From NCBI GenBank assembly GCA_039795875.1, contig JBDKKY010000002.1:1-54341 (forward strand): a stretch of DNA of 54,341 bases, written 5' to 3'. A model generated the notes under the pieces. That model did not search any database. It had not been told where the DNA came from and saw nothing but the letters and a program-made list of their open reading frames with translations. Made by a program: the position numbers and the translations under genes. Each line of letters opens with the position of its first letter. Positions within the stretch are counted from its first letter, which is position 1. Below, one piece after another: positions 1 through 54,341 of the stretch. The stretch is from Candidatus Parcubacteria bacterium (GTDB lineage: Bacteria; Patescibacteriota; Minisyncoccia; Phycocordibacterales; CAIZLB01).

Positions 1-207
1 CCAAGATTTTGAAAATCTCGAAGTTTGAGTAGGGGAATGGTACGTCCCAAGTGAATGTTCGGACTGGTTGGGTCAATACCAAGTTTAATACGAAGAGGTG
101 TCCCTTCTTTCAACTTTTTCTCTAGCTCATTTTTGTGAATAATCTCATCTACACCGCGATTGAGGAGTGTATCTATGAGTTGTTGTATGTTTGCAGGTTG
201 AGTCATG
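1..207 (-). CDS. tyrS: tyrosyl-tRNA synthetase, N-terminal part (gene runs off the window start)
   Basis: Not in the ORF track. My translation of the reverse strand from the ATG at 207-205 is [68 protein letters not shown]. The GIDPT...IHLG block is the class-I HIGH region, in the position typical of TyrRS N-termini. Confidence 0.7.
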
Positions 208-264
208 TACATAAGTATGTCGGGTTTTTGATTGTGTGGCAAGGGTATTTTGAGGGTTTTATAG

Positions 265-292
265 TTGACAATACAGCTAAATATGATATAAT
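265..292 (+). promoter_or_regulatory. sigma70-like promoter (TTGACA, 16 nt, TATAAT) for G+C-rich cassette 1
   Basis: ttgaca at 265-270 and tataat at 287-292. This predicts a ~120-nt leader before the ATG at 422. Confidence 0.5.
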
Positions 293-421
293 ATTTCCAG
301 CACTTTGAGATGCGTTTCTGTGATACCAGAAGACATTTTTGCCTCTAATTATTGGAGTTAAAGACGTCTTCTGGATTTGGTTGCCATAGTGGCAGCTGAT
401 ACACAGGGACACCCAAACGAA

Positions 422-1207
422 ATGAGCAAAAGAATCGTAAACATCCCAGTTAATCCCAACCGCAGTTATGAAGCGGTGCGAGTGCACGCTCTCATACGCT
501 TAGCCCGGACTATTCCAGGGCCGTGCAGTCTCCAGTTTATTGAACCAGGCGGTGATAACTTCGCTATTCTGGACCAAGGTGCGATGGCCTCAATCGACGC
601 AGAATCTTTGTTGGCGATGAGTCTCGAAAAACAATATGTTCCCTCTGAATCCCAACTCCTTGCTGCCTCCATTATCGCAAACGCACTTAAACATGCCTGG
701 ACCAGGCCAGATCCAATGGATGCTCTCAGGCGTCTCCGGGGCATTTTGAAGACGACCCCGCACATCGGTCTGATCGGTGAGATTACTCGCGCTAACGGGT
801 TCGTCGACAGTCATCATTCCCCTATCGTCGAGAAGCATCTACTGACAGGGGATACAGGAACTGGTCGCATCTGTTGGAGCATAAACCGCGAAGGGTTAAT
901 CCAGATACGTGTCGCCCGCGGCACTGAAGTCGCCGGAGATCGGGTCACCATCCTGATGATAGAGACTAAAGTTCTGGAGAACATGATTATTGATCCCGGA
1001 TTTTCAGTCTCAAGACACAATGCTGGGACGGCCCTGGAAATCCGACATCTGGAAGCTGCCGCCCCCATCCTCGCAGCCTTGCTCAGTCAATCGTCTCTCT
1101 GTGGTCACCCGGTTGATACTGATGACGCTCTTGGTCGGCTCGTTATGAAACTCCCCAAAGACCCAGAAGGTGAAGCGCTCAGGCAGGAAGTATGGGCTAC
1201 ATCCTAA
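422..1207 (+). CDS. orphan hypothetical protein, G+C-rich cassette 1 (alternative TTG start at 377)
   Basis: Frame stays open for ~830 nt in a locally G+C-rich segment, which is too long to be chance at this composition. Amino-acid composition is protein-like. No family motif recognised and no Shine-Dalgarno seen. The stop TAA at 1205-1207 abuts the 65-bp repeat. Confidence 0.6.
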   Translation: MSKRIVNIPVNPNRSYEAVRVHALIRLARTIPGPCSLQFIEPGGDNFAILDQGAMASIDAESLLAMSLEKQYVPSESQLLAASIIANALKHAWTRPDPMDALRRLRGILKTTPHIGLIGEITRANGFVDSHHSPIVEKHLLTGDTGTGRICWSINREGLIQIRVARGTEVAGDRVTILMIETKVLENMIIDPGFSVSRHNAGTALEIRHLEAAAPILAALLSQSSLCGHPVDTDDALGRLVMKLPKDPEGEALRQEVWATS

Positions 1208-1272
1208 GAGGTTCGAATCCTCACCCAACCCTATCAGGTTAAGAAGTGCCCGCGACTTCTTCTCCTGGTGGG
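1208..1272 (+). repeat. 65-bp module copy 1: tRNA 3-prime-fragment look-alike plus terminator stem
   Basis: gaggttcgaatcctcacccaaccctatcaggttaagaagtgcccgcgacttcttctcctggtggg. It matches 1834-1898 at 64 of 65 positions. It contains GAGG-TTCGAAT-CCTC (T-arm-like) followed by ACCCAACC-C (acceptor 3-prime-strand-like). Confidence 0.85.
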
Positions 1273-1281
1273 ATTTTTTTT
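1230..1281 (+). terminator. intrinsic terminator of cassette 1
   Basis: Stem CCUAU-CAGG-(UU)-AAGAAGU, loop GCCCGCG, then ACUUCUU-(CU)-CCUG-GUGGG, followed by a run of 8 T (1274-1281). Confidence 0.7.
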
Positions 1282-1282
1282 A

Positions 1283-1310
1283 TTTAAAATCTTAGATTGA
1301 TAAATATAAT
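1283..1310 (+). promoter_or_regulatory. candidate promoter for cassette 2 (TTTAAA, 16 nt, TATAAT)
   Basis: tttaaa at 1283-1288 and tataat at 1305-1310. An overlapping alternative is TTGATA 1297-1302, 17 nt, TATTGT 1320-1325. The context is AT-rich, so this could be fortuitous. Confidence 0.3.
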
Positions 1311-1365
1311 AATGAATGGTATTGTAACTTTCGTAATCCCGTTAAACCCCAGCCCCTTTTTTACT

Positions 1366-1728
1366 ATGAAAAATCGCTTCCCATATTATCTGGTTCTGAC
1401 CGTGGGTCACACTCAAGCCCGTGAGGATGGAATTCCTTGCCGCTTTTGCATGACTCTGACAATCGGAACGTTTGCTACCGACTTTTTAATCGCTGTCAGT
1501 CCATTTGGCGATATTAATGATCAAGGCGTGGTCGAACCATACATGCATTTGGAAACCTCGATGCTCGAACGTCGCGGTCTCATCACGAAAGCCGGTGAAC
1601 GTTTCCTGATTGACCTGTTCCGTCGGAACATCTATGGGAAGGAAGGTGTAACAGCCGCCTTCTTTCCGTTGATTGAAGGACAGTCCTTACCGCTCTTCTT
1701 GCCTCGTCAATTTGATGAGGTGGCCTAA
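1366..1728 (+). CDS. orphan hypothetical protein, cassette 2 (the ORF track extends it to 1297)
   Basis: The ATG at 1366 gives MKNRFPYYLVLTVGHTQAREDG... (120 aa). Composition is moderately G+C-rich. No recognisable motif and no Shine-Dalgarno. Confidence 0.5.
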   Translation: MKNRFPYYLVLTVGHTQAREDGIPCRFCMTLTIGTFATDFLIAVSPFGDINDQGVVEPYMHLETSMLERRGLITKAGERFLIDLFRRNIYGKEGVTAAFFPLIEGQSLPLFLPRQFDEVA

Positions 1729-1833
1729 TCCCAACCCCTCCAGAACCACATGGCCAAATCTAAGAAAACACCTGTCAAAAAGAAAACCTGGACCACCATG
1801 AAGGTCCAGCCCAAAAAGAAGTGAAATACTTCG

Positions 1834-1898
1834 GAGGTTCGAATCCTCACCCAACCCCATCAGGTTAAGAAGTGCCCGCGACTTCTTCTCCTGGTGGG
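1834..1898 (+). repeat. 65-bp module copy 2: tRNA 3-prime-fragment look-alike plus terminator stem
   Basis: Same 65 bp as 1208-1272, lying 626 bp downstream. The only difference is C at 1858 versus T at 1232. Confidence 0.85.
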
Positions 1899-1903
1899 TT
1901 TTT
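1856..1903 (+). terminator. intrinsic terminator of cassette 2
   Basis: Same long stem-loop as copy 1, followed by TTTTT (1899-1903). Confidence 0.7.
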
Positions 1904-2053
1904 CATTATATTTTATTTTAACTTTTCTTAAGGTTTTGTATGGCTCCTGTGTTTTATACTATACACATGAAAAATATTACCATTTCTCCCACCCCAAAAT
2001 TACAACACATTTTTTCTCGTGACAGGCCATCGGGATGGGAATATACTACCCGT

Positions 2054-2308
2054 ATGACCCCTAAGCTGAAGCAGATTATCAAAGAAGTAAAAAAACTTTC
2101 TGGAGAGGAGAGGGAGATTTTGACCAGCGTTATTTCAAGCATAGAATTGGCCGAAGTCTCAGAACCGGTTGAGGAGATCGAGGCGGCTTGGAATGAAGAA
2201 ATGATGCGGCGATTGAAGGAAATAGACGAGGGAAAAGTAAAGATGCTGAGCGAAGCGGAGTGGGATGCTACAATTGCCAAAAATCGTGCAAAATATAATC
2301 GTATCTAA
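2054..2308 (+). CDS. antitoxin-like 'addiction module component' protein (partner of RelE/ParE-type toxins)
   Basis: MTPKLKQIIKEVKKLSGEEREILTSVISSIEL...EIEAAWNEEMMRRLKEIDEGKVK. The L-S-x-E-E-R, acidic linker, AW-x-x-E and R-R-x-x-E-I/D-x-G pattern matches the small addiction-module antitoxin family. The ORF track start at 1940 is probably too far upstream. Confidence 0.6.
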   Translation: MTPKLKQIIKEVKKLSGEEREILTSVISSIELAEVSEPVEEIEAAWNEEMMRRLKEIDEGKVKMLSEAEWDATIAKNRAKYNRI

Positions 2309-2350
2309 GCCATATTCCTCAGTATTCATCCTGAGGCCTCAGAAGAAGGT

Positions 2351-2614
2351 TTGTGCACAGCAAGATATTATTACCAGCTTAGTTCAGAGCTAGGTGGTGA
2401 TTTTGATCATAAGCTAGAATCTCCTAAGGGTCTCATAAAAACAAATCCATATTTGTATCAAATTGGTAGGCTTAAAATTCGTAGAGTTGTACTCAGACGT
2501 TTTACGGAAAACTATATTGCCTATATTATCCGCCCAGGTGAAGTGTTTGTCTTGGCTGTGGGCCACGCCAAACGTCATCCGCTATACTTTAAGGAACACC
2601 TTAAAATAAGCTGA
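2351..2614 (+). CDS. RelE/ParE-family toxin (start codon uncertain, possibly N-terminally decayed)
   Basis: The C-terminal block IRRVVLRRFTENYIAYIIRPGEVFVLAVGHAKRHP is typical of ParE/RelE toxins. Toxin-like sequence (IFLSIHPEASEEGL..ARYYY) continues upstream in frame to the antitoxin stop, with no ATG. The only listed start is TTG at 2351. Confidence 0.55.
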   Translation: MCTARYYYQLSSELGGDFDHKLESPKGLIKTNPYLYQIGRLKIRRVVLRRFTENYIAYIIRPGEVFVLAVGHAKRHPLYFKEHLKIS

Positions 2615-2645
2615 AAATCCCCCTAATCTGTGCTAATATCAAAAA

Positions 2646-4385
2646 ATGAAAAACAATGAACCCATAGAGCATATTCGGCACTCACTCGCACACCTTTTGG
2701 CCGCTGCGGTATTGGATTTGTATCCAACAGCACAGGTGACGATTGGTCCGGCTATCGAAGATGGGTTTTACTATGATATCGACATGCCAAAGATTGGAGA
2801 TGATGATTTAAAGACTATCGAGGCAAAGATGAAAGAGATTCTGCCCACATGGACTTCCTTTGAAAAAATGGACGTTGATGTAGATTTTGCTCGTGATCAT
2901 TTTAAAAATAACCCTTACAAGATTGAGTTAATCAACGAGATTGTTGCTCGAGGGGAACAGATTACTTTGTACAAATCAGGAAACTTTATCGACCTATGTC
3001 GGGGAGGTCATGTTGAGGATATGAAAAATGTAGATCCTGAGTCATTTACTCTGACAAAGATCGCTGGAGCGTATTGGAGAGGTAATGAAAAGAATAAAAT
3101 GCTCACTCGTATTTATGGTTTTGCTTTTGAAAATAAAGTGGCTCTTGAGGCACATATGAATATGCTGGAAGAAGCCAAGAAGCGAGATCATAAAAAATTA
3201 GGAAAAGAATTGGGATTGTTTACATTCTCAGAGCTCGTTGGTCCAGGTCTTCCACTATGGACTCCAAAAGGTACCGTCCTTCGAGAGTCATTGAATGATT
3301 TTGTTATGTCACTTCGTGCCAAATATGGATATCAAAAAGTTTCTATTCCCCATATCACTAAAAAAGATCTGTATGAGAAATCAGGTCACTGGGCAAAATA
3401 CCAAGATGATTTATTTAAGATCGAGACACGAGAAAAACATGTGTATGTGATGAAGCCGATGAACTGCCCTCATCACACTCAGATTTTTGATTCAGAAATG
3501 CGAAGTTACCGAGATATGCCGCAACGATATTGTGAAACTACAGCTGTATATCGAGATGAGCAATCAGGAGAATTGTCAGGCCTTTCTCGAGTGCTTTGTA
3601 TTACACAAGATGATGCGCATGTATTCTGTCGAGTAAGTCAGATCAATGAAGAAGTAGAAAGTGTGTGGAATATTATTAATGAATTTTATGGAACATTCGG
3701 ATTTACCGAGATCATTCCTCGATGGTCACGGAGAGACCCAGAAACCCCAGAGAAGTATCTAGGGGATACAGGTAACTGGGATATTGCAGAAGAGACATTA
3801 AAAAATGTTATTTCGTCTCACACAAAGAATTGGATTGATGGTCCTGGAGAAGCAGCTTTTTACGGTCCAAAGATCGACTTCATGGCCAAAGATGCTCTTG
3901 GACGAAAACACCAAGTCGCAACTATTCAACTAGACTTTGTACAGCCATCACGATTTGAACTTACCTGCGTAAATGAGAAGGGAGAGAAGGAGGGTGTTGT
4001 AATGTTGCACGTAGCTATCATGGGATCTATTGAGCGATTCTTAAGTGTTGTGATCGAGCACTATGCTGGAGTATTTCCAACATGGCTTTCACCAGTGCAA
4101 GTCAAAGTTGTGCCGATCGGAGATAGACAAGGAGATTTTGCTCATGATGTATACACAGAATTGAAAAATGCAGGTATTCGTGCCGAGATTGATCAATCAA
4201 GTGAAAGTCTAGGCAAGAAAGTTCGGAATGCCAAAACAGAAAAGATTCCATATGTGATGGTGATTGGAGATAAGGAGATGGCATCAGGTGAGATGAGTCT
4301 CGAAGGACGAACAGAGAAGTTAGATCCAAAAACTATCTCAGATGTTATCGCGTTTCTAAAGAAGGAGATTGAGGAGAAGAAGTAA
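2646..4385 (+). CDS. thrS: threonyl-tRNA synthetase (no N-terminal TGS domain)
   Basis: 579 aa. It starts at the HSLAHLLAAAV editing-domain motif and has a class-II core (MNCPHHTQIF, RVLCITQDDAHVF) and an anticodon-binding C-terminus. Confidence 0.95.
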   Translation: MKNNEPIEHIRHSLAHLLAAAVLDLYPTAQVTIGPAIEDGFYYDIDMPKIGDDDLKTIEAKMKEILPTWTSFEKMDVDVDFARDHFKNNPYKIELINEIVARGEQITLYKSGNFIDLCRGGHVEDMKNVDPESFTLTKIAGAYWRGNEKNKMLTRIYGFAFENKVALEAHMNMLEEAKKRDHKKLGKELGLFTFSELVGPGLPLWTPKGTVLRESLNDFVMSLRAKYGYQKVSIPHITKKDLYEKSGHWAKYQDDLFKIETREKHVYVMKPMNCPHHTQIFDSEMRSYRDMPQRYCETTAVYRDEQSGELSGLSRVLCITQDDAHVFCRVSQINEEVESVWNIINEFYGTFGFTEIIPRWSRRDPETPEKYLGDTGNWDIAEETLKNVISSHTKNWIDGPGEAAFYGPKIDFMAKDALGRKHQVATIQLDFVQPSRFELTCVNEKGEKEGVVMLHVAIMGSIERFLSVVIEHYAGVFPTWLSPVQVKVVPIGDRQGDFAHDVYTELKNAGIRAEIDQSSESLGKKVRNAKTEKIPYVMVIGDKEMASGEMSLEGRTEKLDPKTISDVIAFLKKEIEEKK

Positions 4386-4386
4386 T

Positions 4387-4659
4387 ATGAAAAAATGGAT
4401 ATCAAATATTCTCATAGCTGTAAATGTTATACAGATTATTTGGATTCTAATATTATTAGTTGTTTATGGTTGGTATGTATATATGCCGTATTTAGTTATC
4501 CACGGCATATTTATCATACTAAGCATCATTGGATTTCTATCCACTGGTGGTTTTGGAAGAACTTCGAAGTTAACATTTTTCTTACTTGTGCTTCCTTTGG
4601 TATATTGTGGTGCGACTCTCTATTTCATCGTTGGTTATAAAATGGGGTTCATATATTAG
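4387..4659 (+). CDS. small integral membrane protein
   Basis: The ATG at 4387 gives MKKWISNILIAVNVIQIIWILILLVVYG..., with three hydrophobic spans. No family recognised. Confidence 0.5.
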   Translation: MKKWISNILIAVNVIQIIWILILLVVYGWYVYMPYLVIHGIFIILSIIGFLSTGGFGRTSKLTFFLLVLPLVYCGATLYFIVGYKMGFIY

Positions 4660-4682
4660 TCTATCCATGCTATATTCGTCTC

Positions 4683-5915
4683 ATGTCTTCGAGACCTCTC
4701 TCCTTTACTATCAAACACAAATCTACAAAATCACGTGCTCGGACAGGTGTGATTAAAACACCACATGGAGATATACAAACTCCAGCTTTTGTTCCTGTGG
4801 GAACTAAAGCAACCATAAAAGGTTTAACCCCAGAGATGGTTGTTTCGCTTGGTGCAGATTGTATTCTGGCAAACACCTATCATTTATATTTGCAACCTGG
4901 TCACGATATTATAAAAAAGCACGGAGGCCTTGGGAAGTTTATGGGTTGGAGTGGTCCCACATTTACCGACTCAGGTGGATTCCAGGCGTTTTCTCTTGGT
5001 GTTGCGCTTGGAAAAAATATCACTAAGTTCACCTCAAAAGCTCGACCTGGATATGACGAAATTGCTATTCAAAAGACTGGTCATAAAGCTGATCCAGATG
5101 CGCCCGCACTTCAGCCAGCCAAAGTAGATGAGCAAGGAGTGATGTTTCGATCTATTATCGATGGAAGCGCTCATTATTTTACACCAACAAAATCTATAGA
5201 AATTCAACAGGCGATCGGTGCCGACATTATGTTTGCATTTGATGAATGTACATCACCTCACGAACCAGTTGAATATCAAAAACGATCACTTGATAGAACC
5301 CACCGATGGGCGATGGAATCTCTAAAGACTCATGTTGATAATCCTGAATCATTTTCAAAGCAAGCTCTGTTTGGAATCATACAAGGCGGACGTCATGAAG
5401 AATTACGCAAAGAAAGTGCAAAAATCATTGCTGAGATGCAATACAACGGAGTCGAGTTTGATGGTTTTGGTATTGGTGGATCATTCGCCAAAGAAGATAT
5501 GATGACAGCGGTAGCTTGGGTCAATGAAATACTTCCAGAAAACAAACCTCGTCACTTACTCGGCATCGGTGAGCCTGCCGACATTGTCATGGCGGTTAAA
5601 GAGGGTTGTGACACATTTGATTGTGTGATGCCAACTCGAAATGCTCGGACAGGAACTGTCTTTATGCGAGATGACTTAGCTGAGTTTGGTTATACAAATC
5701 TGAATATGAGAAATGCCCAGTATGTCGAAGATATGAAGCCAATCGATGCACAATGCGAATGCTATACTTGTAAAAAATATACACGAAGTTATCTGGCCCA
5801 TCTATATCGAGCGCAAGAAATGTTGGCCGGAACTTTGGCTTCAATTCACAACCTGCAGTTCATGATCGATTTTGTAAAAAGACTTCGAGAAAGTATTGAA
5901 AGAGGGGAGATCTAG
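4683..5915 (+). CDS. tgt: queuine tRNA-ribosyltransferase
   Basis: RARTGVIKTPHGDIQTPAFVPVGT, LANTYHLYLQPG, TDSGGFQ, FDCVMPTRNAR and the zinc motif CECYTCKKYTRSYLAHL. Confidence 0.95.
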   Translation: MSSRPLSFTIKHKSTKSRARTGVIKTPHGDIQTPAFVPVGTKATIKGLTPEMVVSLGADCILANTYHLYLQPGHDIIKKHGGLGKFMGWSGPTFTDSGGFQAFSLGVALGKNITKFTSKARPGYDEIAIQKTGHKADPDAPALQPAKVDEQGVMFRSIIDGSAHYFTPTKSIEIQQAIGADIMFAFDECTSPHEPVEYQKRSLDRTHRWAMESLKTHVDNPESFSKQALFGIIQGGRHEELRKESAKIIAEMQYNGVEFDGFGIGGSFAKEDMMTAVAWVNEILPENKPRHLLGIGEPADIVMAVKEGCDTFDCVMPTRNARTGTVFMRDDLAEFGYTNLNMRNAQYVEDMKPIDAQCECYTCKKYTRSYLAHLYRAQEMLAGTLASIHNLQFMIDFVKRLRESIERGEI

Positions 5916-5998
5916 TGGCTGCGACCGTAGGCCTGATAAACATGAGGTGGTGAAGGAAAGCCTTGTGTTTTCCGAAAACGAACGAATGTTTATTATAT

Positions 5999-6186
5999 AA
6001 AAAAGAACCCATGGCGCCGGGACTTCGTGTGTGTAGCTTAAAGAGCAACGAAGGGGGGAGCGCACATGGGTTGCGTGTCGCGAAGGAGCTGATTCGCTCG
6101 GTTCCCGGGATGTAAAACAGAAAACCATCCGGGGAATTTGACTTCGACCAAAAAGGCACACGCTTTCCGCTCAAGGGTCTGTCTAG
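5999..6186 (-). ncRNA. orphan small RNA gene (~186 nt), identity unknown
   Basis: On the minus strand, a promoter TTGACA (6220-6215), 17 nt, TATTAT (6197-6192). Then a G+C-rich, ORF-poor body with several hairpins, for example UUCCCCGGAUG...CAUCCCGGGAA. A terminator hairpin (6026-6005) is followed by U6 (6004-5999). Confidence 0.45.
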
Positions 6187-6191
6187 AGTGC

Positions 6192-6220
6192 ATAATATGC
6201 TATTTTGGCATATTTGTCAA
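6192..6220 (-). promoter_or_regulatory. near-consensus sigma70 promoter of the orphan sRNA
   Basis: The plus strand reads ataata at 6192-6197 and tgtcaa at 6215-6220. On the minus strand this is TTGACA, N17, TATTAT. Confidence 0.5.
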
Positions 6221-6259
6221 GGCCCAGAAATGTGCATAAAAAACAGCCTTGTACATTGT

Positions 6260-9200
6260 TTATGTCAATTTTTTTACCGCTTCTAGCACCAGACCTTTTT
6301 TATCTTCTCGTGGCGAGAATTTAGCCTTCAAGACTATACAGGCCTCATTCTGAATAATCGCACGTACCTCGTCTACTTGCTTTGGAAATACTACCACTTC
6401 GATTTCTCCTGATAAATCTTTTAGTGTAAAGAAAATAATGCGTTTAGCGGGATCTTTCTTGGTCGGGATTTCTTTAACATTTTCAATAATGCCTCCAAGC
6501 ATATACACTTTTTCTTCTTGTCCTTCTGTCAGTACTTTTAAAATATCAACATCGCGCTTCTCAAGTACCGCTCTGTATTTGTCCAAAGGGTGTCCAGAAA
6601 TATAAAACCCTAGCAATTCTTTTTCCCACAAAAGGTATTGTTGTGTTGTCGCCGTAAACTCCTTTCGCACGGGAACTATACTATCATCAACTATTTCTGG
6701 CGTGCTTTGCATCGCCGGAGCCTCCGGCGAAGGCGTGAATAAATCAAACAGATTGCCCTGAGTCTTATCTTGCTTAGCGTGCGCCCGATTGTGATCGAGG
6801 TATCTATCCAGGTTCTCCAACAATTGCATGCGATCGCCCAGAGAATCCATGGCGCCGGTTTTGATCAGTGCTTCTAAAGATTTTTTATTTAAAGCTCGTT
6901 CCTGAATACGCTCTAGAAAATCTTCGATGCTCTTAAACGGTCCGTGCTCTTTTCTATTTTTAATAATTGAGTCAGCAATGGCCTCGCCAAAGTTTTTGAC
7001 ACTATACAATCCAAATCGAATGCCGTCTTTGCCGGTTTTATCTTTGACTACAGTAAATGTACCCGAACTCTCATTGATGTCAGGTGGTAAGATGTTGATA
7101 CCCATACGTCGACATTCTTTGATAGAGACCGCAACACCATCGGTATCGCCAGCTTCTGCACTCAAGATGGCTGCCATGTATTCACTAGGAAAGTTAGCCT
7201 TTAGATAGGCGGTAATATAGGCCACTCGTCCATACGATACAGAGTGAGCTTTGTTAAATCCGTATGAGGCAAATGGTTCAATCCATTTCCATACATCACG
7301 TGCTTTTGTGTCACTCCAACCACTATGGGTGACACAACCTTTGATAAATTTTTCTTTTTGGAGAGCCATCTCTTCTGGAATTTTCTTTCCTACCGCTTTT
7401 CGAAATTTGTCCACTTCACCCCAACTGTAGCCGGCAATCTTGTGGGCCATCATCAACAAGTCGTCCTGGTACACAAGAACTCCATACGTTTTGTACAAGA
7501 TTTCCTCAAGAAGGGGATCGGCGTAGGTGATAAGTGTTGGATTGTGTTTTCGTTCGACATACAGAGGAATAAATTGAATAGGTCCTGGTCGATACAAAGC
7601 CACCATCGCGTTGATATCGTGGATTGTTGTGGGTTTTAGATCAACCAGATACTTAGTCATACCGTCCCCGTTCAATTGAAATAAGTCTTGAGTTTCTCCT
7701 CGTGCAAGCATTTCAAATGTTTTTTTATCGTCGAGTTTAATATTGTCAATATCGATGTCAATACCATACGTGTCGCGTACCATCTTTTTACATTCAAAGA
7801 TAATCTTCAAGTTTTTCAAACCCAAGAAGTCAAATTTCAAAAGGCCGGCTTCCTCGATTGAGTACATGTCATATTGACTGATAATTTTATTTTCTCCCTT
7901 GGTATCATATTGCAATGGTGTATAGTCCGTTAAAGCACTTGGAGAGATAACTACACCAGCGGCGTGCACCGAGATGTGTCGAGCACAACCTTCGATCTTC
8001 TGAGCCATGTCGATAATAGTTCGTACATCGGGATTTGTATCATACAACTCTTTGAGTGCCGGCGTGATCTCGATCGCATGTTTGATCGTCATAGTGAAGC
8101 CTTGAGAACCGAGAGGAATCAGTTTGGAAATCTGGTCACCAAGCGTATAAGGAAACCCTAACGCACGGGCTACATCTTTCACACTCCCTTTAGCCGCCAT
8201 AGTTCCAAAGGTTCCGATCTGGGCCACTTTATCAATACCGTATTTTTGTCGAGCATAATCAACTACTTGGTCTCGTTTATCATCGGCAAAGTCCATATCG
8301 ATATCCGGTGCGGATGGACGCTCTGGGTTTAGAAATCGTTCGAAGGGGATTTGAAACTCGAGGGGATCGATATGGGTGATGCCAGAGAGATATGTCACCA
8401 TCGATCCAGAAACCGAGCCTCGAATGTTGGTTAAGATCTCGTGCTCTTTGGCGAACGCCAACAGATCAGACACAATCAGAAAGTAGGGAGAATATCCCTT
8501 ATTCTTGATAACTTCCAATTCGTACTCAACTCTTTTTAAAATCTCTTCACTCTGAGGAACATTTCTTTTTGCAAATCCGGCAAATACCACATCACGCAAG
8601 GCCTCATCTGCATTTTTTCCTGGGGGCAATTCGATTTTGGGAAACACCCACTTACCCAATTCAATTTCCCAATTACACATATCGGCGATTTTGCTGCTAT
8701 TTTCTACGGCCTGCTTATATAGCGCGTCCAACGCTGGATTATTTTCGTCTGTAAATAATTCTTCAATACGGTCTGGCGAGAGGAAAGAGTAGTCAACGTC
8801 ATCCTCGGAAAATCGCTCTGGTGAACTTGATTGGACAGACATCATGGTTGACCGAGCTTTTTTATCTTCAGGGTCCATGTAGTAGACGTCGTTAGTGGCG
8901 ACTACTGGTATATTATTTTTTTGGATAAATCGCAGGATTCGAGCCTCGGCCTGATTGTCATCAATGATTTCGACGTGTCGAGTGATTTCATAAAATACAG
9001 AATCTTCTCCATATATCTTTTGCAATAACCAAAACTCTTTGAGTGCAGTTTCTTCATCATCCATTTTCAAAGCATCAGAAATCTTGCTGTGCAAAAAAGG
9101 GACAATGCAAATCAGATCTTTGGCATATTTTTCTATCAGTTCTGCATCAAGTCGAGGTTTGTAATAATATCCTTCGATGTAGGAATCCGTTACAAGTTTG

Positions 9201-9505
9201 ATGAGATTTAAATATCCTTCATAATTTTTAGCTAGAAGTAGATGGCGAGTTCTTTTGGTGTCGAGGCGACCTTCTTTGTCATGGCGAGTTCTATTGGCAA
9301 CATAAAAATCTACGCCCAAGATCGGTTTGATACCGGCATCTTTACATTCTTTATAAAATTCAATGGCGCCATACAGGTTTCCGTTGTCGGTGAGTGCGAC
9401 GGCATTCATCCCATAGGCCTTAGCTCGTTTTACAATATCTCCAATCTTAGGTACCGCCTGGAGGAGACTGTAGTGGCTGTGGACATGGAGGTGGGTGAAA
9501 GGCAT
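6260..9505 (-). CDS. dnaE: DNA polymerase III alpha subunit
   Basis: 1081 aa. It has an N-terminal PHP domain (FTHLHVHSHYSLL), polymerase core motifs and an OB-fold C-terminus. Confidence 0.95.
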   Translation of the reverse strand: MPFTHLHVHSHYSLLQAVPKIGDIVKRAKAYGMNAVALTDNGNLYGAIEFYKECKDAGIKPILGVDFYVANRTRHDKEGRLDTKRTRHLLLAKNYEGYLNLIKLVTDSYIEGYYYKPRLDAELIEKYAKDLICIVPFLHSKISDALKMDDEETALKEFWLLQKIYGEDSVFYEITRHVEIIDDNQAEARILRFIQKNNIPVVATNDVYYMDPEDKKARSTMMSVQSSSPERFSEDDVDYSFLSPDRIEELFTDENNPALDALYKQAVENSSKIADMCNWEIELGKWVFPKIELPPGKNADEALRDVVFAGFAKRNVPQSEEILKRVEYELEVIKNKGYSPYFLIVSDLLAFAKEHEILTNIRGSVSGSMVTYLSGITHIDPLEFQIPFERFLNPERPSAPDIDMDFADDKRDQVVDYARQKYGIDKVAQIGTFGTMAAKGSVKDVARALGFPYTLGDQISKLIPLGSQGFTMTIKHAIEITPALKELYDTNPDVRTIIDMAQKIEGCARHISVHAAGVVISPSALTDYTPLQYDTKGENKIISQYDMYSIEEAGLLKFDFLGLKNLKIIFECKKMVRDTYGIDIDIDNIKLDDKKTFEMLARGETQDLFQLNGDGMTKYLVDLKPTTIHDINAMVALYRPGPIQFIPLYVERKHNPTLITYADPLLEEILYKTYGVLVYQDDLLMMAHKIAGYSWGEVDKFRKAVGKKIPEEMALQKEKFIKGCVTHSGWSDTKARDVWKWIEPFASYGFNKAHSVSYGRVAYITAYLKANFPSEYMAAILSAEAGDTDGVAVSIKECRRMGINILPPDINESSGTFTVVKDKTGKDGIRFGLYSVKNFGEAIADSIIKNRKEHGPFKSIEDFLERIQERALNKKSLEALIKTGAMDSLGDRMQLLENLDRYLDHNRAHAKQDKTQGNLFDLFTPSPEAPAMQSTPEIVDDSIVPVRKEFTATTQQYLLWEKELLGFYISGHPLDKYRAVLEKRDVDILKVLTEGQEEKVYMLGGIIENVKEIPTKKDPAKRIIFFTLKDLSGEIEVVVFPKQVDEVRAIIQNEACIVLKAKFSPREDKKGLVLEAVKKLT

Positions 9506-9536
9506 GTGTCTCTATTATACTGAAATCTTAGATAAT

Positions 9537-9581
9537 AAAAACCCCAGGCGAGACGCGTGTTTTATGTGCGTGTCGCGGGGG
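9537..9581 (-). terminator. minus-strand intrinsic terminator just upstream of the dnaE promoter
   Basis: The minus strand reads CCCCCGCGACACGC-loop-GCGUCUCGCCUGGGG followed by UUUUUAUUAU, with about 12 bp pairable. Confidence 0.5.
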
Positions 9582-9794
9582 TATGGGTGCCCCATGTCTG
9601 AGGTCTACTGTGTTTCTTCTGCAATGCGACGGTGAATTTGATGTAAGCACCAAATAATCCTTTCATTCCATATGGGCCTAGGCGGCTAGTTAGGAAGGGT
9701 ATGATGAGGGTGGGGCAGACATATGGGTGGTTGGGCTGAAGTTGTTGGCACGAAAACAGACCTCTGACACGGAATGTGCAGAAGCCTGTCTTAT

Positions 9795-10547
9795 TTATCT
9801 CTTCGCCAATAGTTCGTCAACGATTCGTTGCAAGATCTCAAATGGTAGGGCTCCCAAACTTCGGCCTTCGTTGTTGATCAAAGGAATATATTGATCTTTA
9901 TAATAGAGCACTGTGTATGGGGTTCCTTGTGCTCCAGCCTTTAGACCGGCATCGTAGGATTCTTTAACTTTCTTTGCGTATTTTCCACTATCCATACAAG
10001 CTTTGAATTTATCTTTATCCAATCCTTGTTTGACGGCGATATCTGGCAGTGTTGATAGGACCAATCCGGCCCCGTTGTGATCGATTGATGCATAGACCGC
10101 GTCCAAATATTTCCAAAATACTGGGTCTCCGCCAAGCTCATAGGCGCATTCTGTTGACTCAGCTGCTTTGGCCGCACTTGGATGAAGAGGGTCTTGTCCA
10201 TATGAGAGAGGAAAATGTCGATAGACCCAAGCAATCTTATTGTCTTTGCTGTATTGATTAAATAGTTCTGCCATAGTTGTCTGGAACACCTGACAGAAAG
10301 GGCATTGGATATCAGAGTATTCGATGAAAACAATTGTTGCGTTCTTATCTCCACGGATGTGATCAACAGAGCTCACTGGCGCAACCTCTATCTTTGGTTT
10401 GGTCATAGCGTTGTTGATAGCATCAACTCCAACTGTGTCGCTGGATGATCCACGGAAAAAGAGGGCAGTAGCAATTAAGATTCCGGCAAGTAATATTGCT
10501 GCAGGAGTAATCCACTGCATTTTATTTGATTTTGTTGTAGGTTCCAT
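9795..10547 (-). CDS. membrane-anchored DsbA-family thiol:disulfide oxidoreductase
   Basis: N-terminal TM segment, then a thioredoxin fold with the CPFC active site (FIEYSDIQCPFCQVF). Confidence 0.8.
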   Translation of the reverse strand: MEPTTKSNKMQWITPAAILLAGILIATALFFRGSSSDTVGVDAINNAMTKPKIEVAPVSSVDHIRGDKNATIVFIEYSDIQCPFCQVFQTTMAELFNQYSKDNKIAWVYRHFPLSYGQDPLHPSAAKAAESTECAYELGGDPVFWKYLDAVYASIDHNGAGLVLSTLPDIAVKQGLDKDKFKACMDSGKYAKKVKESYDAGLKAGAQGTPYTVLYYKDQYIPLINNEGRSLGALPFEILQRIVDELLAKR

Positions 10548-10586
10548 GCGGATAAGTATATCAAGAACCTGTACTTGCTTCCACTT

Positions 10587-11168
10587 TTAAAATGGCAAAC
10601 TGTATGTCATACGCACATCTTGGTCAGGACTTTGTTCCCAGTTGCGCGGGTCAAGTGGCACCGTTCGCTTTTCCTTCCCATCCATATAAAATAGTTTTTG
10701 CTCTTTCAGCGCATATTCATATACGTCTTTGGTCACCTGCACGTCGGCAGTACAGTAATCGATGATTTTTTGAATCTCGCCTTTTCGCCACCAGGTGATA
10801 GCCTCGAGTCCGTTACCGGTTTTTCCTTTGTTTAGAGTTGCTTGTGCAACCGAGTCCAAACCTACTCGTCGCCCGATTACTTTTTGTATTTCTTTAAGAA
10901 GATCAATGTGTCGAAACTTAGTTAAGTCACCGTTGTAATATTTATTCAGAATAGGTAAATCAAAGTGTTCGCCGTTATAGGTGATCAACAGATCAGCTTT
11001 CTCTAGGATGGGCCACAAAGTAGGGAGGGTCTCTATACTGTAGCTGCTGTATTTGCCTGTATCCGATTCATAGATACACATGATGGATAAATCCAAAGCG
11101 ATTGGGTCATTTTTCCCTACCTCGGCAAATGTATTTTGGGTTTCGATGTCGAGAACAACTTTTTTCAT
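10587..11168 (-). CDS. DEDD / RNase H-fold 3-prime to 5-prime exonuclease-like protein
   Basis: VVLDIETQN (ExoI-like), ITYNGEHFDLPIL (ExoII-like) and IIDYCTADVQVT (ExoIII-like). Its start overlaps the upstream gene's stop (TAATG). Confidence 0.6.
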   Translation of the reverse strand: MKKVVLDIETQNTFAEVGKNDPIALDLSIMCIYESDTGKYSSYSIETLPTLWPILEKADLLITYNGEHFDLPILNKYYNGDLTKFRHIDLLKEIQKVIGRRVGLDSVAQATLNKGKTGNGLEAITWWRKGEIQKIIDYCTADVQVTKDVYEYALKEQKLFYMDGKEKRTVPLDPRNWEQSPDQDVRMTYSLPF

Positions 11169-11557
11169 TATTGTGTGAGAACTTTATTGTGTCGTACGCC
11201 CCGCAAGAGTGTTAAGAATACATAGAGGAACAGTACCCCGATAGCCAGTGTCAGCCAGACATTTATTGGTTGCTGAAAAAAGATTCTATTTACAATTGCA
11301 CTGACAGTATCCAGCAGTTTAACCGCGGCTAAGACTATTCCTAGAATCAAGAGGATTCTATTATTTTTCCAAATACCAACAATAGTTGTGATACAAATCA
11401 AAACCGTCAAGGAAATCAGGACTACCGGCCAAGCAGAAAGTTCTATGCCGAGGTCCACTGCAGCGTACAATAGTGTGAGGAAGTATATAAATAGAGCGCC
11501 GTATGCACCATAAATAATCGTACAGGCGATCTTGTGGCCGAGTGGTATGTTTTTCAT
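11168..11557 (-). CDS. integral membrane protein (the ORF track TTG start is at 11575)
   Basis: Four hydrophobic spans. The ATG at 11557 lies 6 nt downstream of a TGcTATAAT box on the minus strand. Confidence 0.5.
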   Translation of the reverse strand: MKNIPLGHKIACTIIYGAYGALFIYFLTLLYAAVDLGIELSAWPVVLISLTVLICITTIVGIWKNNRILLILGIVLAAVKLLDTVSAIVNRIFFQQPINVWLTLAIGVLFLYVFLTLLRGVRHNKVLTQ

Positions 11558-11588
11558 GCCCAGATTATAGCACAATAGTTAGGACATT

Positions 11589-13487
11589 CTACTTCTTGCC
11601 CCGTTTTTCACTGGTATACAATTCTTTATATACCATACAGGTCTTTAAGAGTTTGTTATGTGTACCATCGCCCACTATTTTACCCTCATCAAACACCAGG
11701 ATTCGTGTGGCGGCTACTGGTACGTCGGTCATGTTGTGGCAGACGAAGAGCAAGATTTTGGCTGGGTCAAATACGGCCAATTTTTCAAAAATAGTTTTAG
11801 CAGATATGGCATCGATAGCTGAAGTTGGTTCATCCAAGATCATGATCGGAGCATCTTTATAGAATGCCCGAGCCAAGGCGAGTTTCTGCCACTGGCCCTT
11901 AGACGGCTTAACACCTTTAAATGGAACGCCGAGCTGTTGGGTATATTTGTCCTTCCATTTCTCGATAAAATCTGTCGCTGTCGCTTGGTCCGCGGCCCAT
12001 CTTACTCGGTCTAGGTTCGGATCGTTGATTTCTGATAGTCCAATATATTCATGGACCTTAAGGTTTGTTTGAGCGTAGTCTTGGAAGAGGACGGAGTAAT
12101 ATTTTTGTACATCGGCCTGGTTCATATCTTTTAAAATGTTCCCAAACACTGCCACTGTGCCGGCTGTCGGTTGATACAGATTTAATACCAATTGAATGAA
12201 TGTTGTTTTGCCGTGTCCGTTTTTACCAACTATCGCTACTCGTTCGCCGGGAAATATTTCTAAGGTTGGTATTGTTAGTGTGAATGGTTTGCGATCTTCT
12301 TGTTCAGAAACAACATCCTCGGTCTTTAATTTAAAATATTTTTCTGATGCGGCGTCTAACTCGGCGGTGAGTACTCGCATTTCTTTGAACTCTACTTCAG
12401 GATATTCAAATGCAACATCTGAGATTTTAATCCCGGCTGCGAGTTGAACTGTTGGTGTTGGAAGAGTGGTTGCCTCAATATTTTCTTCCGTTGTTAAATA
12501 CAAGAACAAATATTTTGCCGCTAGCACATTGGTGTGTTGTTCGGGTAAGAACCAGGCGAGTTCTTGAAGTGTATATTGCAGTCTGAATGCTTGAGCGATC
12601 ACCAGGGTCGCCTGTCCAATCAGTATTGTTCCAAATACGACATCTTTAATAACAAAATATTGGACCATACATCCGACGAATAAAGAAAGTAGGCTTGCAA
12701 AGAATCCCATGTCTACGTATTTTTTGTAGAGCGCAAAGATAGAATCTCGTATGTACTCTCGTCGCACTCTAAAAATATCTAACAGATAAGACGCTGACCC
12801 TGAAGCTTTGGTGTCTTTAAGAGATGTATAATTGGAAAAATGTTTTTCATACACACCGGTAATACGATTATATGTCAATTTATTTTCCCACTCTTTTCTA
12901 ATAGCAAATGATTCCGTAAATGCAATTGTAAATCCTGGCAAAGTGGATAAGAGAAGGACTAAAACCAATGATGGATTAAAGTTATATACTATTACGGCCG
13001 AGAAAATAATATTAATGATAATCCGTATAAGGTCTGGCAAGCGAGTAATGAGGGCCACTTGAGAATCGAACCCTGCGCCGCTATATTCGATACGTTGATT
13101 AAGCTGGTCATAGTCTTCTGAATCAATAAAAGGGATAGTGAAGGTTGCTTTCTTCTTTTGCCTTTCTACCGCTACCAACAGTTTGATTTTGTTTTGCCAC
13201 AGCCAGTTGACGGTTCTGCGAAGCCAGCTGAATATCTCTTCAACAACCTGAATTCCAACAACGACAGTAAATACAGGTACAAGCAGCGCAATAAGTTCGC
13301 TACCAAAATTTTGTTGCATGCTATCGGCAAGCCGTGCTGAAGCAATGGCTAAGCAGTTAGTAATAATGGGGAAGGCTAGTAGGATACCCATTCGTACGAT
13401 AGTCCCTCTTTTATCAAACTTATACACGTATGAGAGGCACTGCCAAAGGACTTTGATATATTCTTTTACGGTGTAAAAATATTTCAT
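11589..13487 (-). CDS. ABC transporter, fused permease and ATPase (exporter type)
   Basis: N-terminal six-TM region. Walker A is GKNGHGKTT, the signature is PSKGQWQKLALARA, and Walker B is IMILDEPTSAID. Confidence 0.85.
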   Translation of the reverse strand: MKYFYTVKEYIKVLWQCLSYVYKFDKRGTIVRMGILLAFPIITNCLAIASARLADSMQQNFGSELIALLVPVFTVVVGIQVVEEIFSWLRRTVNWLWQNKIKLLVAVERQKKKATFTIPFIDSEDYDQLNQRIEYSGAGFDSQVALITRLPDLIRIIINIIFSAVIVYNFNPSLVLVLLLSTLPGFTIAFTESFAIRKEWENKLTYNRITGVYEKHFSNYTSLKDTKASGSASYLLDIFRVRREYIRDSIFALYKKYVDMGFFASLLSLFVGCMVQYFVIKDVVFGTILIGQATLVIAQAFRLQYTLQELAWFLPEQHTNVLAAKYLFLYLTTEENIEATTLPTPTVQLAAGIKISDVAFEYPEVEFKEMRVLTAELDAASEKYFKLKTEDVVSEQEDRKPFTLTIPTLEIFPGERVAIVGKNGHGKTTFIQLVLNLYQPTAGTVAVFGNILKDMNQADVQKYYSVLFQDYAQTNLKVHEYIGLSEINDPNLDRVRWAADQATATDFIEKWKDKYTQQLGVPFKGVKPSKGQWQKLALARAFYKDAPIMILDEPTSAIDAISAKTIFEKLAVFDPAKILLFVCHNMTDVPVAATRILVFDEGKIVGDGTHNKLLKTCMVYKELYTSEKRGKK

Positions 13488-13637
13488 ATCATCTAAATAT
13501 ACGTGTTCGTCAACACCCTTGTCAAGTCTCGGTTTGTATTTTATTATTTGTATGCTACAATACAGATATAATTTATTAGAGTATGTCTATTGCATAAGTC
13601 AATTGTGGAGCCGGTGCTGTACTAATATAATATATCT

Positions 13638-13829
13638 ATGATAACAATCTCTGCTGCAAAAAAACAAAGCAAAGATACATTAATCAAGACTATACATAAA
13701 AAATATGGTGTGACTTTAGACTATACATCTGATGCAACACTCTATAAATCTCTTAAAAATAAAGGATTACCCTCATTATCCAAACTCCTTCAACTTGGTA
13801 AGACAGAGACTGTTAAGCATGCAAGATAG
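13638..13829 (+). CDS. small hypothetical protein (63 aa)
   Basis: An ORF only, in a very AT-rich islet. No motif recognised. Confidence 0.3.
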   Translation: MITISAAKKQSKDTLIKTIHKKYGVTLDYTSDATLYKSLKNKGLPSLSKLLQLGKTETVKHAR

Positions 13830-13850
13830 TTAAGCAATTGGACTCAATAC

Positions 13851-14396
13851 ATGATTTTTGATTTTATACCAGATCAAGATATAAGAAAAAACCTAGAAAA
13901 TGCTGTAGATTTTATACTAGTTCTTATTGAGAAGCAGAAAGATGCATCAGAATCAGATACTTCGTTGTACATGGAAGAGATAAATAGAGTCTTAATTCTG
14001 TATATTGTCTCAATAATTGAGGCGCTTTTAAGCTACATATATCACTTACACCCTGATAAAATGACTAGATTGGAATATAAGGAGATTAAAGAAATAGGAA
14101 AGAATTATATCAATAGTAAAATCGCGGGAAAAGTTGTGGCTGCGGTCCAGGTGCATGTAGAAAGACAGAGCTCAGAGATTACTCTAAAATCCCTAATAGA
14201 GTTTCTTCAGCATAAAAAGATATTGAAAAAGGAAACAGCAGAGGCGATTCGTAAGTTTAATCACATTAGAAACAGTGTTCATTTAAGTAAGGCCAGAAAA
14301 GGGGAGGGTTGTAGTGTAGATCTAGTTGAAGAGGCTGTGCATCTATTGATTAAGGTGCGAGCTGGATCACGAAAAGCGATTGTTTCTTTTAAGTAG
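13851..14396 (+). CDS. hypothetical alpha-helical protein (181 aa)
   Basis: An ORF in the AT-rich islet, with helical heptad-like composition. It contains IRNSVH, which is reminiscent of a HEPN R-x-H motif but shorter. Confidence 0.45.
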   Translation: MIFDFIPDQDIRKNLENAVDFILVLIEKQKDASESDTSLYMEEINRVLILYIVSIIEALLSYIYHLHPDKMTRLEYKEIKEIGKNYINSKIAGKVVAAVQVHVERQSSEITLKSLIEFLQHKKILKKETAEAIRKFNHIRNSVHLSKARKGEGCSVDLVEEAVHLLIKVRAGSRKAIVSFK

Positions 14397-14407
14397 GTTG
14401 CTATTGA

Positions 14408-15664
14408 TTATAATTGTTTGACCTCAAACTTTTTCTCAGTGACTTCGTTTTCTCCAATCACCGTTATGTTTTTGATGCCTAATTTTTCTGCCAATTTTAT
14501 ATTGTCGGGATATTTTCGAGAGGTGTAGTTAACAGCTACGTTTTTTCCTGTTTGCCGAAGCTCAGCCGCAACTTCATCAGCGTATACAACAGTGGCTTCG
14601 TTGTCATCGAGTACACAAACTAGAATCTCAGTCGCTGCCTGGTACGGAGGTATCAGGTTCCGTGATTCTAAGAAGTTTTGCATGGCCACATCACCATATC
14701 CAAAACCAACACCCGAGATAGATGATTCGTCAGCCGCTCCTTCAAAAATATCTACCAGATTGTCATATCGTCCACCGCCGAACAGTGCGCGATTATTTTG
14801 AGGATCGGTATCCTTAACTTCAAATACGAGACCTGTGTAATAATCCAATCCTCGAACAATATCTGTATCGAAAATGATATTTGCAATACCTTCTTTTTTG
14901 GCTAGAGCCACGGTGTCAAGAATGGCGTCAAGAGGTTCTTTTACTCCTGGCATATTTTTCATAAATGTCAGGTCAGATGAATCGTTCACATCCAAAAGTT
15001 TTTTATCAGAAATCTTGACATATTCAGCGGCAAATTCTTCGGCTGAAATTTTGTTTTTCTTATCTGTTAACTTTTGAAATGCTAAAGCCTGTTCGGTATT
15101 CAATTCATAATAATCAGTGTAGAGCGCATTGATAAAAGCTCGAGAGTTAACTCGTATCTCATAATCGCTGTCTTTAGCTTGAAATGCTTTCATGATGGTC
15201 GAGACTACTTGTAAGATCTCCACATCATATCGAGGGCTAGGTTTTTTGGTGAGTAGGTCGACGTTCAATTGCCAAAACTCTCTTAGTCTGCCTCGTTGTG
15301 GTCGTTCGTATCGGAAACAGTTTGGAATAGAGAAAAGTCGCAGTGGAAAACCAAGCTCGCGTTTTCGAGCTGCCACCATACGTGCCAATGTTGGAGTCAT
15401 CTCAGGACGCAGAGTAACTTCACGATCGCCTCGATCAGTAAATGTATATGATTGTGCATTCACAATCTCATCTCCAGATTTGGCCTTATAGATCTCAGTG
15501 TTTTCAAGCACAGAGGCATCATATTCTTCATATCCAAAAGATTGGACTGCTTTTCTCCATGTATCGAACATAAAATGTTGCACGAAAAGGTCGGTAGGGT
15601 AAAAATCACGAACCCCTTTATAAGATTCTGTTGATAGTTTTTTTGACGGGTCTTTTTCGGTCAT
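14408..15664 (-). CDS. hisS: histidyl-tRNA synthetase
   Basis: Class-II motifs: LRPEMTP, FRYERPQRGRLREFWQ, GGGRYDNL. Confidence 0.95.
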   Translation of the reverse strand: MTEKDPSKKLSTESYKGVRDFYPTDLFVQHFMFDTWRKAVQSFGYEEYDASVLENTEIYKAKSGDEIVNAQSYTFTDRGDREVTLRPEMTPTLARMVAARKRELGFPLRLFSIPNCFRYERPQRGRLREFWQLNVDLLTKKPSPRYDVEILQVVSTIMKAFQAKDSDYEIRVNSRAFINALYTDYYELNTEQALAFQKLTDKKNKISAEEFAAEYVKISDKKLLDVNDSSDLTFMKNMPGVKEPLDAILDTVALAKKEGIANIIFDTDIVRGLDYYTGLVFEVKDTDPQNNRALFGGGRYDNLVDIFEGAADESSISGVGFGYGDVAMQNFLESRNLIPPYQAATEILVCVLDDNEATVVYADEVAAELRQTGKNVAVNYTSRKYPDNIKLAEKLGIKNITVIGENEVTEKKFEVKQL

Positions 15665-15714
15665 ATGTTGTTATATATAGCATATTTGAGGGTTTGAGGG
15701 TATAGTTCTAATAT

Positions 15715-16470
15715 ATGAGCGACGTCTTCATGAATATTCCTAAGGAGGGTATGTCTTACAGTGATTTGGACATGAAACACGTAGAAGAGGGATATCTCTC
15801 GATTTATAAGAAGGTTGGCTGCACACCACTACAGGTACAAGAAGAGATCCAGGCCCAGATCGACGTGTCGAGTACGATGACATATGTCGGTCGGTTGGAT
15901 CCTATGGCTGAAGGTTGGTTTGATATAGTGTTCAATGGCGATATGACGCTTAAAGAGAAATTGATGGCCAAAGATAAAACCTATGAGATCGATATACTAT
16001 TTGGATTCAATACAGATACTGGAGACATCTTGGGCAAAGTGGTGGAAAAAGGCAAGGGTGACATCTCACCGGTAACGTTGCGAGCGATTCTGCCTTCGTA
16101 TGTTGGTAAATTTATTTGGAATTATCCAGCTTATTCTTCGCCGATGCTGGGTAAGAAAGAAGGAGATATTATAAAACAAAAGGAAATTGAAATTTATTCT
16201 ATAGATTTTTTAAAGGAAAGAATAATTTCAGCTCAAGATTTATTAGGGGAGATTACAGAAAAACTGAGTTTATCAAAAATGACAGGGGACTTTAGATTGG
16301 ATGAGGTTCAAGGGGCATGGCAGGAAAAATTGGAAACCCTGACAGGGTCTTTTGTTGTTGTAACAATAAAAGTTCATTGTTCTTCAGGAGCATATATGAG
16401 AACATTGGCAGAAAAATTGGGCCAAGAATTATCGACGACGGCGTTGGCTTTTGCTATTAAGAGAGTCTAA
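15715..16470 (+). CDS. truB: tRNA pseudouridine-55 synthase-like protein (short TruB)
   Basis: VGRLDPMAEG catalytic Asp motif, KTYEIDILFGFNTDTGD, and HCSSGAYMRTLAEKLG, which resembles CSKGTYIR of TruB. Confidence 0.75.
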   Translation: MSDVFMNIPKEGMSYSDLDMKHVEEGYLSIYKKVGCTPLQVQEEIQAQIDVSSTMTYVGRLDPMAEGWFDIVFNGDMTLKEKLMAKDKTYEIDILFGFNTDTGDILGKVVEKGKGDISPVTLRAILPSYVGKFIWNYPAYSSPMLGKKEGDIIKQKEIEIYSIDFLKERIISAQDLLGEITEKLSLSKMTGDFRLDEVQGAWQEKLETLTGSFVVVTIKVHCSSGAYMRTLAEKLGQELSTTALAFAIKRV

Positions 16471-16499
16471 AGCTTTTCTTTATATTTTGATAAATAGGT

Positions 16500-17645
16500 T
16501 TGTGTTTGAATATAGGGGTGACTAAACCAACCCCTAAAGATATTCATATTTTTATTTCAAATCTGATTGAGAAAGCTATCGCGTTAGATGCATCAGATAT
16601 CCATATCGATCCTCGGGAGAATGCTGTGTATATACGTTTGCGCATTGCAGGCAATTTGCACGAAGCGGGCAGTCTTGAAAATGAATTGCTCGAGCTGTGT
16701 ATCGGCAAGATAAAAGTATTGGCTAGTTTGCGGGGCGACGTTCATGACAGGACGCAGGACGGACGATTTTATTATGTCTCGGATGTCACGGGAGAACGTA
16801 TCGATATACGGGTATCCATTGCCCCGACATTTTTTGGTGAAAACTGTGTGATGCGTTTATTACGTCCACAACTGATGAGATACACCAGCTTCTTTGAACT
16901 GGGTATGACAGAGACTCAGATTAGTCACCTTAAACAGGCATTGCATCGTGGTTCTGGGTTGATTGTTGTTGCTGGTCCGACTGGTTCAGGTAAGACAAGT
17001 ACACTATATGCAACTCTACGTTATCTTACTCATGGTATAGAAGGGACCGGCCTCAGCACTTTGCGTGACGAGTTGCGCACCGAAAGGAATATAGTGACTA
17101 TCGAGGACCCTGTCGAATCTGCTTTGGTTGGAGTGAGGCAGATACAGGTTCAGTCTGAAAAAGGTTTTGGGTTTAAAGAAGCACTGCGTGGAATACTGCG
17201 ACAAGATCCTGATGTGATTATGATTGGTGAGATACGCGACAAAGAAACAGCCTTGGCAGCTATACAAACGGCTTTGACTGGGCACTTGGTACTCACCACT
17301 ATTCATGCACCAAATGCTGCCTCTATTATTCCACGCTTGATCGAGATGGGTATAGAACCTTATATGTTATCGTCCTCCATATCGTTGATATTAAGCCAAA
17401 GATTGGTTCGTGTTTTTGATTACAATATTGGTCTCTATGGAGATCGTAAGGGTGTCTTTGAAATAGTCCCTGTTGATACAGAGCTTCGCAATATGATTCA
17501 TGAAAAGAAGACACCGTACGAGATCGAACGATATATGGCTGAGTCAGGACATTTGTTATTACGTGACGCTTGTGAACATTTGTATACGAGGCATGTTACG
17601 ACACAAGAAGAGATTAACAGAATTAGCTTAGACATATATTCATGA
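16500..17645 (+). CDS. pilB: type IV pilus / T2SS assembly ATPase (PilB/GspE family, short N-terminus)
   Basis: Walker A is GPTGSGKTST, the Asp box/Walker B is IMIGEIRD, and the His box is LTGHLVLTTIHA. A TTG start is listed. Confidence 0.85.
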   Translation: MCLNIGVTKPTPKDIHIFISNLIEKAIALDASDIHIDPRENAVYIRLRIAGNLHEAGSLENELLELCIGKIKVLASLRGDVHDRTQDGRFYYVSDVTGERIDIRVSIAPTFFGENCVMRLLRPQLMRYTSFFELGMTETQISHLKQALHRGSGLIVVAGPTGSGKTSTLYATLRYLTHGIEGTGLSTLRDELRTERNIVTIEDPVESALVGVRQIQVQSEKGFGFKEALRGILRQDPDVIMIGEIRDKETALAAIQTALTGHLVLTTIHAPNAASIIPRLIEMGIEPYMLSSSISLILSQRLVRVFDYNIGLYGDRKGVFEIVPVDTELRNMIHEKKTPYEIERYMAESGHLLLRDACEHLYTRHVTTQEEINRISLDIYS

Positions 17646-18691
17646 TCAAACTTAAAAAATACCAATATCGTTCATTATGGTACAAGAAATTGTATTACTA
17701 TATGCAAGCCGGACAATCTCTCCCTGATGCCATACAGGTATCCGGAGATGAGCCCGAGATCAAGTTGTTACAAACAGAATTGCAAACAGGGAAGAAGTTG
17801 TCTCTCATATGTAAAGACGATCTAAGAGATATTTTCTCGTTCGTGGAGATTGCACTTATGTCAGTTGCAGAGAAGACGGGAAAGATAAAAGATATTTTCT
17901 TATCTCTTAGTGTATTACTCAAAGCTCAGCATGTACAAAAGCAAAAATTAATCTCTGCTGCTATATATCCAGCCATCGTACTTTGTTTGGCTGGTGGATT
18001 ACTTTTGATGATCTTAACCATTATTGTTCCTAAGATTGGTCCATTGTTTTCTGATATGCCGTCTTTGCCTATATCAACTAGAATTCTCTTGTCCGCCAGT
18101 GATCATGTTAGAAATTGGTGGTGGATAGATATGACTATTACGATCCTGATGGTCACTGCACACTACAGTTTTCGAGGGCAAGGGACATATAGAAAGTTTT
18201 TGGAGATAGTGCGCCGTAATTTTCTATTTCGCACGCCGTATGTAAAAAATATATACATGTTATGGCATATAGAAAAATGGATGCAAGTCATATGTGTTTG
18301 TCTGCAGACACGTATTTCTTTTCCTGAATCTCTGGGTATGGCTGGCGAGTCATTGAACAATGCATTCATGCAACGAGAATTTACCATTGTCGAACACCAG
18401 GTTCGTGAGGGTAATACCTGTGCAGACTCGCTACGGGTCATGGACCATCGGATCTATAAGATATTACAAGGTTGGGAATCGGTGATCAGGTCGGGAGAGC
18501 GCACAGGTGCACTACTCGAAGTGTTTTTGGTTTGTCATGAACACACACAATCCCAACTGGAAGAATCTCTTGATAAAGCACAAAAGACGATAGAGCCGGC
18601 GCTGATCGTTGCTGTAGGACTTATGGTGTTGTCTATTTGCCTGTCAATTATTTTACCAATGTATCAATTAACTCAATCACTTAATGCATGA
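17642..18691 (+). CDS. pilC: type IV pilus / T2SS platform protein (PilC/GspF family)
   Basis: 349 aa with two T2SS-F-like repeats and three TM spans. It has ATGA overlaps with both neighbouring genes. Confidence 0.8.
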   Translation: MIKLKKYQYRSLWYKKLYYYMQAGQSLPDAIQVSGDEPEIKLLQTELQTGKKLSLICKDDLRDIFSFVEIALMSVAEKTGKIKDIFLSLSVLLKAQHVQKQKLISAAIYPAIVLCLAGGLLLMILTIIVPKIGPLFSDMPSLPISTRILLSASDHVRNWWWIDMTITILMVTAHYSFRGQGTYRKFLEIVRRNFLFRTPYVKNIYMLWHIEKWMQVICVCLQTRISFPESLGMAGESLNNAFMQREFTIVEHQVREGNTCADSLRVMDHRIYKILQGWESVIRSGERTGALLEVFLVCHEHTQSQLEESLDKAQKTIEPALIVAVGLMVLSICLSIILPMYQLTQSLNA

Positions 18692-19869
18692 TAAGACACA
18701 TATATAAGAGAGGCTTTAGTTTAATCGAGATTATCCTGGGCTTGGCCGTATTCTTGATATTAATGGTATCAATCTTTCAATATTCTGGATCGTTGTTGCG
18801 GGGCTTTCGGCCGGCAGCCGTGGTTTCGTTCGATTCGACATTTCCCAATGGCCTAGACCTGTATCGGTATGGAGAACCTGTTTGTGACATAGATCAAGAC
18901 GTGACTATTGAGAGACAGATTGATTTGTCGAGCCTGATCTCGACCAGTACACCGATAACCAGTATGCATTACTTTGGTAATGATATATTCGTATTCACTA
19001 CTGATTCAGCCTCGACCAGTCAACCCGATGTATTCATCATGCGTCAAAACGTAAACGTGTGGGAGTTAGTGATCTCAAAAGACGTTGGCCCTGGCATTCA
19101 AGACAGTGTCTTATCATTTCCATACTTATATGTCGCAAACACCAGTGTCAACAGTCATGTCAAGGTTCTGCAGATTGATAATAACGCAATCATTGAGGTA
19201 CAAAATATAAAAATCGATTCGCTCGCGGCAAGTAATTCTATGCCACGACGACTTTCCGTTTTCGGTGACCATTTGATGCTTGGTGCCGAAAAGAGTAACA
19301 GTGGAGGGGAATTGTTTGCTTTGCCTATCAATCACCAGAATGGGAAATTGTCCCTACCTACACACTCAATCGAACTTGGTGGTCAGGCACATGTCGCGAG
19401 AGTTATCGGTAAAGATCTATTGATCGCCAACTCTGCTGACCCGGAGATGCGAGTTATTGATAATAATTTTCTGGAGAAGGCCGACTATGATGCACCACTA
19501 ACATTGGGAAACGGAAAAAGCGTTTTGAGTTTGTATCCGTACGCTGTCTTGGGTAGAACGCTAGGGTCAGGAGAGCTTACTCTTCTCGATATATCCACAA
19601 CCTCGATCCATTCTATTGACACAAATAGAACAAATGGATCTGTCGATGCTTTACAGTCCCTGGCTGGTGGAGCACCAAACCTGTTTATGGCCCTGACCTC
19701 AAACGCAGACAAAGAAATTCAATTTTGGAATGTAGGGGAGGATCGAACCTTTCATCTTGAAAGCTTTATCAATCTGCCTGCTCGTACAACTTCCTACCTA
19801 TGTTTCGACAAACAAATTTTTGTCGCTGTACTTATAAACGAAAGACCTAATCTGATTATTTTAAAATAA
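18688..19869 (+). CDS. large prepilin-type protein (393 aa)
   Basis: N-terminus YKRG/FSLIEIILGLAVFLILMV is a class III (prepilin) signal with Glu at +5. A long beta-rich domain follows. Confidence 0.65.
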   Translation: MIRHIYKRGFSLIEIILGLAVFLILMVSIFQYSGSLLRGFRPAAVVSFDSTFPNGLDLYRYGEPVCDIDQDVTIERQIDLSSLISTSTPITSMHYFGNDIFVFTTDSASTSQPDVFIMRQNVNVWELVISKDVGPGIQDSVLSFPYLYVANTSVNSHVKVLQIDNNAIIEVQNIKIDSLAASNSMPRRLSVFGDHLMLGAEKSNSGGELFALPINHQNGKLSLPTHSIELGGQAHVARVIGKDLLIANSADPEMRVIDNNFLEKADYDAPLTLGNGKSVLSLYPYAVLGRTLGSGELTLLDISTTSIHSIDTNRTNGSVDALQSLAGGAPNLFMALTSNADKEIQFWNVGEDRTFHLESFINLPARTTSYLCFDKQIFVAVLINERPNLIILK

Positions 19870-19870
19870 T

Positions 19871-20407
19871 ATGTTAGACAAATCACAATACAAACTGCAG
19901 AGGCAGGGTATAACATTGATTGAACTCATACTCTATATGAGTCTGTTTGCGATATTGGTTAGTATTGTGTTTTCGACAGTCTTTTATTTACAAAAGTTAT
20001 TTACCAATAAAAAGATTGAATATATTGTTAGAGCTGAAATATATGAACAATTGAATCTGCTACAACAACACCTGGTTTTAACTCAGAGAGTGGAGGTAGG
20101 GCCTGAGGATATCACTCTATATATGTATGGCTCGACTGACCCGCGAGCTGTAGTGAAGATCCGCCAGTATATAGACGGTGGGCGCTTGGTCATGGAATAT
20201 CTACACAATGACCCTGGTTTAGATAAGAAAATATATGTACACGAATACACCGTCTTGCAGGATTTGTCATTCAGCCTCATAGACATTGTGGGTGGTCTCA
20301 ATACATTTTCTCGCCAGAGTGTCCTGGCTGCACACATAACATGGAAAAATAGCAGACAAAAAACTATACTTATAGATGAAACTCTATACATACCAAATCT
20401 TGAGTGA
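19871..20407 (+). CDS. prepilin-type minor (pseudo)pilin
   Basis: N-terminus QRQG/ITLIELILYMSLFAILV is prepilin-like. Confidence 0.6.
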   Translation: MLDKSQYKLQRQGITLIELILYMSLFAILVSIVFSTVFYLQKLFTNKKIEYIVRAEIYEQLNLLQQHLVLTQRVEVGPEDITLYMYGSTDPRAVVKIRQYIDGGRLVMEYLHNDPGLDKKIYVHEYTVLQDLSFSLIDIVGGLNTFSRQSVLAAHITWKNSRQKTILIDETLYIPNLE

Positions 20408-20428
20408 GTGTGTTAGGATATCGCCGTA

Positions 20429-21541
20429 ATGAAGACTTATTTTCCTAAACTAGATTCCATACGATTCTATGCCTTCCTATTGGTGTTCATTTCTCATATA
20501 TACATTTTTTGTTATCACGTTAGTACAACAACCAGTTTTTGGTTTCTGGATAAAGGACCTAAAATCTTCGCTCATGGAGAGATAGGGGTACACATCTTTT
20601 TTACCCTCAGTGGATTCCTGATTATGTTTTTGGCTATCCGTGAGTTCAAGACGAGTAGTTCTTTCTCAATTCTTAATTTCTTCAGACGAAGAATACTACG
20701 AATCTGGCCAGTATATTTTTTGGCTTTGTCAGTGGGAATGTTGGTTGCCGGGGGTTTGACGACAGACCCTACTTGCATACATCGATTCTGGTATTTTTTA
20801 GGAAATACCTGTATGGCGACAGGTGTAGCTCAGAGTGACCTCGTTGCACTTGTCGGGCCACTGTGGTCTGTGTCGGTTGAAGAACAATTTTATGTCGCCT
20901 TTCCGTTCTTGTTTGCTTTATGTATTTTCTTGTTTAAAAAGTGGGGCAAAAAGGTTGCATGCATCTTCGGAATCTTGGCGATGCTGGTATTACTCATATC
21001 CCTCTATCAAAGATACGTACACAGCGAAGATTGGAATTATATTAGCTACGCGACAGTATCCGTTTTGCCGTCATTATTTTTGGGCATGATGTTAGCTGTT
21101 GGTGTGTCTATAGAGAAATGGAAAGACAGACTTGGATTGTGGGTGAGAGGCAATAGTAGATTCTTGAAGTTAACCGCCTTTGGTTTCTTTCTGTTGTCTT
21201 TGTATATAAAATTTGAACAAGCTCTCGGTGTCTCAATATATATAGTAGTGCTTTTTGTTAGCACTATGAGTATGATCCTGCTCTCATTGTACTTGCCGGT
21301 AGAGGAGAAGGTTACTAAACTGCAGAGTGCGTCACGATATTTGGGTCGTATCTCATATGGTTTGTACGCTTATCATATGTTTGCCATAGTTGGCATAAAA
21401 CACCTGTTTGATTCCTTCGACACGAACAATGGCACGTTACCAGTTTTGTATATGCAGGCGATACTCATCTTTGGGGTCACAATTCTGTTGGCACACCTCT
21501 CATACCGATATGTGGAGAAGCTGTTTCTACGCCTAAAATAA
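20429..21541 (+). CDS. acyltransferase family 3 membrane protein (O-acyltransferase)
   Basis: About 10 TM spans. LDSIRFYAFLLVFISH and HIFFTLSGFLI are typical of acyltransferase-3. Confidence 0.75.
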   Translation: MKTYFPKLDSIRFYAFLLVFISHIYIFCYHVSTTTSFWFLDKGPKIFAHGEIGVHIFFTLSGFLIMFLAIREFKTSSSFSILNFFRRRILRIWPVYFLALSVGMLVAGGLTTDPTCIHRFWYFLGNTCMATGVAQSDLVALVGPLWSVSVEEQFYVAFPFLFALCIFLFKKWGKKVACIFGILAMLVLLISLYQRYVHSEDWNYISYATVSVLPSLFLGMMLAVGVSIEKWKDRLGLWVRGNSRFLKLTAFGFFLLSLYIKFEQALGVSIYIVVLFVSTMSMILLSLYLPVEEKVTKLQSASRYLGRISYGLYAYHMFAIVGIKHLFDSFDTNNGTLPVLYMQAILIFGVTILLAHLSYRYVEKLFLRLK

Positions 21542-21595
21542 CCCTTCTACTATAAGGAATTTTATGTTATAGTACGGTCAACCTAATCTCTCTAT

Positions 21596-22843
21596 ATGGC
21601 AAATGCTTTCGAAATTGTATATGCGATGATCATGTTCTTGGCCATCTATGTCCAGGTGTTTTTTCTGCTGGTATTTTTTGAAAATAAGCAAAAGGTATCT
21701 CGCAGGATTGTTCACGTCGATCTACCGGATCATCAATATCTCTCAGTGTCGTTTTTGTTGCCTGTTTGGAATGAAGGAACGACCACTAGAGATACAATAG
21801 AATCTATCTTTGCTCTAGATTATCCTGAAGAAAAGTTGCATATCATTGCTGTTGATGATGGCAGTACTGATGATTCTTGGCACATCATGCAACAATATAA
21901 AAATAATCCACGCGTGACCTTACTGCAGAAAGAAAATGGAGGCAAACACACTGCTCTTAACTTTGCTCTACCACACGTTAAAACTGATCTAGTAGTCTCT
22001 TTCGATGCTGATACCCAAATCATGCCCGATGCTTTAAAAAAAGCTATACCGCATTTTGTGCACGATGCACAACTGATGGCGCTTGGAGGAACAGTTCTTA
22101 TTGGCAATCCACGAACATATATTCAGAAAGCTCAAGAGATTGAATATCAAACCTTTTCATTTACCAAAAAAATGCTGGGCTTTATCGGTGGAGTGTTGGT
22201 TGTACCGGGAGCCTTTTCGGTATTTCGCCGAGAAGTGTTTGAGAAGATTGGAGGGTACAAAAAAGCCTATAACCTGGAAGATGCAGAGTTGACCATGCGC
22301 ATGCACCAATACGGCATGAAGATTGATCATTGCCACGATGCGATCGTAAAGACGAAAGGACCTGACACATTTAAACGTCTATATAAACAACGACTGCGAT
22401 GGAGTTATGGATTCATTAAAAATATGATCGATTACAAGAAAATTTTCTTGAATCGCAAATATGGAAACTTCGGTTTGTTTACTTTGCCGATGAGTGTTTT
22501 TACCTATGTGTTGCTCGTCTTTGTGTTTATGTATTCTCTTTACAAGGTGAGCTACGGTTTTATTTCATATATACACAAATTGTATTTGATCGGTTTCGGA
22601 AATTTTCAATTTGGCAGTTGGGATCCGTTCTTCCTCGACGCTAAAGCAACAACCATCATGTCATTATTCATCTATGCGGCAATCTTTGCTGGCTTTTTGA
22701 TGGGCCGTCACATGTCACGAGTCACTCACAGTAATTTTCATAATATTCCATACTTTATTATCGTCTATGGATATTTTGCGCCGATCTGGGTCATGAAGTC
22801 TATTTATGACTGGATTTTCTCTCAAAAAGTGACCTGGCGATAA
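21596..22843 (+). CDS. family 2 glycosyltransferase, processive beta-glycan synthase type
   Basis: VDDGSTDDS, FDADT and the QRLRW motif (KQRLRWSYGF), flanked by TM segments. Confidence 0.85.
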   Translation: MANAFEIVYAMIMFLAIYVQVFFLLVFFENKQKVSRRIVHVDLPDHQYLSVSFLLPVWNEGTTTRDTIESIFALDYPEEKLHIIAVDDGSTDDSWHIMQQYKNNPRVTLLQKENGGKHTALNFALPHVKTDLVVSFDADTQIMPDALKKAIPHFVHDAQLMALGGTVLIGNPRTYIQKAQEIEYQTFSFTKKMLGFIGGVLVVPGAFSVFRREVFEKIGGYKKAYNLEDAELTMRMHQYGMKIDHCHDAIVKTKGPDTFKRLYKQRLRWSYGFIKNMIDYKKIFLNRKYGNFGLFTLPMSVFTYVLLVFVFMYSLYKVSYGFISYIHKLYLIGFGNFQFGSWDPFFLDAKATTIMSLFIYAAIFAGFLMGRHMSRVTHSNFHNIPYFIIVYGYFAPIWVMKSIYDWIFSQKVTWR

Positions 22844-22870
22844 TAGTAAAAATAGCGTAGTATACACACC

Positions 22871-23578
22871 ATGAACTGGAAACGATACATATATACATTC
22901 ATTATAACCTTGATTATCTTCACTTTTTCACTGTGGCTCAGCAATCGGTTCAATGATGAAAAAATCAACACTTTGCGGGATATTGGTAGCCAAATCAGCC
23001 TCGATATTTTGTCTGCAGAAACTCGTTTCTCTCTCCTTCAAAAGACTTCTTGTGAACATATTATTGATCAGGCAAGTAGTACTATTGGTTTTAATACAGA
23101 GCTACAAGATTTGGCTGCTCGAATAAAATTTATGGAAAATCAGTTGGGATATCAAAACCCGGATGTGGTCGCGTTGAAGAAAAATTATACGCTGCTCCAA
23201 ATCAAAGATTATCTGTTGAATAAAGAATATCACGATCGATGCAAACAAGATGTCGTGTCCATTCTCTATTTTCACGGTCTTGATTGTAAGGCATGCAGTG
23301 ATCAGTCCATTATTCTAGATAAAATCATCAGTGATTATCCTGAGATTCGTGTCTATTATTTTGATATCAATACTAATACGCCGGCATTGGCGACACTTTC
23401 ATCGGTTTTCAAAGTAACCAGCACTCCAAGTTTGGTAATAAATGATAAAATACATCCAGGCTTTCAAAGTGTTGCCAAGGTGGAGTCATATATTCCTGAG
23501 ATTAAGCAGTGGAAAAAAGACAAGATTAAGGCACCTGTTGCTGCGAGTACGACATCTACAACTTCAAAAAAGAAATAA
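22871..23578 (+). CDS. membrane-anchored thioredoxin-like protein
   Basis: N-terminal TM segment, CxxC (LDCKACSD) in a thioredoxin-like beta-alpha-beta context, and a Thr/Ser/Lys tail. Confidence 0.6.
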   Translation: MNWKRYIYTFIITLIIFTFSLWLSNRFNDEKINTLRDIGSQISLDILSAETRFSLLQKTSCEHIIDQASSTIGFNTELQDLAARIKFMENQLGYQNPDVVALKKNYTLLQIKDYLLNKEYHDRCKQDVVSILYFHGLDCKACSDQSIILDKIISDYPEIRVYYFDINTNTPALATLSSVFKVTSTPSLVINDKIHPGFQSVAKVESYIPEIKQWKKDKIKAPVAASTTSTTSKKK

Positions 23579-23584
23579 TAATTT

Positions 23585-24316
23585 ATGAATACAGACAAAG
23601 TCAAAGGTCATGCTCACCCTATAACGCAAACGATTCGGCAGTTTGTGGATATTTTCTCTGAGATTGGCTTCTCTCTATATAATGGTCCAGAAGTAGATAC
23701 TGAGTGGAAAATCTTTGACGCTCTTCGTATGGTAGGAGACCATCCTGCTCGGGATATGCAAGATACGTTTTGGTTACCCGATACATATAAGAGAGATGGG
23801 CAAAAACTTCTGCCGCGAACGCATACCTCAAACGCTCAGATCAAATGCATGAACGAGAATACTCCGCCTATTAGAATTATCTCTGCCGGCAAAGTATTCC
23901 GTAATGAGGCAATTGACGCAACCCACGAAGCCGAATTTCATCAACTAGAGGGTGTTTGTGTTGATAAAGATATTTCTATGGCTGATCTGAAAAATACACT
24001 GACATATGTGTTTAAGAAATATTTTGGTGACGACATCAAGGTCCGGTTTCGAGCCAGTTATTTCCCATTCGTAAAACCAGGTATTGAAGTGGACATTCTT
24101 TGGAAAGATCGCTGGCTAGAAGTCTGCGGGGCCGGACTTATGCACGAAGAAGTTATCAAAAATGGGCTCAGCACGCACATGAAAGATGAGGAGATAAAAC
24201 AATACAGCGGCTTTGCTTTCGGTATGGGAATCGAGCGAATCGTCATGCTCAAATATGGTATCGACGATATTCGAGATCTGTCGACGGGCGATATCAGATT
24301 TAGTAGATGGTTTTAA
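23585..24316 (+). CDS. pheS: phenylalanyl-tRNA synthetase alpha subunit (short form)
   Basis: HPITQTIRQ, class-II motif 2 (FRNEAIDATHEAEFHQLEG) and motif 3 (GFAFGMGIERI). At 243 aa it has no N-terminal helical arm. Confidence 0.9.
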   Translation: MNTDKVKGHAHPITQTIRQFVDIFSEIGFSLYNGPEVDTEWKIFDALRMVGDHPARDMQDTFWLPDTYKRDGQKLLPRTHTSNAQIKCMNENTPPIRIISAGKVFRNEAIDATHEAEFHQLEGVCVDKDISMADLKNTLTYVFKKYFGDDIKVRFRASYFPFVKPGIEVDILWKDRWLEVCGAGLMHEEVIKNGLSTHMKDEEIKQYSGFAFGMGIERIVMLKYGIDDIRDLSTGDIRFSRWF

Positions 24317-24331
24317 TTTATATACATATAT

Positions 24332-26341
24332 ATGTTGCTCTCACACAATTGGCTCAAAAGTTATTATACAAATCCTGAAACAATGCCAGAACCAAAAAAG
24401 GTGGCAGAACTTTTTACTATGCGAGCGTTTGAGGTGGAGGGAATAGAAGAAAAGGGTGATGATACTATCTATGATATCAAAGTGACTCCAGATCGAGCGC
24501 CATATGCCTACGGTATGCGTTTCGTGGCGCTCGAGCTCAGTTTGTTGGTGCCCGAATTGGTCATGCTGCCGGAAATTCTAAAGTTTTCACAGACGAACAT
24601 TGATCTTTCAAATATTGCCAATGTGGTTGACGCGACCTTGATTGATGAAAACGCACAACACTGGTGCCCAATGTATTCGTTGACAAAGATTGAGAATGTT
24701 CAAAATGGCCCAGCGCCGGAGTGGCTGAAGATCCGCCTAGAAAGTATTGGCCAGCAGAGCCGGGGATTGATTGTCGATCTGACAAACTTCGTGATGTTCG
24801 ATACCGGACAGCCTCTTCACGCCTTTGATGCAGACAAAATAGAAGGCAAGATCCATGTTGGTCGGAGTAGAGAAGGTGAGAAAATAACTATCCTGGGTGG
24901 TAAAGAGATTTTGTTGACAATGGGTACGCTGGTGATTCGTGACGACAAGGACATTTTGGCCATCGCTGGAGTCAAGGGAGGTGTCAAGGCAGAGGTGGGC
25001 GCTGGTACAAAAAACATCTACCTAGAGTCTGCAAATTTTGATCAGGTAATCGTCCGAAAAATGGCGCGGTCGCTCAATCTACTTAATGACTCTTCAAAAC
25101 GATTCGAACAAGGTCTGACCCCTGAGCGATTTCTGAGTGCCCGAAAAACATATTTGTACTTCTTAAGCAAGGAGCAATCTGAAGTGAGTGTTTCTGATGT
25201 TGTCGTCTCGTCTGACATCTCTGTTATCGCTGATGAGAGTAAGTTGCGAATGATTACGGTAGATATTCCCACAACGGCAATTTCTATAAATAAAGAAGAC
25301 TCGCGAGTGCCGGGTTTGCTCAAAGAATTTTTAGAAAATATTTTACCTAAGACTGGCGCCAAGGTGGAAAAGGCTGATGAGAATACATACAAAGTGACAC
25401 AACCTCATTATCGAGCAGATCTTGTTTCGCAGGCTGATGTAGTGGATGAGTTCTTGAGAAATAAAGGATACGATTTCTTAACCTATACTGAACCAGTAAA
25501 AAACAAGGTTGAAGGTTTGGCTGATCCGATGGATAAGCTTTCGGCGATGATCAGAAATTATTTTATTGGTATTGGATATGATGAGGTTAAACTGCACACC
25601 TTGGTGGATAGTAAAGAGAATCCAACAGCCACCAAATTGGCCAATGCCTTAACTTCAGAGCGGGATAGTTTACGGGCTGATTTGTCAACAAATATGTCAA
25701 TAGCCTTAGAGCAAAACTTGAGGCATCTTGATCTTGTGGGAAAGAAAGTGGTGCAATTGTTCGAGATCGCTAAAGTGTTCACAGATAAGAAGGATGATGT
25801 AGAAGAGAAAACGCACCTGGCTTTCGGTATAGCAGTTGTAAAATGGCCAAAAGGTGAAAGTGCAGAAAGTGAGATCAAGGGCTATGTAACCGAAATGGCC
25901 ACAGAATTGGGATTACCTGAAAGCGTTTTCAAGGTTACGGCAAAAAATAATATTGGAGTTGTAGAGGTAGACATGGAAGAAGTAATTAAAATAATTGATA
26001 CGGAAAAACTTGATGAAGCGATCAAATCTATTTGCTGTGCCGCCCCAATAAATGCCCAATACAAGAAAGCCTCAATCTACCCAGCCATGAGTCGAGATAT
26101 TGCCTTTTTCGGTTCTCAGAATCAAGAAGAGGTGTCTGTATTTATAAAAGGCCAAGTAGAGAGATGTCCTCTGATAGAAAATTACTTCTGTTTCGATATT
26201 TTCTCAAAAGATGACAAGACCTCATATGCTTATCGATTTGTTTTCCAATCATATGAAAAAACTCTAACCGAGGAAGAGGTTTCTGTGTATATGAATGAGA
26301 TTGCTGAAGCAGTAAAAGGGCAGGGATGGATAGTACGTTGA
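24332..26341 (+). CDS. pheT: phenylalanyl-tRNA synthetase beta subunit
   Basis: MLLSHNWLKSY start, B3/B4 region, B5 region, and a C-terminal ferredoxin-fold anticodon-binding domain. It lies directly downstream of pheS. Confidence 0.9.
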   Translation: MLLSHNWLKSYYTNPETMPEPKKVAELFTMRAFEVEGIEEKGDDTIYDIKVTPDRAPYAYGMRFVALELSLLVPELVMLPEILKFSQTNIDLSNIANVVDATLIDENAQHWCPMYSLTKIENVQNGPAPEWLKIRLESIGQQSRGLIVDLTNFVMFDTGQPLHAFDADKIEGKIHVGRSREGEKITILGGKEILLTMGTLVIRDDKDILAIAGVKGGVKAEVGAGTKNIYLESANFDQVIVRKMARSLNLLNDSSKRFEQGLTPERFLSARKTYLYFLSKEQSEVSVSDVVVSSDISVIADESKLRMITVDIPTTAISINKEDSRVPGLLKEFLENILPKTGAKVEKADENTYKVTQPHYRADLVSQADVVDEFLRNKGYDFLTYTEPVKNKVEGLADPMDKLSAMIRNYFIGIGYDEVKLHTLVDSKENPTATKLANALTSERDSLRADLSTNMSIALEQNLRHLDLVGKKVVQLFEIAKVFTDKKDDVEEKTHLAFGIAVVKWPKGESAESEIKGYVTEMATELGLPESVFKVTAKNNIGVVEVDMEEVIKIIDTEKLDEAIKSICCAAPINAQYKKASIYPAMSRDIAFFGSQNQEEVSVFIKGQVERCPLIENYFCFDIFSKDDKTSYAYRFVFQSYEKTLTEEEVSVYMNEIAEAVKGQGWIVR

Positions 26342-26434
26342 CCTTAACTATTCTGTGAGAACAACAGTTTCACCACACGTTCTTTGTCGTGAAAAAATGC
26401 ACGTTGGTTTCTAGAGTGATATAATCTTTATATT

Positions 26435-29400
26435 ATGACTACATATTCACGTTTTATATTTGCGGCCATGGTCGCCTTGTTGATCTCAACCACACCTATA
26501 TATGCACAGATCCCAGACAAGCTCCCTGACTTTGCCGGTCCCAACTTCGAAATGCCCGCCAACACAGTCAATTGTTTTGATTACTATACCTTTGGAAGCG
26601 TCCAGGCTGACTTTTCTCCAGCAGTGTCTACTGTGGTCGCTGGTACCAAGATGAGTTTCTCAGGACATCTCGACAACAATAATCCATATCCAATTGTGAA
26701 TGGTAAGTTGATCGTCAAAATATTTAAGATACACGGCGATCAAACACAGAAGAATATCTTTGGTCCTGATGTTGTTGATGAATTTGTAGCCATGGACAAT
26801 GTAACAATGCGGGCAAATGGCTCTACGTCGCTAAATTTTACATGGATTGTCCCTGGAAATATAGCATCAGGCGAGTATAAAGCAGTTACATTTTTTACAG
26901 TCGCAGACAAGTTCAATCTACTAGGCCTTTCTTTTACGGATGATGTGGTTGGTAATACGTTTGATTTTAAAATAATTGGTAATGCCGAGTCTGTATATTT
27001 TAATAAATCAACAGTAACAGTTGATGGAAATCCTTATTATTTTGCTGCATATCCTCCTAGAGTTGATACAACAGAACCTATTACCGTAACGGCAGAGGTG
27101 GTCAATGGTATGGACACTGTCCAAAATATACCAGTTGTGTGGCAGGTGTATGCGTGGGATTCTCAGAATGAGGAGAACCGTATTGTTGAATATAAGCAGA
27201 TGGTTGAAGTTGGTCCCAGATCAAAGACAACAGTTTCGTACAAAATTACTGACAATGCTCATCCTGTCTACTACGTTAAAGCGCAGTCACTGTATAAGGA
27301 TGTAAAATCAATTCTTGGTATAAGATTTGTCAGAAGAGAAATAAATACGATACGTATCAATTTCCCTTCAATATTGAAATATCCACTCCAAAAAGGTGAA
27401 GAACAAACCCTTTTCTCATGTCTACATTCAGTCAGTGATACTGCCCCAACCCCAATCGGAACACTTAAACTCACATTGGAGGATACTGATGGTCACATCA
27501 TACATGAATACACATACAAAGGGCCTATCACCGGTATGATGATGGGTGTTGCAGATCGTTTTGTTCCAGAGAAGGAGTACAAAGACTTCAAACTGAAGGC
27601 AGAGATATCTGATGCTGATGGTAAGCTGATAGAGTCTGTGAATTTGTTGTATTCATGTGAGCTTATCGATCCGTCGGCATGTGGAAAAGATACGCATAAG
27701 TACATAACTCTCCTGTTGAGCATATTGGCGGCACTAGTGGTCTTAGCCTTTTTTATCGCGAGAAGAAGAACAAAGACCACTGTCGCGTGTCTAGCATTTA
27801 TAGTATTTAGCCTGTTTGGTCCAAAAAATGTTTTAGCTGATGATATCCAATGGAATCAAGTTATCAATAGAGGATTTTCATTCTACTATGATAGCACTTG
27901 GGACAGTAGTTTGCCTTCCAACACTATATCTGGTTGGCATATAGGTTTGCTTACACCAAATGTAACAGTACGGTACTCGGCAGAAGTTAAGAACGTGGAT
28001 ACGAATGAGATTCTGTCTAGTGGTGCAAATCTTCAGCAGGGTAGTCGTCTCGACTTTACATTTAAACCACATTTATCCACAGACATATCCTGGTTTGGAA
28101 CAGGTTTCTCGACAGATAGTCCGTATGGTGAGTGGGGAGCCGTTAGTTCTCCTCCTGCAGTCTCTTGTCTAACTAAAGACTTCGTAAACTATGATACCTC
28201 ACCACCTCCTTTAAATTTTGCAATATACGTACCACTAGTTATTGAGGCACCTGTTAAACAGTTGACTAATACTACAGGTATGAGTTGTGTCGACCTCAAT
28301 TCCACAACTAAGCGGTGTACAGTGACGGATATCGGCAATCTAAATCCAACTTTCAGTTTTGCTGCGACCACAGGTAAGTTTTTCTTTAGATTGAAAGGTC
28401 AAAGCTATTTTGGAGGCAGGTGTGTTGGAAACAATGTAGCCTTACAAGCCATCACTAGTTCTACAACTACCGTGCCGTATGATGTGGTGGTACCACAACA
28501 AACTATTTCATATAGTTTTACTTCAGTAACCAACTCACAACCTCCGACAAATCCAATAATAACTGGTAATACAACGGGTTACACAGGCCAAACCTATACG
28601 TTTGGTGTCGTTTCTACAGATCCGGATAATGACCAATTAAAATACGGTATAGATTGGTCCAATACAGGGAATGTCAGCGAATGGGTCCCTGGCAGCGGAT
28701 ATGTTCCTGATGAGACAGTACAGACAACAACAAGTTCTTGGAGTACGCCAGGTACATATACGTTCAAGGCAAAAGCTCAAGATAGTAGAGGAGCTAACTC
28801 GGGATGGACCAGCCATACAATCACCATCCTAGCCGATCGGTGTACCAACTTGTCTGGGGTCCAGTCTGCGCCAGCTTTTCAGGCTAATGGACGAGATTAT
28901 TTTCACTCACTTGATGATGGAAAACTATATTTCTCTCTGGCAGGGTCAGGTGCTGGTGTCGCTTGCTCTGTTGATATGTGTGCAGACACATCGGCGATAG
29001 AAGCTGAGATACCCGAAGGGTATCAATGGGATCTGTCTTCAAGTGATCCATACACTCGGTACTCTTGTGTCCTCGACACAGCAGAAACTTGCTCATGTGT
29101 CGGTAGAAATTATACATGCATGGACAACGGTGTTCAAACAAGTCAGATAACCAATGCCGCTCAATGTGCACTAACAGCCATCTGTACATACCCAACACCT
29201 GTCACCGGCAATCAAGTTACATTCACTTTCAGCGCTATCAACGTCCTCGGTGCACTGATCGGAGGAGGGGCCTCGGTAAAAGATATTCCAACGACAGGTA
29301 GTGGCACCATAACCGAAACACGAACGTTGTCTGATAATAGTGATGGCCAGGCCAGCTCAGCAACGTGTCAGTACGCATATGCCAACAGTACCTCAAGCCC

Positions 29401-29653
29401 ACGTATTATAAACTTCTCCGCTTCGAAGATTGTGGAGAAAGGCCAGAGCTGTGTGTTCTCATGGGAAACTCAAGATATGACATCGTGCACATTGGGAGGT
29501 GTGGACTATGGTGTATTTAACATACACGCGTTCCCAACAACTCTCGGCAATAATATAAGCAAGATTCTGAGCTGTATCTCAAATGAAGTCACCCCTCGAA
29601 CCTTCTCAGACACACGGACTTGTTTGGTAAAACCAAGTGTCGTGGAGAAATAG
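26435..29653 (+). CDS. giant envelope protein, paralog A (signal peptide, ectodomain, TM pair, PKD-like domain, Cys-rich C-terminal module)
   Basis: N-terminal signal FIFAAMVALLISTTPIYA. Internal ITLLLSILAALVVLAFFIARRRTK followed by VACLAFIVFSLFGPKNVLA. PKD-like block GYTGQTYTFGVVSTDPDNDQLKYGIDW...YTFKAKAQDSRG. The C-terminal ~270 aa are homologous to 31883-34606. Confidence 0.7.
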   Translation: MTTYSRFIFAAMVALLISTTPIYAQIPDKLPDFAGPNFEMPANTVNCFDYYTFGSVQADFSPAVSTVVAGTKMSFSGHLDNNNPYPIVNGKLIVKIFKIHGDQTQKNIFGPDVVDEFVAMDNVTMRANGSTSLNFTWIVPGNIASGEYKAVTFFTVADKFNLLGLSFTDDVVGNTFDFKIIGNAESVYFNKSTVTVDGNPYYFAAYPPRVDTTEPITVTAEVVNGMDTVQNIPVVWQVYAWDSQNEENRIVEYKQMVEVGPRSKTTVSYKITDNAHPVYYVKAQSLYKDVKSILGIRFVRREINTIRINFPSILKYPLQKGEEQTLFSCLHSVSDTAPTPIGTLKLTLEDTDGHIIHEYTYKGPITGMMMGVADRFVPEKEYKDFKLKAEISDADGKLIESVNLLYSCELIDPSACGKDTHKYITLLLSILAALVVLAFFIARRRTKTTVACLAFIVFSLFGPKNVLADDIQWNQVINRGFSFYYDSTWDSSLPSNTISGWHIGLLTPNVTVRYSAEVKNVDTNEILSSGANLQQGSRLDFTFKPHLSTDISWFGTGFSTDSPYGEWGAVSSPPAVSCLTKDFVNYDTSPPPLNFAIYVPLVIEAPVKQLTNTTGMSCVDLNSTTKRCTVTDIGNLNPTFSFAATTGKFFFRLKGQSYFGGRCVGNNVALQAITSSTTTVPYDVVVPQQTISYSFTSVTNSQPPTNPIITGNTTGYTGQTYTFGVVSTDPDNDQLKYGIDWSNTGNVSEWVPGSGYVPDETVQTTTSSWSTPGTYTFKAKAQDSRGANSGWTSHTITILADRCTNLSGVQSAPAFQANGRDYFHSLDDGKLYFSLAGSGAGVACSVDMCADTSAIEAEIPEGYQWDLSSSDPYTRYSCVLDTAETCSCVGRNYTCMDNGVQTSQITNAAQCALTAICTYPTPVTGNQVTFTFSAINVLGALIGGGASVKDIPTTGSGTITETRTLSDNSDGQASSATCQYAYANSTSSPRIINFSASKIVEKGQSCVFSWETQDMTSCTLGGVDYGVFNIHAFPTTLGNNISKILSCISNEVTPRTFSDTRTCLVKPSVVEK

Positions 29654-29737
29654 ACCAGATAAAGCCCCTCTGACCACACCTCCACCTAGATTCCTAGGTG
29701 GCACACGGGACCAAAAATTGGTATAATGGACCGTATT

Positions 29738-31849
29738 ATGGCAGACAAACCAGCAAAGAAATCAACATATGATGCAAGCTCGATTCAGGTTTTGGAGGGT
29801 CTAGAACCAGTTCGAAAACGTCCTGGTATGTATATTGGTACAACCGGTCCAGAAGGATTGCATCACTTGATCAATGAGATTTTTGACAACTCTCGAGATG
29901 AGGCCATGGGAGGCTTTGCTGACCGTGTTGAAGTTGCACTTCTTCCAGGTGGATATATCCGTGTAGTGGATAATGGCCGAGGTATTCCAACTGGTATTCA
30001 TCCAAAGACAAAGGTATCTGCATTGGAAACAACTATGACAGTACTCCACGCCGGAGGAAAATTTGGTGGTGAAGGATATAAAGTATCTGGAGGTTTGCAC
30101 GGCGTTGGTGCTTCTGTAGTAAACGCTCTTTCGGTTCATACGACTGTTACTGTGCATCAAGAAGGCGGTAAATTTTTCCAAGAGTATGAAATAGGAAAAC
30201 CAAAAGCACCAGTAAAGAAGATCGGTACATCAAAGATACATGGAACCATAACCATGTGGAAGGCGGACGATACTATATTTAAGGACGGTATCAACTACGA
30301 TTGGAATAAGATTATGTCTCACTTGCGACAGCAGGCGTATCTGGTGAAAGGCCTGAAGATCCACGTTATCGATCTGCGAGAGCTTGAGATGTCAGAGAAA
30401 GAGGTGCAGAAGCTGGTAGCTGACGCGGTGTATTTGTATGATGAGGGATTGGTGTCACCATCGATGTCTTTCTACTTTGAAGGAGGATTACGATCATTGG
30501 TAGCATTTTACAATCAGCATCAGAAAGTTATTCACAAGAATATTTTTTATATTGAGAAAGATTACGTATCAAACGATAAAGGTGCAGAAGGTGTGAATGT
30601 CCAGGTGGAGATTGCTTTACAATATATTGATGATATCAACATCAAACTTATTGCATTCGCTAACAATACGTATAACATCGAAGGGGGAACACACATCACT
30701 GGATTCAAGACTGCTTTGACTCGAACTCTAAACACATATGGTAAGAAGAATAACCTCATCAAAGACGATGAATCATTTACCGGAGACGATGTACTCGAAG
30801 GTTTGTGTGCTGTGGTCTCTGTTAAGTTGCAAGAGATACAGTTTGAAGGACAGACCAAAGCTAAGCTTGGATCAACAGAAGCCCAATCAGCAACTAGTTC
30901 GGTATTTGGCGAAGGCTTCTCATCCTTCCTAGAAGAACATCCAGAAGAAGCAAAAGCTATTATTGCCAAAGTTGTTATGGCTGTGCGCGCCCGAAAAGCG
31001 GCTAAGGCAGCCAAGGATTCTATCTTGCGAAAAGGTGCACTCGAAGGCATGACTCTTCCTGGTAAACTGGCTGATTGTCAATCTCGGAAAGCTGAAGAGT
31101 CAGAATTGTTCATCGTGGAGGGAGATTCTGCGGGAGGTACAGCTGTGATGGGACGAGACCGAAAAACTCAAGCGGTATTGCCGCTCCGAGGTAAGATATT
31201 GAATATCGAACGAGCTCGGCTGGATAAGATCTTGGCCTCAGAGCAAGTGCGAAACCTGGTGGTAGCTTTGGGAACTGCTATTGGTGACGTTTTTGATATT
31301 ACTAAGCTACGGTATCATAAGATTATTATTGCTACCGATGCCGACGTTGATGGTGCCCATATTCGAACGCTGATCTTAACGTTGTTGTACCGATATTTTA
31401 AACCACTTATTGATGGAGGATTCATCTATATCGCTCAACCTCCCCTATATAAGATCAAATATGGCAAAGAAGTTGGATATGCCTATTCTGATGATGAGAA
31501 GCGAGCTTATCTCAAAACTCTAGGCGTGGCCGAAGAAACAGTCGAAGTGAAAGATGAAGCTGAAGACGGCGATGATGCATCTGAGTCCGACGAAGAAGAA
31601 GTGGAAGGCATCGATACAAAAACTCGGGCCAAGAAAGTCCTGATACAGCGATATAAAGGTCTCGGAGAAATGAACGCTGATGAACTCGGAGAAACAACGA
31701 TGGACGTAAATAAGCGAGTATTAAAACAAGTAACTATTGATGATATCGTTGAAGCGGACAGGGTGATCGATGTATTGATGGGAACCGACGTTGCGTCGAG
31801 AAAGAGCTTTATCCAGACAAATGCCAAGAGTGCCAATCTGGACATCTAG
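29738..31849 (+). CDS. gyrB: DNA gyrase subunit B
   Basis: LEGLEPVRKRPGMYIG, GLHHLINEIFDNSRDE, Toprim motifs EGDSAGG and PLRGKILN, and DADVDGAHI. The ATG at 29738 is preferred because the ATG at 29726 overlaps the -10 box. Confidence 0.95.
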   Translation: MADKPAKKSTYDASSIQVLEGLEPVRKRPGMYIGTTGPEGLHHLINEIFDNSRDEAMGGFADRVEVALLPGGYIRVVDNGRGIPTGIHPKTKVSALETTMTVLHAGGKFGGEGYKVSGGLHGVGASVVNALSVHTTVTVHQEGGKFFQEYEIGKPKAPVKKIGTSKIHGTITMWKADDTIFKDGINYDWNKIMSHLRQQAYLVKGLKIHVIDLRELEMSEKEVQKLVADAVYLYDEGLVSPSMSFYFEGGLRSLVAFYNQHQKVIHKNIFYIEKDYVSNDKGAEGVNVQVEIALQYIDDINIKLIAFANNTYNIEGGTHITGFKTALTRTLNTYGKKNNLIKDDESFTGDDVLEGLCAVVSVKLQEIQFEGQTKAKLGSTEAQSATSSVFGEGFSSFLEEHPEEAKAIIAKVVMAVRARKAAKAAKDSILRKGALEGMTLPGKLADCQSRKAEESELFIVEGDSAGGTAVMGRDRKTQAVLPLRGKILNIERARLDKILASEQVRNLVVALGTAIGDVFDITKLRYHKIIIATDADVDGAHIRTLILTLLYRYFKPLIDGGFIYIAQPPLYKIKYGKEVGYAYSDDEKRAYLKTLGVAEETVEVKDEAEDGDDASESDEEEVEGIDTKTRAKKVLIQRYKGLGEMNADELGETTMDVNKRVLKQVTIDDIVEADRVIDVLMGTDVASRKSFIQTNAKSANLDI

Positions 31850-31882
31850 TGAACACCAAGCGGCAATGCTATAATTGTAAGC

Positions 31883-34606
31883 ATGAAGAAAACATTAATC
31901 TCGTGCTTATTTTTATATACATTATTCGTAACAAGCTCTACAGTTAGTGCCGCTGTATACTATCCGAAAAGCGTCTCCTTGGCCGCTGAGAACTCGACCT
32001 ACGATGGTGGAGTTCTGGAAGTGGTACAGATTTCTCTCAAAGATAAAGAAGTTCAGGTACGGCCTGAGAAAATGAAGTATGACATCGGTGTAGCTCGTGA
32101 ACTCAAATCGGGCAACTTGGTACAGTATCAGATCATAAACACTAACACTACCAACTATGCCAGTCTCCAGAATAATAAGTTTCTATATCAAGTACAAATT
32201 CCCAATATTTTTGATCAAAAAAATGATACCTACGTTGTCTATATAAAGTCATATCCTGAACAGAATCCAGACGCTGAAGATTTTTTGGTTAGCAAGTCTT
32301 TCACTATCAAAGCTACTACAAAACCAACTGTTCTTTTGGAAGAGGCAACTATTTTGACAAATACCGGAGAGGCATTTGGTCTACAAGTCGGCCCCACTCT
32401 CTATAAGAATGCTAAGAAAGCCTCAAATGCCACTTCAGCTGAATTGGTTTTATCTTTGAATGCCAATAAGATCACCGATGTTCAAGGGACTTTGTCATTT
32501 ACAAAATTACGCTCAAATGCGTTTTTATATAGCCAAGATGTAAAATTTACAGCACTAGCCCGGGGGAATGTTCAAACTATTGCATTGCCAACGTTTGATT
32601 ATGCACCAGGTGTGTATCTAGGAGAGTTGCATTTAACAGCGGCTGATGGAGTACAGCTTCCGGAAAAGATTGATTTTCAATATATTATAGACGGACCGAT
32701 AGTTACGATGGGGCAAGTCCAGTTTATTGAAAATTCTGGACCGATAACAGAATTTGAAATTCCTGTTTTTGGAAAACCGCATGATATATATACCAATGGT
32801 GATGTGACGACTTCTGCCAGTTCAACGCCGGAAGTATACAGCACCACTTTCACGTTTTATGATAAAAACGGAAATGTTCTTGGTCAACTTGTTACAGAGT
32901 TAGATTACAACAAAACCTCAAGACAGAAACTACTCGTAGAAAATCTAGATTGGAAAAGAGTCTCAAAAATGCATGTAGGAGTTGTTGATGCGGCTGGGGG
33001 AGTTATATATTCTACAGACCAGGATGTCTTTGTTCCGTTACCTAAAAAAGACATAGTCAATCTGTTCTATGCCCTTATTATCATCTGCCTAGGTATCGCT
33101 TGGTATGGACTGTCTCGTCGAAAATCAATCTTGGTTTGGACTGTTATTCTGGCTCTTATCTGTGCAGCAGGATATGCATTCGCCTCTTGGACTCCCACAG
33201 GAGCAGATGGTGAACCGATAAACTTTGGAGCTGGTGATGATCAAATATTTTTAACATTCAATCAAGATTTTCCAAATCAACCAGTCAGCTGTAGTGAAGA
33301 CACGGATGTCTTTCTAAAAATGGTATTTCTTGAATGCCAGAACCGGGTTAGAGACGCGGCCGCTTTTGGTATTTCACGTATTAGTATGGAAGATGCACGA
33401 GCTCACTCGGCCACTATGAACTATACTATTGCCACAAGTACATGTGCGACACAGGTGTCACCTCAGTTGATTGCCTTTATGCTACGACGCTTCCATAGAG
33501 AGTATGTGTGTGGCGCAGGAGGTCATGATCAGTTCTTATATACAACTGATTTTATGAAAATTGCTTCTGTACGTGGTCCGGTTGCTCCAAATTCAAAATT
33601 GTATATATCTATCAAAGGAACCAAGAACTTGCGTACTGAATATGCCTTACCACTTGCAACCAGCAATTGTGATAGATGTTCAAATGTAGAAGGTGAGCAA
33701 CTTGTTCGAAATTTTACAAAGTACGGTCGTGATTATTTCCACTCATCGGCAGATGGTAAATTGTATTTTGCCCCATCCACGGCTTTAGGTGCTTCTATAT
33801 GTAACGTCGACATGTGCGCAGATACAGAGGTTTTGGAAAATGAAATCCCAGATGATAAAGAATGGAATCTCAGTGCCACTGACGAATTTACCAAATACTC
33901 ATGTCAGCAAAGAGAAAATACGGCTTGTTCGTGTTCGGGTCGTGATCGAACATGTACAGAAAATGGCGTCACTAACACTACTACAAACGCTCCGCAGTGT
34001 GCGTTACAAGCGTACTGTGCAGTTTCCAAATCTAATGATCAATCAAGTGCGACGTTTAGCTTCTCAGTTTTGAATGGATTGGGTGCCATAAGTTACAGCA
34101 GCGGAGCACAAACAGAGACGGTCCCACTTTCGGTCGGCGAAACTGTCACCCGAAGCATAACGGCCACAGACGCCTTTGATGGACAGACGTCAACGGCCAG
34201 CTGTTCAGCTGCAAACACAGGCACTACTGCTACAAGCGGGAATCCAACAGTAGGAGACCCTGATAACACCTGTGTTCCAGGCATCGACAGATGTCCGTGT
34301 ATACTAGGAGATAATTGTCCCGGAGATCCAAACGGAGTACAACCAAAAATAGTTACATTTACCGGAACCAAGATTGTTGATCGAGGACGAGCCTGTGAAT
34401 TTGTGTGGAGTACTCAATATTTTGATTCATGTACTATGAATGGCCAGTCGGTAACCGCAAGTGACCGAGAGAGCGTCAATACCTCAAATGGCAACAATGT
34501 TGTACGGAGGCTGTTATGTGTGTATGGGGGAAATGGAGGATCAACGCCGATCACTGAGGCAAAAACAGTTACTTGTTTGGTGCGACCTACAGTCGTAGAA
34601 CAATAA
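31883..34606 (+). CDS. giant envelope protein, paralog B
   Basis: Signal peptide LFLYTLFVTSSTVSA. Internal LFYALIIICLGIAWYGLSRRKS followed by ILVWTVILALICAAGYAFA. The C-terminal Cys-rich module aligns with paralog A (GRDYFHS..DGKLYF, VDMCADT, YSC, CSC.GR..TC..NGV, QCAL, TCLV.P.VVE). Confidence 0.7.
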   Translation: MKKTLISCLFLYTLFVTSSTVSAAVYYPKSVSLAAENSTYDGGVLEVVQISLKDKEVQVRPEKMKYDIGVARELKSGNLVQYQIINTNTTNYASLQNNKFLYQVQIPNIFDQKNDTYVVYIKSYPEQNPDAEDFLVSKSFTIKATTKPTVLLEEATILTNTGEAFGLQVGPTLYKNAKKASNATSAELVLSLNANKITDVQGTLSFTKLRSNAFLYSQDVKFTALARGNVQTIALPTFDYAPGVYLGELHLTAADGVQLPEKIDFQYIIDGPIVTMGQVQFIENSGPITEFEIPVFGKPHDIYTNGDVTTSASSTPEVYSTTFTFYDKNGNVLGQLVTELDYNKTSRQKLLVENLDWKRVSKMHVGVVDAAGGVIYSTDQDVFVPLPKKDIVNLFYALIIICLGIAWYGLSRRKSILVWTVILALICAAGYAFASWTPTGADGEPINFGAGDDQIFLTFNQDFPNQPVSCSEDTDVFLKMVFLECQNRVRDAAAFGISRISMEDARAHSATMNYTIATSTCATQVSPQLIAFMLRRFHREYVCGAGGHDQFLYTTDFMKIASVRGPVAPNSKLYISIKGTKNLRTEYALPLATSNCDRCSNVEGEQLVRNFTKYGRDYFHSSADGKLYFAPSTALGASICNVDMCADTEVLENEIPDDKEWNLSATDEFTKYSCQQRENTACSCSGRDRTCTENGVTNTTTNAPQCALQAYCAVSKSNDQSSATFSFSVLNGLGAISYSSGAQTETVPLSVGETVTRSITATDAFDGQTSTASCSAANTGTTATSGNPTVGDPDNTCVPGIDRCPCILGDNCPGDPNGVQPKIVTFTGTKIVDRGRACEFVWSTQYFDSCTMNGQSVTASDRESVNTSNGNNVVRRLLCVYGGNGGSTPITEAKTVTCLVRPTVVEQ

Positions 34607-34688
34607 TAAACAGAAATTGATATAATTGTAAGGACATGGCCGCCTCTACTACTTGTTAAAATCTCTTTGTGGATAACTTGGGCTTGAC

Positions 34689-34716
34689 TTGACACAAAAT
34701 CCATATGTCGTATAAT
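34689..34716 (+). promoter_or_regulatory. consensus sigma70 promoter (TTGACA, 16 nt, TATAAT) of the G+C-rich secreted-protein gene
   Basis: ttgaca at 34689-34694 and tataat at 34711-34716. AGGAG at 34763-34767 lies in the ~60-nt leader. Confidence 0.5.
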
Positions 34717-34782
34717 GTATTGTAGGCATACCCCTGTACCTTGATATCGTTTCAAGCGTATTAGGAGTTGCATCTACACCCT

Positions 34783-35922
34783 ATGAACACCACCACACAG
34801 GCCAGAGTGATCTGGCTGGTTTGCCTTCTGGCGTCGCTCTTCGGAGTTGCACAGAAGGGTATGGGAGACCCGACCAATGCCGTTGAGGCAGTAGTCGTGG
34901 CCGAACGTCTGAGCCTCGAGAGGCCAGACCCCCGCAAGCCATTCACCTCGTGGATGGCTCCAACAGGAGAGGAGGCCTCACAGCCAAGTCTCTACCTCAC
35001 TGAGCCCAAAGCTCAGATCAACAACCCTAACACGCGGTTCTATATTTCAGTGCTGATCCGGTTTCGCATCAAAGCGACAGGGGAATGGGTAGCTATCAAG
35101 CAGCCCAATCCAACGAACCTCTCGTTTAGTTTCAATGGCCGAAAGTATCGTGAAGGTTATGCGCCCGCTTCGGTGGGCGGCGCCTTCAACATACTCGCGA
35201 CCAACTCGGTCTATACCGATGTGGCTACTCCAGACCCGAACCCGACAACGGGGAAGGCTTGGATCTATGGCGTCCGAAATGGCGCCATTGTCACAACGGC
35301 TGGGACGAAAGTCTCGTTGACTGAAGCGGACGGAGCGGTACGCCGCAATCCAGGAGAAGGCGATTTCCTGGTAAACCCAAATGTCGGTCTGGAGATCGAC
35401 GAATTCTGGGTGGTAGGGGCTGAACAGAAGCTGTCAACAGGATTTGTGAACGCTGCTAACAACACGTTCGCCTTCTGGCAGTCGTTCAATATCCCCTTTG
35501 ATATGGTGATCGAGGTCACGAATTCGGTTGCCGTTGATGCGGCACTGAACACCCAAAACGGCTGTCGGTACTTTCCCGACTACGGAGCTTTCCGTTTTCC
35601 CACGATATACTGTGGGACACAGGATGGACCAGTCCGCCCTGTGCTCGAGCTTGCAACCGACTTGCGCCGCCTGACTCTCCGACATGGAAAGTTTGGTGAT
35701 TGGATCGTCCAAGGCTCTGGAGACATGGCCTCGGGGTGGTTCAACCTCCCCGGCTACAAGTTCCAGGCTCCACCGGACTTCTTCCTTGAAGATCGTCGAG
35801 ATATGACCATCGAGCTCCCCGCTCCTGGTCAGATCACGACACCTCCGCCAACGAGGATGTATTTTAGGGCATACTCGCCGAAACCCTACACACCGCCGTA
35901 TGTGCTGAGTTCACCTCCCTGA
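34783..35922 (+). CDS. orphan secreted protein encoded by a G+C-rich insert (the ORF track TTG start is at 34768)
   Basis: 379 aa. Signal-peptide-like N-terminus MNTTTQARVIWLVCLLASLFGVAQ, a Pro-rich C-terminus, G+C strikingly above both flanks, and no family motif recognised. Confidence 0.6.
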   Translation: MNTTTQARVIWLVCLLASLFGVAQKGMGDPTNAVEAVVVAERLSLERPDPRKPFTSWMAPTGEEASQPSLYLTEPKAQINNPNTRFYISVLIRFRIKATGEWVAIKQPNPTNLSFSFNGRKYREGYAPASVGGAFNILATNSVYTDVATPDPNPTTGKAWIYGVRNGAIVTTAGTKVSLTEADGAVRRNPGEGDFLVNPNVGLEIDEFWVVGAEQKLSTGFVNAANNTFAFWQSFNIPFDMVIEVTNSVAVDAALNTQNGCRYFPDYGAFRFPTIYCGTQDGPVRPVLELATDLRRLTLRHGKFGDWIVQGSGDMASGWFNLPGYKFQAPPDFFLEDRRDMTIELPAPGQITTPPPTRMYFRAYSPKPYTPPYVLSSPP

Positions 35923-35975
35923 CGTCTGAACCGCGTCAACCGATGGCCCAAAAATAAGCCCATCAAAAATTCACC

Positions 35976-36015
35976 CCGCCCGCTTCTGGCAACAGAAGTG
36001 AGCGGTGTTTTTTTT
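35976..36015 (+). terminator. intrinsic terminator of the G+C-rich gene
   Basis: CCGCCCGCTTCTG-GCAA-CAGAAGTGAGCGG stem-loop with a GNRA-like loop, followed by T8 (36008-36015). Confidence 0.7.
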
Positions 36016-36034
36016 GCTTTGTTTTGCCAAATGT

Positions 36035-36054
36035 AAAAACCGCCTTTCGGCGGT
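36035..36054 (-). terminator. intrinsic terminator of the convergent surface-protein gene
   Basis: The plus strand reads aaaaACCGCCtttcGGCGGTtt. On the minus strand this is a stem followed by a U-run. Confidence 0.6.
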
Positions 36055-36067
36055 TTCAACTCGTTTC

Positions 36068-37429
36068 TTAGTTTATATAAACGTTAATTGTTTTTGAGTT
36101 ATCATTTTCATCAACTTCACTAACATTGTTGCCAGCATCGGCCGTCATCGTCATTGTTTGATTTCCTCGAATGAGATTATCAACTTCGAAGTACACATAG
36201 GTTTCTCCTCCTAATTGGAGAGGTGATTGATAGGCTGAGTTCAATTCTCGATAGCCTGTTCCTTGATTATTCATTGCCAATCGTACAGACCATGAGTTAT
36301 TAAAGTATCCACCAGTATTTCGAACTAGCGCTCGTACAGCGACTCGTTCACCGTAAGGGATGGTTGTTGTTTGGTAAAAACTACCGTTGATCATTCTACC
36401 TGTCTCAATAGTTGAGATCATCAAGTTTGGGGTACCAGATTGTCCATTGTTCCAGCCATTGTCTGTGTTACATGTGTAGTAACCGTATGAGGCACTGTAA
36501 CACTGGTTGCTGTTGTTATAACCATTGTTGTAATTATTGTAGCCATTGTTTGCGCAGTAATAATATCCATTTTGCCAGTAACAGCTGTTATTATTATTTA
36601 TAGGATATTGATAAATTGGTTGATAAACTTGAACATTTGGCAATCGTACTGTCAGCACGTTGTCATTCTCATTTGACTCATTAATCTGGTTTTCTGGATC
36701 AGCGTAGATGTAGACTGTTGGATTTCCTTGTGACATGTCTATACCAGTAAATCGAGCCTCAGCAGTATATGAGCTTTGTCCCGGAATAGTTGAGAGATTG
36801 TTTAGTATTTTTGTGCGGTCATTGTATTCAGCTGCAGGCATAACTACTCGCATTGTCCATGGACCGGTTGCACCACCTTCTTCGTTTAGGATTTTAAATC
36901 GCACAGAGACTGTGTCAGATGAATTAAATGAATTTGTCACAACATACTGGCCGTTTGAATTGATAATACCAATAGATGTCAAAACCAGTTTTAGGTTTTT
37001 TGTGGTAGCAACTGGAGCAGGGTAATAGTATCTAGTGTATGTAGGATATACGTATTTTGTTGTGGTTTGAGTTGGAGTCGGGTTCGTTTGATATGTTGGA
37101 TAAGTAGGTTGAGTAGGTTGGTTGATCTGTGTGGGAGTTGGTGTGGCTGTTGTAGTTGTAGGTGTCGGGTTTACAGGCACAGGATTAACCGGAGTAGGTT
37201 GAATAACCACACCGTTTAAGCCGTCGGCGGTTGTTGGAGTGGGTTGTTGTACTACTACAGTAGTTGTAGCAGGTTTATCATCGTTCAATTCACCAAGAGA
37301 AACAGTGGCTGAAGCTAGGTTGTTGATGGCTTTAGGGATCAATTTGAAGATTTTGATACTCAAAAATACCAAAAGCCCAATAAGGATTGCGATAAGGCCA
37401 AAACGTAGGATGTTTCGTAATATATTCAT
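36068..37429 (-). CDS. N-terminally anchored surface protein with Thr/Pro linker, CARDB-like repeats and an Asn/Tyr-rich insert
   Basis: TM anchor LRFGLIAILIGLLVFLSI, PT-rich linker, and two domains ending in the CARDB-like signatures ESNENDNVLTVRLP and DENDNSKTINVYIN. Confidence 0.6.
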   Translation of the reverse strand: MNILRNILRFGLIAILIGLLVFLSIKIFKLIPKAINNLASATVSLGELNDDKPATTTVVVQQPTPTTADGLNGVVIQPTPVNPVPVNPTPTTTTATPTPTQINQPTQPTYPTYQTNPTPTQTTTKYVYPTYTRYYYPAPVATTKNLKLVLTSIGIINSNGQYVVTNSFNSSDTVSVRFKILNEEGGATGPWTMRVVMPAAEYNDRTKILNNLSTIPGQSSYTAEARFTGIDMSQGNPTVYIYADPENQINESNENDNVLTVRLPNVQVYQPIYQYPINNNNSCYWQNGYYYCANNGYNNYNNGYNNSNQCYSASYGYYTCNTDNGWNNGQSGTPNLMISTIETGRMINGSFYQTTTIPYGERVAVRALVRNTGGYFNNSWSVRLAMNNQGTGYRELNSAYQSPLQLGGETYVYFEVDNLIRGNQTMTMTADAGNNVSEVDENDNSKTINVYIN

Positions 37430-37509
37430 AGTGCCTATACTATATATCTTTTTGGGCGTTTTGTCAACAGGGTGGGAAAGGGCAAAATAGTGTATATATA
37501 ATAGGTATT

Positions 37510-38193
37510 ATGGCCTTAGAAGTCTTCAGTGAAAGCGAGAAAAAATTCCTTAAAAAGCTCACAATTGTGGGTCTAATCGTGGTATGTGCCGTGGCACTAC
37601 TTTCAGGTCTGGCTCAGGTTATAAACGTCTATCAAACTGAAGGATCAACAGGTCTTCGCCGGTTGGTGGCCCAAGGTGACACTGAAAACACTGGCCAAAA
37701 AGTGGTTGAATTCAATCAGAGTGTAGAAAAAACAGTTGGGGTACAGACCAATGTCGGCGAATTGCCCTTGTATATAGAAGTTCCTTCACTCGATATTCAG
37801 TCCGAGGTTGAGGCGCCTACAACGATGACAGTTTCGGTTTTGGATGCCGCACTTAACCGTGGTCCAGTGTACTATCAAGGCTCAGGTTCCCCTGGCGATC
37901 GCAATATGTTGATTTTCGGACATAGTACCGGTTTTAGTATTGTGCACAATAAAGCCTATAAAGTTTTTAATGAAATCAAAAATGCTAAAACCGGAGCCTT
38001 GGTTTATATACGGACCTCAAGTGGTGTGCACACCTATAGAACTATCAATGTAAAGAAAGTAAGTAAATACAATGCTTGGATTCAATTTAACAGTGCTAAG
38101 CCACTACTAACTTTGGCCACCTGTGATAGTTTTGGCAAGGCATCTGACAGATGGGTGTTAGAGGCTGAATATATCGGTTTTGAAAAGAGATAA
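37510..38193 (+). CDS. sortase-family transpeptidase
   Basis: N-terminal TM segment, catalytic His (LIFGHSTG), TLxTC motif (LLTLATCD) and conserved Arg (SDRWVLEA). Confidence 0.85.
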   Translation: MALEVFSESEKKFLKKLTIVGLIVVCAVALLSGLAQVINVYQTEGSTGLRRLVAQGDTENTGQKVVEFNQSVEKTVGVQTNVGELPLYIEVPSLDIQSEVEAPTTMTVSVLDAALNRGPVYYQGSGSPGDRNMLIFGHSTGFSIVHNKAYKVFNEIKNAKTGALVYIRTSSGVHTYRTINVKKVSKYNAWIQFNSAKPLLTLATCDSFGKASDRWVLEAEYIGFEKR

Positions 38194-38234
38194 TCACCTT
38201 GCGGCGGTCGTATCCTTATGCTATAGTAGGCCCT

Positions 38235-38540
38235 ATGTTAAACATAAGACTACAACGAGTTGGACGAAAGAATGACCCATCATATCGATTGGTTGTCATC
38301 AATTCAAAATATGCCGCAAAAAGTGGTAAGGCTATTGAGATTCTTGGATCTGTTGATTTTCGAAAGAAAGTTATCGTAAGTGAGACTATCAAGACAGACA
38401 AGATCAAGGACTACATGAGTAAAGGTGCTAAACCCTCTGACACTGTGCATAACTTATTTGTCGATCTAGGAATCGTAAAAGGAAAGAAAATAAACGTACT
38501 ATCACGAAAGTCCCCAATCAAGAAAGAAGTTGCCGCGTAA
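38235..38540 (+). CDS. rpsP: 30S ribosomal protein S16
   Basis: MLNIRLQRVGRKNDPSYRLVV is the canonical bS16 N-terminus. The ORF track extension to 38199 is unlikely. Confidence 0.9.
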   Translation: MLNIRLQRVGRKNDPSYRLVVINSKYAAKSGKAIEILGSVDFRKKVIVSETIKTDKIKDYMSKGAKPSDTVHNLFVDLGIVKGKKINVLSRKSPIKKEVAA

Positions 38541-38685
38541 GGGACTTCTCAAGGACACTATTAAAAATGCATGAACTCAGATCTGGGGCCATGCATTTTA
38601 ATATCGTGGTCATTTGCTTAAAAAATGAAAGTTGCTTACAATAATACTATTATTAGTTTAATCAGTAATCAATACGAATAAATAT

Positions 38686-38940
38686 ATGTCATCAGAAGCC
38701 GACGCACAATTTCTAACCTTCATTATCAAATCAATGGTGGAGAATCAGGATGCGGTAAAAGTAACTCGAACAGTCGATGAGATGGGTGTGTTATTGAATC
38801 TCGAGGTAGATAAAAATGATATGGGTAAAGTGATCGGCCGAGATGGCTCAACTGCTAAAGCGATTCGAACCCTGCTCCGAGTATTTGGTATGAAAAATAA
38901 CGCACGAGTTAACTTGAAGATTAACGAACCTGCAGAATAA
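38686..38940 (+). CDS. KH-domain RNA-binding protein (YlqC-like)
   Basis: 84 aa with GKVIGRDGSTAKAIRTLL (the GxxG KH motif). The position downstream of rpsP is conserved. Confidence 0.8.
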   Translation: MSSEADAQFLTFIIKSMVENQDAVKVTRTVDEMGVLLNLEVDKNDMGKVIGRDGSTAKAIRTLLRVFGMKNNARVNLKINEPAE

Positions 38941-39027
38941 GTTATACACAGTATGATCCATAAGCTAGTTTGACACTTCATGGAGACTACATGTATACTA
39001 ATTAAGTTCTTTGCGAACTCGAAAGTC

Positions 39028-39050
39028 CCCGCCGAAAGGCGGGTATTTTT
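39028..39050 (+). terminator. intrinsic terminator downstream of the KH-protein gene
   Basis: CCCGCC-GAAA-GGCGGG followed by TATTTTTGTTT. Confidence 0.65.
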
Positions 39051-39079
39051 GTTTGTAATAATGTGCTATATTCAGGTCA

Positions 39080-40159
39080 ATGTTCCGCAAACTGTTCAAA
39101 AGACTATCTGCATCATCTAAGAAATCTGGACCTGGCTCTGGTATTGGTATTGATCTAGGTACAACCAATACATTGGTATACATAGACGGCAAAGGAGTGA
39201 TTCTTGACGAGCCTTCTGTCGTTGCATTGAACCAAAAAACACATCAAGTAGTAGCTGTGGGTAATCAAGCCAAGATTATGCTTGGAAAAACTCCTGGTCA
39301 CATTACAGCTATCCGACCGTTGGTGGAAGGCGTGATTTCGGACTTTGAAGTGACCGAAGAAATGCTTTCTTACATCTTAAGGCGGACTATGGAAGTGTTG
39401 AAGACTTCATCGATTCCGCGAGTGGTGATCGGAGTGCCATTTGGAGTTACAAACGTAGAACGACGAGCCGTGCGCGATGCTGCCAATAGTGCCGGCGCAA
39501 AAGAAGTATATATTATCGAAGAGCCAATGGCCGCAGCGATCGGTGTTGGATTACCGATCAAAGAGGCGAGAGGAAGTATGATTGTTGATATCGGAGGCGG
39601 TACGACTGATATTGCCGTCATTTCCCTAGGTGGAATTGTTCGTGGTAAAAATCTAAAAGTAGCAGGAGATCGATTTAACAATGACATCATTTCATACATA
39701 CGAAATGAGTTTAAATTATTGGTAGGTGAAAAAAGTGCAGAAGAAATTAAGATTCAACTCGCCAGCGTCATGCCGGAAGAGGAGCCTATAGAAGGACGAA
39801 TACGAGGACGAGATCTTGTTACCGGTCTACCAAAAGAGATTGTGCTGACTGATGCCGATATCAATGACGCCATACATATGTCGGCTGATTCATTGTTTGA
39901 GGCAGTCAAAGAAGTGCTCGAATCGACTCCCCCAGAGATTCTTTCAGACATCATGACAAATGGTATATACTTATCAGGCGGTGGAGCTTTGATCAAGCAT
40001 TTAGATGAAGCCTTAACTGAATTTCTAGGTATTACTGTAAAAGTCGCAGAGGATCCATTGACCGCCGTAGCGCGTGGGGCGGGTATTATTGCTTCTAACA
40101 CAGAGTATTATCAAGAGCTAATTGTAGAAAATGAAGATGAACTTCCTATCCGGCGTTAA
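39080..40159 (+). CDS. mreB: rod-shape protein MreB
   Basis: Actin-fold motifs: GIDLGTTNT, VIGVPFGVTNVERRA, DIGGGTTD, LSGGGALI. Confidence 0.95.
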   Translation: MFRKLFKRLSASSKKSGPGSGIGIDLGTTNTLVYIDGKGVILDEPSVVALNQKTHQVVAVGNQAKIMLGKTPGHITAIRPLVEGVISDFEVTEEMLSYILRRTMEVLKTSSIPRVVIGVPFGVTNVERRAVRDAANSAGAKEVYIIEEPMAAAIGVGLPIKEARGSMIVDIGGGTTDIAVISLGGIVRGKNLKVAGDRFNNDIISYIRNEFKLLVGEKSAEEIKIQLASVMPEEEPIEGRIRGRDLVTGLPKEIVLTDADINDAIHMSADSLFEAVKEVLESTPPEILSDIMTNGIYLSGGGALIKHLDEALTEFLGITVKVAEDPLTAVARGAGIIASNTEYYQELIVENEDELPIRR

Positions 40160-40997
40160 ACCGAAAAGTTTATTGGGGCGAAAGCTATCCAATCGATATA
40201 TGTCGAGTGATGCTTTTACATCGTCACGGAAAATGAACAATCGATTTCGAAGTCGATCTAGTTTTGGTGGAAAGAGAAGTTTGTTTGAAATAAAATACAG
40301 TGTGATGCGAGTTTGTATTGCGATCATACTACTCTGTATCTTGATTTATAGCGTGCCAACATTTCGATATGGCATTCATAGACTATTAGTCAAACAATTT
40401 GTACCAACAACTTCTCTGCAAGTGCTTTCTGAAGAATTGGGCGCAGAAGAGTTCTATGTGGCCCCAAAGTATTTATCGACAGACAGATTTATTGGCAAAC
40501 CCCCGTCTTCGCTTTCTCTGGTAGAGGGAGACATTGTGGCTGATTCATACACTGGTTCTCCTGTCGGAGTATTGGAAAGTGTTAGCTCTAGTGTTGTGCT
40601 CCGACTGTTTTCTGATCCTGGATTTAAGAGTAATTTTTACATACACGAAGCTATGGTAGCGGAGCTGCCACCATTAGAGCCGGTTGATACTCTGAATACA
40701 AGCTCTACCACCGATAATGATACCGGTGGCACCACAACGACGGGTCGCAATACTTTAAAACCAGCGTTGTTTGAAGGGTCAGGATATGGAGAGATTATCA
40801 CGAAACTGCCACCACAAAGTAAAGATGTGAAAGTTGGAGACATTGTTTATACACAAACTGTGCACGGACCAAAAGCAATTGCTGAGATCAGCCGTGTATC
40901 TGAAGATACAAGCTCTGGTTCTACATTTACAATCGTAAGTGCTCAACTTCTTGTGTCGCCTCAAAGTATCTACAGAGTAAAAATGTTAACAGAATAA
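40131..40997 (+). CDS. mreC: rod-shape protein MreC-like (start uncertain; alternative ATG at 40200)
   Basis: TM segment, then beta-rich domains with GDIVADSYTGSPVGVLESVSSSVVLRLFSDPGF and GDIVYTQ. It sits between mreB and the PBP2 gene. Confidence 0.7.
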   Translation: MKMNFLSGVKPKSLLGRKLSNRYMSSDAFTSSRKMNNRFRSRSSFGGKRSLFEIKYSVMRVCIAIILLCILIYSVPTFRYGIHRLLVKQFVPTTSLQVLSEELGAEEFYVAPKYLSTDRFIGKPPSSLSLVEGDIVADSYTGSPVGVLESVSSSVVLRLFSDPGFKSNFYIHEAMVAELPPLEPVDTLNTSSTTDNDTGGTTTTGRNTLKPALFEGSGYGEIITKLPPQSKDVKVGDIVYTQTVHGPKAIAEISRVSEDTSSGSTFTIVSAQLLVSPQSIYRVKMLTE

Positions 40998-40999
40998 TA

Positions 41000-42796
41000 A
41001 TGGGAATTTTTGGCAAACGACGTAAAAAGAAATATACCGAGATCTTGCCGGAGCATGTGCTCTTGGATTCTGCTAACCTGCCTTCATTTGATAAAAGCCA
41101 GCTCGAGGGACGAGTAACAGGAGCCGTCGATTCCAGTGTTTTTAGATTTTTGTTTTTCGTAGTGATTCTCATTTGTATATTGTTTGGCTACTCTGCCTTC
41201 AACACGCAAGTTATCAGAGGGGCGGAATACGCTGATAAGGCCGAGCGCAACCGATTTGAATCTATCCCGATCTTTGCTGAGAGAGGTTCAATATATGATC
41301 GAAATGATATCGCTTTGGTTTGGAATGAAAGTGTGGCAACCAATACCGATAATTTTTCAAAGAGAATCTATGAGCCAGATATTGCCATGGGTAGCTTGCT
41401 GGGATATGTGAAATATCCGAAAAAAGATAAAAAAGGTTTTTATATTACAGAAGCTGCTGAAGCGGTTGGGGGTACTGAACAGTATTACAATGTACTATTG
41501 CAGGGGTCTGAAGGTTCTTTGTACATCGAGACTGACGCCGTTGGAAATATTATTTCCAAAACAACAGCTGACTTGCCACGCAAAGGTCAAGATGTGCATC
41601 TCACTATCGATTCAGAATTACAAAAACTGGTCTATAAGGCAATCGAACACGCATCACGTGAGAGCGGATACGTCGGTGGTGCCGGTTTGATCGTGGATGT
41701 CACTGATGGGTCTATATTGTCCGCGGTGACGTATCCGGACTTTGATTCCAATGTTATGACTGAAGCGGTGGATCATGATCTTATTCAAAGATATTTAACC
41801 GATAAACAAAAAAGTTACTTTCTGAATAGGTATACTAGTGGATTATACGCACCGGGTTCTATTGTAAAACCGATCTTTGCCCTAGCCGCACTCAATGAAA
41901 GTATCATCACTCCCCGAGAGCGTATCCTGAGTACTGGAAAGTTGGTAGTGGCTAACCCATATCAACCTGATAAACCGACTATATTTAAAGACTGGAAAGC
42001 CCACGGATATACAGATGTTCGTGAGGCAATCGCGGTGTCATCTGATGTGTATTTCTATACAGTTGGAGGTGGAGTGCCGGGCAAAAAAGGTTTAGGTATT
42101 ACCAAGTTGGCAGAATATGCTGAACTCTTCGGATTTAATAACCTAAACAGTGATACCTTCTTTAGCTCCAAAGCCTCTGTGATCCCAACACCAGAATGGA
42201 AGAAAAAAATATTTAATGGAGAAGATTGGAGGCTAGGAGACACCTACCACTCAGCTATCGGTCAATATGGTTTTTCTATCACACCGATACAAGTTCTTAG
42301 TATGTTGACCATGCTCACTCAAGCCGGAGATGGAAAAAGTTCATATCCATTATTTCATATAGATAAGACCGACGAGGTGACATATGTCCCGTTTGTCGAT
42401 AAAATCAAAAAAATTCCTGCTGAATTTTATAATGAAATCGCGGAAGGTATGCGCATGACAGTGACCACCGGAACTGGCCAGGCTCTTAATTTCCCAGAAT
42501 TAAAAGTTGCTGGTAAAACCGGTACAGCACAAACTGGAGTCAGAAATGAATTTATCAACTCTTGGTTCGTAGGTTTTTGGCCATACACCAAGCCACGTTA
42601 CGCCGTCGTATTTTTACTTGAGAAGGGAAGTTCTACAAATACTCATGGAGCAACCGCCTATCTGCGAGAAGTATTTGATGGCTGTCGGGCGTATAGTTGT
42701 GATATTGTAAATAAAAAGGCGATACTGGATAAGTCTCCGTTGCCGGTGGATGAGACTGTGTTGCCCGAAGATACATTCCAACATGAACTTGAATGA
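41000..42796 (+). CDS. mrdA: penicillin-binding protein 2 (elongation transpeptidase)
   Basis: N-terminal TM and pedestal, then transpeptidase motifs SxxK (GSIVKP), an SxN-like motif (SSD) and KTG (GKTGTA). Confidence 0.9.
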   Translation: MGIFGKRRKKKYTEILPEHVLLDSANLPSFDKSQLEGRVTGAVDSSVFRFLFFVVILICILFGYSAFNTQVIRGAEYADKAERNRFESIPIFAERGSIYDRNDIALVWNESVATNTDNFSKRIYEPDIAMGSLLGYVKYPKKDKKGFYITEAAEAVGGTEQYYNVLLQGSEGSLYIETDAVGNIISKTTADLPRKGQDVHLTIDSELQKLVYKAIEHASRESGYVGGAGLIVDVTDGSILSAVTYPDFDSNVMTEAVDHDLIQRYLTDKQKSYFLNRYTSGLYAPGSIVKPIFALAALNESIITPRERILSTGKLVVANPYQPDKPTIFKDWKAHGYTDVREAIAVSSDVYFYTVGGGVPGKKGLGITKLAEYAELFGFNNLNSDTFFSSKASVIPTPEWKKKIFNGEDWRLGDTYHSAIGQYGFSITPIQVLSMLTMLTQAGDGKSSYPLFHIDKTDEVTYVPFVDKIKKIPAEFYNEIAEGMRMTVTTGTGQALNFPELKVAGKTGTAQTGVRNEFINSWFVGFWPYTKPRYAVVFLLEKGSSTNTHGATAYLREVFDGCRAYSCDIVNKKAILDKSPLPVDETVLPEDTFQHELE

Positions 42797-44051
42797 TTTT
42801 AAAAAACTACATATTTCTGAGGAACCGGGTGTTTATTTTTTCAAACAAGGTAAACAGATTTTGTATATTGGTAAAGCCACTAGTTTACGAGATCGGGTGC
42901 GCAGCTACTTTTCTCCTGATCTGATCAAGACTCGGGGTATGTTACTCGTGGATATGTTGACCAAGGCGACCGAGATTACATTTGAAGCGACCGGGTCTGT
43001 GCTCGAAGCTTTATTGCTCGAGACCGAGTTGATCAAGAAATATCAGCCATATTATAACACCAAAGAAAAAGACAATAAGAGTTATGTGTATGTTGCTATC
43101 ACCAATGAGACATTTCCTGCCGTTATAACCATCCGCGGACGAGATCTGGAACAGCATATCGCTCAGGATGCTAAGGCTTATCAACATACCTTTGGCCCAT
43201 TCACTTCTGGCGTGCAATTGAAAGAAGCTCTAAAGATTATTCGGAAGATTTTTCCTTATCGGGACGACAAATGTAAACCGATGTCAGGCAAAGCTTGTTT
43301 CAGTGCTGGCATCGGATTATGCCCTGGGGTTTGTGTTGGCCGCGTGAGCGTCAAAGAATACAAAAAGCAGATTGCTAAGATCGCTTTGTTTTTGTCGGGA
43401 AAAGTAAAAAAATTGATTGTTGAATTAGAAAAAGAGATGAGAGTCTATGTTAAAAAGCAAGAATTTGAGAAGGCTGAACTGGTAAAAAGAAAACTATATG
43501 CCCTGACTCATATTCAGGATATCGCGCTTATGAAACGAGAGCGCATATTCGGTGCCACTTCCGCACAAGCGTTACGTATCGAGGCTTATGATGTGGCTCA
43601 TATGATGGGTAAGAGCATGGTTGGTGTTATGGTCGTCATGGAAAATGGGGAATTGCAGAAAGATCAGTATCGAAAATTTATTATCAAAACCGTACAAGGG
43701 TCCAATGATCCAGCTGCACTGAAAGAGATGCTGGAACGACGTATTGTACACACTGAATGGCCGATGCCGCGAGTGATTGTTGTCGATGGAAATGAAGTGC
43801 AGCAAAATGTCGCCAAAGAAGTTGTAACTCGTATGTATGGCAAAAATGCGCCAAACACGCCAGTGATCGTCTCGGTAGTCAAAGATGATAAACATAAAGC
43901 TCGCGCTGTGCTAAGTGCCGATCCGCAAGCGACACAAGCTTTCGGTGAACAAGGTGTTACTAAAGAAGATATATATGCGATCAACGCCGAAGCTCATCGT
44001 TTCGCTATAGAATATTTTAGAAAAAAGCAGAGAAAAGATGTATACTTATAG
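42783..44051 (+). CDS. uvrC: excinuclease ABC subunit C, short form without the C-terminal (HhH)2
   Basis: GIY-YIG (GVYFFKQGKQILYIGKATSLRDRVRSYF), UVR domain (KQEFEKAELVKRKLYAL) and endonuclease domain (RIEAYDVAHMMG). The ATG at 42783 overlaps the mrdA end by 14 nt. Confidence 0.8.
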   Translation: MNLNDFKKLHISEEPGVYFFKQGKQILYIGKATSLRDRVRSYFSPDLIKTRGMLLVDMLTKATEITFEATGSVLEALLLETELIKKYQPYYNTKEKDNKSYVYVAITNETFPAVITIRGRDLEQHIAQDAKAYQHTFGPFTSGVQLKEALKIIRKIFPYRDDKCKPMSGKACFSAGIGLCPGVCVGRVSVKEYKKQIAKIALFLSGKVKKLIVELEKEMRVYVKKQEFEKAELVKRKLYALTHIQDIALMKRERIFGATSAQALRIEAYDVAHMMGKSMVGVMVVMENGELQKDQYRKFIIKTVQGSNDPAALKEMLERRIVHTEWPMPRVIVVDGNEVQQNVAKEVVTRMYGKNAPNTPVIVSVVKDDKHKARAVLSADPQATQAFGEQGVTKEDIYAINAEAHRFAIEYFRKKQRKDVYL

Positions 44052-44053
44052 TA

Positions 44054-45022
44054 ATGAGTGTCCGCATTTTATATCTTAAAAAAGCTTATATCGAGGATGA
44101 ATATGTTCGCCAAGCATTGCATGATGATATGGCCGCTTTTAAAAATACAACGGAGGCTATTTTCCCTGATGTAATTTCTGAGGTGTGTGCCATCACCGAG
44201 GAAGGCGAGTGGCTTATGCATGGTAAGCGGGTTGACCCAGCTATTTTTCTGATTGACTATGAATACGTGGTCGTGTTTATTCATATAGGTGATCGCATCT
44301 ATGATATAGCGTCAGCTGCTTTGTCTGCCTATTCCAAAAATAACTTCTTTATTTATAGTGTATCAGACACACTTTTCCATAACGCCGAACGTTTACACAA
44401 TCTGATTAAAACTCTAGACGTAAAATTCCCCCATCAAAAACATATCAACATGAAGGATTACAACGAACGTGTAATTAGTACTGAAGACATCGTGCGAGCC
44501 CATGTCCGAGATTTATTTTTGCCTATTCATATAGTTGATACTGATCATCGAAAACAGATTCCAACCATGCACACAAAACATTTGGCCTATACTCCAAATG
44601 AATTTGCTGAGATCTTGCACGCCAAACGCCACCAGTCCAACGCACTGACACTCCGTGAGCACATTGTGGCGCCAACAGTGTATGTTTTGGCCATACCTGG
44701 ATTGCGACATAAAAAAATCTATACAACCATACCTTTGATATATAAAGAAATAGAAGGGGCTGGATTTTGGGATACAACACAGTTAAGCACCAAAGAACGG
44801 GAGGCTGTTATCGGAGTCGTAGAGCAAGTATCGTCTCTGGCTTTCAATAAACAATTGGTAGTCTATGCCCTGTCCGTTCACCCGAAGCGAGGTGTTTTTA
44901 TTCAGTCGACCGCACCATTATTTGACTACATGATTCATCACCCCGGCTTCTTTTTTGGTGCCGCGACAGAGAGCGGAATTTTGCCGACAGAATTGTTTGT
45001 GTTGTTGCGTGATTATGCATAG
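44054..45022 (+). CDS. hypothetical protein (322 aa)
   Basis: A long ORF with native-like composition, tightly packed after uvrC. No motif recognised. Confidence 0.5.
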   Translation: MSVRILYLKKAYIEDEYVRQALHDDMAAFKNTTEAIFPDVISEVCAITEEGEWLMHGKRVDPAIFLIDYEYVVVFIHIGDRIYDIASAALSAYSKNNFFIYSVSDTLFHNAERLHNLIKTLDVKFPHQKHINMKDYNERVISTEDIVRAHVRDLFLPIHIVDTDHRKQIPTMHTKHLAYTPNEFAEILHAKRHQSNALTLREHIVAPTVYVLAIPGLRHKKIYTTIPLIYKEIEGAGFWDTTQLSTKEREAVIGVVEQVSSLAFNKQLVVYALSVHPKRGVFIQSTAPLFDYMIHHPGFFFGAATESGILPTELFVLLRDYA

Positions 45023-45055
45023 TATTTTCAAGATAATTGAGTTACAATCCATAGC

Positions 45056-46333
45056 ATGGAAATGACATCTCAACCTGTGCCAATTAAGAAATCAAAGTGG
45101 AAAATAATAACCGGACGAGCCTTTATAGGGGCCTGTCTTTTGGTTATTGGGTTTTTTGTGGGCAGTATGCAAACAGTGATTGCCTCTAAACTAGACAATA
45201 AAGTAAATATCACAACCTTTTGGCGAGTATGGAATATTCTTGATAAGGAATTTGTAAATACAACCCATCGTAATCCTGGAACTCCGGACGATGATCGAAA
45301 CGCCACTGGTTCAGAGATGACACTTGATGCAAATCTGAGTAAAGAAGATCGACGACTATACGGAGCTATCAAAGGCATGGTTGAGGCGGAAGGTGACCCC
45401 TATACAACATTTTTTTCTCCACAAGAAGCCAAAGGGTTTGAAACAGAGATCAAAGGTAGCTTTGACGGTGTCGGCATGGAAGTCGGAAAGAAAGATGGTG
45501 TGATCACCGTGATCGCGCCGTTACCAGATAGTCCGGCCGCTAAGGCTGGTATTAAAGCTGGTGACAAGGTGCTAAGTATCAATGGTAAAAGTACGACGGA
45601 TATGAGTATTGACGCAGCGGTAAATATGATACGTGGTGTAAAAGGTACAACAGTAAAATTGTCCTTATATCGAGATGGTCTGGATAAGCCATTAGAATTA
45701 ACATTGACTCGTGACACTATCAAGCTTCCAACCCTAGAAAAAAAGTATGACGCACAGACGGGTATATATACTATCAAGTTATACGCATTCTCAGAGCAAG
45801 TGTCTGGATTGTTTAAAGATGCTATTACCGATTTCCACAAAACAGGTTCAAAGAAACTGATTCTTGATTTGCGAGGCAATCCAGGAGGATACCTTGACGC
45901 GGCTGTTGACATTGCTAGTTGGTTTATTCCTGCCGGTAAAGTGATAGTGAGTCAGGATTATGGTGCGAAGAAACCTCAAGATTATCTTCGAAGTGTTGGA
46001 TATGACTTGATCAAAGATGATGTGAAGATAGTTGTGCTTGTCGACAGCGGTTCCGCTTCTGCATCTGAGATCGTGGCTGGAGCTTTGCAAGATCATGGAC
46101 GAGCCAAGCTAGTCGGACAACAAACATTTGGTAAAGGGTCTGTGCAGGAGTATTTGAAAATTACAGAGAACACCGGTTTGAAGGTAACTATTGCACGTTG
46201 GTTGACTCCAAAAGGTAATTCTATCTCTGTTGGAGGTCTAACTCCTGACGTAGAAGTGAAGTACACGGAGGACGATGTAAAAAACAAGATAGACCCCCAA
46301 TATAAGAAAGCGGTTGAATTATTGGCCAAATAA
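45056..46333 (+). CDS. ctpA: carboxy-terminal processing peptidase (S41) with PDZ domain
   Basis: FDGVGMEV, PDZ (SPAAKAGIKAGDKVLSINGK), DLRGNPGGYLD, SASASEIVAGALQD. Confidence 0.9.
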   Translation: MEMTSQPVPIKKSKWKIITGRAFIGACLLVIGFFVGSMQTVIASKLDNKVNITTFWRVWNILDKEFVNTTHRNPGTPDDDRNATGSEMTLDANLSKEDRRLYGAIKGMVEAEGDPYTTFFSPQEAKGFETEIKGSFDGVGMEVGKKDGVITVIAPLPDSPAAKAGIKAGDKVLSINGKSTTDMSIDAAVNMIRGVKGTTVKLSLYRDGLDKPLELTLTRDTIKLPTLEKKYDAQTGIYTIKLYAFSEQVSGLFKDAITDFHKTGSKKLILDLRGNPGGYLDAAVDIASWFIPAGKVIVSQDYGAKKPQDYLRSVGYDLIKDDVKIVVLVDSGSASASEIVAGALQDHGRAKLVGQQTFGKGSVQEYLKITENTGLKVTIARWLTPKGNSISVGGLTPDVEVKYTEDDVKNKIDPQYKKAVELLAK

Positions 46334-46349
46334 TGTATTATAGGTACTT

Positions 46350-46793
46350 ATGAAAATCGTTTTACTTAAAGACCTACACAAAGTAGGCCGGAAATATGAT
46401 GTTGTTGATGTTGCTGATGGATTTGCCCTCAACAGCCTTATTCCGTCTAAATCTGCTGAAGCTGCTACTGCCTCAACTATCGCCCGATACAACAAACTAC
46501 GAGAAGTAGAGGTAGCTGCCCGAGCCGCCATTGAAGAAGAGGTGTTTTCTAAGTTAGATGTTATCACCGGTAACACATATGAGATTACAGCCAAGGCCAA
46601 TGAACAAGGTCATTTATTTGCCGCCATTCATAAAGACGAGATTATTGCTGCGGTGAAAGCCCAAGCTGGTATTAACCTCGATCCATCGTATCTACACCTA
46701 GACGCCGCCTTAAAACAGGTAGGAACATTTGAGGTTCCACTTAAGGTTCGAGACCAGGAAAAGATGATCACTGTTGAGATCAAGGCGGCGTAA
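46350..46793 (+). CDS. rplI: 50S ribosomal protein L9
   Basis: MKIVLLKDLHKVGRKYDVVDVADGFALNSLIP is the canonical bL9 N-terminus. Confidence 0.9.
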   Translation: MKIVLLKDLHKVGRKYDVVDVADGFALNSLIPSKSAEAATASTIARYNKLREVEVAARAAIEEEVFSKLDVITGNTYEITAKANEQGHLFAAIHKDEIIAAVKAQAGINLDPSYLHLDAALKQVGTFEVPLKVRDQEKMITVEIKAA

Positions 46794-46864
46794 GTCTCAC
46801 TATAGATTTGCTGAAAAGGCCAGACTCTTAGGGTTTGGTTTTTTCATATTTAGACTGTACAATC

Positions 46865-47422
46865 ATGGCTATGGCATATAACTTCAATGAATTTAATACA
46901 AAAGCTAAGTCTACCGAGAGCTGGCTACAGGCCGAGTATCAAAATATTCGTACCGGCCGATCCAGCGCCTCTTTTCTTGACCAAGTTCGTGTAGAAGCGT
47001 ATGGAGAAATGAGTCCACTGACAAATGTGGCCTCAGTCGGTATTGAAGATGCAAAAACTCTACGAGTGTCACCGTGGGATACCAGTCTGATCCGTCCGAT
47101 CGAAAAAGCTATCGTGGCGGCTGACCTGGGTATATCTTGTGCAGTTGATGACAAAGGTATCCGTGTGATTTTCCCCGATCTAACAGGGGAGCGACGAGAA
47201 CAACTTATCAAAGTTGCTAAGACCAAGTTGGAAGATGCTAAGATTGCTCTCCGCCAAGAGCGAAACGCAGTTAACGACGACATGAATGAGAAAAAGAAAT
47301 CAGGCGAGATGAGCGAAGATGATGTTTCTCGAGCCAAAAAAGATTTTGATGGATTGATGACTAACGCCACAACCGCTCTCGATGCTCTATTTTCCAAAAA
47401 AGAAAAAGAGATTGCCGGATAG
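46865..47422 (+). CDS. frr: ribosome recycling factor
   Basis: IRTGRSSASFLDQVRVEAYG, LGISCAVDDKGIRVIFPDLTGERREQL. The ATG at 46865 is preferred over the listed upstream start. Confidence 0.9.
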   Translation: MAMAYNFNEFNTKAKSTESWLQAEYQNIRTGRSSASFLDQVRVEAYGEMSPLTNVASVGIEDAKTLRVSPWDTSLIRPIEKAIVAADLGISCAVDDKGIRVIFPDLTGERREQLIKVAKTKLEDAKIALRQERNAVNDDMNEKKKSGEMSEDDVSRAKKDFDGLMTNATTALDALFSKKEKEIAG

Positions 47423-47440
47423 GTGTATACTTAAAATTAC

Positions 47441-48496
47441 ATGATAACAACTATTTTATTTTTATTCGTTCTTTCGGTCCTGGTATTCGTACACGAACTT
47501 GGACACTTTTTGGCTTCGAAACTATTTAAGATTCGGGTGGACGAATTTGCCATCGGTTTTCCGCCAAAGATTTTCTCATGGAAAAAAGGCGAGACTACAT
47601 ATGCTTTAAATGCATTGCCGCTTGGAGGATATGTAAAGATTCATGGTGAGAATCCGGAAGATGCAACTGATCCAACCGATAAGCGCAATTTTCAAAATGT
47701 ATCATGGTGGAAACAAGTGGTTGTACTTGCAGCGGGTGTGACATTTAACATCATCTTTGCTTGGTTGCTGCTGTCGCTCTCGCTCATGGTCGGAACGACT
47801 AAGGCTTCTCTTGAGGGTATTGATCCAGCCTATGTCTCTGGTCCGCAAAAAGTATTAATACAAGCAGTAACTCCAGATAGTCCGGCTGCGAAAGCCGATA
47901 TCCAACCAGGCGATGTTGTGCTTTCTGTAAATGGAAAAGAAGTGACAACAAGTGTTCAAGTACAAACGTTGGTAAAAGAGTCTAAGAAAAAAGTGTTGGT
48001 AGAAACCGAGAGAAAAGATGCTACATCATCTCACGAAGTTATTTTTGCAAATGAATCATTGATGGGCGTAACTTTGGCTGAAGTAGCAACGATCAAGATG
48101 CCTTTCTTCCCAGCTCTAAAACATGGTGCTGCCGGCACTTGGTATTTGACAAGCGAGTTGACAAACGGAGTCCTTGGATTCTTTGGAAAATTATTTGTTG
48201 GACATGCCTCATGGGAAGAGGTGTCTGGTCCAGTGGGTATTGCTAAGCATGTGGGAAGTGCCGGACGAGAAGGTTTTGCATCACTCATATTTATCAGTGT
48301 ATTGATCTCTATCTCACTTGCCATCATGAACATTTTGCCATTCCCGGCTCTTGATGGAGGACGAATCGTGATCTCTGTCATCGAAGGAATCATGCGTAAA
48401 CGTTTGAATCCGACTTTTGTGAATGTGTTGAATACGATTGGGTTTGGGTTGCTGCTGCTGCTCATGCTTGTTGTCACTATTAAAGACATATTCTAA
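47441..48496 (+). CDS. rseP: site-2 (M50) intramembrane zinc metalloprotease
   Basis: HELGHFLASK (HExxH), PDZ (SPAAKADIQPGDVVLSVNGK) and NILPFPALDGG. Confidence 0.85.
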   Translation: MITTILFLFVLSVLVFVHELGHFLASKLFKIRVDEFAIGFPPKIFSWKKGETTYALNALPLGGYVKIHGENPEDATDPTDKRNFQNVSWWKQVVVLAAGVTFNIIFAWLLLSLSLMVGTTKASLEGIDPAYVSGPQKVLIQAVTPDSPAAKADIQPGDVVLSVNGKEVTTSVQVQTLVKESKKKVLVETERKDATSSHEVIFANESLMGVTLAEVATIKMPFFPALKHGAAGTWYLTSELTNGVLGFFGKLFVGHASWEEVSGPVGIAKHVGSAGREGFASLIFISVLISISLAIMNILPFPALDGGRIVISVIEGIMRKRLNPTFVNVLNTIGFGLLLLLMLVVTIKDIF

Positions 48497-48598
48497 ATAA
48501 AACATTCTTCATTCCGAAAAAGAACAGAACCCTCCACAAGGTTCGCAATGAAGCCTTACGGCTTCATACCCGTCATCATCTGTGGTAATATGACCTGC

Positions 48599-49876
48599 AT
48601 GAAACACACCGAAATCTTCACCAAAACACGGAAGGAATTTCCTGCTGATGAAGTTGCTAAAAATGCTCAATTACTGATTAAAGCTGGCTTTGTTCACAAA
48701 GAAATGGCCGGTGTGTATGCCTATCTGCCGATGGGTTTGCGCGTGATTGAAAAGATTAAAAAAATCGTCAGAGATGAAATGAACGCATATGGTGGTCAAG
48801 AAATGATTATGACTTCATTGCAGAAAAAAGAGACTTGGTTAAAAACCGATCGATGGAGTGATGAAAATGTCGATGTCTGGTTTAAGAGTCAGTTGAAAAA
48901 TGGAACTGAAGTTGGTTTTGGCTGGTCACACGAAGAACCTATTACAGAAATGATGAAAAACTTTATACACAGTTATAAAGATCTACCCATCTACACGTAT
49001 CAATTTCAAACAAAATTGCGAAATGAGTTACGGGCCAAAAGTGGTATCATGCGAGGTCGAGAATTTGTGATGAAAGATTTATATTCATATACACAGTCAC
49101 AAGAGGAGCATGAGGCATTCTACAATCGCATGATTGAAGCATATATGAATGTATACAGAGAGTGTGGAGTAGGTGAGGATACATTTTTGACGGTAGCAAC
49201 TGGAGGAGCCTTTACTAAAAATGTTAGTCACGAGTTTCAAACTATTTGTGAAGCAGGGGAAGATATTGTATTTATTGATCGAGCCAAAAAGGTTGCATAT
49301 AACAAAGAGATTTTTGATGATGCAGCTGAAGTAGAGAGGTTAGGATTAGTTAAAGAAAAGCTTGAGGAAATCAAAACGGCCGAAGTTGGTAATATCTTCA
49401 GTTTTGGTCCTACCAAGTCAGAACAGATGGAATTATTTTTCACAGACGTTGATGGAAAAAATAAACCGGTTATCCTTGGATCATATGGTATTGGTATCAC
49501 TCGTCTAATGGGTGTGGTTGCTGACAAATATGGTGACGACAAAGGTCTGGTCTGGCCAAAAAATATTGCGCCGTATCATATCGAGGTTGTGTCGCTACAT
49601 AAAGAAGAAGACGATGCAGTCTATAAAGCAGCTGCAGCCGCGTACGCCAGTCTTTCTGGTAAGTATGATGTCTTATTTGATGATAGAAAAATGAGTCCTG
49701 GTAGCAAAATGTTTGATGCCGACTTATATGGTTGCCCGGTGCAGGTTATTATCGGTAGTAAGGGACTAGAAAAAGGGATTGCCGAAGTCAAAATTCGTCA
49801 AACCGGTGAAGTAAAAGAGGTTGAGCTTGGAAATATCTCCGCGCATGTGGATAACATCTGGAACTCTGTAAAATAA
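48599..49876 (+). CDS. proS: prolyl-tRNA synthetase (short form without INS editing domain)
   Basis: AGFVHKEMAGVYAYLPMG, class-II motif 2 (FRNELRAKSGIMRGREFVMKD), and an anticodon-binding C-terminus. The ATG at 48599 is 7 nt after TGgTAATAT. Confidence 0.9.
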   Translation: MKHTEIFTKTRKEFPADEVAKNAQLLIKAGFVHKEMAGVYAYLPMGLRVIEKIKKIVRDEMNAYGGQEMIMTSLQKKETWLKTDRWSDENVDVWFKSQLKNGTEVGFGWSHEEPITEMMKNFIHSYKDLPIYTYQFQTKLRNELRAKSGIMRGREFVMKDLYSYTQSQEEHEAFYNRMIEAYMNVYRECGVGEDTFLTVATGGAFTKNVSHEFQTICEAGEDIVFIDRAKKVAYNKEIFDDAAEVERLGLVKEKLEEIKTAEVGNIFSFGPTKSEQMELFFTDVDGKNKPVILGSYGIGITRLMGVVADKYGDDKGLVWPKNIAPYHIEVVSLHKEEDDAVYKAAAAAYASLSGKYDVLFDDRKMSPGSKMFDADLYGCPVQVIIGSKGLEKGIAEVKIRQTGEVKEVELGNISAHVDNIWNSVK

Positions 49877-49952
49877 TCTGAGGGAAGATGAAATAGCCAC
49901 ATATACTCAGCCACTTGTCAAATCACATCGAATGTGCTAAAATCATCGCAAC

Positions 49953-51494
49953 ATGTACTCAAAAAATAGAATAACTGCTCGAGGTGGAACTGGTGCCCCA
50001 AATCGATCTTTCAAAAAGCCCGGCGAAACATACGGCGCTCCAAAATCAAATTACGCACCTCGAACACGATCTATTTCTAACTATTCTCGACCAACTTCGT
50101 CATTCTCACCAGGACCTGCTAAAACAGGCTTTCGTGGAGGACCACGAGGAGGATCCGACTCTCGTATTCGAACCGCTCCAAGCCGATCTGCCGGTGGTTT
50201 TTCTGGTGGAAGCTCCTACGGAGCACGCCCATCCTTTGCAGGCCGTGGCGGCTTTTCTGGCGGCTCTAGAGGAGGCTTTGGTGCCCGTTCTGGAGGTTCA
50301 CGTGGTGGATATGCTGGTGGTGGATCACGGGGTGGTTTTGGCGGTGCCGGAGGCCGTGGACGAGGACGAATGGGTGAACACATTGACCATTCAAAATTTA
50401 TATACAAACCTGATAAAAAAACCTTGGAAGCAGAGGCTAAGGTGAAAGCAGCTAAGGCTCCGGTAAAACACGAGTTTGTTGATTTCAAATTTGATAAACA
50501 AGTACAAGCTAACCTGGCTGAAAAAGGCTATACCACTCCAACGCCGATCCAAGATCAAACAATCATGCATGCACTTGCAGGCAAAGATGTTCTTGGTCTT
50601 GCAAACACCGGTTCTGGTAAAACAGCCGCTTTCCTATTGCCACTTATCGACAAAGTACTTAAGGATCCATCACAAAAAGTGATTATTCTTGCTCCAACTC
50701 GAGAGCTTGCCATGCAAATCAATAAAGAATTTACAGAATTCGCAAAAGGATTGAAAATCTTTTCAACTGTATGTGTAGGAGGAATGCCAATTTTCCGACA
50801 GATTCAAAACTTGCGAATGATTAATCATTTCGTTATCGGAACACCGGGACGTATCAAAGACTTGGCTCACAGACGATGTATTGTGTACAGTCAATTTACA
50901 AACGTTGTATTGGATGAGGTTGATCACATGCTCGACATGGGATTCGTTGATGACATCACCGAGATTCTTGAGGGTCTAGGTAAGCCACGACAATCATTGT
51001 TCTTCTCAGCCACAATGCCTCCGCGAATTCGAACCTTGGTTTCAAAATTCTTGATCGATCCAACAACTATCGATATCGCTGTCCCAGGAAGTACAAAAAC
51101 TGTAGAACAAGATATCATTAAGGCTCCACGAGAACAAAAATTTGAAGTGTTGTGTAAACTTCTAAAATCAGAAGGTGCTACACGAACAATCATTTTCGTA
51201 GAAACAAAGCGAGCTGTAGAAGAAGTCGCACGATCTCTAACGACTGCAGGATACAAAGTAGGATATTTGCATGGTGACAAGCGGCAACGAGAGCGAGCGC
51301 GAACTCTTGATCAATTTAAGACAGGTTTGACCGACATCTTGGTTGCAACAGATGTTGCTGCACGAGGTATTGACGTTAAAGACGTCTCTCATGTGATCAA
51401 CTATACTGTTCCTCAAACTCATGATGACTACGTTCACCGAATCGGACGAGCTGGACGAGCTGGAAAAACTGGTAAGGCGTTTACATTCGTGTAA
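49953..51494 (+). CDS. DEAD-box RNA helicase with ~140-aa N-terminal RGG/Ser-rich low-complexity region
   Basis: Q-motif region PTPIQ, motif I ANTGSGKTAAF, motif II VLDEVD, motif III SAT, motif VI HRIGRAGRAG. The N-terminus is rich in RGG/GGS repeats. Confidence 0.9.
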   Translation: MYSKNRITARGGTGAPNRSFKKPGETYGAPKSNYAPRTRSISNYSRPTSSFSPGPAKTGFRGGPRGGSDSRIRTAPSRSAGGFSGGSSYGARPSFAGRGGFSGGSRGGFGARSGGSRGGYAGGGSRGGFGGAGGRGRGRMGEHIDHSKFIYKPDKKTLEAEAKVKAAKAPVKHEFVDFKFDKQVQANLAEKGYTTPTPIQDQTIMHALAGKDVLGLANTGSGKTAAFLLPLIDKVLKDPSQKVIILAPTRELAMQINKEFTEFAKGLKIFSTVCVGGMPIFRQIQNLRMINHFVIGTPGRIKDLAHRRCIVYSQFTNVVLDEVDHMLDMGFVDDITEILEGLGKPRQSLFFSATMPPRIRTLVSKFLIDPTTIDIAVPGSTKTVEQDIIKAPREQKFEVLCKLLKSEGATRTIIFVETKRAVEEVARSLTTAGYKVGYLHGDKRQRERARTLDQFKTGLTDILVATDVAARGIDVKDVSHVINYTVPQTHDDYVHRIGRAGRAGKTGKAFTFV

Positions 51495-51554
51495 TTACTT
51501 ATCCACATAAGAAAAAAGTATACCACCAACCATATGGTGGTATACTTTTTATAT

Positions 51555-52124
51555 ATGAAAAAAATACTTTTACTCGCAGTTCTTATCGCCGCCTCAACTA
51601 CTGTAGTTGTTGCCGGACTGAACTCAGCGATTGCAAATAAAGACAACCTATCATTGGCTGGACGGGCACAAATGAAGGCAAATCCAAATGCTCAGAAAGG
51701 TATGGCGCGCGCAGGTATGAACGAACCTTGTCGACCAAACGCTTCTTCCACTCCAATGATGAATCGACCCATGAGGCCTGAAGGGCGTATGGAGGGTATG
51801 GCAACACCAGGTGGTATGCAGATGATGCATGATCGTATCGCTACCGGTACAGCCACACGAACTCCACCAAGACCAGAGATGAAACCGTGTGGAGAGATGA
51901 GAGAGATGAAGGAAGTGAAGAATAACGACAAGAGGGATGATAAGCCAGGATTGATCATGCGACTGCTTCACAAATTCTTCTTCGGTACTCCAGCTGAAGA
52001 TCCAGCTGTCAAAGAACAGTTGAAGAAGGCTGTGATCGAGGCCAAGGTGATGGAGCGAGTTGAGAACAAGATAGAAAACAAGATAGAAAATAGAGCGGAA
52101 AATGATCGAGCGGGGCGAGAGTAA
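51555..52124 (+). CDS. secreted Met/Pro/Arg-rich hypothetical protein
   Basis: The ATG at 51555 gives MKKILLLAVLIAASTTVVVAG (signal peptide). A Met-rich stretch follows (MNRPMRPEGRMEGMATPGGMQMMHD), then the tandem peptide ENKIENKIEN. Confidence 0.5.
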   Translation: MKKILLLAVLIAASTTVVVAGLNSAIANKDNLSLAGRAQMKANPNAQKGMARAGMNEPCRPNASSTPMMNRPMRPEGRMEGMATPGGMQMMHDRIATGTATRTPPRPEMKPCGEMREMKEVKNNDKRDDKPGLIMRLLHKFFFGTPAEDPAVKEQLKKAVIEAKVMERVENKIENKIENRAENDRAGRE

Positions 52125-52139
52125 ATAGTGGCTTGATCT

Positions 52140-52775
52140 CTAATGTGCAATCGAAAAAACCTGGACAGTCCACCTGATCTCGGGTTTTTTCTTTTGTAAT
52201 TTTTGAAAATATCTTTCAAGTGTCTGGGCACAAGCGAGTAGTGTGCCACCGGTAGAGCACACATCATCTAAAATAGTTATGTGGAAATATTTAATCTTTA
52301 GTATGTTTAATATAAAGAAAACTTTAAATTTGAAGACAGGGGCTACCGTGTATCGTCCTGCAATATTTGCCAATCTGTACTTGCGGTTACCGCCAATATG
52401 TTGAGCCTTGCTGTGTTTGAGATGGGATAAGCGTACTTTAAAGACTCGACCAAAGTAATCAATGTCTTGCCTAAATAACTCTCTCGTACTGTCTTCAGCC
52501 TTTTCGCCGCGGGTATACATAGTTGACGGTGGTGAGGTGAAGAAAAAATGTGTCTGGCGGGGCAAGAGGGGTGAATTTCTCACGTCAAAAACGATATCGG
52601 AAACTAGACGCTCCAGATACGTTTTCGCAGCAAAATACTCCTTATTTTTACTCGAAGCAAACTTATATTGTTCGAATAGCTTTTTTGTGCCCTCGGACTG
52701 ATATTTTTCCACATACGTCACTGGCAGAACGGTTTCTGCAGAGGTAGTTGTTTGAAAATATTTTCCTAGAGACAC
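52140..52775 (-). CDS. comF: ComF-family phosphoribosyltransferase-domain protein
   Basis: PRPP-binding motif ITILDDVCSTGGTLLAC near the C-terminus, with ComFC-like size. Confidence 0.75.
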   Translation of the reverse strand: MSLGKYFQTTTSAETVLPVTYVEKYQSEGTKKLFEQYKFASSKNKEYFAAKTYLERLVSDIVFDVRNSPLLPRQTHFFFTSPPSTMYTRGEKAEDSTRELFRQDIDYFGRVFKVRLSHLKHSKAQHIGGNRKYRLANIAGRYTVAPVFKFKVFFILNILKIKYFHITILDDVCSTGGTLLACAQTLERYFQKLQKKKPEIRWTVQVFSIAH

Positions 52776-52823
52776 AGAACCATAATAGCAGGTTGGTCCT
52801 CAAGGGAAATTAAAGAAAATATC

Positions 52824-53690
52824 ATGATATACTTAAGCTATATGACGGATATGGACGAGGCGGCGATCATGCCTACACAGCATACATACACTATCAAGAC
52901 AGAGCAGTTTGAAGGACCTCTCGATGTTCTTTTAAATTTGATTGAAAAGCGAAAGTTGTTGATTAATCACATTTCTCTTGGAGAGGTAACAGAAGAATTT
53001 ATTCAATTTGCCCACAGACTGGAAGGCCCTCATGGCCTACGACAGAAAGCTTCATTTGTTTCTGTGGCTTCGATATTGATTTTGATTAAAGCGAAGTCTC
53101 TTTTGCCGATTTTAGACATTACTCCTGAAGAAGAAGTTGATATTGCTGATTTGGAAAAACGGTTGAAGATGCTAGAGTTGATGCGAAAAGTTGGTAAAAC
53201 ACTGGGTCTTGTCTATGGCAAGACGCAGATATTTAGACAAGGCAATTTTCGTCGTGAGATTCGAATTTTTGCACCGGCAAAAGATATCGGTATTGATTCG
53301 ATTTTCGAAAGTATCAATCGGGCTCTAGCCTCTGTTCCAAAAAAAGAAAAAGAATTGCCAAAAGTTCGTATGCGGCAGGTGATGTCTCTTGAAGACATGA
53401 TGGAAAGTTTGAGTACTCGTATGCAGTCTGCTCTTAAGATGACCTTTACCGCGTTCTCAAAAGCTCCACAGATATCAACAGTAAACCTCAATGACGCGGA
53501 AATCGTGGAAGTAAAACGAGCTCAGAAACAACATGTTGTAGTGAGCTTTTTGGCCTTGTTGGAATTAGTAAAACAAAATATGTTGATTGCAGATCAGACA
53601 GAAAATTTTGCTGAGATAGATATCGGCGCCACAGCACCTGGGGCTATTCTTGAAGAATCGTTGAGCGATCAAGAGGATGTGGTATCATAG
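52824..53690 (+). CDS. scpA: segregation and condensation protein A
   Basis: FEGPLDVLLNLIEKRKLLINHISLGEVTEEF is the canonical ScpA N-terminal motif. The exact start among several Met codons is uncertain. Confidence 0.85.
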   Translation: MIYLSYMTDMDEAAIMPTQHTYTIKTEQFEGPLDVLLNLIEKRKLLINHISLGEVTEEFIQFAHRLEGPHGLRQKASFVSVASILILIKAKSLLPILDITPEEEVDIADLEKRLKMLELMRKVGKTLGLVYGKTQIFRQGNFRREIRIFAPAKDIGIDSIFESINRALASVPKKEKELPKVRMRQVMSLEDMMESLSTRMQSALKMTFTAFSKAPQISTVNLNDAEIVEVKRAQKQHVVVSFLALLELVKQNMLIADQTENFAEIDIGATAPGAILEESLSDQEDVVS

Positions 53691-53696
53691 GAAGAT

Positions 53697-54230
53697 ATGA
53701 ACCAACATGCCCAACTCATAGAAGCCTTTCTGTTTTGGAAAGGAGAGCCTGTGACTGTACGTGAATTGTCTAAATCTTTAAATTTGGCACTAGAAGTGAT
53801 CGAAGATTCTTTGGGGGTGTTAACCGAGCAAAGTGAAGATGGACGAGGTATTGTCTTGGTTCGATATGGAGATAAAGTGACTTTAGGAACTCACCCAGAC
53901 ACCAGTGAAGCCATTGAAGCTCTCACCAAAGAAGAGTTGAGTAGAGATTTAGGAAAATCTGCGCTCGAAACATTGGCTATCATTCTGTACCAAGGACCGG
54001 TAAAACGAAGTCAGATTGATTATGTTCGCGGGGTGAATTCGCAATTTATTTTGAGAAATTTATTGATGCGAGGATTGATTGATCGGGCTCAAGACGAACA
54101 TGATGAGCGAGTGTTTGTATACAGTCCATCATTGGAATTATTGGCACATCTTGGGGTCAAACGTATTTCTGAATTACCAGATTTTGAAAAAGTGATTGCC
54201 TCGTTGCAAGCTTTCGAAAAAGAAGAATAG
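53697..54230 (+). CDS. scpB: segregation and condensation protein B
   Basis: IEAFLFWKGEPVTVRELS, LETLAIILYQGPVKRSQIDYVRGVNS, and its position after scpA. Confidence 0.85.
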   Translation: MNQHAQLIEAFLFWKGEPVTVRELSKSLNLALEVIEDSLGVLTEQSEDGRGIVLVRYGDKVTLGTHPDTSEAIEALTKEELSRDLGKSALETLAIILYQGPVKRSQIDYVRGVNSQFILRNLLMRGLIDRAQDEHDERVFVYSPSLELLAHLGVKRISELPDFEKVIASLQAFEKEE

Positions 54231-54251
54231 TCTGTTTACCTACTCAATTTA

Positions 54252-54341
54252 TGGCGCGGTCAACTCAAAAACGTATTATCATCTCTGTTAGTGTAGTTAT
54301 AGTCCTATTGTTATCGGTGGGCGGATTAATTCATATAGAAG
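54252..54341 (+). CDS. N-terminus of a membrane-anchored protein (runs off the window end)
   Basis: My translation is MARSTQKRIISVSVVIVLLLSVGGLIHIE, a basic N-terminus followed by a hydrophobic span. Function cannot be told from 30 codons. Confidence 0.35.

Follow-up and report, generated by a model that had tools for sequence, protein, structure and literature searches.

The spacer between tyrS and thrS in the 54,341-nt stretch of DNA analyzed here (the window) is, judging from alignments with related loci, a hypervariable accessory islet whose content turns over between near-identical strains. It appears to be built of independent orphan-gene units, each tagged in the 3′ UTR of its mRNA with a mimic of the tRNA T-arm, a reading in which our confidence is evenly balanced. 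Comparison with sister contigs establishes that the interval was inserted and how it is organized, that the T-arm is conserved and covaries, that ORF2 is under coding selection, and that the second copy of the repeated module is a hybrid. The overall interpretation offered by a first-pass annotation survives in part: The accessory insertion and the shared RNA 3′-end element stand, whereas the acquisition site and the mini-ORF as a gene do not.

The accessory islet and its units

Positions 5699-5943 and 5956-6053 of the related locus L004 align to 1-245 and 2601-2698 of the window, L005 gives the same picture, and in both the starts of tyrS and thrS are only ~95 bp apart (for coordinates, see Table 1). 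The adjacency of the two synthetase genes in these relatives bears out the proposal that the interval is acquired or accessory. The tyrS gene is called tRNA-synt_1b in L084, L086, and L089. The toxin–antitoxin pair lies inside the interval (~247-2610) that L004 and L005 lack, with the stop codon of the toxin candidate at the right junction of the insertion; this extent had been overlooked in the first pass, as had the T-arm that opens the module. Of the pair as first described, the antitoxin is supported (its PF09720 match is above the curated cut-off and that to TIGR02574, at E = 3.5e-4, below its own), and the toxin match is weak, its ParE/RelE-like call being supported by the position beside the antitoxin.

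The content of the interval differs among the relatives L084, L085, L089, and L091: L084 and L089 both have ORF-A and ORF2 together with an AAA_33 kinase and a His_Phos_1 gene, L085 has only the first two of these, and in L091 other small ORFs are present. The G+C richness reported for the two orphan ORFs is likewise upheld, ORF1 and ORF2 reaching 52.4% and 48.5% against a window mean of 41.9% (SD 3.2%, 800-bp windows), with GC3 values of 0.52 and 0.50 against 0.34 in thrS.

By ARAGORN, the 54-kb window is free of tRNA and tmRNA genes, in agreement with the earlier remark that no intact tRNA lies nearby, and so are L084, L085, and L089; no intact tRNA or tmRNA was found in L084 to L090. Positions 1-6000 have no Rfam match at E ≤ 1. 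There is no recombinase among the 10 other window ORFs scanned, no integrase among the genes called in L084 and L089, and no T-arm at the outer borders of the islet. The suggestion that the cargo serves defense or host interaction is pure conjecture, and PADLOC returns 0 matches.

Table 1. Features of the tyrS–thrS interval and its flanks (window coordinates)
Feature	Position	Strand	Evidence or remark
tyrS 5′ end (left native flank)	1..207	-	Aligns to tyrS 5′ ends of L004, L005, L084, L085
Accessory insertion, 2.36 kb	~247..2610		Missing from nearest relatives
Unit 1 promoter, TTGACA-16-TATAAT with TG	265..292	+	Consensus score 12/12
ORF1 structured 5′ leader	294..421	+	Hairpins 326-374 and 377-400; outer stem involving AGGGA/AUG region
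ORF1, orphan protein	422..1207	+	261 aa from ATG 422; up to 276 aa from TTG 377
T-arm mimic of module 1, GAGG-TTCGAAT-CCTC	1208..1222	+	Right after TAA stop; folds as hairpin
Unit 1 intrinsic terminator	1230..1281	+	Two-tier hairpin 1230-1272, then T8 run
Unit 2 probable promoter, TTGATA-17-TATTGT with TG	1297..1325	+	Promoter scan; homology to L084, L085
ORF2, orphan protein, 120 aa	1366..1728	+	Purifying selection
3′ remnant of ORF-A-type gene	1729..1824	+	Includes 24-codon Lys-rich mini-ORF 1750-1824
Small hairpin GAAGU-GAAAU-ACUUC, stacked on T-arm	1818..1832	+	Contains mini-ORF/ORF-A stop codon
T-arm mimic of module 2	1834..1848	+	Sequence, repeat search, folding
Unit 2 intrinsic terminator, copy of unit 1 terminator	1856..1903	+	Hairpin 1856-1898, then T5 run
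Antitoxin-like gene (Unstab_antitox, TIGR02574)	1940..2308	+	PF09720 E = 2.7e-7
ParE/RelE-like toxin candidate	2351..2614	+	PF05016 weak, E = 0.1
thrS (right native flank)	2646..4385	+	ThrS proteins 86-96% identical in relatives

The two units are independent, as first described, each consisting of promoter, ORF, and terminator; the promoters and the structured leader of unit 1 are also confirmed (12/12 consensus match; fold z = -5.5). The unit 1 promoter is 97% identical to that of L086, even though tyrS is only 73% identical. The leader (folded over 296-425, -46.5 kcal/mol) is 90% identical to its L086 counterpart, and in L088, at a different locus, the same leader architecture recurs with eight pairs altered on both sides, so that by alignment its structure is conserved with covariation; no known riboswitch or leader RNA in Rfam matches it.

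Module 1 directly adjoins the TAA stop codon of ORF1 (1205-1207). Among 1.84 billion representative proteins, the only relatives of ORF1 are P0005 (41% identity) and P0013 (~30% identity), and the gene is intact in three genomes. It has no match in Pfam, PHROG, PADLOC, or NCBIfam, and its AlphaFold model (pLDDT 65) has no Foldseek match. Between the window and L086, the promoter, leader, and module of unit 1 are 90%-97% identical, ORF1 ~50%, and tyrS 73%. The P0013 unit in L088 has an ORF1-type leader and an ordinary terminator with no T-arm; the tag is therefore not obligatory for the ORF1 gene family.

For unit 2, an alternative promoter is TTTAAA-16-TATAAT at 1283-1310. The ORF2 promoter regions of L084 and L085 (TTGACG-17-TAGTAT) share homology with the -10 box of the probable promoter and with the 5′ UTR that starts at ~1315. 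The ORF2 homologs P0003 and P0004 are 67%-68% identical, L089 holds an intact copy, and all lie in the tyrS–thrS locus. With dN/dS of 0.09-0.12 (where dS is unsaturated), ORF2 is, by the pattern of substitution, a real gene under purifying selection. It has no family match (Pfam, PHROG, PADLOC) and no Foldseek fold match; neither ORF belongs to a recognizable family, in keeping with the first pass.

The mini-ORF that follows, previously taken as a gene, is actually the 3′ remnant of ORF-A, a third gene family: The segment 1729-1824 aligns with the 3′-terminal ~95 nt of the ORF-A genes in L084, L085, and L089, the final ~35 nt being nearly identical. The mini-ORF itself stops 9 nt upstream of module 2. 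ORF-A proteins have 158-182 aa and a Lys-rich tail, and hhalign detects no mutual relation among ORF1, ORF-A, and ORF2. The small hairpin at the end of the remnant is recovered by folding the window sequence and likewise the ORF-A modules of L084, L085, and L089.

The repeated module and its T-arm

The two modules form a direct repeat (1208-1294 and 1834-1920) that is 90% identical over 87 nt, with a 65-bp core (1208-1272 and 1834-1898) identical at 64 of 65 positions. Repeat and occurrence searches agree on the two copies at 626-bp spacing that the first pass had reported, and the 54 kb contain each half of the module just two times, with 0 occurrences expected. The module starts with the tRNA T-arm consensus GGTTCGAATCC. 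By folding, it resolves into a T-arm hairpin and an intrinsic terminator (module 1, -28.5 kcal/mol, z = -3.5; module 2, -31.2 kcal/mol, z = -4.3), in keeping with the earlier suggestion of a shared RNA 3′-end element. The sole difference between the copies, T1232 versus C1858, changes a G.U pair of the stem into G-C. Both modules have the stable G+C-rich hairpin and U-run of an intrinsic terminator and went unflagged by a simple terminator scan because of the internal loop. The unit 1 terminator aligns with the terminator 3′ of ORF-C2 in L084 and L089.

The left flank of module 2 is that of the ORF-A module and the right flank is that of module 1, so the junction falls inside the 15-nt T-arm; from these alignments, module 2 is shown to be a hybrid with its crossover inside the T-arm. 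A crossover precisely inside the T-arm would also be expected from a site-specific recombinase.

The T-arm core is not specific to the two cassettes: It also follows other orphan ORFs in sister contigs. The 15-nt T-arm is unchanged in nine further copies (L084, L085, L086, L089, and L090), and T-arms are seen 3′ of five ORF families (ORF1, ORF-A, ORF2, ORF-C1, and ORF-C2) that have no detectable mutual similarity and encode proteins of 109-276 aa. All copies are on the coding strand, from a 1-nt overlap with the stop codon to 14 nt past it. One is intercistronic and has no terminator; the others lie between stop codon and terminator. The type of terminator tracks the upstream ORF: m1 goes with ORF1 (window and L086), mA with ORF-A, and mB with ORF2.

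Motif variants at the mRNA ends are GGTTCGAATCC, GGTTCAATCC, and GGTTCGAACCC, and the stems vary (GGAGG/CCTCC, GGCGG/CCGTC, GGCAG/CTGCC, and GACGG/CCGTC). In the stem alignment, 95% of cells are paired and three of the five pairs are altered on both sides, a covariation that is partly ascertainment, since the scan that detected the C1 and C2 hairpins required pairing, and that is drawn from few examples (about five unit types in four or five closely related genomes). Orthologous sites of L084 and L089 have compensatory changes together with one G.U variant, and loop substitutions are confined to R57 and N59 of TTCRANY. In the window and L086, the stem has only 4 bp, a mismatch (A.A or G.A) standing in place of the fifth pair. 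A hairpin in single-stranded DNA would fit the covariation equally well.

A scan of 1.09 Mb of related loci yields 19 T-arm hairpins with five-bp stems that are not part of tRNA genes, and 12 of them are in L084, L085, L089, and L090; the tag has been seen only in a narrow lineage in these data. No acceptor-like sequence is conserved after the T-arm (in module 2 the motif is followed by ACCCAAC, C, and CCA). In all 13 modules, the best upstream complement to the 7 nt after the T-arm reaches only 4-6 of 7 positions, no better than at random positions, 95% of which reach 5/7. Across 185,579 species genomes, the module sequence is not found as the end of any tRNA. Identity as a tRNA or tmRNA is ruled out by the ARAGORN and Rfam results (0 matches each) and by the lack of acceptor pairing. 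Judged by what the alignments preserve, the T-arm of 15-17 nt is the sole conserved, presumably functional core of the module.

Known systems and alternative explanations

One close likeness is to the t-elements of plant mitochondria, which carry the GGTTCRANYCC pseudouridine-arm motif outside tRNA genes, at mRNA ends (PMC1920247). They lie at or just past the ends of reading frames (nad6, ccmC, orf138), define mRNA ends at the RNA level, and fold as a tRNA-like cloverleaf of ~74 nt with an acceptor stem, cut by RNase P or RNase Z (PMC1920247). The islet T-arms share the GGTTCRANYCC motif near frame ends but stand alone, with no acceptor partner and no tRNA-like fold, ahead of a conventional intrinsic terminator and in a bacterial host rather than an organelle. 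They also resemble targets of TruB-family enzymes: Pus4/TRUB1 recognize a GUUCNANNC consensus in a short mRNA stem–loop, known for eukaryotic mRNAs, and bacterial TruB modifies GUUCNANNC-bearing stem–loops in vitro; in bacteria, TruB targets tRNAs only, and isolated stem–loops are bound weakly (PMC13492117). The islet T-arms present a GUUCNANNC-type consensus in a short stem–loop, and the window encodes TruB (15715-16470), but the known mRNA targets are eukaryotic, and modification here is putative. With tmRNA (ssrA), the units share a reading frame, a T-arm near the 3′ end, and their own promoter and terminator, but they have no acceptor stem, G3:U70 pair, pseudoknots, or tag-peptide frame, and their ORFs encode ordinary proteins.

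An unlikely but substantial alternative is that the T-arms are relic integration scars, partial tRNA 3′ ends (att repeats) left without present function after loss of the integrases and the target tRNA. Partial tRNAs of this kind are scattered through the Prochlorococcus islands built by tycheposons (10.1101/2020.12.28.424599). Like those islands, the islet is variable, with small uncharacterized cargo, direct repeats of the 3′ part of a tRNA, and a streamlined genome with few classical mobile elements. In favor of such scars, the interval was inserted, and the repeated motif matches a tRNA T-arm exactly, the module 2 copy running on through ACCCAAC, C, and CCA. T-arm plus terminator looks like the 3′ end of a tRNA displaced together with its terminator, and in distant relatives a tRNA-Val(GAC) sharing the T-arm core lies ~520 bp upstream of thrS. 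The T-arm repeats are present in the islet, internally and not at its borders. Unlike in the islands, however, neither the window nor L084 to L090 contain an intact target tRNA or a tmRNA, no integrase is seen in the loci, and the fragments comprise the T-arm only, with neither a conserved acceptor-like sequence nor a matching tRNA end. Neutral relics would be expected to decay evenly; instead, 15 nt are invariant or covarying beside diverged flanks, as if under selection, every copy is on the sense strand within 14 nt of a stop codon, and one copy sits between two cistrons with no terminator.

We regard as improbable the view that the T-arm is a DNA recombination site, its 5-bp inverted repeats and 7-bp spacer forming the core for an enzyme encoded elsewhere, either a tyrosine recombinase or a single-strand recombinase that reads hairpins; such an enzyme would shuffle promoter–ORF cassettes in the manner of integrons or pdif modules. 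T-arm/anticodon-arm symmetry, reportedly described by Williams in 2002, is said to be the classic core for tRNA-targeting integrases. The precise hybrid nature of module 2, with its crossover within the 15-nt T-arm, would suit such a site, as would the unlike content of the locus between close relatives; two independent assemblies with ORF1 homologs end ~25 nt or less from the T-arm, which would fit population heterogeneity beyond it. A single hybrid is also explicable by gene conversion or microhomology, however, and stem sequences differ by site, a variation incompatible with a sequence-specific recombinase. The loci show no recombinase, and neither the outer islet borders nor the AAA_33/His_Phos_1 and toxin–antitoxin insertions are bounded by T-arms, contrary to the earlier picture of a cassette array delimited by the module. 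Given these T-arm-free outer edges, and terminators that follow the upstream ORF rather than the downstream cassette, an integron-like acquisition site is not favored.

Integron arrays consist of promoterless cassettes with attC sites (R″/L″/L′/R′ boxes) beside attI/intI, and CALIN elements lack an adjacent integrase. The islet resembles them in its tandem small ORFs, each before a structured imperfect palindrome, in the toxin–antitoxin genes nearby, and in the lack of an adjacent integrase. It differs in that the units have their own sigma-70-like promoters and terminators, that there is no attI or intI equivalent, and that the conserved element is a 17-nt T-arm inside the transcription unit with the array edges elsewhere. 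An integron cassette array is not supported on these grounds (own promoters, internal element, no intI seen).

That the locus is nothing special (a generic terminator repeat, an assembly chimera or chance, with noncoding ORFs) is largely refuted and scarcely tenable. The contig is metagenome-derived and the simple terminator scan passed over the modules, but the T-arm has only two copies in the 54-kb window, neither 3′ of a native gene, and the order of ORF, T-arm, and terminator is the same in the independent assemblies L084, L085, L089, L090, L086, and L087. By our estimate, an exact 11-nt T-loop consensus in 65 nt is expected ~3e-5 times by chance; ORF2 has a dN/dS of ~0.1, and an open frame of 830 nt at 52% G+C is very improbable by chance.

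A putative mRNA tag and its significance

In the reading we favor, the islet would comprise unit 1, with a strong promoter, a conserved structured leader, and the fast-diverging orphan ORF1; unit 2, with its own promoter, ORF2 as a conserved orphan, and the defunct 3′ remnant of the third gene, ORF-A; and the toxin–antitoxin pair. The 65-bp module would serve as a common 3′ untranslated end, a T-arm mimic of 15-17 nt followed by the intrinsic terminator. Its second copy may have arisen by recombination or gene conversion, with a crossover in the invariant T-arm and the ORF1 terminator replacing that of ORF-A. At the RNA level, the mimic would tag the mRNAs of G+C-rich, probably foreign orphan genes as a recognition or binding site for a putative T-arm-reading factor, candidates being TruB, other tRNA-handling enzymes, or a cassette-encoded partner. 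Since a terminating ribosome must melt the T-arm, its folding could be coupled to translation.

A wider version, which we put forward as a long shot, is that the isolated T-arm is a new bacterial mRNA tag that passes the transcripts of mobile orphan genes to the tRNA-handling machinery and, with the ORF1 leader, represents a new class of cis-acting RNA element. The T-arm and the ultra-conserved ORF1 leader would then bracket fast-evolving genes in CPR bacteria. Candidate readers would include TruB, TrmA, ribosomal readers of the tRNA elbow, and RNase P (as with an external guide sequence), and possible outcomes are stabilization, processing, translational coupling, or export of the transcript.

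CPR/Patescibacteria have tiny genomes rich in uncharacterized genes, and there is little understanding of how accessory genes are acquired and regulated in them. At this locus, two essential genes enclose a defined hotspot in which five dissimilar orphan families share a post-stop T-arm mimic whose stems covary while the T-loop consensus is kept. The promoter, leader, and 3′ module of unit 1 are better conserved than the neighboring housekeeping gene, and its protein is down to 41% identity. A T-arm that works in DNA would amount to a minimal recombination site through which cassettes are exchanged, in a phylum poor in mobile elements. One that works in RNA would be the bacterial equivalent of organellar t-elements or of the T-loop-like sites in eukaryotic mRNAs, and would also offer a simple handle for finding the foreign genes of this lineage.

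A variable insertion between tyrS and thrS

Judged by its ThrS relatives, the host is a Patescibacteria (CPR) bacterium. In the two closest species representatives, loci L004 and L005 (ThrS identity to the window 88% and 86%, respectively), there are ~95 bp between the tyrS start and the thrS start, and the regions that align with window 1-245 and 2601-2698 are separated by only about 12-16 bp. Because these flanks are nearly contiguous in both, window ~247-2610 is a 2.36-kb insertion. A toxin-antitoxin pair also falls within it: The antitoxin matches PF09720 (E = 2.7e-7), and the ParE-like toxin candidate has a family match at E = 0.1 only.

Still closer relatives, known from raw assemblies alone, have the same spacer filled otherwise. 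L084 and L089 carry ORF-A (181-182 aa; a third orphan family), a homolog of ORF2, an AAA_33/Zeta-like kinase, and His_Phos_1; L085 carries ORF-A (158 aa) and an ORF2 homolog; and in L086 and L087 an ORF1 homolog immediately adjoins tyrS. The first-pass annotation had proposed an accessory insertion here, and this is borne out by the differing genes of L084-L087 and L089 and by its absence from L004 and L005. In L091, a short contig that ends before tyrS, unrelated small ORFs upstream of thrS are other cargo in the same hotspot; in this relative (83% ThrS identity) a small-ORF motif, LLDPDGNR-SFYL-R-SDGEW-W...WL, occurs in two copies within 1-720. Loci L092, L093, L095, and L096 (77-79% ThrS identity) show neither tyrS adjacency nor cassettes. 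The kinase/His_Phos_1 segment of L084, L089, and L090 is low in G+C (38%), occupies the position of the window's toxin-antitoxin pair, and gives only a weak VakA match in PADLOC.

Orphan genes and the leader of unit 1

Both ORFs of the first reading are confirmed: ORF1, the gene of unit 1, has 261 aa from ATG 422 or 276 aa from TTG 377, and ORF2, in unit 2, has 120 aa. They are G+C-rich as described, at 52.4% and 48.5% vs. a window mean of 41.9% (SD 3.2%, 800-bp windows), with GC3 of ~0.5 vs. 0.34 in thrS. ORF2 is a real gene, with three homologs at 67%-71% identity and, in comparisons with unsaturated synonymous change, a dN/dS of 0.09-0.12. A search of 1.84 billion representative proteins brings up just two relatives of ORF1: P0005 (41% identity), which L086 and L087 encode at the same locus, and P0013 (~30%), encoded downstream of rplK in L088. 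ORF-A is fast-evolving (dN/dS 0.24), being 76% identical between genomes in which ORF2 is 94% identical. The Lys-rich mini-ORF was correctly placed but is not a gene of its own: Since it can be aligned with the final ~95 nt of ORF-A, the last ~35 nt being nearly identical, it is a gene remnant fused behind ORF2.

That no motif is recognized in ORF1 or ORF2 holds across Pfam, PHROGs, PADLOC, and NCBIfam, which also return nothing for ORF-A; NCBIfam has nothing for ORF-C1 or ORF-C2, further ORFs followed by a T-arm. PDB sequence profiles do not match the orphan proteins, and no relatives were found in IMG/VR. AlphaFold models of ORF1 and ORF2 have low confidence (pLDDT 65 and 63), and Foldseek at E <= 1e-3 finds nothing in PDB for either model and nothing in BFVD for ORF1. 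We rejected distant homology among ORF1, ORF-A, and ORF2 (hhalign probability 0.2%). ORF1 residues ~25-70 (window 494-631) match giant proteins (700-4300 aa) with SdrD-B/Cna-B-like repeats many times over, at summed E down to 2.6e-20; we judge this a short-motif resemblance ('IPG..S.QF..P.G.NF'), weaker in P0005 and uninformative, and not homology. A role of the proteins in defense or host interaction is conjecture. G+C content peaks elsewhere in the window (55%), in a stretch with a further orphan ORF (384 aa) that has its own promoter and terminator but lacks a T-arm; it matches neither Pfam nor NCBIfam and is perhaps a second gene of foreign origin.

The promoter claimed for unit 1 is perfect (TTGACA-16-TATAAT, with an upstream TG), and its leader is indeed structured, at -46.5 kcal/mol far more stable than shuffles (z = -5.5). 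Identity between the window and L086 is 97% in the promoter, 90% in the leader, and 96% in the visible part of the module vs. 73% in tyrS, 69% in the spacer, and 47%-54% in ORF1. The third gene of the ORF1 family, in L088, has the same promoter and structured leader at a different locus, the leader forming the same two hairpins with eight pairs altered on both sides. A stretch upstream of ATG 422, 'ADTQGHPNEM', was considered as a protein N terminus and rejected; it is out of frame in L088, so the constraint there is on RNA or DNA. Outer pairings predicted for the leader take in the AGGGA and AUG region and suggest control of translation start. The position of the L088 copy downstream of rplK indicates that the leader-ORF unit has moved between loci, and since this unit ends in an ordinary terminator with no T-arm, leader and T-arm are separable. 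Searches with leader RNA patterns led back to the L088 contig alone in genomes and found nothing in metagenomes. The contigs with ORF1 homologs, L086 (2558-2582) and L087 (2536-2540), are independent assemblies and both end within ~25 nt of the T-arm start, perhaps because strains differ, or a repeat lies, past that point.

A T-arm mimic ahead of the terminator

The duplicated module is the direct repeat that the first-pass annotation described, its core 64/65 identical and 90% identical over 87 nt, with a spacing of 626 bp; the ORF1 TAA abuts the first copy, and the TGA of the mini-ORF lies 9 nt upstream of the second. GAGG-TTCGAAT-CCTC, which is the consensus of the tRNA T-arm (GGTTCGAATCC), opens each copy and is followed by ACCCAACCC (ACCCAAC-C-CCA in copy 2) and by a two-tier hairpin and T-run that make an intrinsic terminator. 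The sole difference between the copies converts a G.U pair of the hairpin to G-C. Within the window the T-arm motif occurs at the two modules only; a third CCCAACCCC copy (1730-1743), inside the ORF-A remnant, is most likely due to chance.

In L084, L085, L089, and L090, GGAGGTTCGAATCCTCC lies 3′ of both ORF-A and the ORF2 homolog, and is followed by two differing terminators, mA after ORF-A and mB after ORF2. The central 15 nt are unchanged in all copies compared, while the flanks can be aligned only loosely. The T-arm is thus the conserved core, and it occurs beyond the window's two cassettes. A hairpin scan found two additional copies each in L084 and L089. They lie a few kilobases upstream, in the stretch bounded by infC and the PLD-tyrS pair, where two genes for small membrane proteins form a unit; each of its ORFs is followed by one copy. 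The first ORF (167 aa) is followed by GGCGGTTCAATCCCGTC, which is intercistronic, the next ATG lying 20 nt downstream; the TAG of the second (109 aa) overlaps GACGGTTCGAACCCGTC, and the terminator downstream can be aligned with the window module. Distant relatives possess a true tRNA-Val(GAC) ~520 bp upstream of thrS, and the T-arm of this tRNA includes the same GAGGTTCGAATCCTC core.

Across eight distinct T-arm versions, all taken from a few metagenomic contigs that are closely related, 95% of stem cells are paired and three of the five pairs change on both sides, a between-site covariation that is partly by construction because the scan yielding the two extra sites demanded pairing. Comparisons of orthologous sites in L084 and L089 are free of this ascertainment; they include one compensatory change, from G-C to A-U, plus G.U to G-C and G-C to G.U. 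Loop positions T54, T55, C56, A58, and Y60 are kept, with variation confined to R57 and N59. Five-base-pair T-arm hairpins in 1.09 Mb of related loci lie mostly inside ARAGORN genes (48 of 67); 12 of the other 19 are in L084, L085, L089, and L090, and the remainder are masked tRNAs or in unrelated loci. All T-arm copies are on the sense strand, from a 1-nt overlap with the stop codon to 14 nt past it. The modules of ORF-A and ORF2 have, stacked on the T-arm, a further small hairpin whose loop contains or adjoins the stop codon. Degenerate module patterns had no match in metagenome and genome collections, nor had three other module types in viral contigs.

Coordinates of features in the window and in related loci
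Feature	Locus	Coordinates	Remark
Unit 1 promoter	window	265-292	
Direct repeat	window	1208-1294; 1834-1920	
Two-tier hairpin	window	1230-1272; 1856-1898	
ORF2	window	1366-1728	
Mini-ORF	window	1750-1824	
hisS	window	14408-15664	adjoins TruB ORF
TruB-family pseudouridine synthase ORF	window	15715-16470	PF01509, E = 2e-14
384-aa ORF	window	34768-35922	
Its promoter	window	~34686-34716	TTGACA/TATAAT-like
Its terminator	window	~35975-36010	
Small-membrane-protein unit	L084; L089	4840-5850; 1310-2310	
AAA_33/Zeta-toxin-like kinase and His_Phos_1 phosphatase	L084; L089; L090	9403-10495; 5863-6955; 627-1719	between cassettes and thrS
Third ORF1-family gene	L088	598-1500	GCA_964368945.1, CAYJDM010000027.1
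tRNA-Val(GAC)	L042; L046; L068	5404-5480; 5401-5477; 5300-5376	

Possible roles of the T-arm

We rejected a tRNA or tmRNA gene, a reading prompted by GGTTCGAATCC, ACCCAAC, C, and CCA. ARAGORN finds no tRNA, tmRNA, or cloverleaf in the whole window, in agreement with the earlier statement that no intact tRNA is nearby; Rfam over 1-6000 gives nothing at E <= 1; and there is no acceptor partner, upstream pairing for the 7 nt 3′ of the T-arm being no better than at random positions. As a candidate acceptor 5′ strand we considered GGTTGGGT (66-73), exactly complementary to ACCCAACC located 3′ of the T-arm; since it is inside tyrS and upstream of the unit 1 promoter, the complementarity is most likely chance. 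The T-arms might instead be relic partial-tRNA att scars, for which tycheposon-built islands are a precedent (10.1101/2020.12.28.424599), a reading that we consider unlikely. Searches of 185,579 species genomes for a source tRNA, by the exact T-arm plus the following 7-10 nt, gave 0 or 3 chance matches inside genes; no tRNA in these genomes ends in the module sequence, and the exact search of viral contigs gave no match.

Module 2 has a left flank of the ORF-A module type (AAGAAGTGAAATACTTCG together with the stem's 5′ G) and a right flank of the module 1 type (the 3′ A, then ACCCAACCC and that module's terminator), so its junction lies inside the 15 invariant nt. It stems from a single event, recombination or gene conversion, that began at the T-arm. 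In the other cases the terminator type tracks the ORF upstream of it, and neither the borders of the islet nor the later insertions coincide with T-arms. Somewhat less probable than relic scars is a DNA recombination core site; the recombinase check took in part of the window's genes. That the module is an artefact or a generic terminator is very improbable; each module half occurs exactly twice in 54 kb, where chance predicts none.

The reading we favor, with about even confidence, is that the T-arm would act at the RNA level. It is favored by the strand and position bias, by stems that covary while the T-loop consensus persists, by the G.U variant, and by the one intercistronic copy with no terminator. 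tRNA T-arms are read by the enzyme TruB, and the window has a TruB-family ORF. One of the two closest analogues is the T-loop-like stem-loop that TruB-family enzymes recognize (PMC13492117), although the same paper states that in bacteria TruB acts on tRNAs only. The other is the plant mitochondrial t-element, in which a GGTTCRANYCC motif likewise stands at the end of an mRNA but belongs to a complete tRNA-like fold (PMC1920247); the window modules have the T-arm only. It is well supported that the tyrS-thrS interval is an islet that varies between strains and consists of independent units, each an orphan gene with a T-arm mimic ahead of its terminator.

Follow-up and report, generated by a model that had tools for sequence, protein, structure and literature searches.

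Two nearly identical 65-bp segments, each beginning with what looks like the T-arm of a tRNA, lie on the forward strand of a 54,341-nucleotide stretch of a Saccharibacteria (Patescibacteria) chromosome (hereafter, the window), and raise the question of whether they are fragments of tRNA genes left behind by integrating elements or working parts of an RNA. Both possibilities had been put forward in an earlier note, which also described the repeat pair with its spacing, the T-loop, the terminator, and the differing upstream sequences; these descriptive claims were all borne out. The two copies (positions 1208–1272 and 1834–1898) are identical at 64 of 65 positions, with T1232/C1858 as the sole difference, and are preceded by ctaa and ttcg, respectively. 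A direct-repeat search paired 1208–1294 with 1834–1920 at a spacing of 626 bp, with the identity decaying within the T-run. RNAfold gave one common fold for both copies, with minimum free energies of −28.5 kcal/mol (z = −4.3) for copy 1 and −30.2 kcal/mol (z = −4.5) for copy 2, and none of 200 shuffled sequences folded as well.

In this fold, a 4-bp hairpin (GAGG/CCTC) carrying the canonical 7-nt loop UUCGAAU (1208–1222 and 1834–1848) is followed by the unpaired, C/A-rich 7-nt spacer ACCCAAC (1223–1229 in copy 1), by a hairpin with a 9-bp outer and a 7-bp inner stem, and by a U-run. The G at position −1 of copy 2 makes this T-arm read GGAGG...CCTCA (1833–1849), and A1207 and A1223 beside the T-arm of copy 1 stay unpaired; the T-arms of the window consist of 4 bp and one mismatch (A·A or G·A), a true T-stem being longer, at 5 bp. 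Exact matches to GGTTCGAATCC occur in the 54 kb at these two sites only. The single substitution between the copies keeps the pairing, a U-G pair in the outer stem of one copy being a C-G pair in the other. The hairpins at 1230–1272 and 1856–1898 run into A + T8 and TTTTT, respectively, on the same strand as and downstream of a gene, and represent intrinsic terminators (1230–1281 and 1856–1903). This assignment relies on the fold together with the T-run seen in the sequence; both terminators are absent from the list of a simple terminator scanner, which presumably missed them because of the internal loop.

Each repeat forms the end of a GC-rich cassette with its own promoter, and the two cassettes, of 0.6–1.0 kb and with one orphan ORF apiece, lie in an intergenic hotspot between tyrS and thrS (all features given below are on the forward strand). 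The left flank is composed of the promoter and start of tyrS, which starts ~60 bp left of the cassette 1 promoter (265–292; TTGACA, 16 nt, TG-n-TATAAT). This promoter matches the consensus at 12 of 12 positions, has an extended −10 element, and is conserved in the related locus L396. It is followed by a structured 5′ leader (293–388) with a long hairpin at 326–374 (inverted repeat I3), which is ~93% identical to that of L396, compared with 75% for tyrS; RNAalifold on the leaders of the window, L396, and L398 predicted 41 pairs, seven of them with compensatory changes. ORF1 (389–1207; GC content, 52%; stop codon TAA at 1205–1207) starts from GTG 389 by homology, its N-terminus aligning with P0125 from this codon, or from ATG 422. 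The cassette 2 promoter found by promoter scan (1297–1325; TTGATA, 17 nt, TG-n-TATTGT) aligns with TTGACG..TATTGT located 5′ of the homologous cassette B in L001, L003, and L008. ORF2 (1366–1728; 120 aa) is orphan cargo of the cassette-B family, and an excess of substitutions at third codon positions shows that it is coding. In the same frame as ORF2, a lysine-rich mini-ORF or remnant of a tail (1750–1824), read from the sequence, ends in a hairpin GAAGT-GAAAT-ACTTC (1818–1832) that abuts the T-arm. The cassette-A genes of L001, L003, and L008 carry homologues of this mini-ORF and its hairpin, in the form of a basic C-terminal tail with a hairpin, and cassette 2 of the window is a mosaic of a B-type ORF, an A-type tail, and a window-type terminator.

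The cargo has a GC3 of 50–62%, in contrast to 31–34% in host genes, and homologues are scarce, with only two for ORF1 among 1.84 billion representatives and only three members of the ORF2 (cassette-B) family in 5.8 billion proteins. Searches of the cargo ORFs with Pfam, PHROG, and PADLOC gave no match; their AlphaFold models are mediocre (pLDDT, 63), with no Foldseek match in the PDB under E = 0.1. Exact-protein look-ups of ORF1, ORF2, and ThrRS gave no match in a collection that lacks the window's own contig, and blastn of 206–1930 found none among plasmids and phages. Identification of the cargo as a tRNA-splicing endonuclease subunit was dismissed, the matches being weak and partial (probability, ≤0.28), and a likeness of the ORF1 N-terminus to SdrD_B repeats was short and uninformative.

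Comparison with a small sample of about six related lineages revealed the same kind of cassettes at tyrS/thrS and at a second hotspot, infC/PLD; cassette content varies by strain, and relatives at 86–89% ThrRS identity have neither hotspot occupied. Across 1.1 Mb of window and related loci, non-tRNA T-arm-like hairpins following the stop codons of ORFs are confined to these cassettes, with two in the window, four in L001, two in L002, four in L003, two in L008, and a further occurrence in L396, several of these instances being orthologous, so that the counts are not independent. The hairpin tags six ORF families (1, 2/B, A, C, D, and K-tail), always on the strand of the ORF, and starts at −1 to +14 nt relative to the stop codon. 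Element C sits between two cistrons without a terminator, and the promoterless second cistron D is also followed by one hairpin. The terminators differ among types A, B, D, and the window, one and the same T-arm being combined with varied cargos upstream and varied terminators downstream, and the T-arm is in this respect independent of the terminator. In L396, the homologue of ORF1 (identity, 41% in protein and 56% in DNA) ends with TAA-GAGGTTCGAATCCTCACCCAATCC, identical to the window at 26 of 27 positions, the T-arm GAGGTTCGAATCCTCACCCAA being placed directly after the TAA. The tag is not obligatory, since in L398, whose ORF1 homologue is more distant, an ordinary hairpin occupies the place of the T-arm, and a third GC-rich cassette of the window is without a T-arm. 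For the most part, the arrays show synteny and vertical inheritance, as seen for A–B in L001, L003, and L008 and for cassette 1, which L396 shares with the window. The motif ACCCCACRAGGGGG, located 3′ of two cassette terminators, is absent from the window.

The sequence 3′ of the hairpin behaves differently from the hairpin itself. All cassette families carry some C/A-rich tract at the position of ACCCAAC, but the spacer is not conserved across them, and CGCTATCCGC, CACGAAATACCC, and ACGCCCCATCAC are found there in other families. The earlier reading of ACCCAACC-C as an acceptor strand plus discriminator base (tRNA-His-like) is not supported, because homologous cassettes carry unrelated sequence at this position.

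The covariance analysis proposed in the earlier note was run on 11 aligned instances of the T-arm. All 11 have a stem closed by G53–C61 and a 7-nt TTCRANN loop; G53, T54, T55, C56, A58, and C61 are invariant with a purine at 57, and the loop varies solely at 57 (G/A), 59, and 60, which are the variable positions of tRNA T-loops. In the stem, 96% of the cells are paired and three of five pairs show double changes, and none of 500 shuffles reached the observed covariation score. The covarying stems include GGAGG/CCTCC, GACGG/CCGTC, and GGCAG/CTGCC, plus G·U variants that are compatible with the sense strand only. Between the orthologous C elements of L003 (GGCGG/CCGTC) and L001 (GGCAG/CTGCC), three stem substitutions have occurred, and pairing is kept in all. 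Also, the spacer between stop codon and T-arm is unalignable across strains, and the cassette-B promoter region is 62–77% identical, whereas the T-arm itself is unchanged. Selection thus maintains the tag, which has the appearance of a functional RNA element and not of a residual piece of tRNA. The recurrence of the hairpin on the coding strand, its compensatory stems, and its invariant T-loop signature support one half of the earlier interpretation, a tRNA-mimicking RNA element at the 3′ end.

Altogether, we consider with moderate confidence that a selected T-arm mimic and a terminator make up each 65-bp copy, which forms the 3′ module of a cassette mRNA. Each cassette would be a self-contained unit of promoter, leader, orphan ORF, T-arm mimic, and terminator, in which the first 15–17 nt of the module would be transcribed within the cassette mRNA. 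After the terminating ribosome leaves, this hairpin may fold into a copy of the tRNA T-arm, with a 4–5-bp stem closed by G53–C61 and a loop of U54, U55, C56, R57, A58, N, and N, and the remainder of the module would act as an ordinary strong intrinsic terminator. The mimic probably serves as a handle by which tRNA enzymes such as TruB stabilize or process the 3′ end: it could be recognized by a TruB-type Ψ55 synthase, an m5U54 methylase, and possibly RNase P/Z-type nucleases, although classical recognition by RNase P/Z is doubtful because no acceptor-like helix encloses the T-arm. Alternatively or additionally, it may serve as a compact block to exonucleases. By either route, the 3′ end of each cistron would be defined and stabilized. 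The analysis establishes the anatomy, conservation, covariation, and position of the element; transcription through it, recognition by tRNA enzymes, and a stabilizing or processing effect are inferred. The near-identity of the two window copies probably arose from module copying or gene conversion between the adjacent cassettes and not from duplication of a tRNA gene end by an integrase.

Several known systems share part of this arrangement. Phage morons are autonomous promoter–ORF–terminator units of deviant base composition between genes, and resemble the cassettes in being self-contained, in their odd GC content and accessory function, and in their strain-variable presence; the cassettes, however, are chromosomal and lie between housekeeping aaRS genes, not in a prophage, and no moron is known to bear a tRNA-like tag. 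REP/BIME hairpins stabilize mRNA, and terminating ribosomes can be stalled by a hairpin that lies within ~15 nt of the stop codon. The tag shares with them a transcript-strand hairpin that lies 0–14 nt past the stop codon and is sometimes intercistronic, whereas REPs are genome-wide multi-copy palindromes without the T-loop signature and the T-arm tag is found on orphan cassettes only, with two copies in the 54 kb and the copies in the related loci on cassettes only. In plant mitochondria, tRNA-like elements with the motif GGTTCRANYCC sit after ORFs, shape the 3′ ends of mRNAs, and mark mapped 3′ ends (PMC1920247). These t-elements, which lie downstream or upstream of ORFs and undergo cleavage by RNase P/Z (Forner et al. 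2007, PMC1920247), likewise present a T-arm motif in the mRNA just 3′ of an ORF, but they have an acceptor-like stem and experimentally mapped ends, whereas the cassette tag is a bare T-arm with a separate terminator, is bacterial, and is known from sequence. Isolated T-arm stem-loops are substrates for TruB/Pus4, with the binding of TruB being sensitive to stem length (PMC13492117). The mRNA sites of Pus4/TRUB1 share the GUUCNANNC signature in a 7-nt loop (PMC13492117), and a TruB homologue is encoded here too; known mRNA targets, however, belong to the eukaryotic enzymes, bacterial TruB being reported as more selective for stem length, and the cassette sites are non-coding, follow stop codons, and show conservation in modular form. 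The TruB homologue of the window (15715–16470; TruB_N, E = 2e-14, above the Pfam cut-off) is a putative reader enzyme of the mimic.

A broader proposal, which we offer tentatively, is that a lineage of Saccharibacteria marks every ORF 3′ end in its fast-evolving orphan cassettes with a minimal T-arm tag, as a bacterial counterpart of the mitochondrial t-elements, thereby coupling these mRNAs to the machinery of tRNA maturation and modification and, together with the leader, framing an "expression slot". If so, the tag would serve mRNA processing, stabilization, or sorting, and the leader and tag would frame a slot in which the coding sequence diverges or is swapped freely. Should the tag act in the RNA, it would represent the first bare T-arm mimic found in our literature search that serves as an mRNA cis element on a bacterial chromosome; that search gave no precedent for a tRNA-like element, either from Saccharibacteria or in the 3′ UTRs of bacteria. 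The tag would then also tie tRNA enzymes to the fate of mRNA in a minimal-genome organism. A stop codon followed by a non-tRNA T-arm also provides a sequence handle for finding fast-evolving accessory genes in bacteria of the candidate phyla radiation (CPR), where homology searches otherwise miss the orphan genes.

The hairpin could instead act at the DNA level, folded from single- or double-stranded DNA, as a recombination site at the cassette junctions for a recombinase encoded elsewhere (attC- or IS200/IS605-like), which we regard as unlikely. The placement of one hairpin after every ORF, including the promoterless second cistron D, the mosaic loci in which the same T-arm joins varied cargos to varied terminators, and the variable cassette content at two hotspots that are empty in some relatives would suit such a site, and integron cassettes likewise combine small orphan ORFs in one orientation with a structured repeat and a strain-variable content. 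An integron attC site is an imperfect palindrome of 57–141 nt with the cores RYYYAAC ... GTTRRRY. ACCCAAC fits the inverse core RYYYAAC, but GTTAAGA, the sole GTT site, departs from GTTRRRY and forms no pairs with ACCCAAC, and the element is only 17 nt long. No recombinase, IntI, attI, or Pc was found in the window or the related loci, and the empty sites and the left borders of the arrays are all without a copy of the hairpin; most cassettes have their own promoter and terminator, and the synteny and vertical inheritance of most arrays also speak against such a site. The conserved loop positions are exactly those of the folded T-loop in tRNAs, and there is no obvious reason why a DNA site should imitate them.

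The scar option of the earlier note, in which the copies would be displaced tRNA 3′ fragments left as small elements integrated site-specifically one after another, with crossover in the T-loop or T-stem, appears quite improbable. Islander-type tDNA islands are defined by a regenerated intact tRNA and a displaced fragment (PMC4383910), and share with the cassettes a tRNA-derived sequence from the T-arm onward, then a terminator, as well as direct repeats around compositionally foreign DNA (PMC4383910; PMC9897764), here a 626-bp unit of high GC3. The hairpin is a perfect T-arm, the exact 17-mer GGAGGTTCGAATCCTCC being common in tRNA-Tyr, Ser, Gln, and Arg; real tRNA-Lys fragments with a terminator repeat at 1.4–7 kb in metagenomes; and the L396 and L397 contigs are broken within the module, suggesting that a repeat exists in that genome as well. 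In contrast to tDNA islands, the cassettes lack a regenerated tRNA, an integrase, and a tRNA at the empty site. ARAGORN detected no tRNA or tmRNA in the 54-kb window or in L001, L002, and L003, with 21.7 kb around the cassettes covered in L001/L003; the left neighbour of the cassettes is tyrS. Rfam gave nothing at gathering scores in the window and noise only at E ≤ 10 over 200–2000. No GGTTGGG acceptor strand lies upstream, as the earlier note had said, and no acceptor-type helix surrounds the T-arm, there being no complementary 5′ strand and the flanks being unpaired in the minimum-free-energy fold. The empty tyrS/thrS and infC/PLD sites of L004 and L007 (~100 bp) contain neither a tRNA nor a GGTTCRA motif. 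No recombinase Pfam domain was recognized among the 30 window ORFs scanned or in the gene tables of L001/L003.

A parent tRNA, which the earlier note would have matched to the repeat, was likewise not found in the collections searched: the 23-mer 3′ half GAGGTTCGAATCCTCACCCAACC had no match in 185,579 species genomes (including the two closest MAGs), JGI metagenomes, or IMG/VR, and merged A/B-type and C/D-type module patterns had none in viral contigs. The generic pattern T-arm + CCYAYC + GTGGGNNTTT recovered all known modules; its other matches were real tRNAs or classical tRNA-Lys fragments only, both in IMG/VR and among the at least 120 matches listed for JGI metagenomes. Furthermore, classical scars begin in the anticodon loop, whereas the cassette fragment begins at the T-stem, flush with the stop codon, and the sequence after it is not common to the cassettes. 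Inert scars would not show compensatory changes in place and an untouched T-loop beside fast-diverging flanks, as the cassette hairpin does. In types C, D, and B, the tracts that follow the T-arm (ACGCCCCA.., CACG..CCCACC) look like the 3′ ends of genuine tRNAs, with the appearance of acceptor 3′ strands; judging from this resemblance, descent of the modules from tRNA gene ends is likely, even with a different role at present. A tRNA 3′ fragment beside foreign-looking DNA is hence not always an integration scar, a caution for annotation.

A sharper form of the preferred RNA reading, in which the hairpin directs RNase P/Z cleavage to yield a mature 3′ end or to separate cistrons, draws on the t-element motif and on the intercistronic position of element C but is very unlikely, given that the acceptor-like helix measured by RNase P and Z is absent and that long-range pairing of the leader with the 3′ module into a split tRNA-like fold was rejected (cofold, −77.3 vs −75.0 kcal/mol folded separately). 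Finally, CTTC+GGAGGTTCGAATCCTC is confined to tRNA-Tyr/Ser of class II and tyrS borders the locus, which suggested a tyrS/tRNA-Tyr link; this was set aside because the T-arm tags at the infC/PLD locus have different stems.

The tyrS–thrS interval of the window contains a direct repeat (1208–1294 and 1834–1920, spacing 626 bp), with a single mismatch (T1232/C1858) in the first 65 nt. The two copies share one fold, in which a GAGG/CCTC hairpin with the loop UUCGAAU is followed by a 7-nt spacer (ACCCAAC), a hairpin of 9 bp plus 7 bp, and a U-run (MFE, −28.5 and −30.2 kcal/mol; z, ~ −4.4; 0 of 200 shuffles as stable); the mismatch exchanges a U–G for a C–G pair. In the 54-kb window, GGTTCGAATCC occurs exactly at these two copies only. 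No GGTTGGG strand lies 5′ of either copy, no tRNA or tmRNA was found across the entire window, and there was no match to an Rfam family. All features described in the earlier note are present.

The start of tyrS is read from the sequence on the minus strand at the left end of the window, which spans its entire contig, and synteny with related contigs confirms this; thrS begins at 2646, and the start of tgt is at 4683. The relatives of its ThrRS are Patescibacteria, the closest MAGs being labelled Candidatus Saccharibacteria. The tyrS–thrS interval has two segments at 48–55% GC, against ~40% for the genome. Cassette 1 consists of a promoter (265–292, 12/12 consensus), a structured leader, and the orphan gene ORF1 (to 1207), closed by repeat copy 1. 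In cassette 2, a promoter (1297–1325) precedes ORF2 (1366–1728) and a lysine-rich mini-ORF of 24 codons (1750–1824), which continues the ORF2 frame after the ORF2 TAA and is followed by copy 2. The counterpart of the mini-ORF in sister strains is the basic C-terminal tail of the cassette-A proteins, to which it shows homology; its last codons form a hairpin, GAAGT-GAAAT-ACTTC (mini-ORF plus hairpin, 1750–1832), directly adjoining the T-arm, as the variable arm of a class II tRNA would. The remainder of the hotspot is filled by a toxin–antitoxin-like pair (1940–2614; Unstab_antitox domain and a weak ParE-like match), whose place in sister strains is taken by a zeta-toxin-like kinase and a histidine phosphatase. 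The 30 further window ORFs are housekeeping genes, among them a truB homologue, and include no recombinase.

Three related contigs (L001–L003; ThrRS identity, 96%) also have a total of ~2.4 kb of cassettes between tyrS and thrS, and so has L008, a 3-kb contig reached through the only homologues of ORF2; in the relatives L004–L007, where identity falls to 89% and 86%, the interval is empty (~96 bp). In L001, L003, and L008, cassette A (basic-tailed protein) precedes cassette B (ORF2 homologue), and each ends in GGAGGTTCGAATCCTCC, followed by CGCTATCCGCCGCGTTAAGCGGATTTT in A and CACGAAATACCCACCGTGTAATGTGGGTTTTT in B, both unlike the window. The unit in common is therefore the T-arm hairpin, which is independent of any particular terminator, and not a tRNA 3′ half; the acceptor strand with C73 proposed earlier is not supported, since unrelated sequence follows the hairpin in homologous cassettes.

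A scan for T-arm-shaped hairpins outside ARAGORN tRNAs, covering 1.1 Mb (the window, L001–L008, and 80 Patescibacteria thrS loci), revealed a second cassette site in L001 (4373–5307) and L003 (4358–5295), flanked by infC and a PLD-family gene. It holds a two-gene operon for small membrane proteins, with one T-arm mimic of different stem per gene. The T-arm of the first ORF, at a distance of 5–6 nt, reads GGCGG-TTCAATC-CCGTC in L003 and GGCAG-TTCAATC-CTGCC in L001, and no terminator follows it; the TAG of the second overlaps GACGG-TTCGAAC-CCGTC (L003) or GACGG-TTCAATC-CCGTC (L001), and a terminator comes next. This site is empty in L004, and in L007 is occupied by a different GC-rich orphan gene without a T-arm. 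A small hairpin, ACCCCACRAGGGGG, stands just 3′ of the last cassette terminator at two different hotspots, one in each of two strains (L003, 5303–5315; L008, 1881–1893), and is absent from the window and every other locus; it possibly marks a border or footprint.

Covariation was examined across 11 aligned T-arm instances. Stem cells were paired in 96%, and three of the five stem pairs showed changes on both sides; shifting the partner by 1–3 columns lowered pairing to 52–68%, and no shuffle reached the covariation score. All unpaired stem cells come from the two window copies, in both of which the outermost pair is the one affected. G53, T54, T55, C56, A58, and C61 are invariant, T-loop variation being confined to positions 57 (G/A), 59, and 60, and the G·U stem variants are compatible with the coding strand only. 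Between strains, thrS DNA diverges by 8–14%, and the cargo ORFs diverge faster with an excess of third-position substitutions, indicating that they are real genes (cassette A, 53% DNA identity between L003 and L008; ORF2 and its homologues, 68–71%). The B promoter region is 62–77% identical, the spacer from stop codon to hairpin is unalignable, and the T-arm hairpin either is unchanged or changes only with compensation. Purifying selection acts on the hairpin, preserving both its pairing and its T-loop signature.

Every cassette stop codon has a T-loop hairpin at −1 to +14 nt, always on the sense strand; this position and the selection support the earlier proposal of a tRNA-mimicking 3′ RNA element in each cassette transcript. 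The hairpin would act in the mRNA, most economically as a 3′-end determinant, in at least one of three forms. As a compact hairpin, it could be bound or modified by T-arm-specific proteins; isolated T stem-loops are substrates of TruB/Pus4 (PMC13492117), and the window encodes a TruB-family pseudouridine synthase (15715–16470), the enzyme predicted to recognize such a stem-loop. It could also block 3′ exonucleases, or provide a cleavage signal resembling the mitochondrial t-elements, which have the same GGTTCRANYCC motif as the cassette hairpins (PMC1920247). Against classical recognition by RNase P/Z stands the lack of an acceptor helix. As the hairpin falls inside the footprint of a terminating ribosome, it may also affect translation termination or recycling. 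The cassette hairpin is most aptly regarded as a new and minimal variant of putative tRNA-like cis elements on mRNAs, so far in one Saccharibacteria clade only.

That the hairpin is instead a DNA-level cassette junction is a minority option, consistent with the mosaic structure of the loci and opposed by the absence of a recombinase, a border copy, and an attC-like architecture. Islands in tRNA genes are recognized by a regenerated tRNA and its displaced fragment, made by an integrase (PMC4383910), and the reading of the repeats as att scars of such integration is not supported. Neither the window nor the surroundings of the cassettes contain a tRNA, no integrase was found among the window ORFs or related loci searched, the empty sites of relatives lack both tRNA and T-arm, no array has a copy at its left border, and this 3′ half had no match in the public genomes, metagenomes, or viral contigs searched. 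Real scars in a metagenome scan start in the anticodon loop and are not flush with stop codons. Those scars offer a useful contrast to the cassette T-arms: they are classical tRNA-Lys 3′ fragments including the native terminator, repeated 1.4–7 kb apart (metagenome contigs L341, 1131–1197 and 2518–2585; L285; L310).

The origin of the mimic is a question separate from its current role. Derivation from tRNA gene ends is plausible, because genuine tRNAs commonly contain the exact 17-mer, a GAAGT-loop-ACTTC hairpin adjoins the T-arm at the class II variable-arm position (cassette A and window copy 2), and the post-hairpin tracts of types B, C, and D (the latter two from the infC/PLD site) look like acceptor 3′ ends.

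In sister strains the terminators of the two cassettes differ, whereas window cassettes 1 and 2 have one T-arm-plus-terminator module in common (64/65 identical) on unrelated cargos. Window cassette 2 also has a remnant of an A-type basic tail, placed after ORF2 and before the hairpin. These features suggest that the 3′ ends of cassettes recombined or underwent gene conversion with one another, the T-arm being their common junction.

An exhaustive HMMER search gave a single real ORF1 homologue (P0125, 41% identity). In its contigs (L396 and L397), tyrS is followed by a promoter and leader of the window type, a 56%-identical ORF, and TAA-GAGGTTCGAATCCTCACCCAATCC; both contigs break off within the module, consistent with its being repeated there as well, and the L396 genome probably has both cassettes with the same module. 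The cassette 1 leader (~130 nt; window 293–421, hairpin 326–374; L396 1618–1749) is far better conserved than the ORF: from −35 to ATG the window and these contigs are ~93% identical, against 75% for the adjoining tyrS 5′ end. It recurs with compensatory changes beside a more distant ORF1 homologue at another locus, after rplK (L398, 632–786), where a plain hairpin lies 3′ of the stop codon; the T-arm tag is thus conserved within a clade, yet not obligatory. The leader matched no Rfam family and is a candidate new cis-regulatory leader.

Elsewhere, the window has a type IV pilus-like gene set (16500–20407; T2SSE ATPase, T2SSF platform, and two prepilin-type proteins), after which come acyltransferase and glycosyltransferase genes, and is otherwise ordinary housekeeping chromosome. 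A third GC-rich (55–56%) orphan cassette (34689–36012) has a perfect TTGACA-16-TATAAT promoter (34689–34716), an ORF of 379 aa whose N-terminus is signal-peptide-like (34783–35922), and a strong terminator (near 35973–36012), with no T-arm; 3′ of its stop codon is a short ATGGCCCAAAAATAA, similar to how the mini-ORF at 1750 begins.
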